From NCBI GenBank assembly GCA_950097015.1, contig CATNEN010000030.1, positions 1,798,001-1,862,000 of the forward strand: DNA of 64,000 bases. The letters are read 5' to 3'. Of this stretch, positions 1-64,000 are shown piece by piece. How positions within the stretch are numbered: the first letter of the stretch is position 1; each line of letters begins with the position of its first letter. The stretch comes from Macrostomum hystrix (lineage: Eukaryota; Animalia; Platyhelminthes). The position numbers were made by a program, and so were the translations under genes. The notes beneath the pieces are model-generated. The model was not told the DNA's origin. It made no database searches and was given only the letters and a program-made list of their open reading frames with translations.

Positions 1-176
1 CTAGACCTATGTAGTCACACCCAGAATACTCTAGACCTATGTAGTCACACCCAGAATACTCTAGACCTATGTAGTCACACCTAGAATACTCTAGACCTAT
101 GTAGACACACCTAGAATACTCTAGACCTATGTAGTCACACCTAGAATACTCTAGACCTATGTAGTCACACCTAGAA
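1..176. repeat. 30-bp tandem repeat (CTAGACCTATGTAGTCACACCYAGAATACT), about 6 copies, truncated by window start
   Basis: Unit recurs every 30 nt in the first three lines. Confidence 0.95.
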
Positions 177-240
177 TTATTTTGACCGATGCAGATCTTA
201 TGCGCATCGAACTTCGCTGCTCGAGCTCGAGCTCGTAGCT

Positions 241-338
241 CGCCAAAAAGAGTCCAGCAGCGAACGCAGCCCTCGAACATCTGTCTTACTCAGGAACCGC
301 TTGAGCAGCACCGGCTCACTTTTCTCTTCTCTTTCTCT
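241..338. repeat. About 100-bp dispersed repeat, copy 1 (copy 2 at 3702-3811)
   Basis: CGCCAAAAAGAGTCCAGCAGCGAACGCAGCCCTCGAACATCTGTCTTACTCAGGA...CCGCTTGAGCAGCACCGGCTC plus a CT-rich tail is present at both places in the same orientation. Confidence 0.9.
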
Positions 339-802
339 TAATTCCTAATTAACGGAATTGAAACTCAACCTGGAAATTCGCTGTCAAAAATGTCTGCTCA
401 GTCGAACAGGTGCACAGGAGTCACCGCGAAATCAGCGCTCTGCAGCTAAACACCCGGGCAGTTGGAAAGCCTTTTTACTTTCGCAACCAATGCGGATATC
501 AATCCTCTACTACGCGATTTTTGTATGCCCAATCGATACAGGAAAACCTCTGGACAGTAGGGCTCCGCGTTAAAGCATGTCAGCTCAACATTTGTGCGGT
601 ATCAGCTGACACTCCCTGTTTTGAGCTAGGATTGAATTTCCTTCTGACAGTCACACACCTGTAAGAATTTTAACATTCCAATTTGACAAGCCATGTATAG
701 ATCCAAAGACTTTTTCGTAACTAACAGTTCTCTTACTTTGCATAGCTCTAATTCAGCCTATATAAACAATTGGTCCTTAACTTCATGTCACTCTCTTCGT
801 AC

Positions 803-1475
803 AAGTGTTCATCAAGCTGATCAAATCTCCATTCAAGTATTCATCAATTTGATCAACTCTCCATTCAAGTGTTCATCAAGTTGATCAAATCTCCATTCAA
901 GTATTCATCAAGTTGATCAACTCTCCATTCAAGTATTCATCAAGTTGATCAACTCTCCATTCAAGTGTTCATCAAGTTGATCAACTCTCCATTCAAGTGT
1001 TCATCAAGTTGATCAACTCTCCATTCAAGTGTTCATCAAGTTGATCAAATCTCCATTCAAGTGTTCATCAAGTTGATCAAATCTCCATTCAAGTGTTCAT
1101 CAAGTTGATCAAATCTCCATTCAAGTGTTCATCAAGTTGATCAAATCTCCATTCAAGTGTTCATCAAGTTGATCAAATCTCCATTCAAGTGTTCATCAAG
1201 TTGATCAAATCTCCATTCAAGTGTTCATCAAGTTGATCAAATCTCCATTCAAGTATTCATCAAGTTGATCAACTCTCCATTTAAGTGTTCATAAAGTTGA
1301 TCAAATCTCTATTCAAGTGTTCATCAAGTTGATCAAATCTCCATTCAAGTATTCATCAAGTTGATCAACTCTCCATTTAAGTGTTCATAAAGTTGATCAA
1401 ATCTCTATTCAAGTGTTCATCAACTTGATCAAATCTCCATTCAAGTGTTCATCAAGTTGATCAACTCTCCATTCA
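803..1475. repeat. 32-bp tandem repeat (CCATTCAAGTGTTCATCAAGTTGATCAAATCT), about 21 copies
   Basis: Direct periodicity. Units contain the palindrome TTGATCAA, or AGTTGATCAACT in variant units. Confidence 0.95.
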
Positions 1476-1858
1476 TGTCGTCAAATCAATAACTGACCGT
1501 TAATTTTGGTCTTGACTTTTCTTATTTGCGTATTTGGGCATAAAACTATTGTTTTCAGTGGCAACACGTGGGTGATAAAATAAAGAAAGACAGATTTAGA
1601 GACATTGCGATTCAGCATTTCTTCAGAATGAAGTGGGCCGCTCTGTGGCAGAGAAGTCAAATCGCCGGCATTCCCTGCTCAATTCGCTTCGATCCAGTCC
1701 ATGCTGCATCCTGGGTGGCTTGCGAGCCGCTGAGTTGCGGTTGCTTGATGGCCTAGGTGAGGAAGACTGGAGTGGCGCATCGAAAAGTTTTGCGTGCAGC
1801 CCCAGACCCACTTCATTCTCGTGTGTTGCGCGAGTTCCCGCACTCTGCTAAACTAAAC

Positions 1859-1885
1859 TCTCTGCTCTCTCTCTCTCTCTCTCTC
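1859..1885. repeat. (CT)n microsatellite
   Basis: Run of CT dinucleotides. Confidence 0.85.
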
Positions 1886-2475
1886 GCATCCCTATTATTC
1901 TTCCTGCTAGGGCTCCTCTTGTGCCGGAGGGGGCAGAAGTAGCACTTCTTGTTGTTCTATTCCTACCGACTATGTCATCTAGAACTGCTCCGTGGGTAGG
2001 ACCGACTCTCAAACTACAGCCTGTTCGAGTGTCCTCTTAGCATCTCCAACTTTCCAACTCTGCTCCCTGCAGTGTACATAATATTATGCAGTTTCTCTGA
2101 TGCTGAAGAAATACATGTCGTACCTTTTTTCTGTAGAAATCGGCACCCAACAAGCTGCCGATTGAAAGGGTTGTACAAGTAAAAGCAACACTTAGAACTG
2201 CATTTCAGCGTTTGCAAATAAACAGCAAAATAGTAAGATCAAGAGAAGATACACATTGGGATGGGAATTTTAGTTCATTACCATTGTATATCTATTAGTA
2301 CAGTTCTGCAAACAATACACAAAAAATAAACAAATAATTTGGCGACATAGTAGGCTAGCAAGATCTGCCATGGCGCTATTATTAACTCAGAGCTAGACAT
2401 GCAAGTCACGTGACAGTTGCGAGACGGTAAAATAGTTTATGAGACAGTTGAATAGTGTTGCTTCAGGCCATAATT

Positions 2476-2835
2476 CAGGAGTCACGCGATGTTTGCAAGA
2501 CAGTTGAATATTTCTGCCTAAGTGTAGGCTCAGGAGTCACGTGATATTTACGAGACTGATGAATATTTCTGCCTAAGTGTAGGCACAGGAGTCACGTGAT
2601 GTTTACGAAACAGTTGAATATCTCTGCCTAAGTGTAGGCTCAGGAGTCACGTGATATTTACGAGACAGATGAATATTTCTGCCTAAGTGCAGGCACAGGA
2701 GTCACGTGATGTTTACGAAACAGTTGAATATTTCTGCCTAAGTGCAGGCACAGGAGTCACGTGATGTTTACGAAACAGATGAATATTTCTGCCTAAGTGC
2801 AGGCACAGGAGTCACGTCATGTTTACGTGACAGTT
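2476..2835. repeat. 55-bp tandem repeat, about 6.5 copies; most units carry GTCACGTGA (E-box), the first and last carry one-base variants
   Basis: CAGGAGTCAC starts at 2476, 2531, 2586, 2641, 2696, 2751 and 2806. Confidence 0.95.
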
Positions 2836-3701
2836 TAATTGTTCTTCCCAAGACCAGACTCAGGAGTCAATGTTACGAGACAGGAAAGGTTACCGATGTG
2901 AGAATTTAGTTTAACTACGCTAAATGGCCCACTTAAATTAATTGAAATTAGGTGTATAAGCCAAATGCGAGATCAATCGAACTTCTAAACAAAGGAATTT
3001 TTCTGTAATTTTTTTGAGCCAGCTGTGCGCTGCACCGGCAGCAGACGCCCTCTCATGCAGCCGCAGCCCATAACTAGTTTGACTCCCTAGCAATGCACCT
3101 GGATGGCAGATTCCAAATCTAAAAATCCCTACGCACAAAAATTCCTATATTGCAATCTCTCCCAGTTGATGGCAACACTGTGTATAGCAGCACGCAGCTA
3201 TTCAGATTTTACTTTCCGGCACTTTGCTTTGCCCTCTTCCGGTTGAATTGTACCCTGGAATAATTTGCGAGTCCAAATCCAATTGCACAGTGGCTAACAA
3301 TTTACATTGTGAAGCAGTTTTCCCGTTTTCTTGTAGCAGCCGTTCACATTGCTAGGGTCTTATTGAATCTGACTGGCATGTTTGACAACGACAAAATTCA
3401 TCACGTTGGGTTCACAGGTCGTACACAGTGCGTCTTGACGGTTCTAAATACCTAGCTGAGAAAGCTATGCTGTCTCCTACGTTCAGTGACATATATCATA
3501 TCTTGATTCTATTTAACTTCAGCTGACGTAAAGGACTTTAACGAAAACAGCCATTGATTCTATGGCCATCACTGTCCCAAAAGCGACATTTTTCCTGAAA
3601 CAGACAGTAGAATAGATCTCGCAGATCTCCAGCAGTAGATCTAATAGAATGAAACTGGAAAAGTCTATCCTATATAATATCAGCGCTCCTTCGAGTCAAA
3701 G

Positions 3702-3811
3702 CGCCAAAAAGAGTCCAGCAGCGAACGCAGCCCTCGAACATCTGTCTTACTCAGGACCCGCGCTGTATACCGCTTGAGCAGCACCGGCTCTCTTTTCTCT
3801 TCTCTTTCTCT
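3702..3811. repeat. About 100-bp dispersed repeat, copy 2 (12 nt longer than copy 1)
   Basis: Near-identical to 241-338. CAGGACCCGCGCTGTATACCGCTTGAG here versus CAGGAACCGCTTGAG in copy 1. Confidence 0.9.
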
Positions 3812-4269
3812 CACGCCTCACTGGCTTACAATTTTAGAGGGTCGAGTCCGCATGCAAAATTCGCATTATATATTTAGCATTAGGAACGTGGCGGGTGTGC
3901 CAGCAGGCCTAGGGAGTAAGGAGTAAGGAGAATTGAGAATTAATCCTCTGCAGCCGAATGCATACGCAGGACGAAGCGATGGGCAACTGATCCTTGCCTC
4001 GTGCACACACAGAGCCGAAATCCATGCGATCAATGCCTCCTCGACTCTGGGCCATTGCTAGCTGCCCCGCTACCACCCGCTCCCAATCGGATTCATCAAT
4101 TATGCACTTGGGGACTGCGAGAGTGCGGCTGCTTCTGGTGCCACGTCTTCAATTGTTGATGGCGGCGGCGGGCGGCTGCTGCTCCTGGGTGGATTCGCTG
4201 CACTGTACTCTAGCTTTCAGGATGCGATTATTTGGGGAAAATTTTCTGTTGGGAAAGCTGCGTTTTCTG

Positions 4270-4622
4270 CTTTGATGTGCCTCTGTCGACCAACTTAGAT
4301 GTGTCTCTGTCGACCATGTTAGATGTGCCTCTGTCGACCATGTTAGATGTGTCTCTGTCGACCATGTTAGATGTGCCTCTGTCGACCATGTTAGATGTGT
4401 CTCTGTCGACCATGTTAGATGTGTTTCTGTCGACCATCTTAGATGTGCCTCTGTCAACCATGTTAGATGTGTCTCTGTCGACCATGTTAGATGTGTTTCT
4501 GTCGACCATGTTAGATGTGTCTCTGTCGACCATGTTAGATGTGTTTCTGTCGACCATGTTAGATGTGTTTCTGTCGACCATCTTAGACGTGTCTCTGTCG
4601 ACCATGTTAGATTCGTCTCTGT
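4270..4622. repeat. 24-bp tandem repeat (CTCTGTCGACCATGTTAGATGTGT), about 14 copies
   Basis: Direct periodicity. Explains the STMLDVSL and MVDRDTSN repeat ORFs. Confidence 0.95.
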
Positions 4623-6123
4623 AGACTATTCCTAAGGGTTTTTTATTTGCAAAAAATAGAGTTTGTTAAAATCAACACTCAGTTGTGTTCATAGCAAGAT
4701 ATTTAGCTTTTTTATTAATCGTTAAGCTAGGATTTTCCGGCCTTAATTGTAGAACCGTTTTGCGCGCATTACTGACACATAAGCTTTCAATATTCAGATG
4801 AGAAACCCTTCTGTTCTTTTCATTCATTTCCATTTGCCGAATGCTTTTAAGTTCCTTGGATTTCCTGGCTGCGGACTCTGCTCTGCTCATATTGATGTTT
4901 TATTTTCAGATTTCTGTCAAATCGTGCCCACGGTAGAAATATCTCCCATTTGTAAATGGGCGGGCCGGTCAATAGCCGAGCTCTCCTGTGCGCAAAACGG
5001 CACGAATAAAAAGGATTTCTTAGGTGAATAAAATTTTCCCACCTTTTCATTTTCGCCAGCTTCCCAATCGTGTCTCCACTCTCTCCTCCCCTCCAGCTGC
5101 CTCAGTCGCTGTCATTCGCACTCACAAATCAAATTGCCCTAGGCCTCCCAACCACCAAGAGAAGTTTCGATAGACAGCTTGTAAGTGCACCGGTGCCTCA
5201 TACCGATAGATCCATGCAGTTGAACAAAACTTTAAATGTGGTGATATCTTTCCATTTGCCACACTGAATTTTAATAACTTATGGACTTACAAAATGCTAA
5301 TTATTCTCTATTTTAACTTTATGGAAATCAGATCTGCACTTATTGCTTTGATGAACGGCCGACGTGCTTGTCTGAGACCGAGAAAATATGTTCCTAGTTC
5401 AGTTGAAATCACTTGAAACTGTTATTCATTAAATAAATCAAAAATAAGAAAATCAAAAGCTTGCCGAAAAAACTGCCTTTGTTTGTTAGTGTGGCGCTCG
5501 TGTAATTAAAATGAGCATTTGAAAAGCTTAAATTTGTGCGGGACCCGGCAAGTGTTTGGCAGTGAGTCGCATTAATCGACTAGTTACACCGCTATCTAAT
5601 AATAATAATGATAATAATGGCACTGCAGTAAGCAATGCAAAATGAAAAGCTCCTCTGACTTGCAAGAGCCAGACAGTCTTGATCAGAGGCTGGACATTTT
5701 ACAGGTAAAACTACAACAGGTGATTTAACTGGAAATCTGTTCGCCAAATCTGCAAAGTACATTAGGAGGTCGCGTCCCGGTGAACAACGATACAATAAGT
5801 GCCGAAAACCTTTCCAATTATGCAGATGGGCCCGCGCTTCAAATGCAGGCCATTTGAAACCGGATACTGCTGACCAGCTGGTTGCAAATCTGCTGAATTG
5901 AGACGGCCAGTGCCCCGATTATAAAATCGTTACATCTAAAGAGAATGAAAATAGTAGTCTCTGCAGAGGATTGTTTTAATGTTAGCCTTGTGCGGCGCCG
6001 AGAGCATCCGACGAGACGTTTTGTCTTGAGAGTCTATTCAAAAAAGAGTATTTCGAGGTTTCGCAGAATTGAATGGACGTTGAATGGGCGCCACTCCGCA
6101 ATTTGGCAAGCTCAACTGGCAAG

Positions 6124-7506
6124 TCAGACTGCGCCGTTGCTTCTGACAGACTTCCGGCAAGCCAGCAGGAAGCCTCCACCGTTTTGCATCTCAGGGTCGT
6201 GCACGACCGCCGTCGTCGCCGATATTGTTGCATCGCCAGTTGCCACCAGTGCAATCGCCGTCCCTGACGCTGTCGCATGAGCGCAATCAGCTAGCTCGTC
6301 TTCGTCGTCGTCCTCTTCATCGTCCTCGTCTTCGTAGCTAATACGACCGCGGCGCACTGAGGCTGCCTTTGCGTGGGCAACGCGGCTGCGTCTAGTTCCG
6401 TCCGCTGTTGGGGCATTCGCAGCATGCGGACGGGAGCGGCTGGCGCAGCAGCAGAATACGGCTGACATCATACGTTGGCGGAAGGACTGCATGATGATGC
6501 AATAAACCACGGGGTTGGTACACGAGTTAAGCGTCACCAGCGCAACGCCTATCAGCTGAGTCGGCGAGTTGTACACGTACTGGACGATTTCCAGGTGTCC
6601 CAACAGATAGTAGATACAATCGTAGCTGAAGCACACAATGAAAATTCCTGTAATTATCACCGCAGACTTAGTAAGCTCTGTCGCCGCCCTCTGGCGAAGC
6701 TTGCTAGTCTGCATTCCGCGGTCGCCAAGGCGATAGATGATGACAGCGTACAAGCAGACCACGGCAGCAACTGGTCCGAGGTACACCACAAAAAACCACA
6801 CAAAGCCATAAACGCGAAAAGCTTTTTTGAACACTTTGCTAGTGATTTCGGTGCTACAGATGTTGTTCTGTGCATCAAACTCCACCGAGAAGACGTCGAT
6901 AATATTGACTGCAAGAGAATAGCCGTGCAATACCAACAGGTGTACCACGGCGCTCTTGTAGCCCAGCGTTTTGTACTTGACCGGCTTGTACACGGCGAAA
7001 AAGCGATCGATGGCTATGAGGATTAGGTTCTGAACACTGCTGAACACGAAGTACCAGTACAGCAGCTGGCTAGCAATCACGTGGCACAGTAGAAAGCCTA
7101 CGCCAGTATTGCTGGTTGGATTCTGGGCGGGCTTCACCAACAAAATCAGAGTGACAACGCAGACCATGAAGTCCATGACCGTCTGATGAAGGAACACGGC
7201 CGAGGCAAACTTTGACTGGTAGCGGCGCCTTAACAGCGTCAGGATCACCAGGAAGTTTCCGATCATGCCTAAAGTGGTCAGGACGCCCTGAATCCAGTGC
7301 AGGATCTCCACCCACCAGGACAAATAGGCCGGTGGGGCCGCTGTTCCATTGGTGGCATTCCAGAAGTCCAGCGATAACAGAGCCGAATAGTTTAGAAGCG
7401 CAGTGGTGTTGCCAGAAAACTGCTGTCGCTGCGGGCGGTAGGTCAGGTTTTGATTGTATTGATCCAGACTAATTAGAAATTCACGGCGTATCTGTTGCTC
7501 TTCCAT
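6124..7506 (-). CDS. Rhodopsin-family (class A) GPCR, peptide-receptor-like (galanin/allatostatin-type region of the family), single exon, 460 aa from ATG 7506
   Basis: Seven hydrophobic segments with TM1 GN (GMIGNFLV), TM2 Asp (HQTVMDF), TM3 Cys and DRF (IAIDRFFAVYKP), ECL2 Cys (NNICSTE), TM5 P and Y, and TM7 NSCTNPVVY. N-terminal N-glycosylation sequons. TGA stop at 6124-6126. Confidence 0.93.
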   Translation of the reverse strand: MEEQQIRREFLISLDQYNQNLTYRPQRQQFSGNTTALLNYSALLSLDFWNATNGTAAPPAYLSWWVEILHWIQGVLTTLGMIGNFLVILTLLRRRYQSKFASAVFLHQTVMDFMVCVVTLILLVKPAQNPTSNTGVGFLLCHVIASQLLYWYFVFSSVQNLILIAIDRFFAVYKPVKYKTLGYKSAVVHLLVLHGYSLAVNIIDVFSVEFDAQNNICSTEITSKVFKKAFRVYGFVWFFVVYLGPVAAVVCLYAVIIYRLGDRGMQTSKLRQRAATELTKSAVIITGIFIVCFSYDCIYYLLGHLEIVQYVYNSPTQLIGVALVTLNSCTNPVVYCIIMQSFRQRMMSAVFCCCASRSRPHAANAPTADGTRRSRVAHAKAASVRRGRISYEDEDDEEDDDEDELADCAHATASGTAIALVATGDATISATTAVVHDPEMQNGGGFLLACRKSVRSNGAV

Positions 7507-10500
7507 CCTAAGCTCAAGTAACAGCAAGCGAGGGCTCGGACCGAGCTGCACCAATGAGATTATCAGTGGCTTCAAGAACCAATTCGATGCTTTAATGTCG
7601 ATAAATCAACTCGACAGCATGATCGAATTGTCGAAGTCTCAGACTGAAATATTTTCGAAACTTCTGATGAATTTTGGCAATGCTTTCGACAGCTCGGCTG
7701 ACAAGAGTCTCTTAAGTGACTTTTATTCAGTTTGCTCAAGCCAGACGCCTACGAAACTATCAGAAAATTCCTCTGCGCCCCTACCTGGGGATCTATATTT
7801 TTCTCAGCCCGAACTGCCTGCCATTGGCTGTAGGTTTCGGTCAATGGCTGAGCGACTGAAATAGTGTTGTTTGTGTGTCTTAAGTCTTTCACACAAGGGA
7901 GAGAGAAAGAGAAGCAGGGGTTGTGGGAGAAGTGTTTGGGTGGCACATTGGGTGGCATCAGTCAAATTGGAGAGCAGCAGCGGAGGAGGAGGCTGAAGTG
8001 CAAAAAACACTCTCCTCCCTTTGCCACCGGTGATATCGACAGACGTTTTCAATCGGAGAGCAGTCAGCTCCCCGTCGCGCTGAAAAGCAAATTTCACTCG
8101 ATATTCATGTGGATGAGACTCTCTGACAGCGGGCTTTTGAATCTTCGTCGATCCGACAAGCAAAATGAATCGAGACCCTGCTATAATGTAGATTAAATAG
8201 ATTTCAATCATGACATAGCTCAGACAGGATGATCTGTCAACCTGTCACTGATTTATAAACTTGTTCTGTCTGGGGGCTATACAATGTTTTAAGCTCGGCA
8301 AAGTTAGTTTAAGTTATCGTAATGGCTCTATAGGCCTTTATATAGAGGAAAATAGCTGTATGTGAAAAAAAATCAACAAATTGGTTGTTAACTTGGGAGA
8401 GAAATTTTAATTTGCCTTTCCAGCTCTGGGAATCTTTGTACATCGGATCCCGTGTCTCATTAAGCATGGACGAGAGCTAGCATTTCATCCATATGCCGAG
8501 ACACAGCCGCATAATTAGTTGCCTAGCTTTAGCTTGCTGACTAGCTAAGAAGCCGTTTCCACTTCCGACTCTGTGATGGGGCCTTTCTCGCAGCAATTGT
8601 TGCTTTGGGATCTGCATGAGGCTGCCAGTATCGTATTTAAAAATAAGCCATGCCGTTTTCAGCCGCTGAGCTGACACGCGAGAAACGCTGCAGTATTTCA
8701 TGCGGATCATGAAGACAAAGATGACTATAGCGCAATGTTACTCGAATCCAAATCACTGTAAACCACCTCAGAAGTATAGTGCCTCAGAAAACAATGCGAG
8801 CGATCGGGAATATAAAAACAATGAATCAGGTCATAAAAGGTGCTCTAGCGACTACAGGAAAAATCTATTACGAGCAAGTACGATTCTGGGAAGGTATCTC
8901 TCTTAACTTAACTTAATTGTTTTAATCTATTATTAAATTTCTGTCAATCATTGTGTTTAAGAAATAAACTAAATTAGCACGTCAAATACTCGTACACGAC
9001 AGGCATCGCGGTATCATTCCTGTGCGTATCCAGTCTTGTACCTCTATTGCGTTTGCTTCTCACTGCATGGGCTGCCTCTCTGATTGGCTGGACTACGATT
9101 TTCTCTCCTTCGCCTGCAGCCACCCCCGCCCCGCACCCACCCAGCCCCGCACCCACCCCAGCCCACCGTTGAGCCAGAATTGACTACCGCTGCAAATTTC
9201 GTTAGTCTCGGTGGACTTGGGTTCAGTTGGAACATGGTATTGTACTGCCTCCCCATTGTATTGAGTGTCGGAACACACTGATCTCTTTTATTGCGTCTTT
9301 GTGTCTGAATTAGATGCGCCAGATTTTCCCGCATTTGCTTTCAGAAAAAATTCATGCCTAAGCAACGGGGCCAATGCCACAGATTTAATTGACACTTTAC
9401 GAGCCACATGGAATCTAGTGCTGACAGACCAGGCTATTTAATGCTATAATCAGCCAACAAGCACACCTGAGCCAGCATTGCATTGCCACATTGCATTGCC
9501 TCTAATTGACATGCATGCTAATGGGCCTTATGCGGTCCTCAGGCGAGTGCGTATTACTCAGCTTTGTTCTCATCTGTCCGCTTCACTAGTGACGATCTGA
9601 AATCACTAGCAGGGTCTAAATTTAGCACTCAAATGGCGACATCAGAAATAAGTATTTAGTTTGAGTTACATTCAAATAAACATTCAAATATTAAAGTAAC
9701 CAAGTGAGAAAATTTAGACAACTTATTGGGAATTCGTTTTTTATGACCCGTGCAGGCACATACAGTTTATAGGGTGTGACCAAAACGCTTAATAATTCCG
9801 ATTAAATTTAACATTCGAAGCAGGAGTCGATTTCTAATTCTCAAATTTTCAGTTCTTGGATTTCAAATTCGGAATAATAACTGATATTCTTGATCAGGGT
9901 GTGGTTCTTTCAAAACCGAAGCCAAAATGCACTTTTGTGAGTTGATGCCCGCGTCTACATGAGTCAGTTTGCAGGCAAGGTTGAATTAAATGGCGATACA
10001 ATAGCAGGTTGCGATGCGACATCTGCATTCGGTCACATGCTATCGCAAACCCATTCATGTTACCATGCCACAATGCAACCTGCAAATGTCCTGAGACAAT
10101 GAGCACCTGTACCTCTGCTGAGCACTTTTGCCCACAAAAGTCCCTCTAATCGTTTGCGTGTATCGTTGATAAGCTATTATGCGTTGCGTGTTGCGAAAAA
10201 AACCTTTTCTGTGTCAATGCTGTAGAAATCGAGCTTTAACAAGCAGCTGAAACGCAGCTGAAATGTATTCGGGCTTAATCCTCATGGTGGGAAAAATGCT
10301 GTGCATTGACGAATTTTCCTTCGACTCAAAGGTTGCTCGTAAATTACATACCATCGCGATCGACTTGAGCCACCTGTTGGAGGCTGTGAAACTTGTTGCT
10401 AGAGTGATTAGCAGTGCAATTGTCAGGTGGTTAGCATGCTCATATAAAAGGAGTCAGCTTAGTAACCATTTCAAGTGCGAATGACTGCAGAGACATTATT

Positions 10501-13500
10501 ACAAGCTGCTGAGTAAAGTGACACGTCTTTCCGAACGTAGAAAATTTTGTTTTAAGCCGGGACTCGAGTCCTATCTGCAAATTAGAGATCAAGAAACTGC
10601 GCTCCTCGCTTGTGAGCAGGAGAAATTTCAGGGTGAATTTAAATGCAAGTCTGTTGCATGTACATGTAGTGGATTAATATTCTGGAAAGCATTGGAGCAT
10701 TGCCGATGCTGCTAAACCCGGTAAATTATTCTCCTGATGCTAAAAAATTCGCTGGTAAACAATTTCCTTTTTCTTCCCCTAAAATCTTCAAGGAGGGTGA
10801 ATCGATTAGTAATAATTTGCAGCGAAAGCAACTCAACATCACCCCAACTCTCAGGCGCACCTGTCGTGCATTCAAATCAGTCTTGCCCTATTTGTTCCAT
10901 ATAGTTTTTTAGCGATGTAAGATTTTCAACAGAGAGAGAGTGCTTTTCAACAGGGGTAGATGCAACAGATAATTTTTTCAACCCATGCCTGCTATATGTA
11001 TCTGACTTCAATCCAATACGCACACCAGCTAGGCTGGGATGCCAAATTGCCACCGCCAAAAATTTAACTTTATGAAATTAGAAGTTCTACCTTCTGTTGG
11101 CGCTTATTAATTCAAGTCTTAATTCAATGGTCTTAATTCGAGCAGTGGGATTTTTCTAAACTTAACAAAGCTCTGAAAAAAGGAATAAAAAAGGACACTG
11201 CCACTTAAAACCCAATAAGGAATTGATTTTTTATGTTTGCTGCTATTTAAGCTATACTGTAAGTGTAAAGGCTGGCTCAATGCAACAAGTGAAAAACAAC
11301 GTTGAGCTTGTTAATTTAGCGTTGTTATTATTTAGTTGAACAATACATCATATTGTTTTATTTAGCTGAACATCTAAATCTATTAAGGAACCCTCTGAAA
11401 AAATGCACATCAGCATTAAGTGTCTGGTTGAAGAAATCCCTGTAAATGAGGGAATAAATACCAGCTACTATCTAGACATTTCCTGTCAGGTTTAAACAGT
11501 TAAGCTATATATTTTGTCGTTGTGACGCCCAAACGTAAATGACGCAACGATATATGCGAGCGCATTTCATTAAGATTAAAATAGTTGCATTCTAAGAAAC
11601 AGCTCTTGCAATGCGGGAAATTTTTGTAGCTTCATTATGTCATACCATGACAATGAACTTACGTCGAAAAGTCAGTCTGAGAAGTTCTAATGACATGAAA
11701 GAAATAGAAAGCTATTATAACTTTATTAGGTAACTTTAGGTCCTCATATATATATGTGTGTGTATCTATTCTAATATGTAACTTGTTTGTATTTTATGTA
11801 CTGTGACCTGTGTGTTTTCTTAGACTCTAAGAAACCCACTCATTACTCAATCTTTTCAAATACTTTCCTTTAATCATTCTTAATTTTAGTTTTAGTTTTA
11901 TCCTTTGCATAAAAACGCCTGATATCAATACATACCAGATCCCATTTATATGGCATATCAGACTGTAGCCTACTACTGTAGGTAGATGTGATAAATAATG
12001 GTGTGTAGGGCCTAGTCAATCTCAATAATTTTATAGGGTTAATATGTTAATCACATTGTAGCACAAGCATCTGTAACACATTGTAGCACATATAAAAGCT
12101 TGAATTATATTAATAATCAATTAATTATACAATTTCTTAATTATTAAAATAGAGTACTTAATTGTACAAAGCAGTCATTTACTCAGTTTGCTACCTGGTT
12201 GATGATTAGATTTTAAATCTCCTATTCAAAAATTCTAGTTACAATAGCTACTGCTTATATGGCTATAGTAAATACTGATTATATTTTGGGTTTCTGGTCT
12301 TATCGTCTGCTGCCACCTTGTCTTCTATTAACTTGTCTAAAAAGTTTTTTCAAACTTATCTGCCATATAGACAATTAAAAAGTCATCTGCTATCATATAG
12401 TGACTTGAAAGCAATTTTAAAATATCAGAGACATAGCCATATATATACAGCATATTTAATAGCAGGTTGACCTTCCTTTCATTGACACAGAACAAAAAGT
12501 ATGTGCAAATATGCTCACATTATTCAAATAACTAAAAAATCAGCTGATCTTTGAGTCACACACTGGCATGATAGCAAGGTGATTAATTTATTCTTATTCC
12601 AGTTAAGTCCAAGTTTGCCAACAAATAAGTTTGTCTGCTCATAAATTTAACTTGCTTACAAAGTCAAATCATCTGTTGGCAGACAAGATGGTGGCAGTCA
12701 AAGAGACTGGAACCCATATTTTGTGTTCTAGCAAGCTGTAGTCTGTTATTTAATAGAGGATTTTACTGTTTTAGGAGTTTTTTCTTGAGTATAGAACATA
12801 TTACTATGATTAGAATGTAGCTAACAAAGTCAGGGAAATGAAACATAGCAAGCATGGTCCCTAAGCATGTACTTTGTGTGACTCTTATGGGGTTTAATGA
12901 CTGGCTGGCAACCCCCGCACCTTGTCCTTTCTGCCCCCATTTTTGTGTGCTCTGCATCCCCTCTGACTTTGCCCCTCTGTGCCCACCCCCTCCTCAAGCC
13001 ACTTATTTGGCTGCCCTGCCTCTTGCTCCAAATACAGAGGCAGTATATATATTTACATTGTTTTTATTGCTGAATTGTTAATGTAAAAATGTTCAGAACT
13101 TCAAGATAATTGTTTACTTATCAGTTTTTAATAAAAACAGATTTCTAAAAAGTCTCAACAAAATGTTATTTCATAACAGTTTAGAGATTATAAGTTATCG
13201 TAGTACTTAACTAGCTTGTACTTTTTATTTGTAAGCTAACATTGTTTTGGTGAAGGACAACATAGTGATTCATTGTTATATAGATACTCATGTTTTGCAG
13301 CTAGTCTTTTAATGCCTTCCTAATAGTAAGCACAACTGTTAAGTTGAACAGCTATTGCTTTGTCTAGGGGATGGGCTAGGGTCTGCTTGTCCACATTGTT
13401 TTAAATATGCTGCTAAATATCGCTATAGAAATGGCTAGACTTTCGCATTTTCCATGGTTTTAATAGCTTTCAACTAGTGTGAGGTGTAATGTCCGCATGA

Positions 13501-13997
13501 CACAATCGCTTGCTCACAATGGGTATTTTGATGATTTTTTATTGAAAGGCTGTAAATGGTTGCTTTAGACAGGTTTAAGCAGTGCCAGTAGTAGCTGACA
13601 GCTCAGTGAGCACAGTTTTTAGTTGAGTTGCCTGTTGTTTGCGCGCTGTGAGCACAAGAAGAGGCATATTATTGAGTGACCCTTGTCCAGTACACAAGCC
13701 GCCTGTCCCGCCGATAAAATTTCAGCCTTGCGGTGTGCATACTGGCCGCTGCGGCTCCTGCCCCCTCCCCTTGAGCGTGCATCGGCCGGGATCAGACAAA
13801 AATCGATTATTCTTGCACAAATCTACTGGAAAATCCCAATGATCCTGCAGCTGTTGCACTAAATCCCAACTTAGCTTAATAGTTCGCTGACAATCAGTTT
13901 CAATACTTAGTCGCGGAATAGAAAGCAAAGTGTCCTGCAGTTGTTTAATATAAGATTTATTTGCTAGTATCCATTGGCAACAAAGCAAACATCCGTC

Positions 13998-16900
13998 ATG
14001 CGTCTCTGCCGCCGGAACTGCCGGTCTTGGCTGTTGACCCTGCTAGCCTGCCTGAGTCTGGCCTATGTCTACGTGACCTTGTCGGGCCGGAACCGTCACC
14101 GGACCGATGCTAAAATCGGCGGTTCCAATGTCGGCCAGAGCGGCAAGGACGCAGAGCTTGATGCAATCTGTCAGCGGCTTGGTGTGACGCACGATGTCTA
14201 TCAGGCCAGACTGCGCAGATTCGCAGAATACCAGAAATCCGAGCCGTTTCGTCAGGGCGACGGTGAACAGGGTCGCGGTGTGTACCTGACCTCCGAGGAG
14301 AAGGTTAGTGCCGCCACAGTTCCCATCCTAGTGTTAAGTAACGTTTGCCAACTCCTCGACCTCATCTTGTTCTGCAGGCTCGTCTAGGCTACGACGCCAT
14401 GTTCGTCAAGGAGGCCTTTAACCGCATCAGCAGCGATCGGATCAGTCTGGACCGTAGCCTCAGCGACATGCGCACGGTCGAGTGCCGGGCCGTCAAGTAT
14501 CCGGACGACCTGCCGAGCCTCAGCGTTGTCATCATCTTCCACGAGGAGGCGTGGTCCTCGCTGATGCGCACCGCACATTCCGTGGTCAATCGGACACCGC
14601 CGCGTTACCTCAAGGAGGTGAGCGGGGTTTTATGAGGGCTGAACTAGCTGATGGTATTGCTGAACTAGCTGATGGTATTGCTGAACTAGCTGATGGTATT
14701 GCTGAACTAGCTGATGGTATTGCTGAACTAGCTGATGGTATTGCTGAACTAGCTGATGGTATTGCTGAACTAGCTGATGGCATTGCTGAACTAGCTGATG
14801 GCATTGCTGAACTAGCTGATGGTATTGCTGAACTAGCTGATGGCATTGCTGAACTAGCTATTGGGATTGCTGAACTAGATGGTGGAATAGCTGAAAATAA
14901 GCAGTATTTGACGTTCTGCCAACTGACTTAGGTTGTACTGCTCGACGACTTCAGCACAAAGCAGCACCTGTTGCGTCACCTGGATGAATACCTGGCACGC
15001 ACCTTCCCAGACGGCGTGGTGCGAGTTGTTCGCAGTCGCGAGCGCCTTGGACTGATCCGGGCCAGGCTGGAGGGCGCAAAGGCGGCCACTGGGGATGTTG
15101 TGGCCTTCCTTGATAGCCACTGCGAGGCCACCAAAGGCTGGGCGGAGCCGCTGCTAGCTCGCATCAAGGAGTCACGCAGCGCTGTGCTCTGCCCGATCAT
15201 CGAGAGCATCTCGTCCGACTCTCTGTCCTATAACGGCGGCGGCGCCTCCTACTCCGTTGGCTCATTCTGGTGGTCTGGCCACTTCACCTGGGATATGGTA
15301 GGCTCTGCATTACAAGCCTGGGTTATGTTAGGATATGTTAGGCTCTGCATTACCTGGGATACGGTAAGCTCTGCATTTCCTGGGATATGGTAGCCTCTGC
15401 ATTTCCTTGGGCATGGCGAAAGTTTGTACTTAAAATATAATTACACTTTTTTGCAAATTCTACTCTTAGTAGCAAAATCAGGTTATGATGAGTTAATAAA
15501 ATAAACGGCGAGATTAAACGTTTTTAGGCTGTGTTCCTGTTGGTAACATTTGTTATAGTTATTTGGTGCGTTGCTAACAACATATATGCGGAGCACATTC
15601 CAGTGCACAGATAACAGCCTATCTTGCACACGTGCTTTGTAAAACATAGAGCGCTCAGTACAGGCACCAATTGGGGGTTTTGTGGCTCTGTCCTTCGAAA
15701 TGAAGCAATAAATACGCGTATATCCAGTTACAAACTATAAGCAAGAAATGACAGGAAACCTATTTACTAGTATTTTTCCGACATTAGGCTTCTGTGCAGA
15801 CGTATTTCGCAGCAGCTATATGGATTTCCCACTTAAGGGATTTCCTGTTTTACGAATATACGTCATAAAAAATGTTCCGATTTAATATTTGCTAACTTTT
15901 TGCTGCCTTTCCAACGTTTGGGATTCTCTAACTGGAAAAATTTCTCATTGTCTGATTTCCCATCTCTAGTGAATCCCTCAAAGTGGGGAATCACTAGAGG
16001 TGGGAAATCAGTGATTCCCCACTTTGAGGGATTCTCCACTTTGAGGGATTCCCCACTTTGAGGGATTCCCCAACTTGAGCGATTCCCCACCTTAAGGGAT
16101 TTCCCCACCTTGAGGGATTCCCCACCTTGAGGGATTCCCCACCTTGAGGGATTCCCCTTCAAGCGATTTCCAATTTTAGAATTTCCAGCTTTAAGTGATT
16201 TCTCATTTTTCTCATCTCTCATCTTCCACTTGAATGGACTTCTAGCTTTAAGGGATTTCCCGCTTCGAGGAATTTCTGATTCCTCACTTATACAGTAGAA
16301 TGACCATGATATTTTCCCTCTGAGGAAAGACCAGGGGGGTATTTCAAATGCCCACTTATTTCAGCATTATTTGGGATTTCCCTGTACGGATTTCCAATTT
16401 AAGCAATCCCAACTGGAGGGATTTCCCACTAGCAAGCTAAACCATTGCACCCTCCGCACCCCGCCAGATCCCTGACCACGAGACGCGCCGCCGCCAGAAG
16501 TCCACGGATCCTATTCGCAGCGCCACCATGGCCGGCGGACTGTTCGCCGTGGATCGAAAGTACTTCTTCGAGATTGGCGCCTACGACGAGGGCATGGGAA
16601 TCTGGGGCGGCGAGAACCTGGAGATCTCATTCCGAGTGTGGATGTGCGGCGGCACCCTTGAGTTCATTCCCTGCTCCCGGGTGGGCCACATCTTCCGCGC
16701 CTCGCATCCCTATTCGTTTCCCGGCCACAAGGATTACCATGGGCTCAACACTATGCGGCTGGTGGACGTCTGGATGGACGAGTACAAGCGGCTGTTCTAC
16801 ATGCACAGGTGTGCGAGATTCACTCCTTTGAGCCTTTCGATCCTTCGTCTATACTTGACCTACTTGGTTTCTTCATGACCCACTTGGTTTACTCATGACC

Positions 16901-18012
16901 CACTTGGCTTACTCATGACCCACTTGGTTCATTAATGACCCACTTGGTTTACTTATGACCCACTTGGTTCATTAATGACGCATTCGTTTTATTATAATGA
17001 TCGACTTGTTTTATTCATGACCCACTTGGTTTATTCATGACCCACTTGGTTTCTTTATGACCCACTCGGTTTGTTTATGACCCACTTGGTTCACTCATGA
17101 CCGACTTGGTTTGCTCATGACCCTCTTGGTTTACTCATGATCCACTGGGTTTACTCATGACCCATTTGGTTTAATAATGACCCATTCATTTTTTTCACGA
17201 TCCACTTGTTTTTTCATGACCTACTTGGTTTATTTATGACCCACTTGGTTTATTAATGACCCAATTGTTTATTTATGACCCACTTGGTTTGTTCATGACC
17301 CACGTGGTTTATTAATGATCCACTTGATCTATCTATCCATGACCCACCTGGTCTGTCCTAGACACATTTAGTCTAACAAATTTAGTCTACACTAGATTGA
17401 ACTTGACCTAGCTCAGGCCATTGACTCGATTGTCTCCACCCGCCGCACAGGCACGACCTCATCTCCCGCACTGCCGACCGCGGTGACGTATCGAGTCGCG
17501 TTGCCCTTCGTCAGCGCCTGAACTGCAAGCCATTCTCCTGGTACCTGGAGAATGTCATACCTGAGAAATTCATACCGGACTCGCCGCGTGATGTGACAGC
17601 CTACGGCATGCTGCGCAACCCAGTCACCAACATGTGCGTGGACCTGCTGAACTATAACGAATTCGACCGGAATCCCACCGCCGCCGGCCTGTACTCCTGC
17701 CAGGGCGGCGCCTCCGGCCACCAGATCTTCTCCTATTCTAAGAAACAGGAGATCCGCCGCGAGTGGGGCTGCCTGCAGGCCGGACCAGGCTCCGACCGTG
17801 TCAGCTTCATCAACTGCGCCGCCCGGGTCACGGATCCGGAGGCTGCGGCCAGTCAGCGATGGCTGCTTGATCCGCAGAGCAAGTCTATCCGGCACGCCGC
17901 TAGCAGCCGGTGCCTCAGCGCCGAGGGCGTACACAACGGCGAGGCGGCGAGGCTAGCCGAGTGCGCGGCGAACAACCCGCACCTGATCTGGGAGTTTGAG
18001 CACCGCCTCTGA
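13998..18012 (+). CDS. GALNT: Polypeptide N-acetylgalactosaminyltransferase (GT27), 5 exons, 604 aa
   Basis: Exons 13998-14303, 14378-14617, 14932-15297, 16468-16808 and 17451-18012, all GT-AG with matching phases (1815 nt). Type II N-terminal TM; [15 protein letters not shown]; [17 protein letters not shown]; VVLLDDFS; DxH motif FLDSHCE; [14 protein letters not shown]; [17 protein letters not shown]; C-terminal ricin-B lectin (CVD..., QIF, QRW). Confidence 0.96.
14638..14895. repeat. 21-bp tandem repeat (GCTGAACTAGCTGATGGTATT), about 12 copies, GALNT intron 2
   Basis: Direct periodicity. Source of the ELADGIA repeat ORF. Confidence 0.95.
16010..16160. repeat. 17-18-bp quasi-palindromic tandem repeat (CCCCACYTTGAGGGATT), GALNT intron 3
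   Basis: Direct periodicity, with dispersed related units from about 15820 to 16430. Confidence 0.85.
16858..17350. repeat. Degenerate 21-22-bp tandem repeat (CATGACCCACTTGGTTTACT-like), GALNT intron 4
   Basis: ATGACCCACTTGG recurs about 20 times. Confidence 0.9.
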
Positions 18013-18219
18013 GCACATTTCGAATTTCATGTTTTTTTATCCACTCTGCTTGAGTCACAATTGTCTAGCGGCGTCACGAAATCGACTCATAGATCATTCC
18101 TGTTGCACTCGCTGACTTGCAAATTTTCTTATTTTAGTGCCTTTTTAATTCGTTATGGTTTTCATTAATATTTTTGTTACAACAGCAACTGCAACCTGTC
18201 AAACTTGCACAATTGTTGA

Positions 18220-19025
18220 CAGGGATTGGGGAAAGCTGCAACCCACTGAAGCATCAGGGATTGGGGAAGCTGCAACCCACTGGAGCATCAGGGATTGGGT
18301 AGCTGCAACCCACTGAAGCATCAGGGATTGGGGTAGCTGCAACCCACTGAAGCATCAGGGATTGGGGAAGCTGCAACCCACTGAAGCATCAGGGATTGGG
18401 GTAGCTGCAACCCACTGAAGCATCAGGGATTGGGGTAGCTGCAACCCACTGAAGCATCAGGGATTGGGGTAGCTGCAACCCACTGAAGCATCAGGGATTG
18501 GGGAAGCTGCAACCCACTGAAGCATCAGGGATTGGGGTAGCTGCAACCCACTGAAGCATCAGGGACTTGGGTAGCTGCAACCCACTGAAGCATCAGGGAC
18601 TTGGGTAGCTGCAACCCACTGAAGCATCAGGGACTTGGGTAGCTGCAACCCACTGAAGCATCAGGGATTGGGGTAGCTGCAACCCACTGAAGCATCAGGG
18701 ATTGGGGTAGCTGCAACCCACTGAAGCATCAGGGATTGGGGTAGCTGCAACCCACTGAAGCATCAGGGATTGGGGTAGCTGCAACCCACTGAAGCATCAG
18801 GGATTGGGGAAGCTGCAACCCACTGAAGCATCAGGGATTGGGGTAGCTGCAACCCACTGAAGCATCAGGGATTGGGGTAGCTGCAACCCACTGAAGCATC
18901 AGGGATTGGGGTAGCTGCAACCCACTGAAGCATCAGGGATTGGGGTAGCTGCAACCCACTGAAGCATCAGGGATTGGGGTAGCTGCAACCCACTGAAGCA
19001 TCAGGGATTGGGTAGCTGCAACCCT
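18220..19025. repeat. 34-bp tandem repeat (CATCAGGGATTGGGGTAGCTGCAACCCACTGAAG), about 24 copies
   Basis: Direct periodicity, downstream of the GALNT stop. Confidence 0.95.
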
Positions 19026-19613
19026 ACATAGAGACCCAATAAACCAAGACCTTAGCTTCACAAGGCCATTCAATGTTTGCAATAGCTCTTTATAATATTA
19101 AAACAGGTTGTACTATTGCGGCACCTATTCTGTATGGTCATTGGCAAAAATAGCTGCTAATCACAATAGCTTGCACTTTTAAAATGCAGTTTTTATTCCT
19201 TACTGGTTTTATTACATATGAGAGCGTAACTTTGACTGTTATCTTAAACTCTGTTATAAATCCAGACACGAAAATAAAATTAATAAATGGTCATGAAATA
19301 GTTTTTTTCAGCCACCAATGGCTATTATTAATTAGCAATCATGAGATACACGCTTTTTCTGCAATACAGTTTATTTACCAAAAGCAGGAAATTATGAAAA
19401 AGTGGGATTCTGTTGCTGGACAAATTATCATAATATTACGTTATTTTTACTGAGGAATTGCAGCGAGCATTGGTTACAGTCTTGAATAAGTACAGAGCAA
19501 AAGTACAGGCGAGTTCTCAGAGAAAAGAGGTCGCACTCATTCTGTGCGACCCGAATAATATCAGAGAGGCGTTGCTGAGGCATTTCGCATTGGGAGGCTG
19601 AGGGGACAGTTTT

Positions 19614-20126
19614 CTAGGAAAAGTGTGCAGCGCAAGTGGTCTGCCGCCACTCCAGTTTAGACCGGAACTCGGCAGATCTGCTGTCCAGCCAGGTGTTCAG
19701 CAGCAGCTCCTTGTGAGTCTTGCAGCTCACATTCAGGCCAGCCGATGTGCTCACGATGGAGGCGCAGCCGGTCGTGATTGGCGGCGTGGAGATGAGCGGC
19801 CAGTCGGGCGAGAAGTCCACTTTCGGCTCGTCGCTCGGCTGGCACAGGCTGACGGAGACTCCGCCCTCTGGCCCATTGTGGCCGGGCACCGAGGAGCCGT
19901 GTGGGTGGACCAGCGGGCCAGCGAACATCGCCTGCATCAGCTGGGCCTGGAAGCGGCAATACTTTTGTTTGAGAGGCCTGTGAAGGTACACCGGCAGGTC
20001 GATGGCTGCTTCGTCAGCGCTGGCGTCTCTCCTAGAGCCTGAGGGCACAGCTTCGGTCAGCAACAGCAGCAGCAGAGCTGTGTAACCGAACAGTGCCTTC
20101 TGGAAGATGCGGATGTTGCAGTTCAT
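19614..20126 (-). CDS. Small secreted protein, 170 aa, signal peptide, 5 mature-region Cys; possibly a divergent cystine-knot family member
   Basis: ATG-initiated, GC-rich non-repetitive ORF in an AT-rich surround. Hydrophobic leader (ALFGYTALLLLLLTEA), dibasic RR after the leader, and an AG acceptor directly before the ATG. Family assignment is uncertain. Confidence 0.7.
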   Translation of the reverse strand: MNCNIRIFQKALFGYTALLLLLLTEAVPSGSRRDASADEAAIDLPVYLHRPLKQKYCRFQAQLMQAMFAGPLVHPHGSSVPGHNGPEGGVSVSLCQPSDEPKVDFSPDWPLISTPPITTGCASIVSTSAGLNVSCKTHKELLLNTWLDSRSAEFRSKLEWRQTTCAAHFS

Positions 20127-20845
20127 GCTGATTGAGTACTTCAGGTGCAGGAGTTAAGTCTTTATTGAATGGCTGCTCTGAGCATGGAGGATCCGTGAGC
20201 CGCTGCGTCAGCTTTTATGCGCGCTGTAGGGCTTGGCAAGCCACGGCAGGCCCGTGGGAGTGTCGCTGGAGTAACTTTGTACATGTTCTGCACCTGTGTG
20301 ATATTGGCACAGCTTGCTTGAAACATCCTTGTAATTTTGCACCTGTGAATGCAATGCGCACCGCGTGGCATTGCTTATTATTCTCACTGTGTAAGTTCTT
20401 GGCATTGGCGGCAGCTGAATCAGAGTCTCAGATAAGACATTCGGCTACGCGGTCTTTTTGGGGGTGGTCAGTGCGGAATCCCTGCTAGCTGCGGTCCGAC
20501 TAAAAATAGCTGGAATGTGGCTTGCTACCGGAGCTGTGTCACTGTGATGCCGATCTTTTCAGACCATTTGAAGCTTTAAAAAACTGCATTTATGCTAAGA
20601 ATTTCGCCAGTTTGGCTAAGAATGGAAGTAGGTGATTTCTCTAGCAAAAAATTTAACGCCGCTTATTGCCGGCTAGTCGGCTAAAGTTGCTAAATGGAAT
20701 AAAACTTCACATCAGGACATGGATTTCATGCCGAACTTGTAAAAGTTCTGCAAACGAAAATAAAGTGGTGTCTCACTGTCAAAGATCTGCTGATGTTTCT
20801 AAACGCATCTTCAGTTAAATTTCTGGCCTCCACGTTAGCTATCCG

Positions 20846-22946
20846 GTAGCTACCAGACAGTCTGGGTATTGGAGGCTATGATCTACCAGACTGTGTGGGT
20901 ATTGGAGGTCATGATCTACCAGACTGTGTGGGTATTGGAGGCTATGATCTACCAGACTGTCTGGGTATTGGAGGTCATGATCTACCAGACTGTGTGGGTA
21001 TTGGAGGCCATGATCTACCAGACTGTCTGGGTATTGGAGGTCATGATCTACCAGACTGTCTGGGTATTGGAGGCCATGATCTACCAGACTGTCTGGGTAT
21101 TGGAGGCCATGATCTACCAGACTGTGTGGGTACTGCAGTCCATGATCTACCAGACTGTGTGGGTATTGGAGGCTATGATCTACCAGACTGTGTGGGTATT
21201 GGAGGCCATGATCTACCAGACTGTGTGGGTATTGGAGGCCATGATCTACCAGACTGTGTGGGTATTGGAGTCCATGATCTACCAGACTGTGTGGGTATTG
21301 GAGGCCATGATCTACCAGACTGTGTGGGTATTGGAGGCCATGATCTACCAGACTGTGTGGGTATTGGAGTCCATGATCTACCAGACTGTGTGGGTATTGG
21401 AGTCCATGATCTACCAGACTGTGTGGGTATTGGAGGCCATGATCTACCAGACTGTCTGGGTATTGGAGGCCATGATCTACCAGACTGTGTGGGTATTGGA
21501 GTCCATGATCTACCAGACTGTGTGGGTATTGGAGGCTATGATCTACCAGACTGTGTGGGTATTGGAGGCCATGATCTACCAGACTGTGTGGGTATTGGAG
21601 GCCATGATCTACCAGACTGTGTGGGTATTGGAGTCCATGATCTACCAGACTGTCTGGGTATTGGAGGCCATGATCTACCAGACTGTGTGGGTATTGGAGT
21701 CCATGATCTACCAGACTGTGTGGGTATTGGAGTCCATGATCTACCAGACTGTGTGGGTATTGGAGTCCATGATCTACCAGACTGTGTGGGTATTGGAGTC
21801 CATGATCTACCAGACTGTGTGGGTATTGGAGGCTATGATCTACCAGACTGTGTGGGTATTGGAGGCTATGATCTACCAGACTGTGTGGGTATTGGAGGCT
21901 ATGATCTACCAGACTGTGTGGGTATTGGAGGCTATGATCTACCAGACTGTGTGGGTATTGGAGGCCATGATCTACCAGACTGTGTGGGTATTGGAGGCCA
22001 TGATCTACCAGACTGTGTGGGTATTGGAGTCCATGATCTACCAGACTGTGTGGGTATTGGAGGCCATGATCTACCAGACTGTGTGGGTATTGGAGGCCAT
22101 GATCTACCAGACTGTGTGGGTATTGGAGTCCATGATCTACCAGACTGTGTGGGTATTGGAGTCCATGATCTACCAGACTGTGTGGGTATTGGAGTCCATG
22201 ATCTACCAGACTGTGTGGGTATTGGAGTCCATGATCTACCAGACTGTGTGGGTATTGGAGGCCATGATCTACCAGACTGTGTGGGTATAGGAGTCCATGA
22301 TCTACCAGACTGTGTGGGTATTGGAGGTCATGATCTACCAGACTGTGTGGGTATTGGAGTCCATGATCTACCAGACTGTGTGGGTATTGGAGTCCATGAT
22401 CTACCAGACTGTGTGGGTATTGGAGTCCATGATCTACCAGACTGTGTGGGTATTGGAGTCCATGATCTACCAGACTGTGTGGGTATTGGAGTCCATGATC
22501 TACCAGACTGTGTGGGTATTGGAGTCCATGATCTACCAGACTGTGTGGGTATAGGAGTCCATGATCTACCAGACTGTGTGGGTATTGGAGTCCATGATCT
22601 ACCAGACTGTGTGGGTATAGGAGTCCATGATCTACCAGACTGTGTGGGTATTGGAGGTCATGATCTACCAGACTGTGTGGGTATTGGAGTCCATGATCTA
22701 CCAGACTGTGTGGGTATTGGAGTCCATGATCTACCAGACTGTGTGGGTATTGGAGTCCATGATCTACCAGACTGTGTGGGTATAGGAGGCCATGATCTAC
22801 CATACTGTGTGGGTATTGGAGGCCATGATCTACCATACTGTGTGGGTATTGGAGGTCATGATCTACCATACTGTGTGGGTATTGGAGGCCATGATCTACC
22901 ATACTGTGTGGGTATTGGAGGCCATGATCTACCAGACTGTGTGGGT
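20846..22946. repeat. 33-bp tandem repeat (GTATTGGAGGCCATGATCTACCAGACTGTGTGG), about 63 copies
   Basis: Direct periodicity with variation concentrated at a few positions of the unit. Stop-free over most or all of its length in three frames. Confidence 0.97.
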
Positions 22947-23457
22947 CACGAGTAGATGAAACCTGAGCTCGAAGCTTTTTTTGCTCAGTGATTTTATGAT
23001 TTAGAAGCACACAATATCACATTTACGACTGGGTCAAACTACTCGACTTGGGTAAAGCAAATATTGCAACTATTAAAATGTGACCATGTGGGCAAACTTT
23101 CACAGAAAGATAATAAAAGAATGCTAAATTTAGTCATTCTTTTTAAGCCTTAAAATGATAGCAATCTAAAACACGGCACGTGATTGCAAATTGAACAGAA
23201 CAGGTCACAGTGCATTTAATTAGAGATACATTTTGTGTAACTAACATACTCGTAGCCATTTAAAAATATCTTTTTTACTGCAGCAGAAGACCAAGCCTAG
23301 TCAATCGTTCGGACAGCACTTTAAATCACTGTTACACGAACCAACTTGCAATTTTCAATCATGTTTATGTCTATTTAACTGTTTAATTTTTACTCATTCA
23401 GCTGAGAATGAACCAAGGACTGCTCGAGTTACGTTTACTAACGTTTACACCACTGAA

Positions 23458-23660
23458 TTAGCTGAGAATAGCAGCTGAGAATAGCAGTTGAGAATAGCAG
23501 CTGAGAATAGCAGCTGAGAATAGCAGCTGAGAATAGCAGCTGAGAATAGCAGTTGAGAATAGCAGTTGAGAATAGCAGCTGAGAATAGCAGTTGAGAATA
23601 GCAGCTGAGAATAGCAGCTGAGAATAGCAGCTGAGAATAGCAGTTGAGAATATCAGCTGA
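23458..23660. repeat. 13-bp tandem repeat (GAGAATAGCAGCT), about 15 copies
   Basis: Same unit as the array at 26765-27340. Confidence 0.95.
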
Positions 23661-24324
23661 ATAACTGTTACCTACTCAATACTCAGAGTGGTAAATAAAT
23701 CACAGATGCAGTGAATTAAAGCAGAGTTTAGATGCCTTGTTGCAAGCAGGCAGCAAATAGGCGGATGAGAATGCTGTCAATATGAACATCTATCTGTAAG
23801 TATATTTTCTGTACACAAATCTTGGCTGTGAGCTATTAATGCAATCACATTTCAGACAAGAATAAAGTGCAAACAGTTTTCTTGAAAAAAAATGTTACAC
23901 GAGTAAAATAAACTGATTAGAAAGCGAGGCGTTACTGTAGTAAAATGACATCATTCTTTAAAAGAACATAAATTTAAATATAATTCGTCAAGAGTAAAAT
24001 ATGCAGGTAACTGCTCAAAACGACAATTATTTATAATGAGCATTACCTAATTAAGATTGTGATTGTATTGTAACCAACTGGCTGCATTGTAAAGCGAATA
24101 GACTATCGATAAAAAAGCAAGCAAACAACTAACTACGAGTATAAAATTATGACTTTGTCGCGACTTTTATATCTACAGAAAGTAATATAAATGATTTACT
24201 GCTAAACTAACGACTAGGGCCACATCGGAGGGTTAAACCAGAGGACTTCGCAAATATTTGACTATCGATTGGTTGGACTGATTAACTCGAGCCAACCTGA
24301 GTCAAGGATATGACTCAAACTCAA

Positions 24325-24835
24325 ACTCAGCTAGACTCAATCATGTCAGCTAGACTCAAACATGTCAGCTATCATGTCAGCTAGACTCAATCATGTCAGC
24401 TAGACTCAATCATGTCAGCTAGACTCAATCATGTCAGCTAGACTCAATCATGTCAGCTAGACTCAATCATGTCAGCTAGACTCAATCATGTCAGCTAGAC
24501 TCAATCATGTCAGCTAGACTCAATCATGTCAGCTAGACTCAATCATGTCAGCTAGACTCAATCATGTCAGCTAGACTCAAAAATGTCAGCTAGACTCAAA
24601 CATGTCAGCTAGACTCAAACATGTCAGCTAGACTCAATCATGTCAGCTAGACTCAATCATGTCAGCTATCATGTCAGCTAGACTCAATCATGTCAGCTAG
24701 ACTCAATCATGTCAGCTAGACTCAATCATGTCAGCTAGACTCAATCATGTCAGCTAGATTCAATCATGTCAGCTAGACTCAAACATGTCAGCTAGACTCA
24801 ATCATGTCAGCTAGACTCAATCATGTCAGCTAGAC
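24325..24835. repeat. 19-bp tandem repeat (GCTAGACTCAATCATGTCA), about 27 copies
   Basis: Direct periodicity. Confidence 0.95.
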
Positions 24836-25384
24836 ACAAATATCAATTAGAAGCGAGTCCCTATCACGCAAGATACAGAAAAAAACGAAATAAATTTCGA
24901 GGTTTAAAATATTCTAGACGAAAACAAAACTGTGAGATTCGATTCACTCAATGAGCACAGAAAGCATTGGCAAACAATAATGTGCATTTAGTTGGCTACT
25001 ACTGACAAGTAGAACATGGCGGATGTGCAAGCAGCATTTCTCGTTAGGACATGCAAAAAAATACCAATGGAATGGCGCGGTTAGAGAGTGTAACTGTCAG
25101 CTTTGTTTAACAAGAAATAATAATACGAGCTAATATGATTCGTTTTCTAATTAGCAATCTGTTCTGCTGGGCAAAAATTGAATAGTTCAAATGTTAAGCT
25201 AGATGAACACAATGGCAAATTAGTGGTGCAAATATCTGATTTCAGAAATAAAAACTCAGCGACAGTGAATTAATACAGGCTTCAGAAGGCGAGATTTGAG
25301 CACTTGCTCAAGATGTAATATTAACTTGCGTGCGGCAGCCGCTTGCTTTCCTCGCAAGGCTTACCAAAAGCAGGGCAGAAGATT

Positions 25385-25945
25385 GAGATGGGAGATTGAC
25401 AGTGAGAAGATAGGGGATTGACGGTGAGAAGATGAGAGATTGACAGAGAGAAGATGGGAGATTGACAGTGAGAAGATGGGGGATTGACAGTGAGAAGATG
25501 GGGGATTGACAGAGAGAAGATGGGAGATTGACAGTGAGAAGATAGGGGATTGACGGTGAGAAGATGGGAGATTGACAGAGAGAAGATGGGAGATTGACAG
25601 AGAGAAGATGGGGGATCGACAGTGAGAAGATGGGGGATCGACAGTGAGAAGATGGGAGATTGACAGAGAGAAGATGGGGGATCGACAGTGAGAAGATGGG
25701 GGATTGACAGTGAGAAGATGGGGGATTGACAGAGAGAAGATGGGAGATTGACAGTGAGCAGATGGGAGATTGACAGTGAGAAGATGGGAGATTGACAGAG
25801 AGAAGATAGGAGATTGGCAGAGAGAAGATGGGAGATTGACAGAGAGAAGATGGGGGATCGACAGTGAGAAGATGGGGGATCGACAGTGAGAAGATGGGGG
25901 ATTGACAGTGAGAAGATGGGGGATTGACAGAGAGAAGATCGGAGA
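25385..25945. repeat. 22-bp purine-rich tandem repeat (GAGAAGATGGGRGATTGACAGW), just 3' of the VKR stop
   Basis: Direct periodicity. Explains ORFs 25308-26081, 25321-26004 and 25361-26008. Confidence 0.93.
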
Positions 25946-26053
25946 TTGTCGGAGAAAAGAACGAACGAAGAGAGAGTGAAAATGCTGGAGGAGGGCAAAG
26001 GCACCCATGAACGGAGCCTCCGCTAGAGAGAGCAGGCCCTGCGAAGGGCCGAT

Positions 26054-29000
26054 TCAAACCCGAGTGGTGGCCAGAAGGCATTGTGACTCGGGATCATTTA
26101 GCACGGGTGCCGGGGCGGGAGATATCAGAGCCGCGCCGACAACGCGCCCGCCACTGCCGCCGGCTCCGTCAGCTTCACCAACATTGACGTTCGGCGCGCT
26201 GTCGGCTTCGCTTTCGACACTGGCTGCAGCAGCGGCCGCCGCGGCTCTGCGCTGAAAGTCGATTCGAACGGCGCGCAGATCCGAGGCGCTGCGATGCCGC
26301 TGCACGGAGGAGCGCAGCCACTGAGGCACGGAGGTCAGGCTGAGGGCGTTTAGCTTCACGTTGCTAAGCGACCGAACAGCGGCCCAGGTGTCTGAGGCGC
26401 CAAGGTTGCCCTCGGCAACGCCGCCACCGATACTGCCTCCACCGGTGCCGCCGATTCCAGCTATGGCGGCTACGGTGGCTCTGTCACGGCCGAGCACCGG
26501 CTGCGTCGGCGGCGCATCATCCAGGCAGGCGGCCACGCACGGCGGCTGATCGCGCAGCTCGTGAAGCAGCTCGCTGACCAGGGGCCGGTCCTCCGGGGCG
26601 TAGCGCCAGCAGCGGGTGACCAGGTCGCGCAGCCGCGGGCAGGCGGCTTCGGGAAAGTTCGACAGCAGGGTGAAGCCCCTGCGGGTTGTTAGATTAGTCA
26701 AGTGGTTAGTGAATTAGCCGAGACCATCGATAATCTATTCGCGTGGATATATAATGTTTGGTCGTGAGAATAGCAGTTGAGAATAGCAGCTGAGAATAGC
26801 AGTTGAGAATAGCAGCTGAGAATAGCAGTTGAGAATAGCAGCTGAGAATAGCAGTTGAGAATAGCAGCTGAGAATAGCAGCTGAGAATAGCAGTTGAGTT
26901 GAGAATAGCAGCTGAGAATAGCAGCTGAGAATAGCAGCTGAGAATAGCAGCTGAGACTAGCAGTTGGGAATAGCAGCTGAGAATAGCAGCTGAGAATAGC
27001 AGCTGAGAATAGCAGCTGAGAATAGCAGCTGAGAATAGCAGCTGAGAATAGCAGCTGAGAATAGCAGCTGAGAATAGCATTTGAGAATAGCAGCTGAGAA
27101 TAGCAGTTGAGAATAGCAGCTGAGAATAGCAGCTGAGAATAGCAGCTGAGAATAGCAGCTGAGAATAGCAGCTGAGAATAGCATTTGAGAATAGCAGCTG
27201 AGAATAGCAGTTGAGAATAGCAGTTGAGAATAGCAGCTGAGAATAGCAGCTGAGAATAGCAGTTGAGAATAGCAGTTGAGAATAGCAGCTGAGAATAGCA
27301 GCTGAGAATAGCAGCTGAGAATAGCAGTTGAGAATAGCAACTAGAATTACCTGGCAACCTCGGCCATGACTCGCTGATGACTCCAGTCATAGAACGGGAA
27401 CTTTCCAAATGTGATCATTTCGTAGAGCAGCACTGCGAAGGCCCAGACGTCGCTCTTGACGCTGAAATAAGCGTACTGAATGGCTTCTGGGGGCATCCAA
27501 CGAACTGGTACAAAGTTGGGCGAATGCATTCGGTAATAGTTAGGCGCCGTTCTGGCCAATCCGAAGTCGCCTAGTTTCACAATATGGGATCCGTTGATCA
27601 GGCAGTTGCGGAGGGCCACGTCGCGGTGCAGCACCGGTGGATCCTGGGAATGCAGGTACTCCAGGCCGCTGGCTATGTCGATGGCATAGCGGGTCAGGTA
27701 CTCAGGACTGGTGGTGACGTCACCCCGATGAGTTCGGCGGGCCATGAGGAAGGATTTCAGGTCGCCATGGAGACAGAATTCCATCACTATGAAGTAGGGT
27801 TGGTCCATGGTGCAAACACCCAGCAGTTGAATGATGTTGGCGTGGTTCAGCTTGCACAGCACCTGACAGTGGGAAGCATTGGATAGGATGTTAACTCATA
27901 GGACAGAGCAGAGTAGATAGGACAGAGCAGAGTAGATAGGACAGAGCAGAGTAGATAGGACAGAGCAGAGTAGATAGGACAGAGCAGAGTAGATAGGACA
28001 GAGCAGAGTAGATAGGACAGAGCAGAGTAGATAGGACAGAGCAGAGTAGATAGGACAGAGCAGAGTAGATAGGACAGAGCAGAGTAGATAGGACAGAGCA
28101 GAGTAGATAGGACAGAGCAGAGTAGATAGGACAGAGCAGAGTAGATAGGACAGAGCAGAGTAGATAGGACAGAGCAGAGTAGAGAGTGGGTGGCGCAGAG
28201 GAGAGAGCGGATGGCACAGAGGAGAGAGCGGATGGCACAGAGGAGAGAGCGGATGGCACAGAGGAGAGAGCGGATGGCACAGAGGAGAGAGCGGATGGCA
28301 CAGAGGAGAGAGCGGATGGCACAGAGGAGATAGTAGATATGACAGAAAAAAACGGAGAAGTTAAAGCTGGCAATTGCCAGTTTTGCAAAGCAAGTTAAGC
28401 TCACCTCGGCCTCCTCCATAAACTTGAGCACAGCCTCTGGTTTAGAGTTCTCTGTGAGCACTTTGACAGCGCATGACTCCCAGCGTTTGTCACTGAGTTT
28501 AATCTCTCCGCCGAACACTGTACCAAAGCAGCCCTCGCCAACCATCCTGTTAATAATGATTGATAATTTAGACACCTCCATATGAGCTAGTCTGTCGCGC
28601 ATCTCCCTAAACGGCTGGTTGAGTCGGTCGCGCACCCTGATGCGGTAATAGTGCAGGGCGCCAATGAACAGGCAGGCTGTGACAGTTAGCACGGCCAGCA
28701 GCAGGCACAGTAGGAATGCTGTGAGTGTCTCATTGCAGCTCCAGTTGGGATTCAGGGCGCGCATGAAGGCTGTGTTGCAGGCTGGGTGCAGCAGCCGGAT
28801 GAAGGCCCCGTCCTCTGTCCAGTAGTCTTTAGGCGGCAGCAGAGGACCGGACTCGACGCTAACCAGCAGCTTGCTTTTGTTAATTGACCAGCGATAGGTG
28901 GCCAGGTTCTTGCTGACATAGGTGTAGTTTGAGCCGCCCAGGCCAGCTGTTTTCCAAAAACAGATTTGGGAATTGACATAATGATAAAGAGAATTTTTCT

Positions 29001-32000
29001 AGATTGCATGTGTTGATAGACTAGGGGGTTACAGACTAGTGGTTATTGCGTCGGACTCATGACTTGAAGGTCGGGAGTTCGATTCCACTGGAACAATATG
29101 TGTCCTTTAGCAAAACACTTAAATCTGTGTTGCTCTAGTTCACTTAACTGTCAAATTGGTACCAGCATTAGCTGGGGTAATTGAGGGTGGGTGTGGCGCA
29201 CCTTCAGTTCATGGACTGAACAGCCGTACGCAGCTTTCAGGTGCGCTGCGCAATAGCTGCGCTTTTGGCTGCCAGGTCGGGTCCGATTGGGGCAGGTGTA
29301 ATCAGTGATAATAATTAATAGTGGAAAATAATAGAAAAGTCCTAAGCCACAAGTGTGACCGGGATAAACTTGTATAATTGGGATAACTGAGCTAACTGGG
29401 ATAAGTAGGATAACTGGGATAGATATGATACATGGGGTAAATAGGACAACTGGGATAAATAGGACAACTGGGATAAATAGGACAACTGGGATAAATAGGA
29501 CAACTGGGATAAATAGGCCAACTGGGATAAATAGGACAACTGGGATAAATAGGACAACTGGGATAAATAGGACAACTGGGATAAATAGGACAACTTGGAT
29601 AAAATAGGTCAACTGGGATAAAAGGATAACTGGGATAAATAGGATAACTGGCATTAATAGGGCAAATGGGGTAAATAGGATAACTGGGATAAATAGGACA
29701 AGTTTCTCTCACCACTCCGCCGCTGCAGTCCGCGCAGCCAGATGGCCAAGAAGCCGGAGCCCGGCTCGTGACTGTCGCCAAAGCGGAAGCCGTCAAACTC
29801 GGTGGCAGCCAGAATTCGGCGATATTCTCGAACAACTCGGCCAGATTTCAAATGATGCAGAGCGGCGGAATCGTTTGAGTGCAGCCGGCCGAGGGCGTTG
29901 GCCAGTAGGTAAACAGCGTCGCTGGTGTAGGGCCCGAAGTAGTTCTCGGTGAAGCTGGCACCAGGGCTGGAGCCGGACTCAGCTGCTGAGCTGGCTGTAT
30001 GGCCCAGCCGCGATTTGTAAGATTTGAGCCGGTCGGCTGGTAGAAACCCCTGGACGGTTTGATCGATGTGCGATAGCAATCCAATGACAATGAACCCAAT
30101 GCTGAGAAATTCGAATATTGAGTTCTTAAATAGTCAGTATTGAGTCCTTAAATACTCAATGCCTTTCGGATACTCAATTTTGAGTCATTTGATACTCAAT
30201 GTTGAGTCCCTGGATACTCAATACTGAGTCCTTGGATTTTCAATACTGAGTCCTTGATATACTTAATGCTGAGTCCTTGGATACTCAATACTGAGTCCTT
30301 GGATACTTAATACTGAGGCCTTGGATACTCAATACTGAGGCCTTGGATACTTAATACTGAGGCCTTGGATACTCAATACTTGAGGCCTTGGATACTTAAT
30401 ACTTGAGGCCTTGGATACTTAATGTTGAGTCCCTGGATACTCAATACTGAGTCCTTGGATTTTCAATACTGAGTCCTTGGATTCTCAATGCTGAGTCCTT
30501 GGATACTCAATAATGAGTCCTTGGATACTCAATGCTGAGTCCTTGGATACTCAATAATGAGTGCTTGGATTCTCAATGTTGTGTTTGGCTACTCAATGTG
30601 GTGAATCAATTCTGAATCCTTGTTTTGAGTCCACACTGCAGCGACTCACCTTGATAACTAAATGCCCGTTGCTGGCCTCAGTAACCTGGCTGTCGGTGCA
30701 GCCCCCCGGCACGTGAATGCCAGTGCCAGAGCAGTTGGCGCCCCGCTCAGTGAAGATGTCCTTGACCCAATGGGCCAGAATGAACTGGTAGTTGTTTCTA
30801 GGAAACATGCCCAGTTGGTAGGCGGCGCACATGTACAGACAGGTGCCACGGCGGAAATAGTCCATGGCAAAGAGCTGGCAGGAGCCCTCTTTGGCCCGAC
30901 GCAGCGAGTCTATGGCCTGGTGCAGAGTCAGATCCCGCTCGGCTAGAAACTCGTTGTGACAAACTCGCATCATCTGGTCCTGTGGTGGGGTGTAGTTTGA
31001 GGAGAACTGCAATAAGCCTGGAGACAGGGGGGTCAGTGGCAGAGCGGTCTAACGCGAGGCCGCATTCATTTGGGGCGCCAGCCGCGGAGAGAAGGCTTGG
31101 GGGCTTGTCGTGCAATTCACGCCCTTGAGAGCCAACCTCCAAGGCACAGAGAGTGTACACTGCCTGACGATGAGAAAGTCAGGGCAGATGTACACACCTG
31201 TGTGAGTGTGCCTGCATACAGTAGTCTGTGTGCATGTGAGCTCAGGAGTCAGCGAAATGGGCAGAATTGCCTCCTCGCTGGCACCGGGTCTAGTATCACC
31301 AAATGATGTGCCACTGCCCGCAGCCCTCCTGCAAACATTAGCAATATTATTAAGCATAGAATAGACATAGAATGAAATTATTCTGAAGGCTAGAGATACA
31401 GAATTTAAAAGTTATGACATCAGCTCAGTTCATAATCAATTTGGACTTCTGACAAGGAGGTCGGGAGTTCGAATCTCAGCACAAAGGGTACTCAAGCCAC
31501 ACAGTTAATTCCCTAGTGCTTCAGTTCACCTAGCTTCAGGGTACCAGTGTCAGCCTATTCTTGTCCATAAGCAAGTTTTTTTTGAGAAAAAATCTTGTCT
31601 ATAGATACCCTTCATGAAGTATTCAGATAATTTATTATCGTGAAGTGTTTAAATATTACTAAATGAATATTTATTTATTACGCCTGCTCCAATAAGTCAA
31701 GATATGCATCTGAAGGCTGCGTTCGACTGTTCAGTCCAATGACTGTGGTCTTGTGCGCCACACCCACCCTCAATTACCCCAGCTAATGCTGATAGCCCAT
31801 TTAACCAGCTGGGTGAACTGAAGCAATGCAGAGTTCAATTGTTCCAGTGGAGTCGGGAATCGAACCCCCGACCCTCAAGTCCTGAGTCCGACACTCTAAC
31901 CACTAGGCTAACACGCCCTAACCATCCTTTAATATGCCCATTTTAATTTCATGTAAATTTTATTAGTTAAACTGACCGTAAAGTGCTGGCTATCCAGAAA

Positions 32001-35000
32001 GAGCTTCTTATTAGTGAGCAGTCCCAGCTGGTACCAGTTGTTAGCAACTAGAAACTGACTGACAGCGCCAGCGTAGGCAACGTAGCTGGGTATAGTTCGA
32101 TAGAAATTGGGATAAATATCCTGCCTAGCGAACACTGGCGACTCAACAGTCGAGGCCACAATCATGGTGCCAAGGCGGGTGCTGGCCTGCGCCACAGATT
32201 CCACAGTTTTCGAGCAGGTGCCGGCGATAAGGCCAACCAGCGGGTCGTAGGGCGCCGCCGAGTAGCCGTTGCTATTATTGTAAGGGTCGGCCTCTTCAAC
32301 TTCGCCAGCGTAGCCGTAGCCGGAGCCGCGCCGGCAGCCAACATCCGAGCAGTGAAGGCGCATGTAGAAATCCAATACGGCTCGGTTTGAGCAGTCCAGG
32401 CCACGAGGCAGCAGCTGCAGGCGATAATTATCTACTAGCAGTGAGCAGAACTCGGGTCGGTCAGGTCCAGCAGAGCAGTTGTAAGAGTTGATGATCTGCA
32501 CGGAGACGTTGGCAAATTCCAGCACCTGGGGATCGTCGAATAGGAAACCGCGCGGCCAGATTAGGCCAATCCGCAGCTGGCTGGGCCGAGCAGCGAGGCG
32601 GGGCGGCAACTTGGGCAGCTGTTCAATCAGCCAGCTGCAGGCATTGTACTTGTTGTCATGGTAACGAGCGATATCAGGCATTGGCAGCCAGCGCAGATAG
32701 TCGGCCAGGTCCGGGTCTCTGAAAATGTACGACATTTTTTTTCGTAAAATTTTTTTACTGCGCGAGTAACAATGACAACTGAGTAACGCGTCTGAGTCTC
32801 ACACCAAGGTCCCTGAGCTCGATTCCACGGCGAGGCCACATTCGTTTAGGGCGCAGGCGCGGAGAGAAAGCTTTGGGGCCAGAGAGTGTACACTGCCTGA
32901 CGATGAGAAAGTCAGGGCAGATGTACACACCTGTGTGCGTGCGTGTGTGCTCAGGAGTCAGCGGAATGGGCAGAATTGCCTCCTCGCTGGCTGCGGGTCT
33001 ACTATAACCAAATGATGTGCCATTGCCCGCAGCCCTCCTGCAATAAAAATGCATCATTATTACCAATAAGCACAATATGGAAGATTCCAAAAGCCTCACC
33101 TCCGTGCCAGACTGTGCAGTATTAAACGCAAGCTTAGTAAAATGCTTGGGCGCCACGTGCATGTAGCTGTGGACGCCGCCATCAGGGCTCAGTGAGGCCA
33201 GCTCAGACAAGTTGCGCACACTGATGCAGTTGCGAGACATTGTGACTAGCGCAGCAGTAGATGACACATTCACTGAACGCGACTGTGGCGAATAGCAGTA
33301 CCTGCGACAATAGGGGTTAGGTGATCCTATAGACTAGACAGAGGTGGAATGAGTGGACAGATGAGGAATGAGTGGACAGATGAGGAATGAGTGGACAGAG
33401 AAGGAATGAGTGGACACTGAGGAGGAATGAGTGGACAGATGAGGAATGAGTGGAAAGATGAGGAATGAGTGGACAGATGAGGAATGAGTGGACAGAGGAC
33501 TCAGTGGACAGAGGAGGAATGAGTGGACAGAGGAGGACTCAGTGGACAGGGGAGGACTCAGTGGACAGAGGAGGACTCAGTGGACAGAGGAGGAATGAGT
33601 GGACAGAGGAGGAATGAGTGGACAGAGAAATGAGTGGACAGATGAGGAATGAGTGGACAGAGGAGGACTCAGTGGACAGAGGAGGACTCAGTGGACAGAG
33701 GAGGAATGAGTGGACAGAGGAGGAATGAGTGGACAGATGAGGAATGAGTGGACAGAGGAGGACTCAGTGGACAGAGGAGGACTCAATGGACAGAGGAGGA
33801 CTCAGTGGACAGAGGAGGACTCAATGGACAGAGGAGGACTCAGTGGACAGAGGAGGACTCAATGGACAGAGGAGGACTCAGTGGACAGAGGACTCAATGG
33901 ACAGAGGAGGACTCAGTGGACAGAGGAGGACTCAGTGGACAGAGGAGGACTCAGTGGACAGATGAGGAATGAGTGGACAGATGAGGAATGAGTGGACAGA
34001 GGAGGAATGAGTGGACAGATGAGGAATGAGTGGACAGAGGAGGAATGAGTGGACAGAGGAGGAATGAGTGGACAGAGGAGGAATGAGTGGACAGAGAAAT
34101 GAGTGGACAGAGGAGGAATGAGTGGACAGAGAAATGAGTGGACAGAGGAGGAATGAGTGGACAGAGGAGGAATGAGTGGACAGAGAAATGAGTGGACAGA
34201 GGAGGAATGAGTGGACAGAGAAATGAGTGGACAGAGGAGGACTCAGTGGACAGAGGAGGACTAAATGGACAGAGGAGGGGACCGTGAAATGAGACAGATG
34301 AGACAATGGACTCACAGCTGAGCATCCCTGTACACGAATCCCAGATGAGCAAACGGGTATCCCGAGGAGTGAGGCAGGTCGAGTCGCACTGGACAGCGGT
34401 AGGGCCAGTGTTGGCACTGAGCCGGCTCGTAGATTTTCACATTTTCATAGCGGAACACGTGACGCAGAAGCAGGGCCACAACTTGTGCCGGGAACGGGTC
34501 AGCAGGATCGGCTCCGACAGCCAGCAGGTTAGGCGACTCGTCGGCGCTCGAATTGAAGTAGTAGCGGACTCGCGGGGAGGCATCTGGGCTCATTTTAGTA
34601 TTGATTCATAAGATATTTTTGATATGATAGTAACACGCGTTTAAGCTACTGTTTGTAAGTAGTATAGTAAATTAACATAGCTTTTTATGCAAAAAATAGT
34701 TTTATATGTTTACAGGGCATCATGGATAGGACTGGGTGAGACTTCTCGGCGTTTCTTGCCAAATAAAAATTTTGATTTAAAAAATTGATTACACCTGTCC
34801 CTATAGGGTCGATGTCCAGCACAAAGCACAGCAGCAGCTGTTACGCGGCGCATCTGAAGGCTGCGTACGGCTTTTCAGTCCATGGACCAGGAGGACGACA
34901 CACCCACCTCAATTATCTAAGCTCTAATGCTGGCTAGAACACCCATTGAATAGCTGGGTAAAATGAAGCGATGCAGAGTTAATTGCTTTGGTAAAGGACA

Positions 35001-35789
35001 CAAATTGTTGCAGTGGAGTCAAGAATTGAACCCCCGACCTTCAAGTCGTGAGTCCGACGCTCTAACCACAAGGCTACAACCTCCTGGTCGAATGGATCGA
35101 CCAGCTACTGATTTCAGTTGGTTCGGTTCGAGGATCGAGCTCGGGTCTCCATTCTAGAGCCTTATGTTGACATCCACTTTAAGTTAAAGGCTTTAACATT
35201 CACAAAAATTGTGAAAGCAATCAGATTTATAGAAATTACAGCTGTAATTAGTTGGGTTAGGTGAACAGCCAGCAGCTGCATACAAATTTCAAGTCCAAGC
35301 CTTGTCCAAGTAGACACCATTTGTTTCCCTTTTCACTGAGATTCGAACTTCAGACCTTCTGGTGAGGAGTCCAAAACTCTCTTATAAGGATTAAGAACAA
35401 AAACTAAATATGAATATGACCGTGAAGTACAGACGTCAATGAGAACGACCTTGGGAATCACCCAGGCGTTTCCAATGCATAAACACAGATATGCTGCTAT
35501 TGGCCCAGAACTGTCACGTGATAGACAGCTCCTACAGTCGCGACAAGGACGTGAACTCGCATCCAGAATTAAATTTGGAAAAATATGGCACTGACCAAAA
35601 ACACAGAAAAATATCTACTAAGTGCTTAGAAGCAGTGAATAATTTGAATTTAAACTTACAGAATGCAAGTCCATTAGTTAGCTTAGTAAAATCGCAGGCT
35701 GGAATCTCCACATCAGCATTGACAGTTCTTAGGAGATGTAGACCACATAGAGTTAAGCAGAGGCATAATTGTGTCTTTGTCACAATCAT
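26054..35789 (-). CDS. VKR: Venus kinase receptor-type RTK: (signal peptide) - solute-binding-like N-domain - Venus flytrap (ANF/GABA-B-like) - TM - tyrosine kinase; about 1240 aa
   Basis: Inferred exons in transcription order: 35789-35660 (putative), 34583-34316, 33301-33100, 32718-31977, 31006-30650, 30049-29713 (start uncertain), 28946-28405, 27862-27351, 26678-26054. Phases match at every junction except 33100/32718. VFT motifs LRIGLIWP, GLIAGTCSKTVESVAQAS, SPVFARQDIYPNFYRTIP, YTSDAVYLLANAL. TM AFLLCLLLAVLTVTACLFIGAL. Kinase GEGCFG, AVK, HRDVALRN, DFGLAR, NYYR, PVRWMPPE, KSDVWAF. Confidence 0.85.
26765..27340. repeat. 13-bp tandem repeat (GAGAATAGCAGCT), about 44 copies, last VKR intron
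   Basis: Direct periodicity. Fills the intron between the last two kinase exons. Confidence 0.96.
27895..28330. repeat. Two abutting arrays in a VKR intron: 19-bp (AGTAGATAGGACAGAGCAG, 27895-28185) and 21-bp (GAGGAGAGAGCGGATGGCACA, 28195-28330)
   Basis: Direct periodicity. Confidence 0.93.
29021..29305 (+). mobile_element. tRNA-derived SINE family 1 (CORE-like central domain), full-length copy
   Basis: tRNA-like head (TAGTGGTTA..GCGTCGGACTCATGACTTGAAGGTCGGGAGTTCGATTCC), CORE-like TGTGTCCTTTAGCAAAACACTTAA..., and an end CAGGTGTAATCA plus A/T tail. Homologous copies at 31420-31560, 31700-31920 and 34786-35085. Confidence 0.8.
29370..29700. repeat. 18-bp tandem repeat (ATAGGACAACTGGGATAA), VKR intron
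   Basis: Direct periodicity. Confidence 0.93.
30110..30580. repeat. 22-bp tandem repeat (TACTGAGTCCTTGGATACTCAA), VKR intron
   Basis: Direct periodicity, degenerate at the edges. Confidence 0.92.
31025..31335 (+). mobile_element. tRNA-derived SINE family 2, copy 1
   Basis: Partial A-box head (TCAGTGGCAGAGCGGTCTAACGCG). Body is homologous to 32830-33045 (shared GAGAGTGTACACTGCCTGACGATGAGAAAGTCAGGGCAGATGTACACACCTGTGTG...TGCCCGCAGCCCTCCTGCA). Confidence 0.7.
31420..31560 (+). mobile_element. SINE family 1, degenerate 5' portion
   Basis: GGAGGTCGGGAGTTCGAATCTC B-box followed by degenerate core (GCTTCAGTTCACCTAGCT...GGGTACCAG). Confidence 0.6.
31700..31920 (-). mobile_element. SINE family 1, inverted copy
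   Basis: Reverse complement shares a perfect 39-nt block (CAGCATTAGCTGGGGTAATTGAGGGTGGGTGTGGCGCAC) and the tRNA-like head with 29021-29305. Confidence 0.82.
32765..33050 (+). mobile_element. tRNA-derived SINE family 2, copy 2
   Basis: tRNA-like head (AACTGAGTAACGCGTCTGAGTCTCACACCAAGGTCCCTGAGCTCGATTCCACGGCGAGGCCA), body as in copy 1, ending in an A-rich tail. Confidence 0.75.
33340..34280. repeat. About 21-bp purine-rich tandem repeat (GAGGAATGAGTGGACAGAGGA / GAGGACTCAGTGGACAGAGGA), VKR intron
   Basis: Direct periodicity with two interspersed variant blocks. Confidence 0.93.
34786..35085 (-). mobile_element. SINE family 1, inverted full-length copy
   Basis: Reverse complement matches the head (TTGAAGGTCGGGGGTTCAATTC), core and CAGGTGTAATCA end of 29021-29305. 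Confidence 0.8.
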
Positions 35790-36571
35790 ATTAGATATTG
35801 TAGATGAAAGATACTTTTTTCGATGGATATCTTAGCTAATGGCTCCTGGAAATAAATGTGTAAAAAAATACAGCTTTTATCTTTCCCTTCCTCGATAGGG
35901 TTAGTACATATGCAGTACATAGGGCACAGTTCGATTAGATATACAGGTTACTAAGAGATCTGAATAGGCATCAGATAAAGTCTTATTTCAAAAATTATCT
36001 TTATATTAGTTGAAAAGTTATATATGTCATGACTTAAAAGCTTAAAATATATCAATCTGAGAATTTTTACAGAAGTTCAACTATTCATTTTATATATATT
36101 TTTAGTCAATCTTTATATTGTAGTTAGAGTTTCTTGTTACTATGACAATAAACACTTAGCATGACTCATCTCACATTTAAAAGCCAGACTTGATTTTTTT
36201 CTTATAAGACCTTCACCATACCTAAAATGTTCAAATATCAATACACATGTCTGTATTTCAAATCTTTCCTATATATCCAGAAATATATACGTTTCCCTTG
36301 CCTTCCCATTATATCCTGTAGCTTCCTATACTGTCTCTCAAATCATATGATTCACTCACATACTTAATAGCTATTTATTAAATTACTCAAGTTACTTAAT
36401 ACTTAATTGCATACCCACTTTATATCTCTCTCTCCTGTGTAGTGGTTTTGTCTGTAAAAAATGTTCTGCCTATAATACCAAACACTAATTGCATAAATCT
36501 TTTGTTCAATTAAGATTGAGTACATGCTCAATTTTTGCTAGAACATAGTACATTCTCATCATGTACAGGTC

Positions 36572-36842
36572 CATACATGCGCAACCTCCCAAATCTTAGC
36601 CGGCCGTGCGACTTAGTTTTTGCTCTCATTTGCGACTTAGTTGGTTTCATTGCTCTATTTACGACTTAGTTTGCTCTCTTTTTCTCTCCCCTTTTTCCTT
36701 TTCTTCACGCCTTCCTTTTTTGTCCCTTGGTCCCCCCTTTGATTTTTTTGCGCTTGGTTGATTGGTTTTTGCAACTTACCTTGCTTGGCCCTCATTTCAC
36801 CCGGCCAGTTTGGCTGGGTTGGCCGGGTGTTGCGCATGTATG
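36572..36842. mobile_element. Non-autonomous hAT-type MITE, copy 1 (271 bp)
   Basis: 14-bp perfect TIR CATACATGCGCAAC...GTTGCGCATGTATG. Flanks TACAGGTC / TACAGGTT (8-bp TSD, 7 of 8 match). Confidence 0.85.
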
Positions 36843-37957
36843 TACAGGTTCATCATATATTCTGTTTACATTTTTTGTGAATTTATTATAGCTAGCCAAC
36901 AAATTACTCAGAAAAGCAAATAAAATAACTAAGCAAGCAATGTATAAACTTGTTCATTAATTTGTTGTATAATCCAAATTAAAACTACAATGCAGAATTT
37001 AAAAAATGATAGATAAACTGAGAGAAAAAGCAATATCATTTTTGCCTTTTTCAAAACAAAAACTTGTTTTAAATAAAACCTAATTACTAAATAAGCAAAC
37101 AATAAAATATAGAAATAATATTTTCTATGCTTTCTATTCTGTATAAAAAAGACACTACTTAATTTGACTTTTGATCATTTACATCCTCATTACATTATTA
37201 TATTTCTGTCTGAGAGTTGTTTGTCTTCTGCCTGATGTGGCTTAATTATATAAATTTAAAGTAAGTGATGCAGGCCCAATCTAATATACTATATTGTTCA
37301 ACTTCAATTGCCGACCAAACAATTTCTTTATTAATATATTGCTTTGTTTGACTTGTGTCTTGCCTTCCCCCACAGCAGGGAATAAATAGGGCCTAGTGAC
37401 CGAGAGGCCTAAAAACCAACTTGTTTAGGCCAAGAGCCCAGAAAGTGTGAATAGTTAGTAAAATAAATATAGGATTGAAAATATTGGGTCTTGTGTTAGC
37501 CATTTTGTCTTAAAATTGTAGTCAGTTGACAAAGTAACATAAAAATTCATTGAAAAAAAGAAGGAACAAGGCATAGTTATGGTTTTTTAGCTAAAAAGTA
37601 TTATAATTTTTAATCAACATATAACCATTTTTGCCCATTTCAACCAATCGCAGATGACCTGCAGTACCCACAACTATTGTACATGCAGCTGAGCTAAGGA
37701 ACAGCCTTGTCTTATGTGATCTCATCTGACTGTCAACTACTGTGGACTGGTTGCCCTTGTATCTTATTAATGAAGCCATGATTATCTAGGCAAAACTAAG
37801 GATCCTCTTATTTGATTTAATCGCCTATGAATTGACTTGGTTCTCACTCCTTAGGCTCTAAAATGTGCAAAAATGTGTTTGGTCTAAAATAAATTAGAGC
37901 AGGAAATGAAAACAATGCCTGACAATTAATCAAACAGAAATAAAGGTTTAACTGCCA

Positions 37958-38237
37958 CATACATGCGCAACACCCGGCCGACCTGGCCGAACCGGCCGGG
38001 TGAAATGAGGGCCAAGCAAGGTAAGTCCCAAAAACCAATAGACCAAGCACAAAAAAATCAAAGGGGGACCAAGGGACAAAAAAGGAAGGCGTGAAGAAAA
38101 GGAAAAAGGGGAGAGAAAAAGAGAGCAAATGAGAGCAAACTAAGTCGTAAATAGAGCAATGAAATGAACTAAGTCACAAATGAGAGCAAAAACTAAGTCG
38201 CACGGCCGGCTAAGATTTGGGAGGTTGCGCATGTATG
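37958..38237. mobile_element. Non-autonomous hAT-type MITE, copy 2, inverted relative to copy 1 (280 bp)
   Basis: Same 14-bp TIR. Flanks AACTGCCA / AACTACCA (8-bp TSD, 7 of 8 match). Body is largely the reverse complement of copy 1. Confidence 0.85.
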
Positions 38238-40549
38238 AACTACCAAGTAAGAAGAATGTTTAAATCATTTAGAAGCAAGCCAATTTGTATAATTGAAGGT
38301 TTTATTTGTACTAAGCATATTGTCATAAAAGTAAGGGAATATATAGACATGTACATTGAAGTTATATTTATATTGTTGGAATTATTTTATAAAGACAGAG
38401 GCCTACCCCACATAAGCTAACTGCTTCTAGTCCAGTAAACAAATGAAAATATATGAAAATATATGAATTATACATATACGCATGCAAATTATTAAAAAAA
38501 GAAAACAACAGGTAAATTTTTGACACCTGACTGCTTTTAAACTGCAGCATCAAAGCACCGAGCACCCTGCACCCCATTTAAACGCGAACTTCGATGACAA
38601 TTACTTATGTAGTTAATAACATGGTTTTGGCGTATAGACATAACGACCGTGGCGTTATCCATATTTTATTAATCAGTGATCTATTAGTCATCAGCATGCA
38701 GCACAAGTGCACAACACAACACAACCCAGAACTGACTGACTCCCTGTCTGTCACGCGCATGTGGTTTTTATTACTATTTTTGAAATATTTTGTTTACTGT
38801 GTTTTCGCATTTTACTATAACTTAACAAATATTTAAAAAATAATAATTAGAATATTCGTCAGCAAGGCTAAATTAACTCTGTTTTTTTATATTTGTTTTA
38901 TTTTTTACATGCTAACTTTTTAGTCGTCTAAATTTAGAGTCGCTTTCTTACACGTGCTTGCAAGGCATTTTCTTGATTCACCATTTTAGCCAATCGTTTT
39001 CTCAAAAAATCAGCTAATGCCTACCTGTTCGCTCCTAGAATATCAGCCGCAAAAAATTCATAAGTTTTCATAGAATGCATTCGGTCATTTTATGTAATTG
39101 TAATTCCAATTTAAATTAGAAGCATAAAATGCGCCAACCAAACGTTTTAAAAAAATTCTGTTTCAAAATAGTAAAATGATTTTTTTGATAGAACTGGGGA
39201 AGCAGAAGCATTTTAGTCAGAGAAGCGAAAAGGGTTGCGTGCTAGCACATACGCTTTGTTGACGCGTTGTCTATATATATACACGGAGCTGATGGTGCAG
39301 AAGTTATTTATACATTTGTACATGCATTTCAAATCTTGTTACAAATTTTCAAATTACAAATTTTTGTTATGACAAATTTTCTGCACGGGTAATGACTCGA
39401 TCCTATAAAATACTTAGTTTGAACCCTCTGCACGTGGACGTGGTTTATAGTATATTTTTATTTATAACGAGAAGGGTAGAATTTAATTATCAATACAACT
39501 TTTAAGCAGTTATACAATACATTAGATAATCGATTCGTGTTTTAATTTAAGTTCGGCACACGGTGAAAAGAATTCGGATTTTCAATACTCGGTGTAGATT
39601 AAGAAACTGCTGAGCAGTACTCAGTGTTGAGATCGTAAACAGCATGCAATGGGAGATTCACATGACAAAAATCCCATATAGTTCTGGCCTGGAATCGATC
39701 GATCGCCGCATGCCCAGTTCTCATCGATAGAGAATGGGAGTTTTTCCCTCAGGGGAAGTATTAAGGGGGAGGGATCGAGGCATCGATCCCCACACGACAG
39801 ACTCAATATCCCTCATTCCATTTCGCGAAATGAGAAACGGTTAGTTGAGAATGGGATTCAAGTATGCATGGTCGACGTGGGCGGTGAAATCCTAATTAAA
39901 TTAATAAGCAGCGGCCCCACTAACTACTGTCCCACTATTTCCTAACTATAATAAGTAAGGCTCGGAGACCGCTGTGCCGATCTCGCCCTGCTTATACAAA
40001 GATTGTCGGCCCAGATCTCTCCATTTCCTCCTTGTTCCCCCCCGGCGGCCCAATTTTCCTCTTTCGGCGAGTTCTCGGCGATGCCCGCCCTAGCAACCAG
40101 GCTGCGGCCAGTTGGTCGTATCCGGCGGCCAGGTGTGAGTTGAAGGGAATCACAATTTTATTCCAGGCTCTGTACACAATAGCCGCCTCTCCTTGACCAA
40201 CTCACAATGGCTTTGGCGTTCCTGTCAGTTTGTGTTCCCCATCAAACGGTCCCATCTAGAATTTCCACACTTTCTTTGAGCCGCTGGGGCGTTAGCACGC
40301 GCAGCATAGCTGTGGACAAAAAACGGGCAAACACAGACCGCAAGTTCTCAAGATAGTCCAGACCCCATTCCACCTGAGACACGCTCATTAGGCCTTGCCA
40401 TTTACTCTGAGGAAGAATGCGTCCGTAAAGAATGACTAATATTTCGGAAAACCATCTAATTGACGATGCGGAGGGAAAGCTAAAAAATTTGCGAGTGATT
40501 TGGGAAAAGTTTATTCCGCGTCTTCAGACAAGTATTGTATATGTTTTTA

Positions 40550-43500
40550 GGCAGTCTTCAGACAGTCTAATCATTTACTTTAGACAGTCTAATCATTCAC
40601 TTCAGACAGTCTAATCATTTACTTCAGACAGTCTAATCATTCACTTCAGACAGTCTAATCATTCACTTCAGACAGTCTAATCATTCACTTCAGACAGTCT
40701 AATCATTTACTTCAGACAGTCTAATCATTCACTTCAGACAGTCTAATCATTCACTTCAGACAGTCTAATCATTCACTTCAGACAGTCTAATCATTCACTT
40801 CAGACAGTCTAATCATTTACTGTAGACAGTCTAATCATTCACTTCAGACAGTCTAATCATTCACTTCAGACAGTCTAATCATTCACTTCAGACAGTCTAA
40901 TCATTTACTTCAGACAGTCTAATCATTTACTTCAGACAGTCTAATCATTCACTTCAGACAGTCTAATCATTTACTTCAGACAGTCTAATCATTTACTTCA
41001 GACAGTCTAATCATTCACTTCAGACAGTCTAATCATTTACTTCAGACAGTCTAATCATTCACTTCAGACAGTCTAATCATTCACTTCAGACAGTCTAATC
41101 ATTTACTTCAGACAGTCTAATCATTCACTTCAGACAGTCTAATCATTTACTTCAGACAGTCTAATCATTCACTTCAGACAGTCTAATCATTTACTTCAGA
41201 CACTCTAATCATTTACTTCAGACACTCTAATCATTTACTTCAGACACTCTAATCATTCACTTCAGGCAGTCTAATCATTCACTTCAGACAGTCTAATCAT
41301 TCACTTCAGACAGTCTAATCATTCACTTCAGACAGTCTAATCATTCACTTCAGACACTCTAATCATTCACTTCAGACAGTCTAATCATTCACTTCAGACA
41401 GTATAATCATTCACTTCAGACAGTCTAATCATTTACTTCAGACAGTCTAATCATTCACTTCAGACAGTCTAATCATTCACTTCAGACAGTCTAATCATTC
41501 ACTTCAGACAGTATAATCATTCACTTCAGACAGTCTAATCATTTCACTTCAGACAGTCTAATCATTCACTTCAGACAGTCTAATCATTCACTTCAGGACA
41601 GTCTAATCATTCACTTCAGACAGTCTAATCATTCACTTCAGACAGTCTAATCATTCACTTCAGACAGTCTAATCATTCACTTCAGACAGTCTAATCATTC
41701 ACTTCAGACAGTCTAATCATTCACTTCAGACAGTCTAATCATTTCACTTCAGACAGTCTAATCATTCACTTCAGACAGTCTAATCATTCACTTCAGACAG
41801 TCTAATCATTTACTTCAGACAGTCTAATCATTCACTTCAGACAGTCTAATCATTTACTTCAGGACAGTCTAATCATTTCACTTCAGGCAGTCTAATCATT
41901 TCACTTCAGACAGTCTAATCATTCACTTCAGACAGTCTAATCATTCACTTCAGACAGTCTAATCATTCACTTCAGCAGTCTAATCATTTACTTCAGACAG
42001 TCTAATCATTTACTTCAGACAGTCTAATCATTCACTTCAGACAGTCTAATCATTCACTTCAGACAGTCTAATCATTCACTTCAGACAGTCTAATCATTCA
42101 CTTCAGACAGTCTAATCATTCACTTCAGACAGTCTAATCATTTACTGTCAGACAGTCTAATCATTCACTTCAGACAGTCTAATCATTTACTTCAGACAGT
42201 CGTAATCATTTACTTCAGACAGTCTAATCATTCACTTCAGACAGTCTAATCATTCACTTCAGACAGTCTAATCATTTACTGTCAGACAGTCTAATCATTC
42301 ACTTCAGACAGTCTAATCATTCACTTCAGACAGTCTAATCATTCACTTCAGACAGTCTAATCATTTACTTCAGACAGTCTAATCATTTACTTCAGACAGT
42401 CTAATCATTCACTTCAGACAGTCTAATCATTTACTTCAGACAGTCTAATCATTTACTTCAGACAGTCTAATCATTCACTTCAGACAGTCTAATCATTTCA
42501 CTTCAGACAGTCTAATCATTCACTTCAGACAGTCTAATCATTCACTTCAGACAGTCTAATCATTCACTTCAGACAGTCTAATCATTCACTTCAGACAGTC
42601 TAATCATTTACTTCAGACAGTCTAATCATTCACTTCAGACAGTCTAATCATTCACTTCAGACAGTCTAATCATTTCACTTCAGACAGTCTAATCATTTAC
42701 TTCAGACAGTCTAATCATTCACTTCAGACAGTCTAATCATTCACTTCAGACAGTCTAATCATTCACTTCAGACAGTCTAATCATTCACTTCAGACAGTCT
42801 AATCATTCACTTCAGACAGTCTAATCATTCACTTCAGACAGTCTAATCATTCACTTCAGACAGTCTAATCATTCACTTCAGACAGTCTAATCATTCACTT
42901 CAGACAGTCTAATCATTCACTTCAGACAGTCTAATCATTCACTTCAGACAGTCTAATCATTCACTTCAGACAGTCTAATCATTCACTTCAGACAGTCTAA
43001 TCATTCACTTCAGACAGTCTAATCATTCACTTCAGACAGTCTAATCATTCACTTCAGACAGTCTAATCATTCACTTCAGACAGTCTAATCATTCACTTCA
43101 GACAGTCTAATCATTCACTTCAGACAGTCTAATCATTCACTTCAGACAGTCTAATCATTCACTTCAGACAGTCTAATCATTCACTTCAGACAGTCTAATC
43201 ATTCACTTCAGACAGTCTAATCATTCACTTCAGACAGTCTAATCATTTACTTCAGACAGTCTAATCATTCACTTCAGACAGTCTAATCATTCACTTCAGA
43301 CAGTCTAATCATTCACTTCAGACAGTCTAATCATTCACTTCAGACAGTCTAATCATTACTTCAGACAGTCTAATCATTCACTTCAGACAGTCTAATCATT
43401 CACTTCAGACAGTCTAATCATTCACTTCAGACAGTCTAATCATTTACTTCAGACAGTCTAATCATTCACTTCAGACAGTCTAATCATTTACTTCAGACAG

Positions 43501-44663
43501 TCTAATCATTCACTTCAGACAGTCTAATCATTCACTTCAGACAGTCTAATCATTCACTTCAGACAGTCTAATCATTCACTTCAGACAGTCTAATCATTCA
43601 CTTCAGACAGTCTAATCATTCACTTCAGACAGTCTAATCATTCACTTCAGACAGTCTAATCATTCACTTCAGACAGTCTAATCATTCACTTCAGACAGTC
43701 TAATCATTTACTTCAGACAGTCTAATCATTCACTTCAGACAGTCTAATCATTCACTTCAGACAGTCTAATCATTCACTTCAGACAGTCTAATCATTACTT
43801 CAGACAGTCTAATCATTTACTTCAGACAGTCTAATCATTCACTTCAGACAGTCTAATCATTCACTTCAGACAGTCTAATCATTCACTTCAGACAGTCTAA
43901 TCATTTACTTCAGACAGTCTAATCATTCACTTCAGACAGTCTAATCATTCACTTCAGACAGTCTAATCATTTACTTCAGACAGTCTAATCATTCACTTCA
44001 GACAGTCTAATCATTCACTTCAGACAGTCTAATCATTCACTTCAGACAGTCTAATCATTCACTTCAGACAGTCTAATCATTCACTTCAGGACAGTCTAAT
44101 CATTCACTTTCAGACAGTCTAATCATTCACTTCAGACAGTCTAATCATTCACTTCAGACAGTCTAATCATTCACTTCAGACAGTCTAATCATTTACTTCA
44201 GACAGTCTAATCATTTACTTCAGACAGTCTAATCATTTACTTCAGACAGTCTAATCATTCACTTCAGACAGTCTAATCATTCACTTCAGGCAGTCTAATC
44301 ATTTACTTCAGGCAGTCTAATCATTTACTTTAGACACTCTAATCATTTACTTCAGACAGTCTAATCATTCACTTCAGACACTCTAATCATTCACTTCAGA
44401 CAGTCTAATCATTCACTTCAGACAGTCTAATCATTCACTTCAGACAGTCTAATCATTCACTTCAGACAGTCTAATCATTCACTTCAGACAGTCTAATCAT
44501 TTACTTCAGACAGTCTAATCATTCACTTCAGACAGTCTAATCATTTCACTTCAGACAGTCTAATCATTCACTTCAGGCAGTCTAATCATTCACTTCAGAC
44601 AGTCTAATCATTCACTTCAGACAGTCTAATCATTCACTTCAGACAGTCTAATCATTCACTTCA
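40550..44663. repeat. 22-bp satellite (CAGACAGTCTAATCATTCACTT), about 4.1 kb, about 185 copies
   Basis: Direct periodicity. TTCACTT/TTTACTT dimorphism, and scattered 1-nt indels. Confidence 0.98.
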
Positions 44664-44664
44664 C

Positions 44665-45050
44665 TTCGCTCTCGTCAGCTTGAAAGGCCGCACGGAGCAG
44701 CACCGAGTGCGCCGATTCCAGCTCCCGCTCTAGCGTAGCCGTCAGCGTCCACGACTCGGCGTTGTACAGCAGGACGGTCTCGAACCACCGCCTGCCACAG
44801 CCGAGCCCTCTGGCGGTCAGGCAGCGCTGTGGACTGGAGGACGGCCCGGATCGAACGGTAGGCCGCCCATGCGAGTCCTCTGCGCCGTCGGATGTCGTCT
44901 TCCACGTTGGGCACCAGACCGCCGAGGTAAGTGAACCGCTGGCAGCGTGCGAGCGAGATGATCTGCCCGTCTGCGCCGCGGCACGTGAGGTCCGCTGGGA
45001 TGTCGGCCGGCATGGTCAGCACCTCGGTCTTAAGCGAGTTGATCACTGCA
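44665..45050 (-). mobile_element. RTE-like non-LTR retrotransposon fragment (C-terminal to the RT core), frameshifted
   Basis: FTYLGG...EDDIRRRRGLAWAAYRSIRAVLQS..L...RARLWQAVV, then after a frameshift ETVLLYNAESWTLT...LRAAF. This pattern is typical of RTE-clade ORF2. A second remnant (LYTETWTLTGSL) lies at about 45430-45478. Confidence 0.75.
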
Positions 45051-46584
45051 TAGACCTCTATTGGCCAATCCTAATTGGTTCATTAATGCAATAATTAACG
45101 ATTATATGAATTGTTATTCAACATAACCAACAATAGAGTAGCCGACATAGTTAGATGATGAGAACTTTAGAGCAGGAAAAATGTTGTCTATATTGGTGGT
45201 TTTGCCATCAGACACCCGGACGAGAATCATTGAATATCTCGATGATGCTGATGTTTTGTGATTCTGGAAGTTGTTTTTACGGATAGAGCGAAAAATGTTA
45301 GCCCGTCATCTGGACTTTCAAAGCGGCCGGTTGAATATTTTGGAAGATACAGAAAAAAATGTGGGTAGTTAAAATACCCCCCGTGTTTTTTCTACCGGTG
45401 GCGACGTAGCCGATCTCAGCAGGCTATTCGAGCGAGCCCGTCAGCGTCCAGGTCTCGGTGTACAGTGTCTCGGCGTCTATAGACAAAATGGAAATCATCC
45501 ATCGACAAAATGGAATTCATCCATAGACAAAATGGAAATCGTCCATAGACAATTAGAAAACTCGAGCCTTCGCCGCGAGGTCAGGCCATTCTCAGGAGAA
45601 GCAGTGGGATCTTGGACGCAATCCCCTGCAGGAGTAAATAAAGATGCATTAAAGTGGTTTTCCAGTTTTATGACTGCGCTACCCATCGTATAGCTTTGCA
45701 TTGCGTAACCATATTTTATGGAGCTGTTTCGGTTAAACAGAAAAACCCGCGACCGCTAATAATTGCTGTCCCATCGTGTGCACATCCCATGCATCCCATC
45801 AAGAGATGGGACACTGAGATTGTTCGCCATATAAAAACACTCTCGGACGTGCTTGAAAAGTAGCATAACAGGGGGAAACGATGGCACTCACAGAAAGTGA
45901 TTTGCGCTGATTTTTTTCATTGTTGCGTCACTATAATTTTCCATGGGGATAAAATCATTGATGAAACCAAGACAATAAATCTTTTCAGTGTGCAGTGTAG
46001 TAAGTTTGTCAGGCAATTGAATTTATTTTGCCACTTCAGTTCATATTGGGTTCAGTAATGTCAGTAATAAAAAATCACGGCCTTACCTAAACCAACGTGG
46101 ATAGGAAAGTTTAGCGAAGCCTAAAGTCAAAAGCGGAACCAAACAGAACCAACCTGCCAATAAGCCTAGGGTGGAAATATAATACTTATGCTCTATTTAT
46201 CTCTCAGTGAAGAGATTAGAATTGCTGTATCGAATTGCTTTTAAGCTTCGCATGGGATTCAATTTGTGTTGCTATGCCAACTATAGAACTTGGGCACAAA
46301 TCAGAAACCCGTAACCTATTTCAAGATTCAATTGCTTTATTGCCAACTAATTAATTCTGTCCACTTACTATGGATTTAAATATAGAATTAGCATTTGTTT
46401 ATTTAGCGACGGACTTATAATTCCAGACTTGTTCAAATTGAGACTTCTATCGATCTACCCAATAGGTCGGACACGATACACTTTTTCATTAAGATTTGTA
46501 GATTCACTTGTTTGCGCATTGGCTAAGTGACTTTTCTGAATACGAATTTTATTTACCGAGAACAGAGGAGATTATAAAGAGAGT

Positions 46585-47100
46585 AGACCAGAGATGAAGG
46601 GAGAGACCAGAGATGAAGGGAGAGACCAGAGATGAAGGGAGAGACCAGAGATGAAGGGAGAGACCAGAGATGAAGGGAGAGACCAGAGATGAAGGGAGAG
46701 ACCAGAGATGAAGGGAGAGACCAGAATGAAGGGAGAGACCAGAGATGAAGGGAGAGACTAGAGATGAAGGGAGAGACCAGAATGAAGGGAGAGACCAGAG
46801 ATGAAGCAAGAGACCAGAGATGAAGGGAGAGACCAGAGATGAAGGGAGAGACCAGAGATGAAGGGAGAGACCAGAGATGAAGGGAGAGACCAGAATGAAG
46901 GGAGAGACCAGAGATGAAGCAAGAGACCAGAGATGAAGGGAGAGACCAGAGATGAAGGGAGAGACCAGAGATGAAGGGAGAGACCAGAGATGAAGGGAGA
47001 GACCAGAGACGTACGGAGAGACCAGAGATGAAGGGAGAGACCAGAGATGAAGGGAGAGACCAGAGATGAAGGGAGAGACCAGAGATGAAGGGAGAGACCA
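46585..47100. repeat. 19-bp tandem repeat (AGACCAGAGATGAAGGGAG), about 27 copies
   Basis: Direct periodicity. Confidence 0.95.
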
Positions 47101-47714
47101 AAGATCTAGGGAGATACAGGACATGCAAGAAATAGTTAGGTTTCGACAATAGGCCAAAGCCAAGTGGACCAAGTTGCCACCAATGGGACAGATCTCACGC
47201 TGATAATCAGGCTGCAAAGATCTCATTGTGCAAACTGTCCACTCTCTGTGGGTGTGCTAAACTATTAAAACCATTTTTTCCGTAAGATTCGATCATTTTG
47301 ATTGACTGAGTGTCGCCTGCACGCCCGCAGACCCAAATATAGCCCGAACACTGCCTCGGGTCTGACGGACAGGTCGGTTGCAATGCATGGGTGTTAACAC
47401 CTTAATAGCGCGGGACGTGTTAGGAATTAACAATTAATAGACAGAAATCTTCTGTGGCAGACAGATGGTCAAAAACACGACTATCATTGTGTGCACAAAT
47501 AATTCTCACATTTATTTGCAAGGCTGTTATCGGGGCGATATTCGACTTTTAGTGAAAATGTACAAGGCCCATTGGAAGCCTGTTATGCAACTTAAGCAAA
47601 CATACATTACATAAAATTGCTACAATTAACAGTTTGTCTCACATTAAAGATTGTCAATTATTAACTCTAACTCTTAATCTAATCTCTAAAACACTCACTG
47701 AGATGAGAACCAAG

Positions 47715-48255
47715 ACGATGAAGGCAGGCAGTGGGTGAGAAGGCAGGCAGTGGGTGAGAAGGCAGGCAGTGGGTGAGAAGGCAGGCAGTGGGTGAGAAGG
47801 CAGGCAGTGGGTGAGAAGGCAGGCAGTGGGTGAGAAGGCAGGCAGTGGGTGAGAAGGCAGGCAGTGGGTGAGAAGGCAGGCGGTGGGTGAGAAGGCAGGC
47901 AGTGGGTGAGAAGGCAGGCAGTGGGTGAGAAGGCAGGCAGTGGGTGAGAAGAGAAGGCAGGCAGTGGGTGAGAAGGCAGGCAGTGGGTGAGAAGGCAGGC
48001 AGTGGGTGAGAAGGCAGGCAGTGGGTGAGAAGGCAGGCGGTGGGTGAGAAGGCAGGCGGTGGGTGAGAAGGCAGGCAGTAGGTGAGAAGGCAGGCAGTGG
48101 GTGAGAAGGCAGGCAGTGGGTGAGAAGGCAGGCAGTGGGTGAGAAGGCAGGCAGTGGGTGAGAAGAGAAGGCAGGCAGTGGGTGAGAAGGCAGGCGGTGG
48201 GTGAGAAGGCAGGCAGTGGGTGAGAAGGCAGGCAGTGGGTGAGAAGGCAGGCAGT
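47715..48255. repeat. 19-bp tandem repeat (GAAGGCAGGCAGTGGGTGA), about 28 copies
   Basis: Direct periodicity. Confidence 0.95.
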
Positions 48256-48669
48256 GTGATCAGGACCACCAGCAGTTGCTCAGATCGGCAGCGGAAATGC
48301 GGCAGATTTCCAGGTAATCAGCGCACATGCCTGTCAGAATTTCCCAATTAAAAATGCGGAAACGGACGCTTAGCTGCTAATTTTTGCTGCTTGCGGAAGA
48401 AGCAAAATGCACCAGATTTTTCCCGCTGTCTTCTCTAAAGACGAACATTTTTTGTTCATGCTTTTATTACACTGCTTAATTACTCGTTCTTAATACTAAA
48501 TCCAGGAGGTCATAAAGTAAATCATAAACAGTAAAACTTTATTCAGTAAAATATGTGGCTGAATGAAGTTTCAATCTAAATTACACAATGATAAAGTTTA
48601 TGAGCTTGAAATTGTAAGTTAGGAACTGTTGCAAAAACTACGAGTGACTACATAGTATTTTTGTGACTG

Positions 48670-49505
48670 CGAGTGGATACTTCACAAACTACAGGAGATA
48701 TTTCACAAACTACAGGAGATATTTCACAAACTACAGGAGATACTTCACAAACTACAGGAGATATTTCACAAACTACAGGAGATATTTCACAAACTACAGG
48801 AGATATTTCACAAACTACAGGAGATATTTCACAAACTACAGGAGATACTTCACAAACTACAGGAGATGCTTCACAAACTACAGGAGATGCTTCACAAACT
48901 ACGAGTCGAGAATTCACAAACTACGGGTGGATATTTCACAAACTACAGGAGATATTTCACAAACTACAGGAGATACTTCACAAACTACAGGAGATATTTC
49001 ACAAACTACAGGAGATACTTCACAAACTACAGGAGATGCTTCACAAACTACGGGTTGATACTTCACAAACTACGAGTCGAGAATTCACAAACTACGGGTG
49101 GATATTTCACAAACTACAGGAGATACTTCACAAACTACAGGAGATACTTCACAAACTACGAGTAGATGCTTCACAAACTACGAGTGGATACTTCACAAAC
49201 TACGAGTGGATACTTCACAAACTACGAGTGGATACTTCACAAACTACGGGTGGATACTTCACAAACTACGAGTCGAGAATTCACAAACTACGGGTGGATA
49301 TTTCACAAACTACGAGTCGAGAATTCACAAACTACGGGTGGATATTTCACAAACTACGAGTCGAGAATTCACAAACTACGGGTGGATACTTCACAAACTA
49401 CGAGTCGAGAATTCACAAACTACGGGTGGATACTTCACAAACCACGAGTCTATAATTCACAAACTACGGGTGGATACTTCACAAACCACGAGTCTATAAC
49501 TCACA
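48670..49505. repeat. 21-22-bp composite tandem repeat built on TTCACAAACTAC
   Basis: Variants ending AGGAGATAT, GAGTCGAGAA and GGGTGGATAT arranged in blocks. Confidence 0.94.
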
Positions 49506-50732
49506 AGCGAAAAAAACAGAGATATCATGATTTTTTCCTAGTTTGTGAAGCCATTTTACGGTCGCAGTTTGCCTGCCCTGCTAAGAGGCAGTAATCGCTG
49601 AATTACAAAGCCTGAGACACGGCTGCAAGAACCGGCCGGCTTAACCTTGGCTCGTCTGGCGTCCCCACATCCCTGGCTTTTTCCTCTCCTGCGTGCGCTA
49701 GCAAATCTGAAGCCTGTTTGCGCATTAGAAGCCCGTGTGGAATCCGAAAAGTAAGCTAACTCCCACGGTGCTTGGCGTTTATTCCCCACTAGCTCTCCCC
49801 AACCTCCGCTCGGAAAGCAGAAAAAAAAGAAATTGGTGGTGAGGAAAAAGAAGATTTCGGGGGCCGGGGGAATGAGAGAGAGAGAACTGAGGGGGGAAGG
49901 CCCAAGCGGACCCTCGAAGGGATTTCTTCTAGCTCCCTATTGCCAGTCCATTGATTTGCAGGGGCTTAGGAAAATGTAAGAGCAAAAGCTATGGCAATTG
50001 GACGCTGGTCCTATGTGGACAACCACCTCTAGCGTCCCTCCCTCAGTCAAGATTATATCCCCTCCTCTTCTCCCACAGGCTTGGTTGCCGCTTGCCCGAC
50101 AGCTGTGGATCTGCTCCCCACAGTTTTACTTTCGCCAAGTCCAGCTGGTCCGTCCGACTCTCTCTAGTTTTAGTCGGATCTTCGGCTGTCTTAACACTTC
50201 TTAACCTTACACGCATTTCGCCACTCCAAAGCCCTCGTCACGACATTCGTGTGTGTGTGTGGACAAGGAGGAAGCAAAGGCAATCCCCTTCGAATTATTT
50301 CCTTTGTCCAATTGAAGGCCTCCCTGCTTCGTTTCTTACTTCCTGCCCCACGGGGGGTGTCCTGTTACGTCACCCGTCCAAAGCTTTTAGCCAAAGTCCG
50401 CCCGCCAACCCCCAATCCGAAAATCCCCTCTGACCAATTCGGTTCTCCAAATCCCGTCCACCCTCTCCGCTCCTTCATAGCCTCGCCTCCGCAGCCAACC
50501 CCCCTCCCGCCTCCCATTTGCTTTATTCCCGATTTCAGTTGCGCCATCGCCGCTCGGACCGGTGATATTTTCGTGCAGCTTCCCCACCTTCCTCATCACA
50601 CCGGGCCAGCCCGCTAAGCCAGGCCTATAAGCCAGCCCTCACGCGCTTGTCAGATAGAAGCGAGGCTCGCTCAGTGTCAGAGACGCGGCTTGTCTATTCA
50701 GCTTGACTCATCCGATTCCTGAGCGCTGCTTC

Positions 50733-53700
50733 ATGGAGAAGGTGGCGGCGGCGGCGGCACTGCCGGCTGCGGGCAGCTCGCTGCACGCGCTGGTCGATGC
50801 CACAAATCTCAGGACACAACAGCTGCTGCCATTCAAGACCAACTCGCTGCCGTCTGTGAACTCGCTGTTGCAGCATCAACAGCAGCAGCAGCAGGCTCAG
50901 ATCGAGCAGCGAGAATGCGTCGATGTTCTAGACGTAGCGCTGACAACCAGCAGCAGTGGAGGCGGTGCGGAGGACTCAGAGAACGCGGCCCCAGAGGCGT
51001 CACTGCCAGCCGTCGGTGGCCGGAAGCGGCCGTTGGCAGCTTGACGAGTCGCAGGACGAGCCGGACGGTCAGCTGGTGGCCACTTCGGCTCAGGGCCCTC
51101 AGCAACAGCAGCAGCAGCAGCCACTGAAGAAACGACAACGGCCTAGTGATGTACATGGTTCGCTACTAATGCAGCGGCTGATGCAACAGCAGCAGCAGCA
51201 GCCCCAGAGCTTTTCATCGGCGGCTGCACCGCTGACTTCGGAGTCGGTGCCCTCCACCGCAGCTGCCTCAGGATCACCAATTAACCTGGTCAAGCGAGGT
51301 GAGTTGAGGCCAAGTATCATCTAGTTAGACTTTTTGCAAGTTTAGTTTTTTAGTGATCCTACCTAAAATACCTACCTACCGGATCTTTGGAAGTCTTCAT
51401 CACTAGCAATGCTCAGTAGTAATCCAGGTGACACATCTCGGTGAGGCTCACCTCTAATCCCTTGCTAAACCCGAAATTCTGAATCTCAAATATTCTCTCA
51501 TCCGCTTAGCGCTAATCCCTGTGGCCAAGTCAACAAGAATTAACTCCGAATGGGCCTAAAAACCGTATTAAATTTAGGGGATTAAAATTTTTAGGCCAGA
51601 ATATCCTCAGGACCAACGATTTAATTTTCTTCTCGCCTCACTGTCCGCCCCAGGGATCCCGCTCTAGAAATCGATTCATTCTAAATCAGACATTTCTCCC
51701 CATGGGGTTCGGTTTTAAACCTCGGATTGGGAAATCGGGAATAGCTAGAAGGGGTTGTGGCGATGTGAGCGAGAAAGAGAGGCCATGTGTTATCCGGGTT
51801 GCGTCACGGCAGGGGAAGATGTGACGAATGCAATAATACAGCCAGCACAACCCGTTTCGGATTGGGCCGAGAAAACCAACTAATTGATAAAAGGGCCAAA
51901 GGGTTCCTTTGGGAGCAGTTATTCGGAAAACATGCAATGGTACAAAACTAAATCCCAGTTTATACCCCCTATTGTCCAGTTATTATCACCCACATCCTAT
52001 TCTATCCCCACATCTCCAGGTAGTTTATCTCCAGATCCCAGGTAGTTTATCCCCACATCTCCAGGTAGTTTAATCCCCACATCTCCAGGTAGTTTATCTC
52101 CAGATCCCAGGTAGTTTATCCCCACATCTCCAGGTAGTTTAATCCCCACATCTCCAGGTAGCTTATCCCCAGATCCCAGGTAGTTTATCCCTCACATCTC
52201 CAGGTAGTTTATCCCTCACATCTCCAGGTAGTTTATCCCCACATCTCCAGGTAGTTTATCCCCACATCTCCAGGTAATTTATCTCCAGATCCCAGGTAGT
52301 TTATCCCCACATCTCCAGGTAGTTTATCCCCACATCTCCAGGTAGTTTATCTCCAGATCCCAGGTAGTTTATCCCTACATCTCCAGGTAATTTATATCCA
52401 GCATCTCCATGTTGTCCACCGTATTCGTAGGTCAAGCCACCTGATCTAAAATACATTTTTCTTTTATTGGATAGCTTCTAACGCTTTAAAAATGCACCCA
52501 AATAAACCAACAAATGTTTCTAGAGTGCAGCCTTACTCTACACTGCATTGTCGAGTTCAGACAGCGACCTCTGCAGCCGCAGCTTCCACAGCAGCTTCTT
52601 CATCAGCCAATGGGTTCTTCACGCAGCGCCTATGTGTCAGTTCCTAGCGAACTGCCAGTCGCGGATCTAACCAGATTTGTCCTGAACGATCTCGGCATTG
52701 GGGGTGTTGATCCCGGCGACTGTCAGAGTGAGTTCTCAATAATTCTCGATCAAATTTGCCAGAATTTCATACAATTTTCATCTAAAGCTACTATTGGTAG
52801 TGTTGTGAGAAAGTTATTTGAGTTAGTGTTATTCTGTTTTATTTCTTTCAGCAAAGCTTGCCTTGCCCTGCTGGAAGCAGCTGGCCTTGGACGAGATCTG
52901 CCCCGACCTCGAGACAGTCTTTGTTGGCTCCCTGCTGCAGCATGTCTGCAACTTTGCCCAGCTATGCATTAAACTGCCCACGTGAGCTACCACCTCAAAC
53001 TACTTTCTGACTGTAGTTTCACCTGTAGATTCGGACAGTCTAACCTTCAAATCTTAACTGTAGATTCTGACAGTCAAACCTTCAAATCTTAACTGTAGAT
53101 TCGGACAGTCTAACCTTCAAATCTTAACTGTAGATTCGGACAGTCTAACCTTCAAATCTTAACTGTAGATTCGGACAGTCTAACCTTCAAATCTTAACTG
53201 TAGATTCGGACAGTCTAACCTTCAAATCTTAACTGTAGATTCGGACAGTCAAACCTTCAAATCTTAACTGTAGATTCGGACAGTCTAACCTTCAAATCTT
53301 AACTGTAGATTCGGACAGTCTAACCTTCAAATCTTAACTGTAGATTCGGACAGTCTAACCTTCAAATCTTAACTGTAGATTCGGACAGTCTAACCTTCAA
53401 ATCTTAACTGTAGATTCGGACAGTCTAACCTTCAAATCTTAACTGTAGATTCGGACAGTCTAACCTTCAAATCTTAACTGTAGATTCGGACAGTCTAACC
53501 TTCAAATCTTAACTGTAGATTCGGACAGTCTAACCTTCAAATCTTACCTGTAGATTCGGACAGTCTAACCTTCAAATCTTAACTGTAGATTCGGACAGTC
53601 TAACCTTCAAATCTTAACTGTAGATTCGGACAGTCTAACCTTCAAATCTTAACTGTAGATTCGGACAGTCTAACCTTCAAATCTTACCTGTAGATTCGGA

Positions 53701-55784
53701 CAGTCTAACCTTCAAATCTTAACTGTAGATTCGGACAGTCTAACCTTCAAATCTTAACTGTAGATTCGGACAGTCTAACCTTCAAATCTTAACTGTAGAT
53801 TCGGACAGTCTAACCTTCAAATCTTAACTGTAGATTCGGACAGTCTAACCTTCAAATCTTAACTGTAGATTCGGACAGTCTAACCTTCAAATCTTAACTG
53901 TAGATTCGGACAGTCTAACCTTCAAATCTTAACTGTAGATTCGGACAGTCTAACCTTCAAATCTTAACTGTAGATTCGGACAGTCTAACCTTCAAATCTT
54001 AACTGTAGATTCGGACAGTCTAACCTTCAAATCTTACCTGTAGATTCGGACAGTCTAACCTTCAAATCTTAACTGTAGATTCGGACAGTCTAACCTTTAA
54101 ATCTTAACTGTAGATTCGGACAGTCTAACCTTCAAATCTTAACTGTAGATTCGGACAGTCTAACCTTCAAATCTTACCTGTAGATTCGGACAGTCTAACC
54201 TTCAAATCTTAACTGTAGATTCGGACAGTCTAACCTTCAAATCTTAACTGTAGATTCGGACAGTCTAACCTTCAAATCTTAACTGTAGATTCGGACAGTC
54301 TAACCTTCAAATCTTTCCTGTCCACTCGAGTGTACTGAAATTCCAAAGCTAATGAAGAATTCGTCTATAACGCTAATTTCACCTTGTCCTCCCCCATCAA
54401 AGGCCGGACTCAGCGCTGGTGCCGTCGCACATCATCCGTACCCTGATGCGCTCTCTACTGCCTCGCCATGTACCGCAGGCAGGCCAGGCCGTCTGGCTCA
54501 AACAGATCGGCTGCCCCATCGAGCAGGTGAGACATTCATTTGAAGGCATTCATTGATTTCCCTAATTCTAGAGAGGCAAAAAGAATTGAATTAATCGACC
54601 ACACTTAATAATTCTCTTAGGCCACCCTGGAAGCCTATCTGCGCTCGCCGGACAGCTTCGAGTTCTCGACGACCGATCGGGCAATCTTCGGCGATTGGCA
54701 CAGCCGGATGTGCATGCAGTACCTGGAGCAGGTGAGCAAGGCCCCGCCAAGCCTACTGGCCCTGCCCCTGCCCATCCTGCCGCTGCCTATCGGACTGCAG
54801 AGCCAGACGTACCAGCAGTCGATCGCGGCGGCCGAGGTCAACACAGAGTCTCAGTATCTTCCGCAGCCGCTACAGTTGACTGCGGCAACGTCGCCATCTT
54901 CGGCTTCTAGCGCAAGCCAGCGGTCGGGCCGCCTGAGGACCTGCTTCGACGCGGAGTCTGAGCTGCCCCTGCTGCAGCAGTGGTTCAGCCAGAATCCCCA
55001 CCCCAACCGGGACCAGCTCAGCCGCTACAGGGACGCGCTCAACGCTCTGCCAGCGCGCCGCGACGGCACCAGGCGACCGTTGGACAATGCCAACGTGGCC
55101 TACTGGTTTAAGAACATGCGCGCCACTGAGCGGCGCCAGTCATCATCCGGATCGGCGGTTGCGCTTGCGGCGGGAACGTCTGCTCGGGAGTCTGCCGTCG
55201 TTAACGAATTAGACAGCGAGAGTACGTCTCCGCATCCTCAGGTACCACTTCGACTCTGCTTCGAGGAGGGCGACGAGCAGCAACAGCAGCCAGCTCAGCC
55301 GCAGCTGCTTGGCGTTGATGAGAGCATCGACAGCGGCAGCGGCGTCGGCAGCGGCGCTTCCAAGCGTCGGCGCACGCGCGTTTTCATTGATCCGGCGACG
55401 GAGATTCCGCAGCTGGAGATTTGGTTCGACCAGGACTCGCACCCGAGTTCGGCGCAGTTCCAGGTGTACGCGCAGGTGCTAAACTGCATGCCCTTTCGAC
55501 AGCGCCAGCCTCCACTGGAGGCAAAGAATGTTCAGCTGTGGTTCAAGAACCACAGGGCCAAGGTCAAACGCGAACGGATTCCGGAGCTGGCGTCTGACGA
55601 TGCTGCCACGGCTGCTACCGCGGCTGCGGTTGTCACGACCGATGACGATCTCGATGTTGAAACAACGGACGCTGATGTCGAAGTGGACACAATCGATGCG
55701 GGCGCAGACGAGACGGTCGAGAATGCGACGGATGGTCAGACAGTCGCACTTGGCTTGACCTGCAAAACAGAGTGCAGCGACTAA
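50733..55784 (+). CDS. dve: Defective proventriculus / Compass-class (SATB-related) homeobox transcription factor: CMP/ULD domain, CUT-like segment, two homeodomains
   Basis: Exons about 50733-51298 (frame break near 51035-51044), 52524-52727, 52852-52981, 54403-54526 and 54621-55784 (possible in-frame intron 54732-54800), with GT-AG phases consistent. CMP motifs TLHCIVE, SAYVSVP...DLTRFVLNDLG, LPCWKQLAL...LCIKL. HD1 RLRTCFDAESELPLLQQWF...VAYWFKNMRA. HD2 RRTRVFIDPATEIPQLEIWF...VQLWFKNHRAK. Confidence 0.88.
51995..52395. repeat. 21-23-bp tandem repeat (CCCCACATCTCCAGGTAGTTTAT with AGATCCCAGGTAG variants), dve intron 1
   Basis: About 17 copies of CCAGGTAR. Confidence 0.92.
53025..54315. repeat. 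35-bp tandem repeat (TGTAGATTCGGACAGTCTAACCTTCAAATCTTAAC), about 37 copies, dve intron 3
   Basis: Direct periodicity, highly homogeneous. Confidence 0.97.
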
Positions 55785-56522
55785 CTGCTCATTCTGTGCT
55801 CAAATATTGCATTCTGTACTTCTTTTGACTTCTACGAAACGCCCGTGCACAGTTAGCCATGCTATAAATTCCTAGAAACATGAAGCCAGCCCGATTAAAA
55901 TTAGGCTCCCCTAATTTATTTTTGTTGTGCTAGTTATTTTTAGCTGAAAATTTATTTGTACGACTTTAATTTATCAAACGTGCAGTTATGACACTGCTCG
56001 CACTAAGCACCTGTTCATTCATTTACATGCAATGCAATGCTCTGTTTTGTGTGCAAGCCAGTAGCAATTCGTCCTCTAACTTGTTACCTGAATAAAAAGC
56101 TGATGCGGCCATCAAATATACATTTCGCATTAATTCAAATACGAAACCTCTTATTTATATATGCTAAGCTTTGATATGCTTTGATTTCATTAATCCTACA
56201 ATTTGCCATCGATATTTAATGAATCACCATCATCTGACACCTGCACCTACTTTGATCTGATTCATGAAGATAATCACAATGTCACAATGTCGACATTGAA
56301 GTGGTCAAAACCGAATGTCACATTCCTTCGCTAATTACCACACCTCATCACTCCTCATCACTCCTTATCACTCCTTATCACTTCTAATTACCACTCCTCA
56401 TCAGTAACTTAAAGAACTCTTACACAATTAAGTAAACTTTGGATAGTCAACTGTTCCTAAATTGAAAGGAAATCGTCTCATTTGAATTTTTTGCAAGCTC
56501 GTCATCCCTTTTTGCCATAGAC

Positions 56523-58299
56523 CAGGGGTCGGCAAACTTATTAGCTAGCGGGCCAAAAAGAGAACCTAAAAGACGACAGCGGGCCGCATTGACGGTAGAA
56601 ATATAAGAAAAATATATCAGAGATAGGGAAGAGATGAGACATAGGAGAGATGAGACCGAGGAAAGATGAGACAGGGGAGAGATGAGACAGGGGAGAGATG
56701 AGACAGGGCGAGACGAGACACGGTAAAGATGACGCACGGGAGAGATGAGACACGGGAGAGGTGAGACAAAGGAGAGATAAGGCACGGGAGAGACGAGACA
56801 CGGGAGAGATGACACACGGGAGAGATGACACATGGGAGAGATGACACACGGGAGAGATGACACACGGGAGAGATGACACACGGGAGAGATTAGACACGGG
56901 AGAAATTAGACACGGGAGGGATGACACACGGGAGAGATGACACACGGGAGAGATTAGACACGGGAGAGATGACACACGGGAGAGATGACACACAGGAGAG
57001 ATGACACACGGGAGAAATTAGACACGGGAGGGATGACACACGGGAGAGATGACACACGGGAGAGATTAGACACGGGAGAGATGACACACGGGAGAGATGA
57101 CACACAGGAGAGATGACACACGGGAGAAATTAGACACGGGAGGGATGACACACGGGAGAGATGACACACGGGAGAGATGACACACGGGAGAGATGACACA
57201 CGGGAGAGATTAGACACGGGAGAGATGACACACGGGAGAGATGACACACGGGAGAGATTAGACACGGGAGAGATTAGACACGGGAGGGATGACACACGGG
57301 AGAGATGACACACGGGAGAGATGACACACGGGAGAGATTAGACACGGGAGAAATTAGACACGGGAGAGATGACACACGGGAGAGATGACACACGGGAGAG
57401 ATTAGACACGGGAGAGATGACACACAGGAGAGATGACACACGGGAGAGATGACACACGGGAGAGATGACACACGGGAGAGATGACACACGGGAGAGATTA
57501 GACACGGGAGAGATGACACACGGGAGAGATGACACACGGGAGAGATGACACACGGGAGAGATGACACACGGGAGAGATTAGACACAGGAGAGGTGAGACA
57601 AAGGAGAGATTAGGCACGGGAGAGACGAGACACGGGAGAGATGACACACGGGAGAGATTAGACACGGGAGAGATGACACACGGGAGAGATGACACACGGG
57701 AGAGATGACACACGGGAGAGATTAGACACGGGAGAGATGACACACGGGAGAGATGACACACGGGAGAGATGACACACGGGAGAGATTAGACACGGGAGAG
57801 ATTAGACACGGGAGGGATGACACACGGTAGAGATGACACACGGGAGAGATGACACACGGGAGAGATTAGACACGGGAGAGGTGAGACAAAGGAGAGATTA
57901 GGCACGGGAGAGACGAGACACGGGGGAGATGACACACGGGAGAGATGACACACGGGAGAGATGACACACGGGAGAGATTAGACACGGGAGAGATGACACA
58001 CGGGAGAGATGACACACGGGAGAGATGACACACGGGAGAGATTAGACACGGGAGAGATTAGACACGGGAGGGATGACACACGGTAGAGATGACACACGGG
58101 AGAGATGACACACGGGAGAGATTAGACACGGGAGAGGTGAGACAAAGGAGAGATTAGGCACGGGAGAGACGAGACACGGGGGAGATGAGACAGGGGAAAG
58201 ATGAAACAGTATACTATAGCTGTCGGAAGGGGCAACGGGCCGGATTTGAGAGCTTTGAGGGCCGCATCTGGCCCGCGGGCCGGAGTTTGCCGACCTCTG
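56523..58299. mobile_element. Non-autonomous hAT (Charlie-like) DNA transposon, 1777 bp, with internal minisatellite
   Basis: TIR CAGGGGTCGGCAAAC at 56523 and GTTTGCCGACCTCTG at 58285-58299 (14 of 15 match). Perfect 8-bp TSD CCATAGAC at 56515-56522 and 58300-58307. Subterminal GGGCCG/GGCCCGCGGGCCG motifs. Confidence 0.92.
56625..58195. repeat. 16-bp tandem repeat (GACACACGGGAGAGAT), about 95 copies, inside the hAT element
   Basis: Direct periodicity, with variants forming higher-order blocks. Confidence 0.95.
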
Positions 58300-59076
58300 C
58301 CATAGACAAATAACCCCCGTGCCATGGCGTAATGCATTTGAATGGAAGCTTGCAAACTTAAATAAAACTTGGCTAAACCGATTGGATTATGTTGAATTTG
58401 ACCGAAAAAAAAATTGTAGCAGTAAGCAAGGAAATGCGACAGAAAAAGTGATGGCGCAGGTTGGCTGTTTGAGGCTCTTTGCCTTGTTATTGGCCTTTGC
58501 TGGTGGGGTGGGTGGGTCGTCACGAGGCGAGGGGACGAGGGGACGAGGGTGTAAGAATAGTATGTACAACTAACTGTACATTGGTAATGGACACTGAACA
58601 CTGAGCATTGAATGAATCAACTAGAACAAGAAACGATAAGAATTTGGTTGGTTTCTCATAAGTTGGTTGAGAAAACAGTTTAGCATATAATAGAGAGCTT
58701 TCTGTAAATTTCTTAGTTCAGTCAATCAAGAAGGATTGATTTGTCCTTGGTTTCATTCTGTCTGTTCTTTGCCGCCATGTATATGTCTGTGGCAAAATCT
58801 CACACTCGCTTTTGTCTGCCAATCCCCAGTTCTATTTTTAGCACGCCGCATGTACTCTGACCTGGCCAGTGTAGACTCAGGCGTATGGGTACATCTATGA
58901 AGATTGCCAGATTTCCAGGAAATTTTCATGCATTTCTATGCATAGAATCCCCAAGTCGCCTATACTCGTATGCATACGTATTTAAAGGCTTCCAAGCTGA
59001 AGCTGGCTCGTTCACTATAAAATACTAAGTCTTACCTCCACGAGTTGATCTAATACAAAGGTTGTATTCATGAATC

Positions 59077-62000
59077 ATGCAGCTTAAGAGGCCCGCTACA
59101 ACTGAACTACTGGCAACGTCGTCTGCCAAAATTGCAGTCACAATATTGCTACTGCTTTTGCTGCTGCAATTATTTGCGACGGTCAGCCATGCTGATATTA
59201 AAACAAACCGAAATGGCGCTCCGAGTGACGCCAGCGGCACAAAGTCTGGCGCTTCGAGTGACGCCAGCGGCGCAAAGTCTGGCGCTCCGAGTGACGCCAG
59301 CGGCGCAAAGTCTGGCGCTCCGAGTGACGCCAGCGGCGCAAAGTCTGGCGCTCCGAGTGACGCCAGCGGCGCAAAGTCTGGCGCTCCGAGTGACGCCAGC
59401 GGCGCAAAGTCTGGCGCTCCGAGTGACGCCAGCGGCGCAAAGTCTGGCGCTCCGAGTGACGCCAGCGGCGCAAAGTCTGGCGCTCCGAGTGACGCCAGCG
59501 GCGCAAAGTCTGGCGCTCCGAGTGACGCCAGCGGCGCAAAGTCTGGCGCTCGACCGAGCGGCAGCAAAGCAGAGGAGGCTCTGCCAGCGCAGTGGAGAGC
59601 CTGCCGACTGATGCGACGCTCCGGTAGGAGGCCGCTGAAACTGGATTGCCGTAAAAGCGGCCTGGACAAAGTGCCGTCAGATCCACCTGCCGGAGTCTCC
59701 GTTGTACTCCTAGGCGGAAACGTGTTCCGCGACCTGCGCTCCGTCCAGCTGCCCGGCATTGTCCGCCTGGATCTCAGCGGCTGTGCCATCGCCGACATTC
59801 AGCAGTATGCCCTGACCGGCGCCAGGAGTCTCGAGCATCTCGACCTCACCGGCAACGAGCTGAGGAGCCTGAACCCCGACAGTCTTAGGCCGCTAGCCGG
59901 CCTGCAGGATCTGGTGCTGGCTCAGAACCGGCTAACAGGAATACCTTCCCTGCCCTGCGACCAACTGGGCCGCCTGCATTCGCTGAACCTCGCTGCCAAC
60001 GATATTACATCAGCTCGCCTGCCAGATGAATTCGGCCAGTGCCAGAGTCTGCACACCCTGATCCTGTCGGGCAACCGGCGCCTCACTGAGCTGCTCTCCG
60101 GCGATTTCAACGCTTTGAAAGGCCGCAGCGGTCTGCAGGTCCTCAAAATGGCCGCCTGTCCTTTGAAACGATTTGATGCGGACTCGCTGATACCACTAAA
60201 GGACAGTCTACGACACCTTGGACCTCTCCGGCATTCAGGTGACCATCGAGCCTTTGCTAGAGGGCCTGTCTCAACTGAAAGACCTGCGCTGGCTGCGCCT
60301 GCACCGCGTGACCCTAGAACGGCTGCGGCTGGCTGACTTGGCGAGGGGCTTATCTAGACTGCACAGCCTACAGGTGAGGCCAATGCCGTGTGACAGCTAA
60401 GGGGTTTGAGTACGACAGGTAAGAGGTTGGGTCTTGGGAGTGACAGCTAAGGCCCTTAGTGGTTGGGTGTGACAGCTGACGGGTGTGACATCTAAGGGAT
60501 TGGGTGTGACCGATAAGGGATTGGGTGTGACATCTAAGGGATTGGGTGTGACATCTAAGAATTGGGTGTGACATCTAAGAATTGGGTGTGACATCTAAGG
60601 ATTGGGTGTGACATCTAAGAATTGGGTGTGACATCTAAGAATTGGGTGTGACATCTAAGGGATTGGGTGTGACATCTAAGGGATTGGGTGTGACATCTAA
60701 GGGATTGGGTGTGACCGATAAGGGATTGGGTGTGACATCTAAGGGATTGGGTGTGACATCTAAGGGATTGGGTGTGACATCTAAGAATTGGGTGTGACAT
60801 CTAAGGGATTGGGTGTGACATCTAAGGGATTGGGTGTGACATCTAAGGGATTGGGTGTGACATCTAAGAATTGGGTGTGACATCTAAGAATTGGGTGTGA
60901 CCGCTAAGACTGGGTGTTACTATGCTCTCTCATTTCACAGGTGACATGCGTGAACGCTGTCAGCAGGCCTCTGTCACTGACTGACCGGGCGACATTCGGC
61001 CAGGGCACCAAATTTCTGGAGCACCTGCAGCTTGACGACTGCGGATTGAACAGTTTTGACTATCAGGTAAAAATTTGGTCATTGGAACACTCTTGAAACT
61101 GTATCTGTCCCCAATCCTCCAGCTATCCCACACCATCCCCAATCCTCCAGCTATCCCACACCATCCCCAATCCTCCAGCTATCCCACACCATCCCCAATC
61201 CAGCTATCCCACACCATCCCCAATCCAGCTATCCCACACCATCCCCAATCCAGCTATCCCACACCATCCCCAATCCTCCAGCTATCCCACACCATCCCCA
61301 ATCCAGCTATCCCACACCATCCCCAATCCTCCAGCTATCCCACACCATCCCCAATCCAGCTATCCCACACCATCCCCAATCCAGCTATCCCACACCATCC
61401 CCAATTCAGGTATCCCACACCATCCCCAATCCTCCAGCTATCCCACACCATCCCCAATCCAGCTATCCCACACCATCCCCAATCCTCCAGCTATCCCACA
61501 CCATCCCCAATTCAGCTATCCCACACCATCCCCAATCCAGCTATCCCACACCATCCCCAATCCTCCAGCTATCCCACACCATCCCCAATTCAGCTATCCC
61601 ACACCATCCCCAATTCAGCTATCCCACACCATCCCCAATCCAGCTATCCCAGACCATCCCTAATCCTCCAGCTATCCCACACCATCCCCAATTCAGCTAT
61701 CCCACACCATCCCCAATCCTCCAGCTATCCCACACCATCCCCAATTCAGCTATCCCACACCATCCCCAATCCAGCTATCCCACACCATCCCCAATTCAGC
61801 TATCCCACACCATCCCCAATCCAGCTATCCCAGACCATCCCTAATCCTCCAGCTATCCCACACCATCCCTAATCCTCCAGCTATCCCACACCATCCCTAA
61901 TCCTCCAGCTATCCCACACCATCCCTAATCCTCCAGCTATCCCACACCATCCCTAATCCTCCAGCTATCCCACACCATCCCTAATCCTCCAGCTATCCCA

Positions 62001-63187
62001 CACCATCCCCAATTCAGCTATCCCACACCATCCCCAATTCAGCTATCCCACACCATCCCCAATCCAGCTATCCCAGACCATCCCTAATCCTCCAGCTATC
62101 CCACACCATCCCTAATCCTCCAGCTATCCCACACCATCCCTAATCCTCCAGCTATCCCACACCATCCCTAATCCTCCAGCTATCCCACACCATCCCTAAT
62201 CCTCCAGCTATCCCACACCATCCCTAATCCTCCAGCTATCCCACACCATCCCTAATCCTCCAGCTATCCCACACCATCCCTAATCCTCCAGCTATCCCAG
62301 ACCATCCCTAATCCTCCAGCTATCCCACACCATCCCTAATCCTCCAGCTATCCCACACCATCCCTAATCTTACAGCTATCCCAGAGGACCCAGACCATCC
62401 CTAATCCTCCAGCTATCCCACACCATCCCTAATCCTCCAGCTATCCCACACCATCCCTAATCTTACAGCTATCCCAGAGGACCCAGACCATCCCTAATCC
62501 TCCAGCTATCCCACACCATCCCTAATCTTACAGCTATCCCAGAGGACCCAGACCATCCCTAATCCTCCAGCTATCCCATACCATCCCCAATCCAGCTATC
62601 CCACACCATCCCCAACCCAGCTATCCCACAACATCCCCAACCCAGCTATCCCACACCATCCCCAACCCAGCTATCCCACAACATCCCCAACCCAGCTATC
62701 CCACACCATCCCCAACCCAGCTATCCCACAACATCCCCAACCCAGCTATCCCACACCATCCCCAACCCAGCTATCCCACACCATCCCCAAACCAGCTTTC
62801 CCACACCATCCCCAATCCTCCCGAATCCCCACTCCCCAGGTGACTGGACTATCAAATCTGCACACCTTGGAGCTGTCAAGAAACCGCCTGACGACGATAC
62901 CTTTGGGCCTGCCGGCGCAGCTGACTCAGCTGTTTCTGAGCGGCAACCGGATTCAGCTGGTGCCCGAAGGCAGCTTTCTCAGCCTGACTCACCTGACCCG
63001 GCTGGACCTGTCGCGCAATTATTTGACCTCAGTCAGCGGCGCTTTCAACTTTGCCTGCCGAGCTCCGTCCCTGACTGAACTGGTGCTGGACCTGGCCGAA
63101 CTGGAAGTGATGAAGCGCAGAGGCCGCTTCAACGCGCCGCCGCCCGATATTCCAGCCGGTTCATCGATGGGGAAGAAAAGAAAAAAG
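59077..63187 (+). CDS. Extracellular leucine-rich-repeat protein (signal peptide, Ser/Gly/Ala repeat spacer, LRRNT, many LRRs); 3' end not resolved
   Basis: Exon 59077-60373 (one-base frame break near 60218), exon 60941-61066, and exon 62840 to about 63187, with phase-0 GT-AG junctions. LRRNT CRL...LDCRKSGLDKVP. LRRs LDLSGCAI, LEHLDLTGNEL, LQDLVLAQNRL, LHSLNLAANDI, LHTLILSGN, LHTLELSRNRL, LTQLFLSGNRI, LTRLDLSRNYL. Confidence 0.82.
59215..59544 (+). repeat. Coding 33-bp tandem repeat, 10 copies, encoding GAPSDASGAKS
   Basis: In frame between the signal peptide and LRRNT of the LRR gene. Confidence 0.95.
60400..60915. repeat. 21-bp tandem repeat (GGGTGTGACATCTAAGGGATT), LRR intron 1
   Basis: Direct periodicity. 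Confidence 0.93.
61105..62825. repeat. 25/28-bp C-rich tandem repeat (CAGCTATCCCACACCATCCCCAATC[CTC]), LRR intron 2
   Basis: Direct periodicity over 1.7 kb. Confidence 0.95.
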
Positions 63188-63354
63188 GTGAGCTTCAATC
63201 GAGAGCATGGGAGCATCGAAGCAATGTGGAAAGTGGAATTTAAGTAGCGAAAACTGACAAGCTTGAAAGGATTCGAAGCTCGAAGATTGAAATTTCTCAC
63301 GAGTTGAATTAAAAAACCGGGATTTTTTAGGCGGGACTTCCACAGCTTGGTGAT

Positions 63355-64000
63355 CCGAGGCGAGTTTGGGATCTGTGGAAGTTGGGTATTTGGTGCAAAT
63401 TTGGGATCTGATTCGAATTGGGGATCTGGGGCGAGTTTGGGATCTGGGCCGAGTTTGGGATCTGATTCGAATTGGGGATCTGGGGCGAGTTTGGGATCTG
63501 GGGCGAGTTTGGGATCTGGGGCGAGTTTGTGATCTGGGGCAAGTTTGGGATCTGATTCGAATTGGGGATCTGGGGCGAGTTTGGGATCTGCGGCGAGTTT
63601 GGGATCTGATTCGAATTGGGGATCTGGGGCGAGTTGGGGATCTGATTCGAATTGGGGATCTGGGGCGAGTTGGTGATCTGATTCGAATTGTGGATCTGGG
63701 GCGAGTTGGGGATCTGATTCGAATTGTGGATCTGGGGCGACTTGGGGATCTGATTCGAATTGAGGATCTGGGGCGAGTTTGTGATCTGCGGCGAGTTTGG
63801 GATCTGATTCGAATTGGGTATCTGGGGCGAGTTGGTGATCTGATTCGAATTGTGGATCTGGGGCGAGTTTGGGATCTGGGGCGAGTTTGTGATCTGGGGC
63901 AAGTTTGGGATCTGATTCGAATTGGGGATCTGGGGCGAGTTGGGGATCTGATTCGAATTGGGGATCTGGGGCGAGTTGGGGATCTGATTCGAATTGGGGA
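63355..64000. repeat. G-rich 18/24-bp composite tandem repeat (GGGATCTGGGGCGAGTTT / GGGATCTGATTCGAATTG), runs off the window
   Basis: Direct periodicity. Confidence 0.93.

What the first reader, a model, noticed from the sequence alone, without database searches (positions are those of the whole stretch)
26054..35789. Venus kinase receptor apparently carrying a second, different solute-binding domain in front of its flytrap
Seen: a tyrosine kinase with an insulin/Trk-like YY activation loop joined through one TM to a GABA-B/ANF-type Venus flytrap. Established: this VFT plus TK architecture defines VKRs, first described in Schistosoma and found only in invertebrates. Upstream of the VFT start (QLRIGLIWP) are about 200 further extracellular residues including FPAQVVALLLRHVFRYENVKIY and LADYLRWLPMPDI...YNACSWLIEQ. 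Inference: by eye these resemble the N- and C-terminal signatures of type II periplasmic binding proteins of the glycine-betaine OpuAC/ProX kind, in shortened form. A two-sensor RTK could integrate an osmolyte or amine signal with an amino-acid signal. This is the strongest candidate for an undescribed system in the window.
Basis: partly seen in the sequence, partly recalled or inferred. Interest (0 to 1): 0.8.

Follow-up and report, generated by a model that had tools for sequence, protein, structure and literature searches.

The report
Flatworm Venus kinase receptor, vestigial betaine-binder domain
This is a transcribed flatworm Venus kinase receptor whose first ~220 residues look like a cut-down remnant of a betaine/choline-type bacterial binding-protein domain, a domain that insect, crab and fluke versions of this receptor carry in full and that the receptor literature I could search never mentions.

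Summary
A minus-strand gene (stop 26054, ATG 35789) encodes signal peptide, ~220 extra extracellular residues, a GABA-B-like Venus flytrap, one TM and a tyrosine kinase. Spliced contigs from four public runs join the upstream exons to the flytrap exon at GT-AG sites.

The closest proteins are Macrostomum lignano VKR paralogues (76% identity), so the window comes from a related flatworm.

VKRs of Drosophila, Glossina, a beetle, a midge, a crab and a trematode carry a ~350-residue domain at the same position. A D. mojavensis model (pLDDT 80) matches only OpuAC/ProX/ChoX/TmoX binding proteins (Foldseek E to 9e-11; Z 17.7-11, next family ~8). Two invariant Trp align with aromatic-box Trp of TmoX, one also with a ProX Trp.

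The Macrostomum domain aligns only with the two ends of that domain (hhalign E 2.6e-5 and 3e-3, collinear). It lacks the ~140-residue middle and both Trp; its own model is poor (pLDDT 55).

The two-domain architecture is family-wide, not special to this gene. I found no description of it. The scan noted another VKR elsewhere in this genome.

The parts
35660..35857 (-). Exon A: 5' UTR, ATG at 35789 (in-frame stop at 35832-35834 upstream), signal-peptide-like leader, first Cys of the N-domain
   Evidence: RNA contigs cover 35660-35857 and are joined to 34583. Translation. Donor GT directly after 35660.
34316..34583 (-). Exon B: N-terminal beta-alpha-beta unit of the vestigial OpuAC-like domain (RVRYYFNSS ... 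FPAQVVALLLRHVFRY ... VKIY, then a Cys pair and RLDLP)
   Evidence: Spliced contigs. 78% identical to M. lignano P0001. hhalign against long VKR N-domains gives E 2.6e-5. No Pfam, PDB or Atlas hit on its own.
33100..33301 (-). The window has an extra base at 33130-33132 and an extra GGC at about 33180 relative to the RNA.
   Evidence: (pieces 33100-33299/33301; 'left out' rows at 33130/33132 and 33180). Orthologue P0001 reads TKLRLILHSLARKDPDL.
32577..32718 (-). First part of exon D: C-terminal helices of the vestigial domain (DPDLADYLRWL ... NACSWLIEQL) with the Cys that is invariant in all VKR N-domains aligned
   Evidence: hhalign C-terminal hit E 3e-3.
31977..32576 (-). Rest of exon D: start of the Venus flytrap (QLRIGLIWP strand, lobe 1, GTCSKT...YPNFYRTIPS)
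   Evidence: Pfam ANF_receptor. GABA-B2 in PDB. Spliced contigs.
30650..30979 (-). Exon E: flytrap, continued
   Evidence: Joined to exon D in X2 record 7 and X4 record 17. 82% identical to P0001.
29711..30058 (-). Exon F (limits approximate): flytrap lobe 2 / C-terminal part
   Evidence: tblastn of P0001. Weak ANF_receptor hit. Splice context. Not covered by the reads call.
28405..28953 (-). Exon G (limits approximate): juxtamembrane ectodomain, single TM segment, start of the kinase (GEGCFGTV, CAVKVL)
27350..27889 (-). Exon H (limits approximate): kinase core (HRDVALRN, GDFGLAR, NYYR activation loop, PVRWMPPE)
   Evidence: Pfam PK_Tyr_Ser-Thr E 1.2e-54. 84% identical to P0001.
26054..26680 (-). 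Exon I (start approximate): end of the kinase and C-terminal tail, stop TGA at 26054-26056

Best explanation
The window carries a complete, expressed Venus kinase receptor gene of a Macrostomum-like flatworm. The order is signal peptide, about 220 extra residues, class I (GABA-B-like) Venus flytrap, one TM helix, and an insulin-receptor-like tyrosine kinase with a YY activation loop.

The extra residues are most likely a vestige of a class II periplasmic-binding-protein domain of the OpuAC/ProX/ChoX/TmoX kind (glycine betaine, choline, TMAO binders). VKRs of insects, a crab and a trematode carry that domain in full, about 350 residues, at the same place.

In Macrostomum the N-terminal beta-alpha-beta unit, a strand region with a conserved Cys, and the C-terminal helices survive. 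The middle ~140 residues do not. I infer that this middle is the second lobe, together with the two conserved Trp that align with the ligand cage of TmoX.

Shown:
- the exon joins;
- the VKR identity;
- the OpuAC-like fold of the long form, as a prediction;
- the collinear end-to-end alignment of short and long forms;
- the loss of the middle and of both Trp.

Inferred:
- The remnant no longer closes on a small ligand.
- It acts as a disulfide-stabilised structural module on top of the flytrap, perhaps for spacing, dimer contact or partner binding.
- Signalling runs, as in other VKRs, from flytrap closure on an amino-acid-like ligand to kinase autophosphorylation.
For: Gene and transcript:
- Spliced contigs of four runs join exons A to E at GT-AG sites.
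- M. lignano P0001 (1194 aa) aligns collinearly to nine blocks from 35789 to 26057.
- Pfam finds ANF_receptor and PK_Tyr_Ser-Thr. GABA-B2 is the best solved relative.

Long form:
- About 340-380 residues lie between the leader and the IGGIFP flytrap strand in Drosophila, Glossina, Agrilus, Polypedilum, Petrolisthes, Dicrocoelium and a transcript contig, P0015.
- The AF2 model of D. mojavensis residues 33-384 has pLDDT 80.2 and pTM 0.73.
- In Foldseek against PDB, 44 of the first 45 rows, and all 27 best, are OpuAC/ProX/ChoX/TmoX/DmpX/EgtU-family proteins or sensors built on them; E runs from 9e-11, prob 1.0.
- VIA-align gives Z 17.7-11.1 for 46 entries of that family, with 232-281 residues aligned over whole chains. 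The next family is at Z about 8.
- The nearest ESM Atlas clusters carry PF04069.
- The profile of 14 N-domains hits TmoX 4xz6 at E 0.042. There 'LEvW' lies on Trp102 and 'LhWvP' on Trp222. Both are aromatic-box residues according to PMC8918994.
- hhalign against E. coli ProX gives E 0.019, with the same Trp aligned.

Short form:
- MAFFT places it on both ends of the long form, with one Cys pair invariant in all 14 sequences.
- hhalign of short against long profiles gives E 2.6e-5 (N-terminal end) and 3e-3 (C-terminal end), in order.
- Exon B is as conserved between species (78%) as the flytrap and kinase exons.
- 38 positions, including 5 Cys, are invariant among three M. lignano paralogue groups (four sequences).
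Against: - The short form itself has no significant hit in Pfam, in PDB sequences, in ESM Atlas features, or in Foldseek.
- Its AF2 model is poor: pLDDT 55, and below 50 for residues 71-150.
- In the wide VIA search, OpuAC-family chains are among the top rows, but only at Z 3-4, below any useful threshold. That model was built with long-form sequences in its alignment, so it is not independent evidence.
- hhalign probabilities are modest (75% and 10%).
- 'Lobe 2 lost' rests on alignment gaps plus the general topology of this fold, not on coordinates.
- The long-form fold is a prediction from 14 sequences.
- No Pfam PF04069 hit for any VKR.
- The join of exons E to I rests on the orthologue, not on reads.
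Confidence: 0.72

Rival explanations
1. One reading: in this gene the N-terminal region is a working second solute sensor. It would be a shortened OpuAC-like domain binding an osmolyte or amine, so that the receptor integrates two small-molecule signals.
For: The region is homologous to a binding-protein domain. It is under constraint: 78% identity in exon B and conserved Cys. It is extracellular, with a leader and NxS/T sites.
Against: The ~140 residues missing relative to long-form VKRs include the conserved GRFxWFV and hWxPS motifs. The LEVW Trp is replaced (RLDLP here; A in the paralogues). So both Trp that align with the TmoX cage are gone. A class II binding protein traps its ligand between two lobes, which is established knowledge for this fold. 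No pocket-forming fold was recovered.
Confidence: 0.08
2. The N-terminal region is a lineage-specific cysteine-containing leader with no common origin with binding proteins. The likeness to the ends of the long VKR N-domain, and to OpuAC, would be chance plus a generic beta-alpha-beta pattern.
For: No database hit for the short form alone. Identity to long forms is low, 17-19%. The C-terminal hhalign hit has a probability of only 10%.
Against: Two separate local profile hits lie in the right order and at the right ends: E 2.6e-5 and 3e-3, each for a single comparison. The position is the same, between leader and flytrap, in proteins that are clearly homologous over the rest of their length. 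A Cys pair and the C-x-W motif are shared by all 14 sequences. A trematode, also a flatworm, still has the long form.
Confidence: 0.17
3. The upstream exons belong to another transcript or are not coding, and the true receptor starts at the flytrap exon.
For: None after testing. The runs are not recorded as RNA.
Against: Contigs from four samples skip the introns exactly at GT-AG sites and keep one open frame from the ATG at 35789 into the flytrap. The M. lignano gene models contain the same segments in the same order.
Confidence: 0.02

Closest known systems
Venus kinase receptors (SmVKR1/2, AmVKR, AaVKR; Ahier 2009 PMC2680970, Vanderstraete 2013 PMC3703292)
   Same: A GABA-B/ANF-type flytrap, a single TM and an insulin-receptor-like tyrosine kinase with YY, on one transcript. 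Invertebrate. A flatworm family with several paralogues.
   Different: The papers I could read describe only flytrap, TM and kinase. Here, and in every other VKR sequence examined, a further domain precedes the flytrap. In Macrostomum that domain is cut down to about 220 residues.
OpuAC/ProX/ChoX/TmoX/DmpX/EgtU substrate-binding proteins (Pfam PF04069, class II periplasmic binding proteins for quaternary ammonium and sulfonium compounds)
   Same: The long VKR N-domain model superposes on them over their whole length, Z up to 17.7. Two invariant Trp align with cage Trp of TmoX, and one of them with a ProX Trp. The C-terminal W...W helix is shared.
   Different: No PF04069 HMM hit. Identity is 7-15%. 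The VKR domain is about 60-90 residues longer, with insertions and extra Cys. It is fused to a receptor kinase in an animal. The window's version keeps only the two ends and neither Trp.
Ionotropic glutamate receptors (amino-terminal domain of class I plus ligand-binding domain of class II)
   Same: An animal receptor with two different periplasmic-binding-protein-type domains in tandem in its ectodomain. This comparison is from general knowledge.
   Different: The order is reversed (class II first in VKRs), the class II subfamily differs (OpuAC-like, not LAOBP/GlnH-like), and the output is a kinase rather than a channel. Not tested here.
Lactococcal OpuA and protist OpuAC fusions
   Same: An OpuAC domain covalently fused to a membrane protein: 7ahd and 3l6g are among the best structural matches. 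The nearest Atlas cluster is a haptophyte cluster whose members carry OpuAC (25%) and bestrophin (20%).
   Different: Those are transporters or channels, not receptor kinases, and they keep both lobes.

Membership tests
Venus kinase receptor (VKR) | Extracellular Venus flytrap of the ANF/GABA-B type | tested here: met
   PF01094 at E 6.5e-6 in exon D, and 6.5e-15 in orthologue P0001. GABA-B2 is the best PDB sequence match.
Venus kinase receptor (VKR) | Single transmembrane segment between flytrap and kinase | tested here: met
   One hydrophobic run of about 25 residues in 27850-28998, read directly. It is conserved in P0001. No TM predictor was available.
Venus kinase receptor (VKR) | Intracellular tyrosine kinase with catalytic motifs and a YY autophosphorylation site | tested here: met
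   PF07714 at E 1.2e-54. GxGxxG, VAIK-like CAVK, HRD, DFG and NYYR are read.
Venus kinase receptor (VKR) | All domains on one transcript | tested here: inconclusive
   Contigs join exons A to E. Exons F to I are tied in only by collinearity with P0001. In another organism one ORF on a transcript-like contig (P0015, L001) holds N-domain, flytrap and kinase.
OpuAC/ProX-type class II binding protein (PF04069) | Significant match to the family's sequence model | tested here: not met
   No Pfam hit at E up to 10 for the window exons or for any VKR N-domain. Only marginal profile hits for the long form: TmoX E 0.042 and ProX E 0.019.
OpuAC/ProX-type class II binding protein (PF04069) | Two alpha/beta lobes joined by a two-strand hinge (whole fold) | tested here: not met
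   For the window's kind: the middle ~140 residues are absent, the model has pLDDT 55, and there is no fold match. For long-form VKRs the feature is met in a predicted model.
OpuAC/ProX-type class II binding protein (PF04069) | Aromatic cage for a quaternary ammonium or sulfonium group | tested here: not met
   Window: the position of the LEVW Trp is P (RLDLP), and the hWxP segment is deleted. Long forms: two of the four TmoX box Trp are matched by invariant Trp. The other two positions were not resolved.
OpuAC/ProX-type class II binding protein (PF04069) | Binds betaine, choline or a related solute | not testable with these tools
   Needs binding assays.

The most novel reading that the evidence does not exclude
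VKRs as a family are two-binding-domain receptors. An OpuAC/ProX-like class II domain, with at least part of an aromatic cage, sits in front of the class I flytrap in arthropods and trematodes. It binds a quaternary ammonium-type compound, or serves as the docking site for the peptide hormones that need a VKR. Macrostomum documents its secondary decay into a single-lobe stub. This would revise a receptor family described for twenty years as flytrap-TM-kinase, and would give a new ligand class to test on insect-vector and schistosome VKRs.
Probability: 0.25. Interest if true: 0.85.

Novelty: new variant of a known kind. Interest (0 to 1): 0.6.

Why it matters
VKRs control reproduction in schistosomes, mosquitoes and locusts, and they are discussed as drug and vector-control targets (PMC4038586, PMC5601475, PMC4522560). 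Their natural ligands remain unclear.

If the ectodomain holds a second binding-protein domain of the betaine/choline family, ligand screens and deletion constructs based on the flytrap alone have looked at only part of the sensor.

The flatworm gene in this window adds a natural experiment. The lineage kept the receptor, and multiplied it, while reducing that domain to a stub. This suggests which parts are needed for structure and which for sensing.

For the window gene itself the result is more modest: an ordinary, expressed VKR with a vestigial N-terminal module.

Tried and rejected
- Pfam, PDB sequence search and ESM Atlas features on exon B alone gave nothing.
- BLASTP of exon B against exon D shows no internal duplication.
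- Word search with the P0001 N-region found only M. lignano copies.
- Word search with a five-sequence full-length alignment was swamped by unrelated kinases and did not even return its own members. It is useless for a survey of VKRs.
- Pfam on six N-domains at E up to 10 gave no family. phmmer of the D. mojavensis N-domain against PDB gave none.
- The fold of the Macrostomum N-domain was low confidence. Foldseek rows on it are meaningless, E above 0.2. The wide VIA search reached at most Z 4. Atlas features for P0001 residues 45-257 gave no usable hit.
- Literature: no paper holds both 'venus kinase receptor' and 'glycine betaine'. The only paper with 'AlphaFold' is unrelated. Two broader searches returned unrelated papers.
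- I considered and dropped the idea that the N-region is an extra copy of flytrap lobe 1. The VKR literature describes only flytrap, TM and kinase, and the long-form model matches class II, not class I, proteins.
- The organism of the P0015 transcript (DRR639838) could not be named.
- The joined spliced protein of the window gene was not sent to any tool. The orthologue P0001 served as its stand-in for the fold.
Full report
1. What is in the window

The minus strand between 26054 and 35857 carries a multi-exon gene. Pfam finds ANF_receptor in 31932-32798 (E 6.5e-6), with a weaker piece in 29657-30133. It finds PK_Tyr_Ser-Thr in 27350-27895 (E 1.2e-54), with flanking pieces in 27850-28998 and 26057-26713. 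The best solved relatives of the flytrap exon are GABA-B2 ectodomains, E 3e-4. A single hydrophobic segment, the GxGxxG, HRD and DFG motifs and an NYYR activation loop can be read directly. So the Venus-flytrap plus TM plus tyrosine-kinase architecture is real.

2. Are the upstream exons part of it?

The look-up of sequencing runs returned four runs of one study. They are not recorded as RNA, are about 47 million letters each, and hold 0.32-0.38 of the sampled words.

Laid on 30600-36500, their contigs cover only exon-sized blocks at depth 5-9. They skip the intervals between blocks: 35857..35660 | 34583..34314 | 33299..33100 | 32718..31976 | 30978..30649. One 1421-nt contig (X3, record 15) spans the first four blocks. 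X2 record 7 and X4 record 17 join the fourth to the fifth. The skipped intervals begin with GT and end with AG on the minus strand, once 1-2-base alignment ambiguities are resolved. I infer that these are RNA assemblies and that the joins are splice junctions.

The frame runs from the ATG at 35789 into the flytrap. There is an in-frame stop at 35832-35834, and the leader looks like a signal peptide.

In that exon all four assemblies lack one base at 33130-33132 and one GGC at about 33180 relative to the window. Two synonymous RNA variants, CTG and TTG, stand where the window has CTTG. With the base removed, the exon ends TKLRLILHSLAR and joins exon D in frame. The M. lignano orthologue reads the same way. 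The frameshift is therefore most likely an assembly error at a heterozygous site.

About 245 residues precede QLRIGLIWP, about 25 of them leader.

3. Whose gene is it?

I ran an exhaustive HMMER search with exon D, by reference. It was justified because the length filter of the word search cannot see full-length receptors from an exon query. It found 18 proteins.

The best are Macrostomum lignano proteins:
- P0001: 1194 aa, 76% identical.
- Paralogues P0031/P0132 (48-51%), P0022 (32%) and P0005/P0028.

P0001 aligns collinearly to eight blocks from 34578 to 26057, at 49-84% identity. Its leader region corresponds to exon A. The window therefore comes from a related flatworm. The databases name these proteins 'guanylate cyclase' or 'hypothetical'. 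All the M. lignano paralogue groups recovered carry the same short N-terminal region. In the alignment of three of those groups (four sequences), 38 positions, including five Cys, are invariant.

4. The unexpected part: other VKRs have a long domain at the same place

The same search also returned:
- a trematode VKR (Dicrocoelium, P0012/P0120);
- crab VKRs (Petrolisthes, P0014/P0121);
- Drosophila mojavensis and D. navojoa VKRs (P0125/P0127);
- a transcript-like contig, P0015.

In each, 340-380 residues separate the leader from the flytrap's first strand, IGGIFP. A region-restricted word search added Drosophila hydei, montana, grimshawi, sulfurigaster, willistoni and busckii, plus Glossina, Agrilus and Polypedilum. 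None has a Pfam domain recorded or found there.

An alignment of eleven long forms has these invariant positions (D. mojavensis 33-384 numbering): H32, E90, W92 (in NLEVW), H136, W238 (in hWxP), C330, W332 and W343.

5. What the long domain is

AlphaFold2 on D. mojavensis residues 33-384, with a 14-sequence alignment, gave mean pLDDT 80.2 and pTM 0.73.

- Foldseek against PDB: 123 matches with E at or below 0.001. Of the first 45 rows, 44 (and all 27 best) are glycine-betaine, choline, TMAO, DMSP or ergothioneine binding proteins, or biosensors built on one (ChoX 2reg, DmpX 7yle, ProX 3tmg and 1r9l, OpuAC 3l6g, TmoX 4xz6, EgtU, OpuBC, YehZ). E runs from 9e-11, at probability 1.0, over about 340 alignment columns.
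- VIA-align: Z 17.7 to 11.1 for 46 entries of that family, with 232-281 residues aligned and the whole target chain spanned (for example E. coli ProX 1..308). It then drops to Z about 8 for MetQ-type proteins.
- The nearest ESM Atlas clusters carry PF04069 OpuAC. One is a eukaryotic (haptophyte) cluster in which some members also carry bestrophin.

At sequence level the signal is weak but consistent:
- The 14-sequence profile hits TmoX 4xz6_A at E 0.042. 'LEvW' falls on TmoX LELEVW (Trp102) and 'LhWvPs' on FNWTPN (Phe220, Trp222).
- PMC8918994 lists Trp55, Trp102, Trp177 and Trp222 as the TMAO aromatic box of that protein.
- hhalign of the long-form profile against E. coli ProX, fetched from the annotated K-12 record, gives E 0.019 over 113 columns. 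The same Trp lies on the ProX YYTWTPYW Trp, and the C-terminal W...W helix is aligned.

I conclude that long-form VKRs carry an OpuAC/ProX-type class II binding-protein domain in front of the class I flytrap. At least two cage positions are conserved as Trp. Whether it binds a small 'onium' compound is inference.

6. What the window's version is

MAFFT places the Macrostomum region, and the window's exons B, C and D given as separate rows, on the two ends of the long domain.
- The first strand, helix and strand (LAVG... FPAQ..LLRHVFRY ..V.I) lie on IGLQVTNRSTHQ..IFLKEVLNY.DVQII.
- The last strand and helices (Y.HV, KL.L..LA, DPDL..YL, ACxWL) lie on the C-terminal part.
- One Cys pair is invariant in all 14 sequences.
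- About 140 middle residues are absent, including GRFxWFV and hWxPS.
- The LEVW Trp position is P in the window and in P0001, and A in the other paralogues.

Profile-profile comparison of short against long forms gives two collinear local hits: E 2.6e-5 (50 columns, probability 75%) and E 3e-3 (54 columns, probability 10%).

In proteins of this fold the first lobe is built from the N- and C-terminal parts of the chain and the second lobe from the middle. That is established topology, not measured here. On that basis the remnant corresponds roughly to lobe 1.

Its own AF2 model is poor: pLDDT 55, and only the two ends reach 62-79. Foldseek finds nothing. The wide VIA search gives at most Z 4. 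DmpX, TmoX, EgtU and ProX are among the first six rows and span both termini. This is below significance, and it is not independent, because long forms were in the alignment used for the model.

Exon B is 78% identical between the window and M. lignano, which is as conserved as the flytrap and kinase exons. Exon C is only 49% identical. So the stub is under constraint, but it has lost what a class II binding protein needs to trap a ligand.

7. Mechanism

Most likely (0.72): this is a VKR that signals as described for the family, by flytrap closure on an amino-acid-type ligand, dimer rearrangement and YY autophosphorylation (PMC2680970, PMC3703292). Its N-terminal stub is a disulfide-stabilised structural module left over from an ancestral OpuAC-like domain.

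It stays open, and is attractive, for long-form VKRs. A chance resemblance without common origin keeps about 0.17.

8. Novelty

The VKR papers I could search describe only flytrap, TM and kinase. They contain no mention of an N-terminal domain. No paper in the library combines VKR with glycine betaine, or meaningfully with AlphaFold.

I cannot exclude that structure-based databases such as Gene3D, ECOD or AlphaFold DB already flag it, or that a subscription paper does.

For the window gene the class is 'new variant of a known kind'. The more interesting claim is the family-wide one.

9. Limits and rules followed

Exons were searched by reference, and the orthologue P0001 stood in for the fold.
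- Exons F to I are placed by tblastn and visible splice sites only.

Noticed in passing
window 33100-33301 (33130-33132 and about 33180): The assembly has one extra base (CTTG where the RNA assemblies have CTG or TTG) and one extra GGC codon relative to all four RNA assemblies. The extra base shifts the frame of a real exon, so an automatic annotation of this assembly would break or truncate the gene.
   Followed up: partly
window 30994-31387, 31782-31978, 32767-33160, 34737-35130: Intronic interspersed repeats with summed contig depth in the thousands in all four runs. The copies at 31837-31919 and 35003-35085 (86% alike) contain a GTTCGATTCC-type box on the other strand and look like tRNA-derived SINEs. 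The pairs 31147-31334 and 32880-33043 are a second element (88-89% alike).
   Followed up: partly
window 33290-34250; also 25311-26050, 26700-27340, 27900-28390, 29345-29610: The introns and the 3' flank are filled with short-period tandem repeats. The one between exons B and C has a 19-nt period and about 50 copies. These repeats create long spurious ORFs in several frames.
   Followed up: partly
P0001, P0031/P0132, P0022, P0005/P0028 (Macrostomum lignano): M. lignano has at least four VKR paralogue groups, several in near-identical copies, all with the short N-region (P0028's is shorter still). UniRef names them 'guanylate cyclase'. The scan also noted another VKR on another piece of this genome (s1-319827).
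   Followed up: partly
ESM Atlas cluster (row 1): The structure nearest to the long VKR N-domain represents a haptophyte protein cluster (868-aa representative) in which members carry OpuAC (25%) and bestrophin (20%) domains. This suggests that eukaryotic fusions of OpuAC-type domains to membrane proteins occur outside animals.
   Followed up: no
L001 1001-4132 (Logan DRR639838 contig): A single uninterrupted 1043-codon ORF encodes a long-form N-domain, flytrap, TM and kinase in an unnamed organism. Its flytrap motifs resemble the trematode ones.
   Followed up: no
window 62840-64000: Another first-stage note reports a Toll-like LRR-TM-TIR-like gene running over the window's end. I did not examine it.
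   Followed up: no
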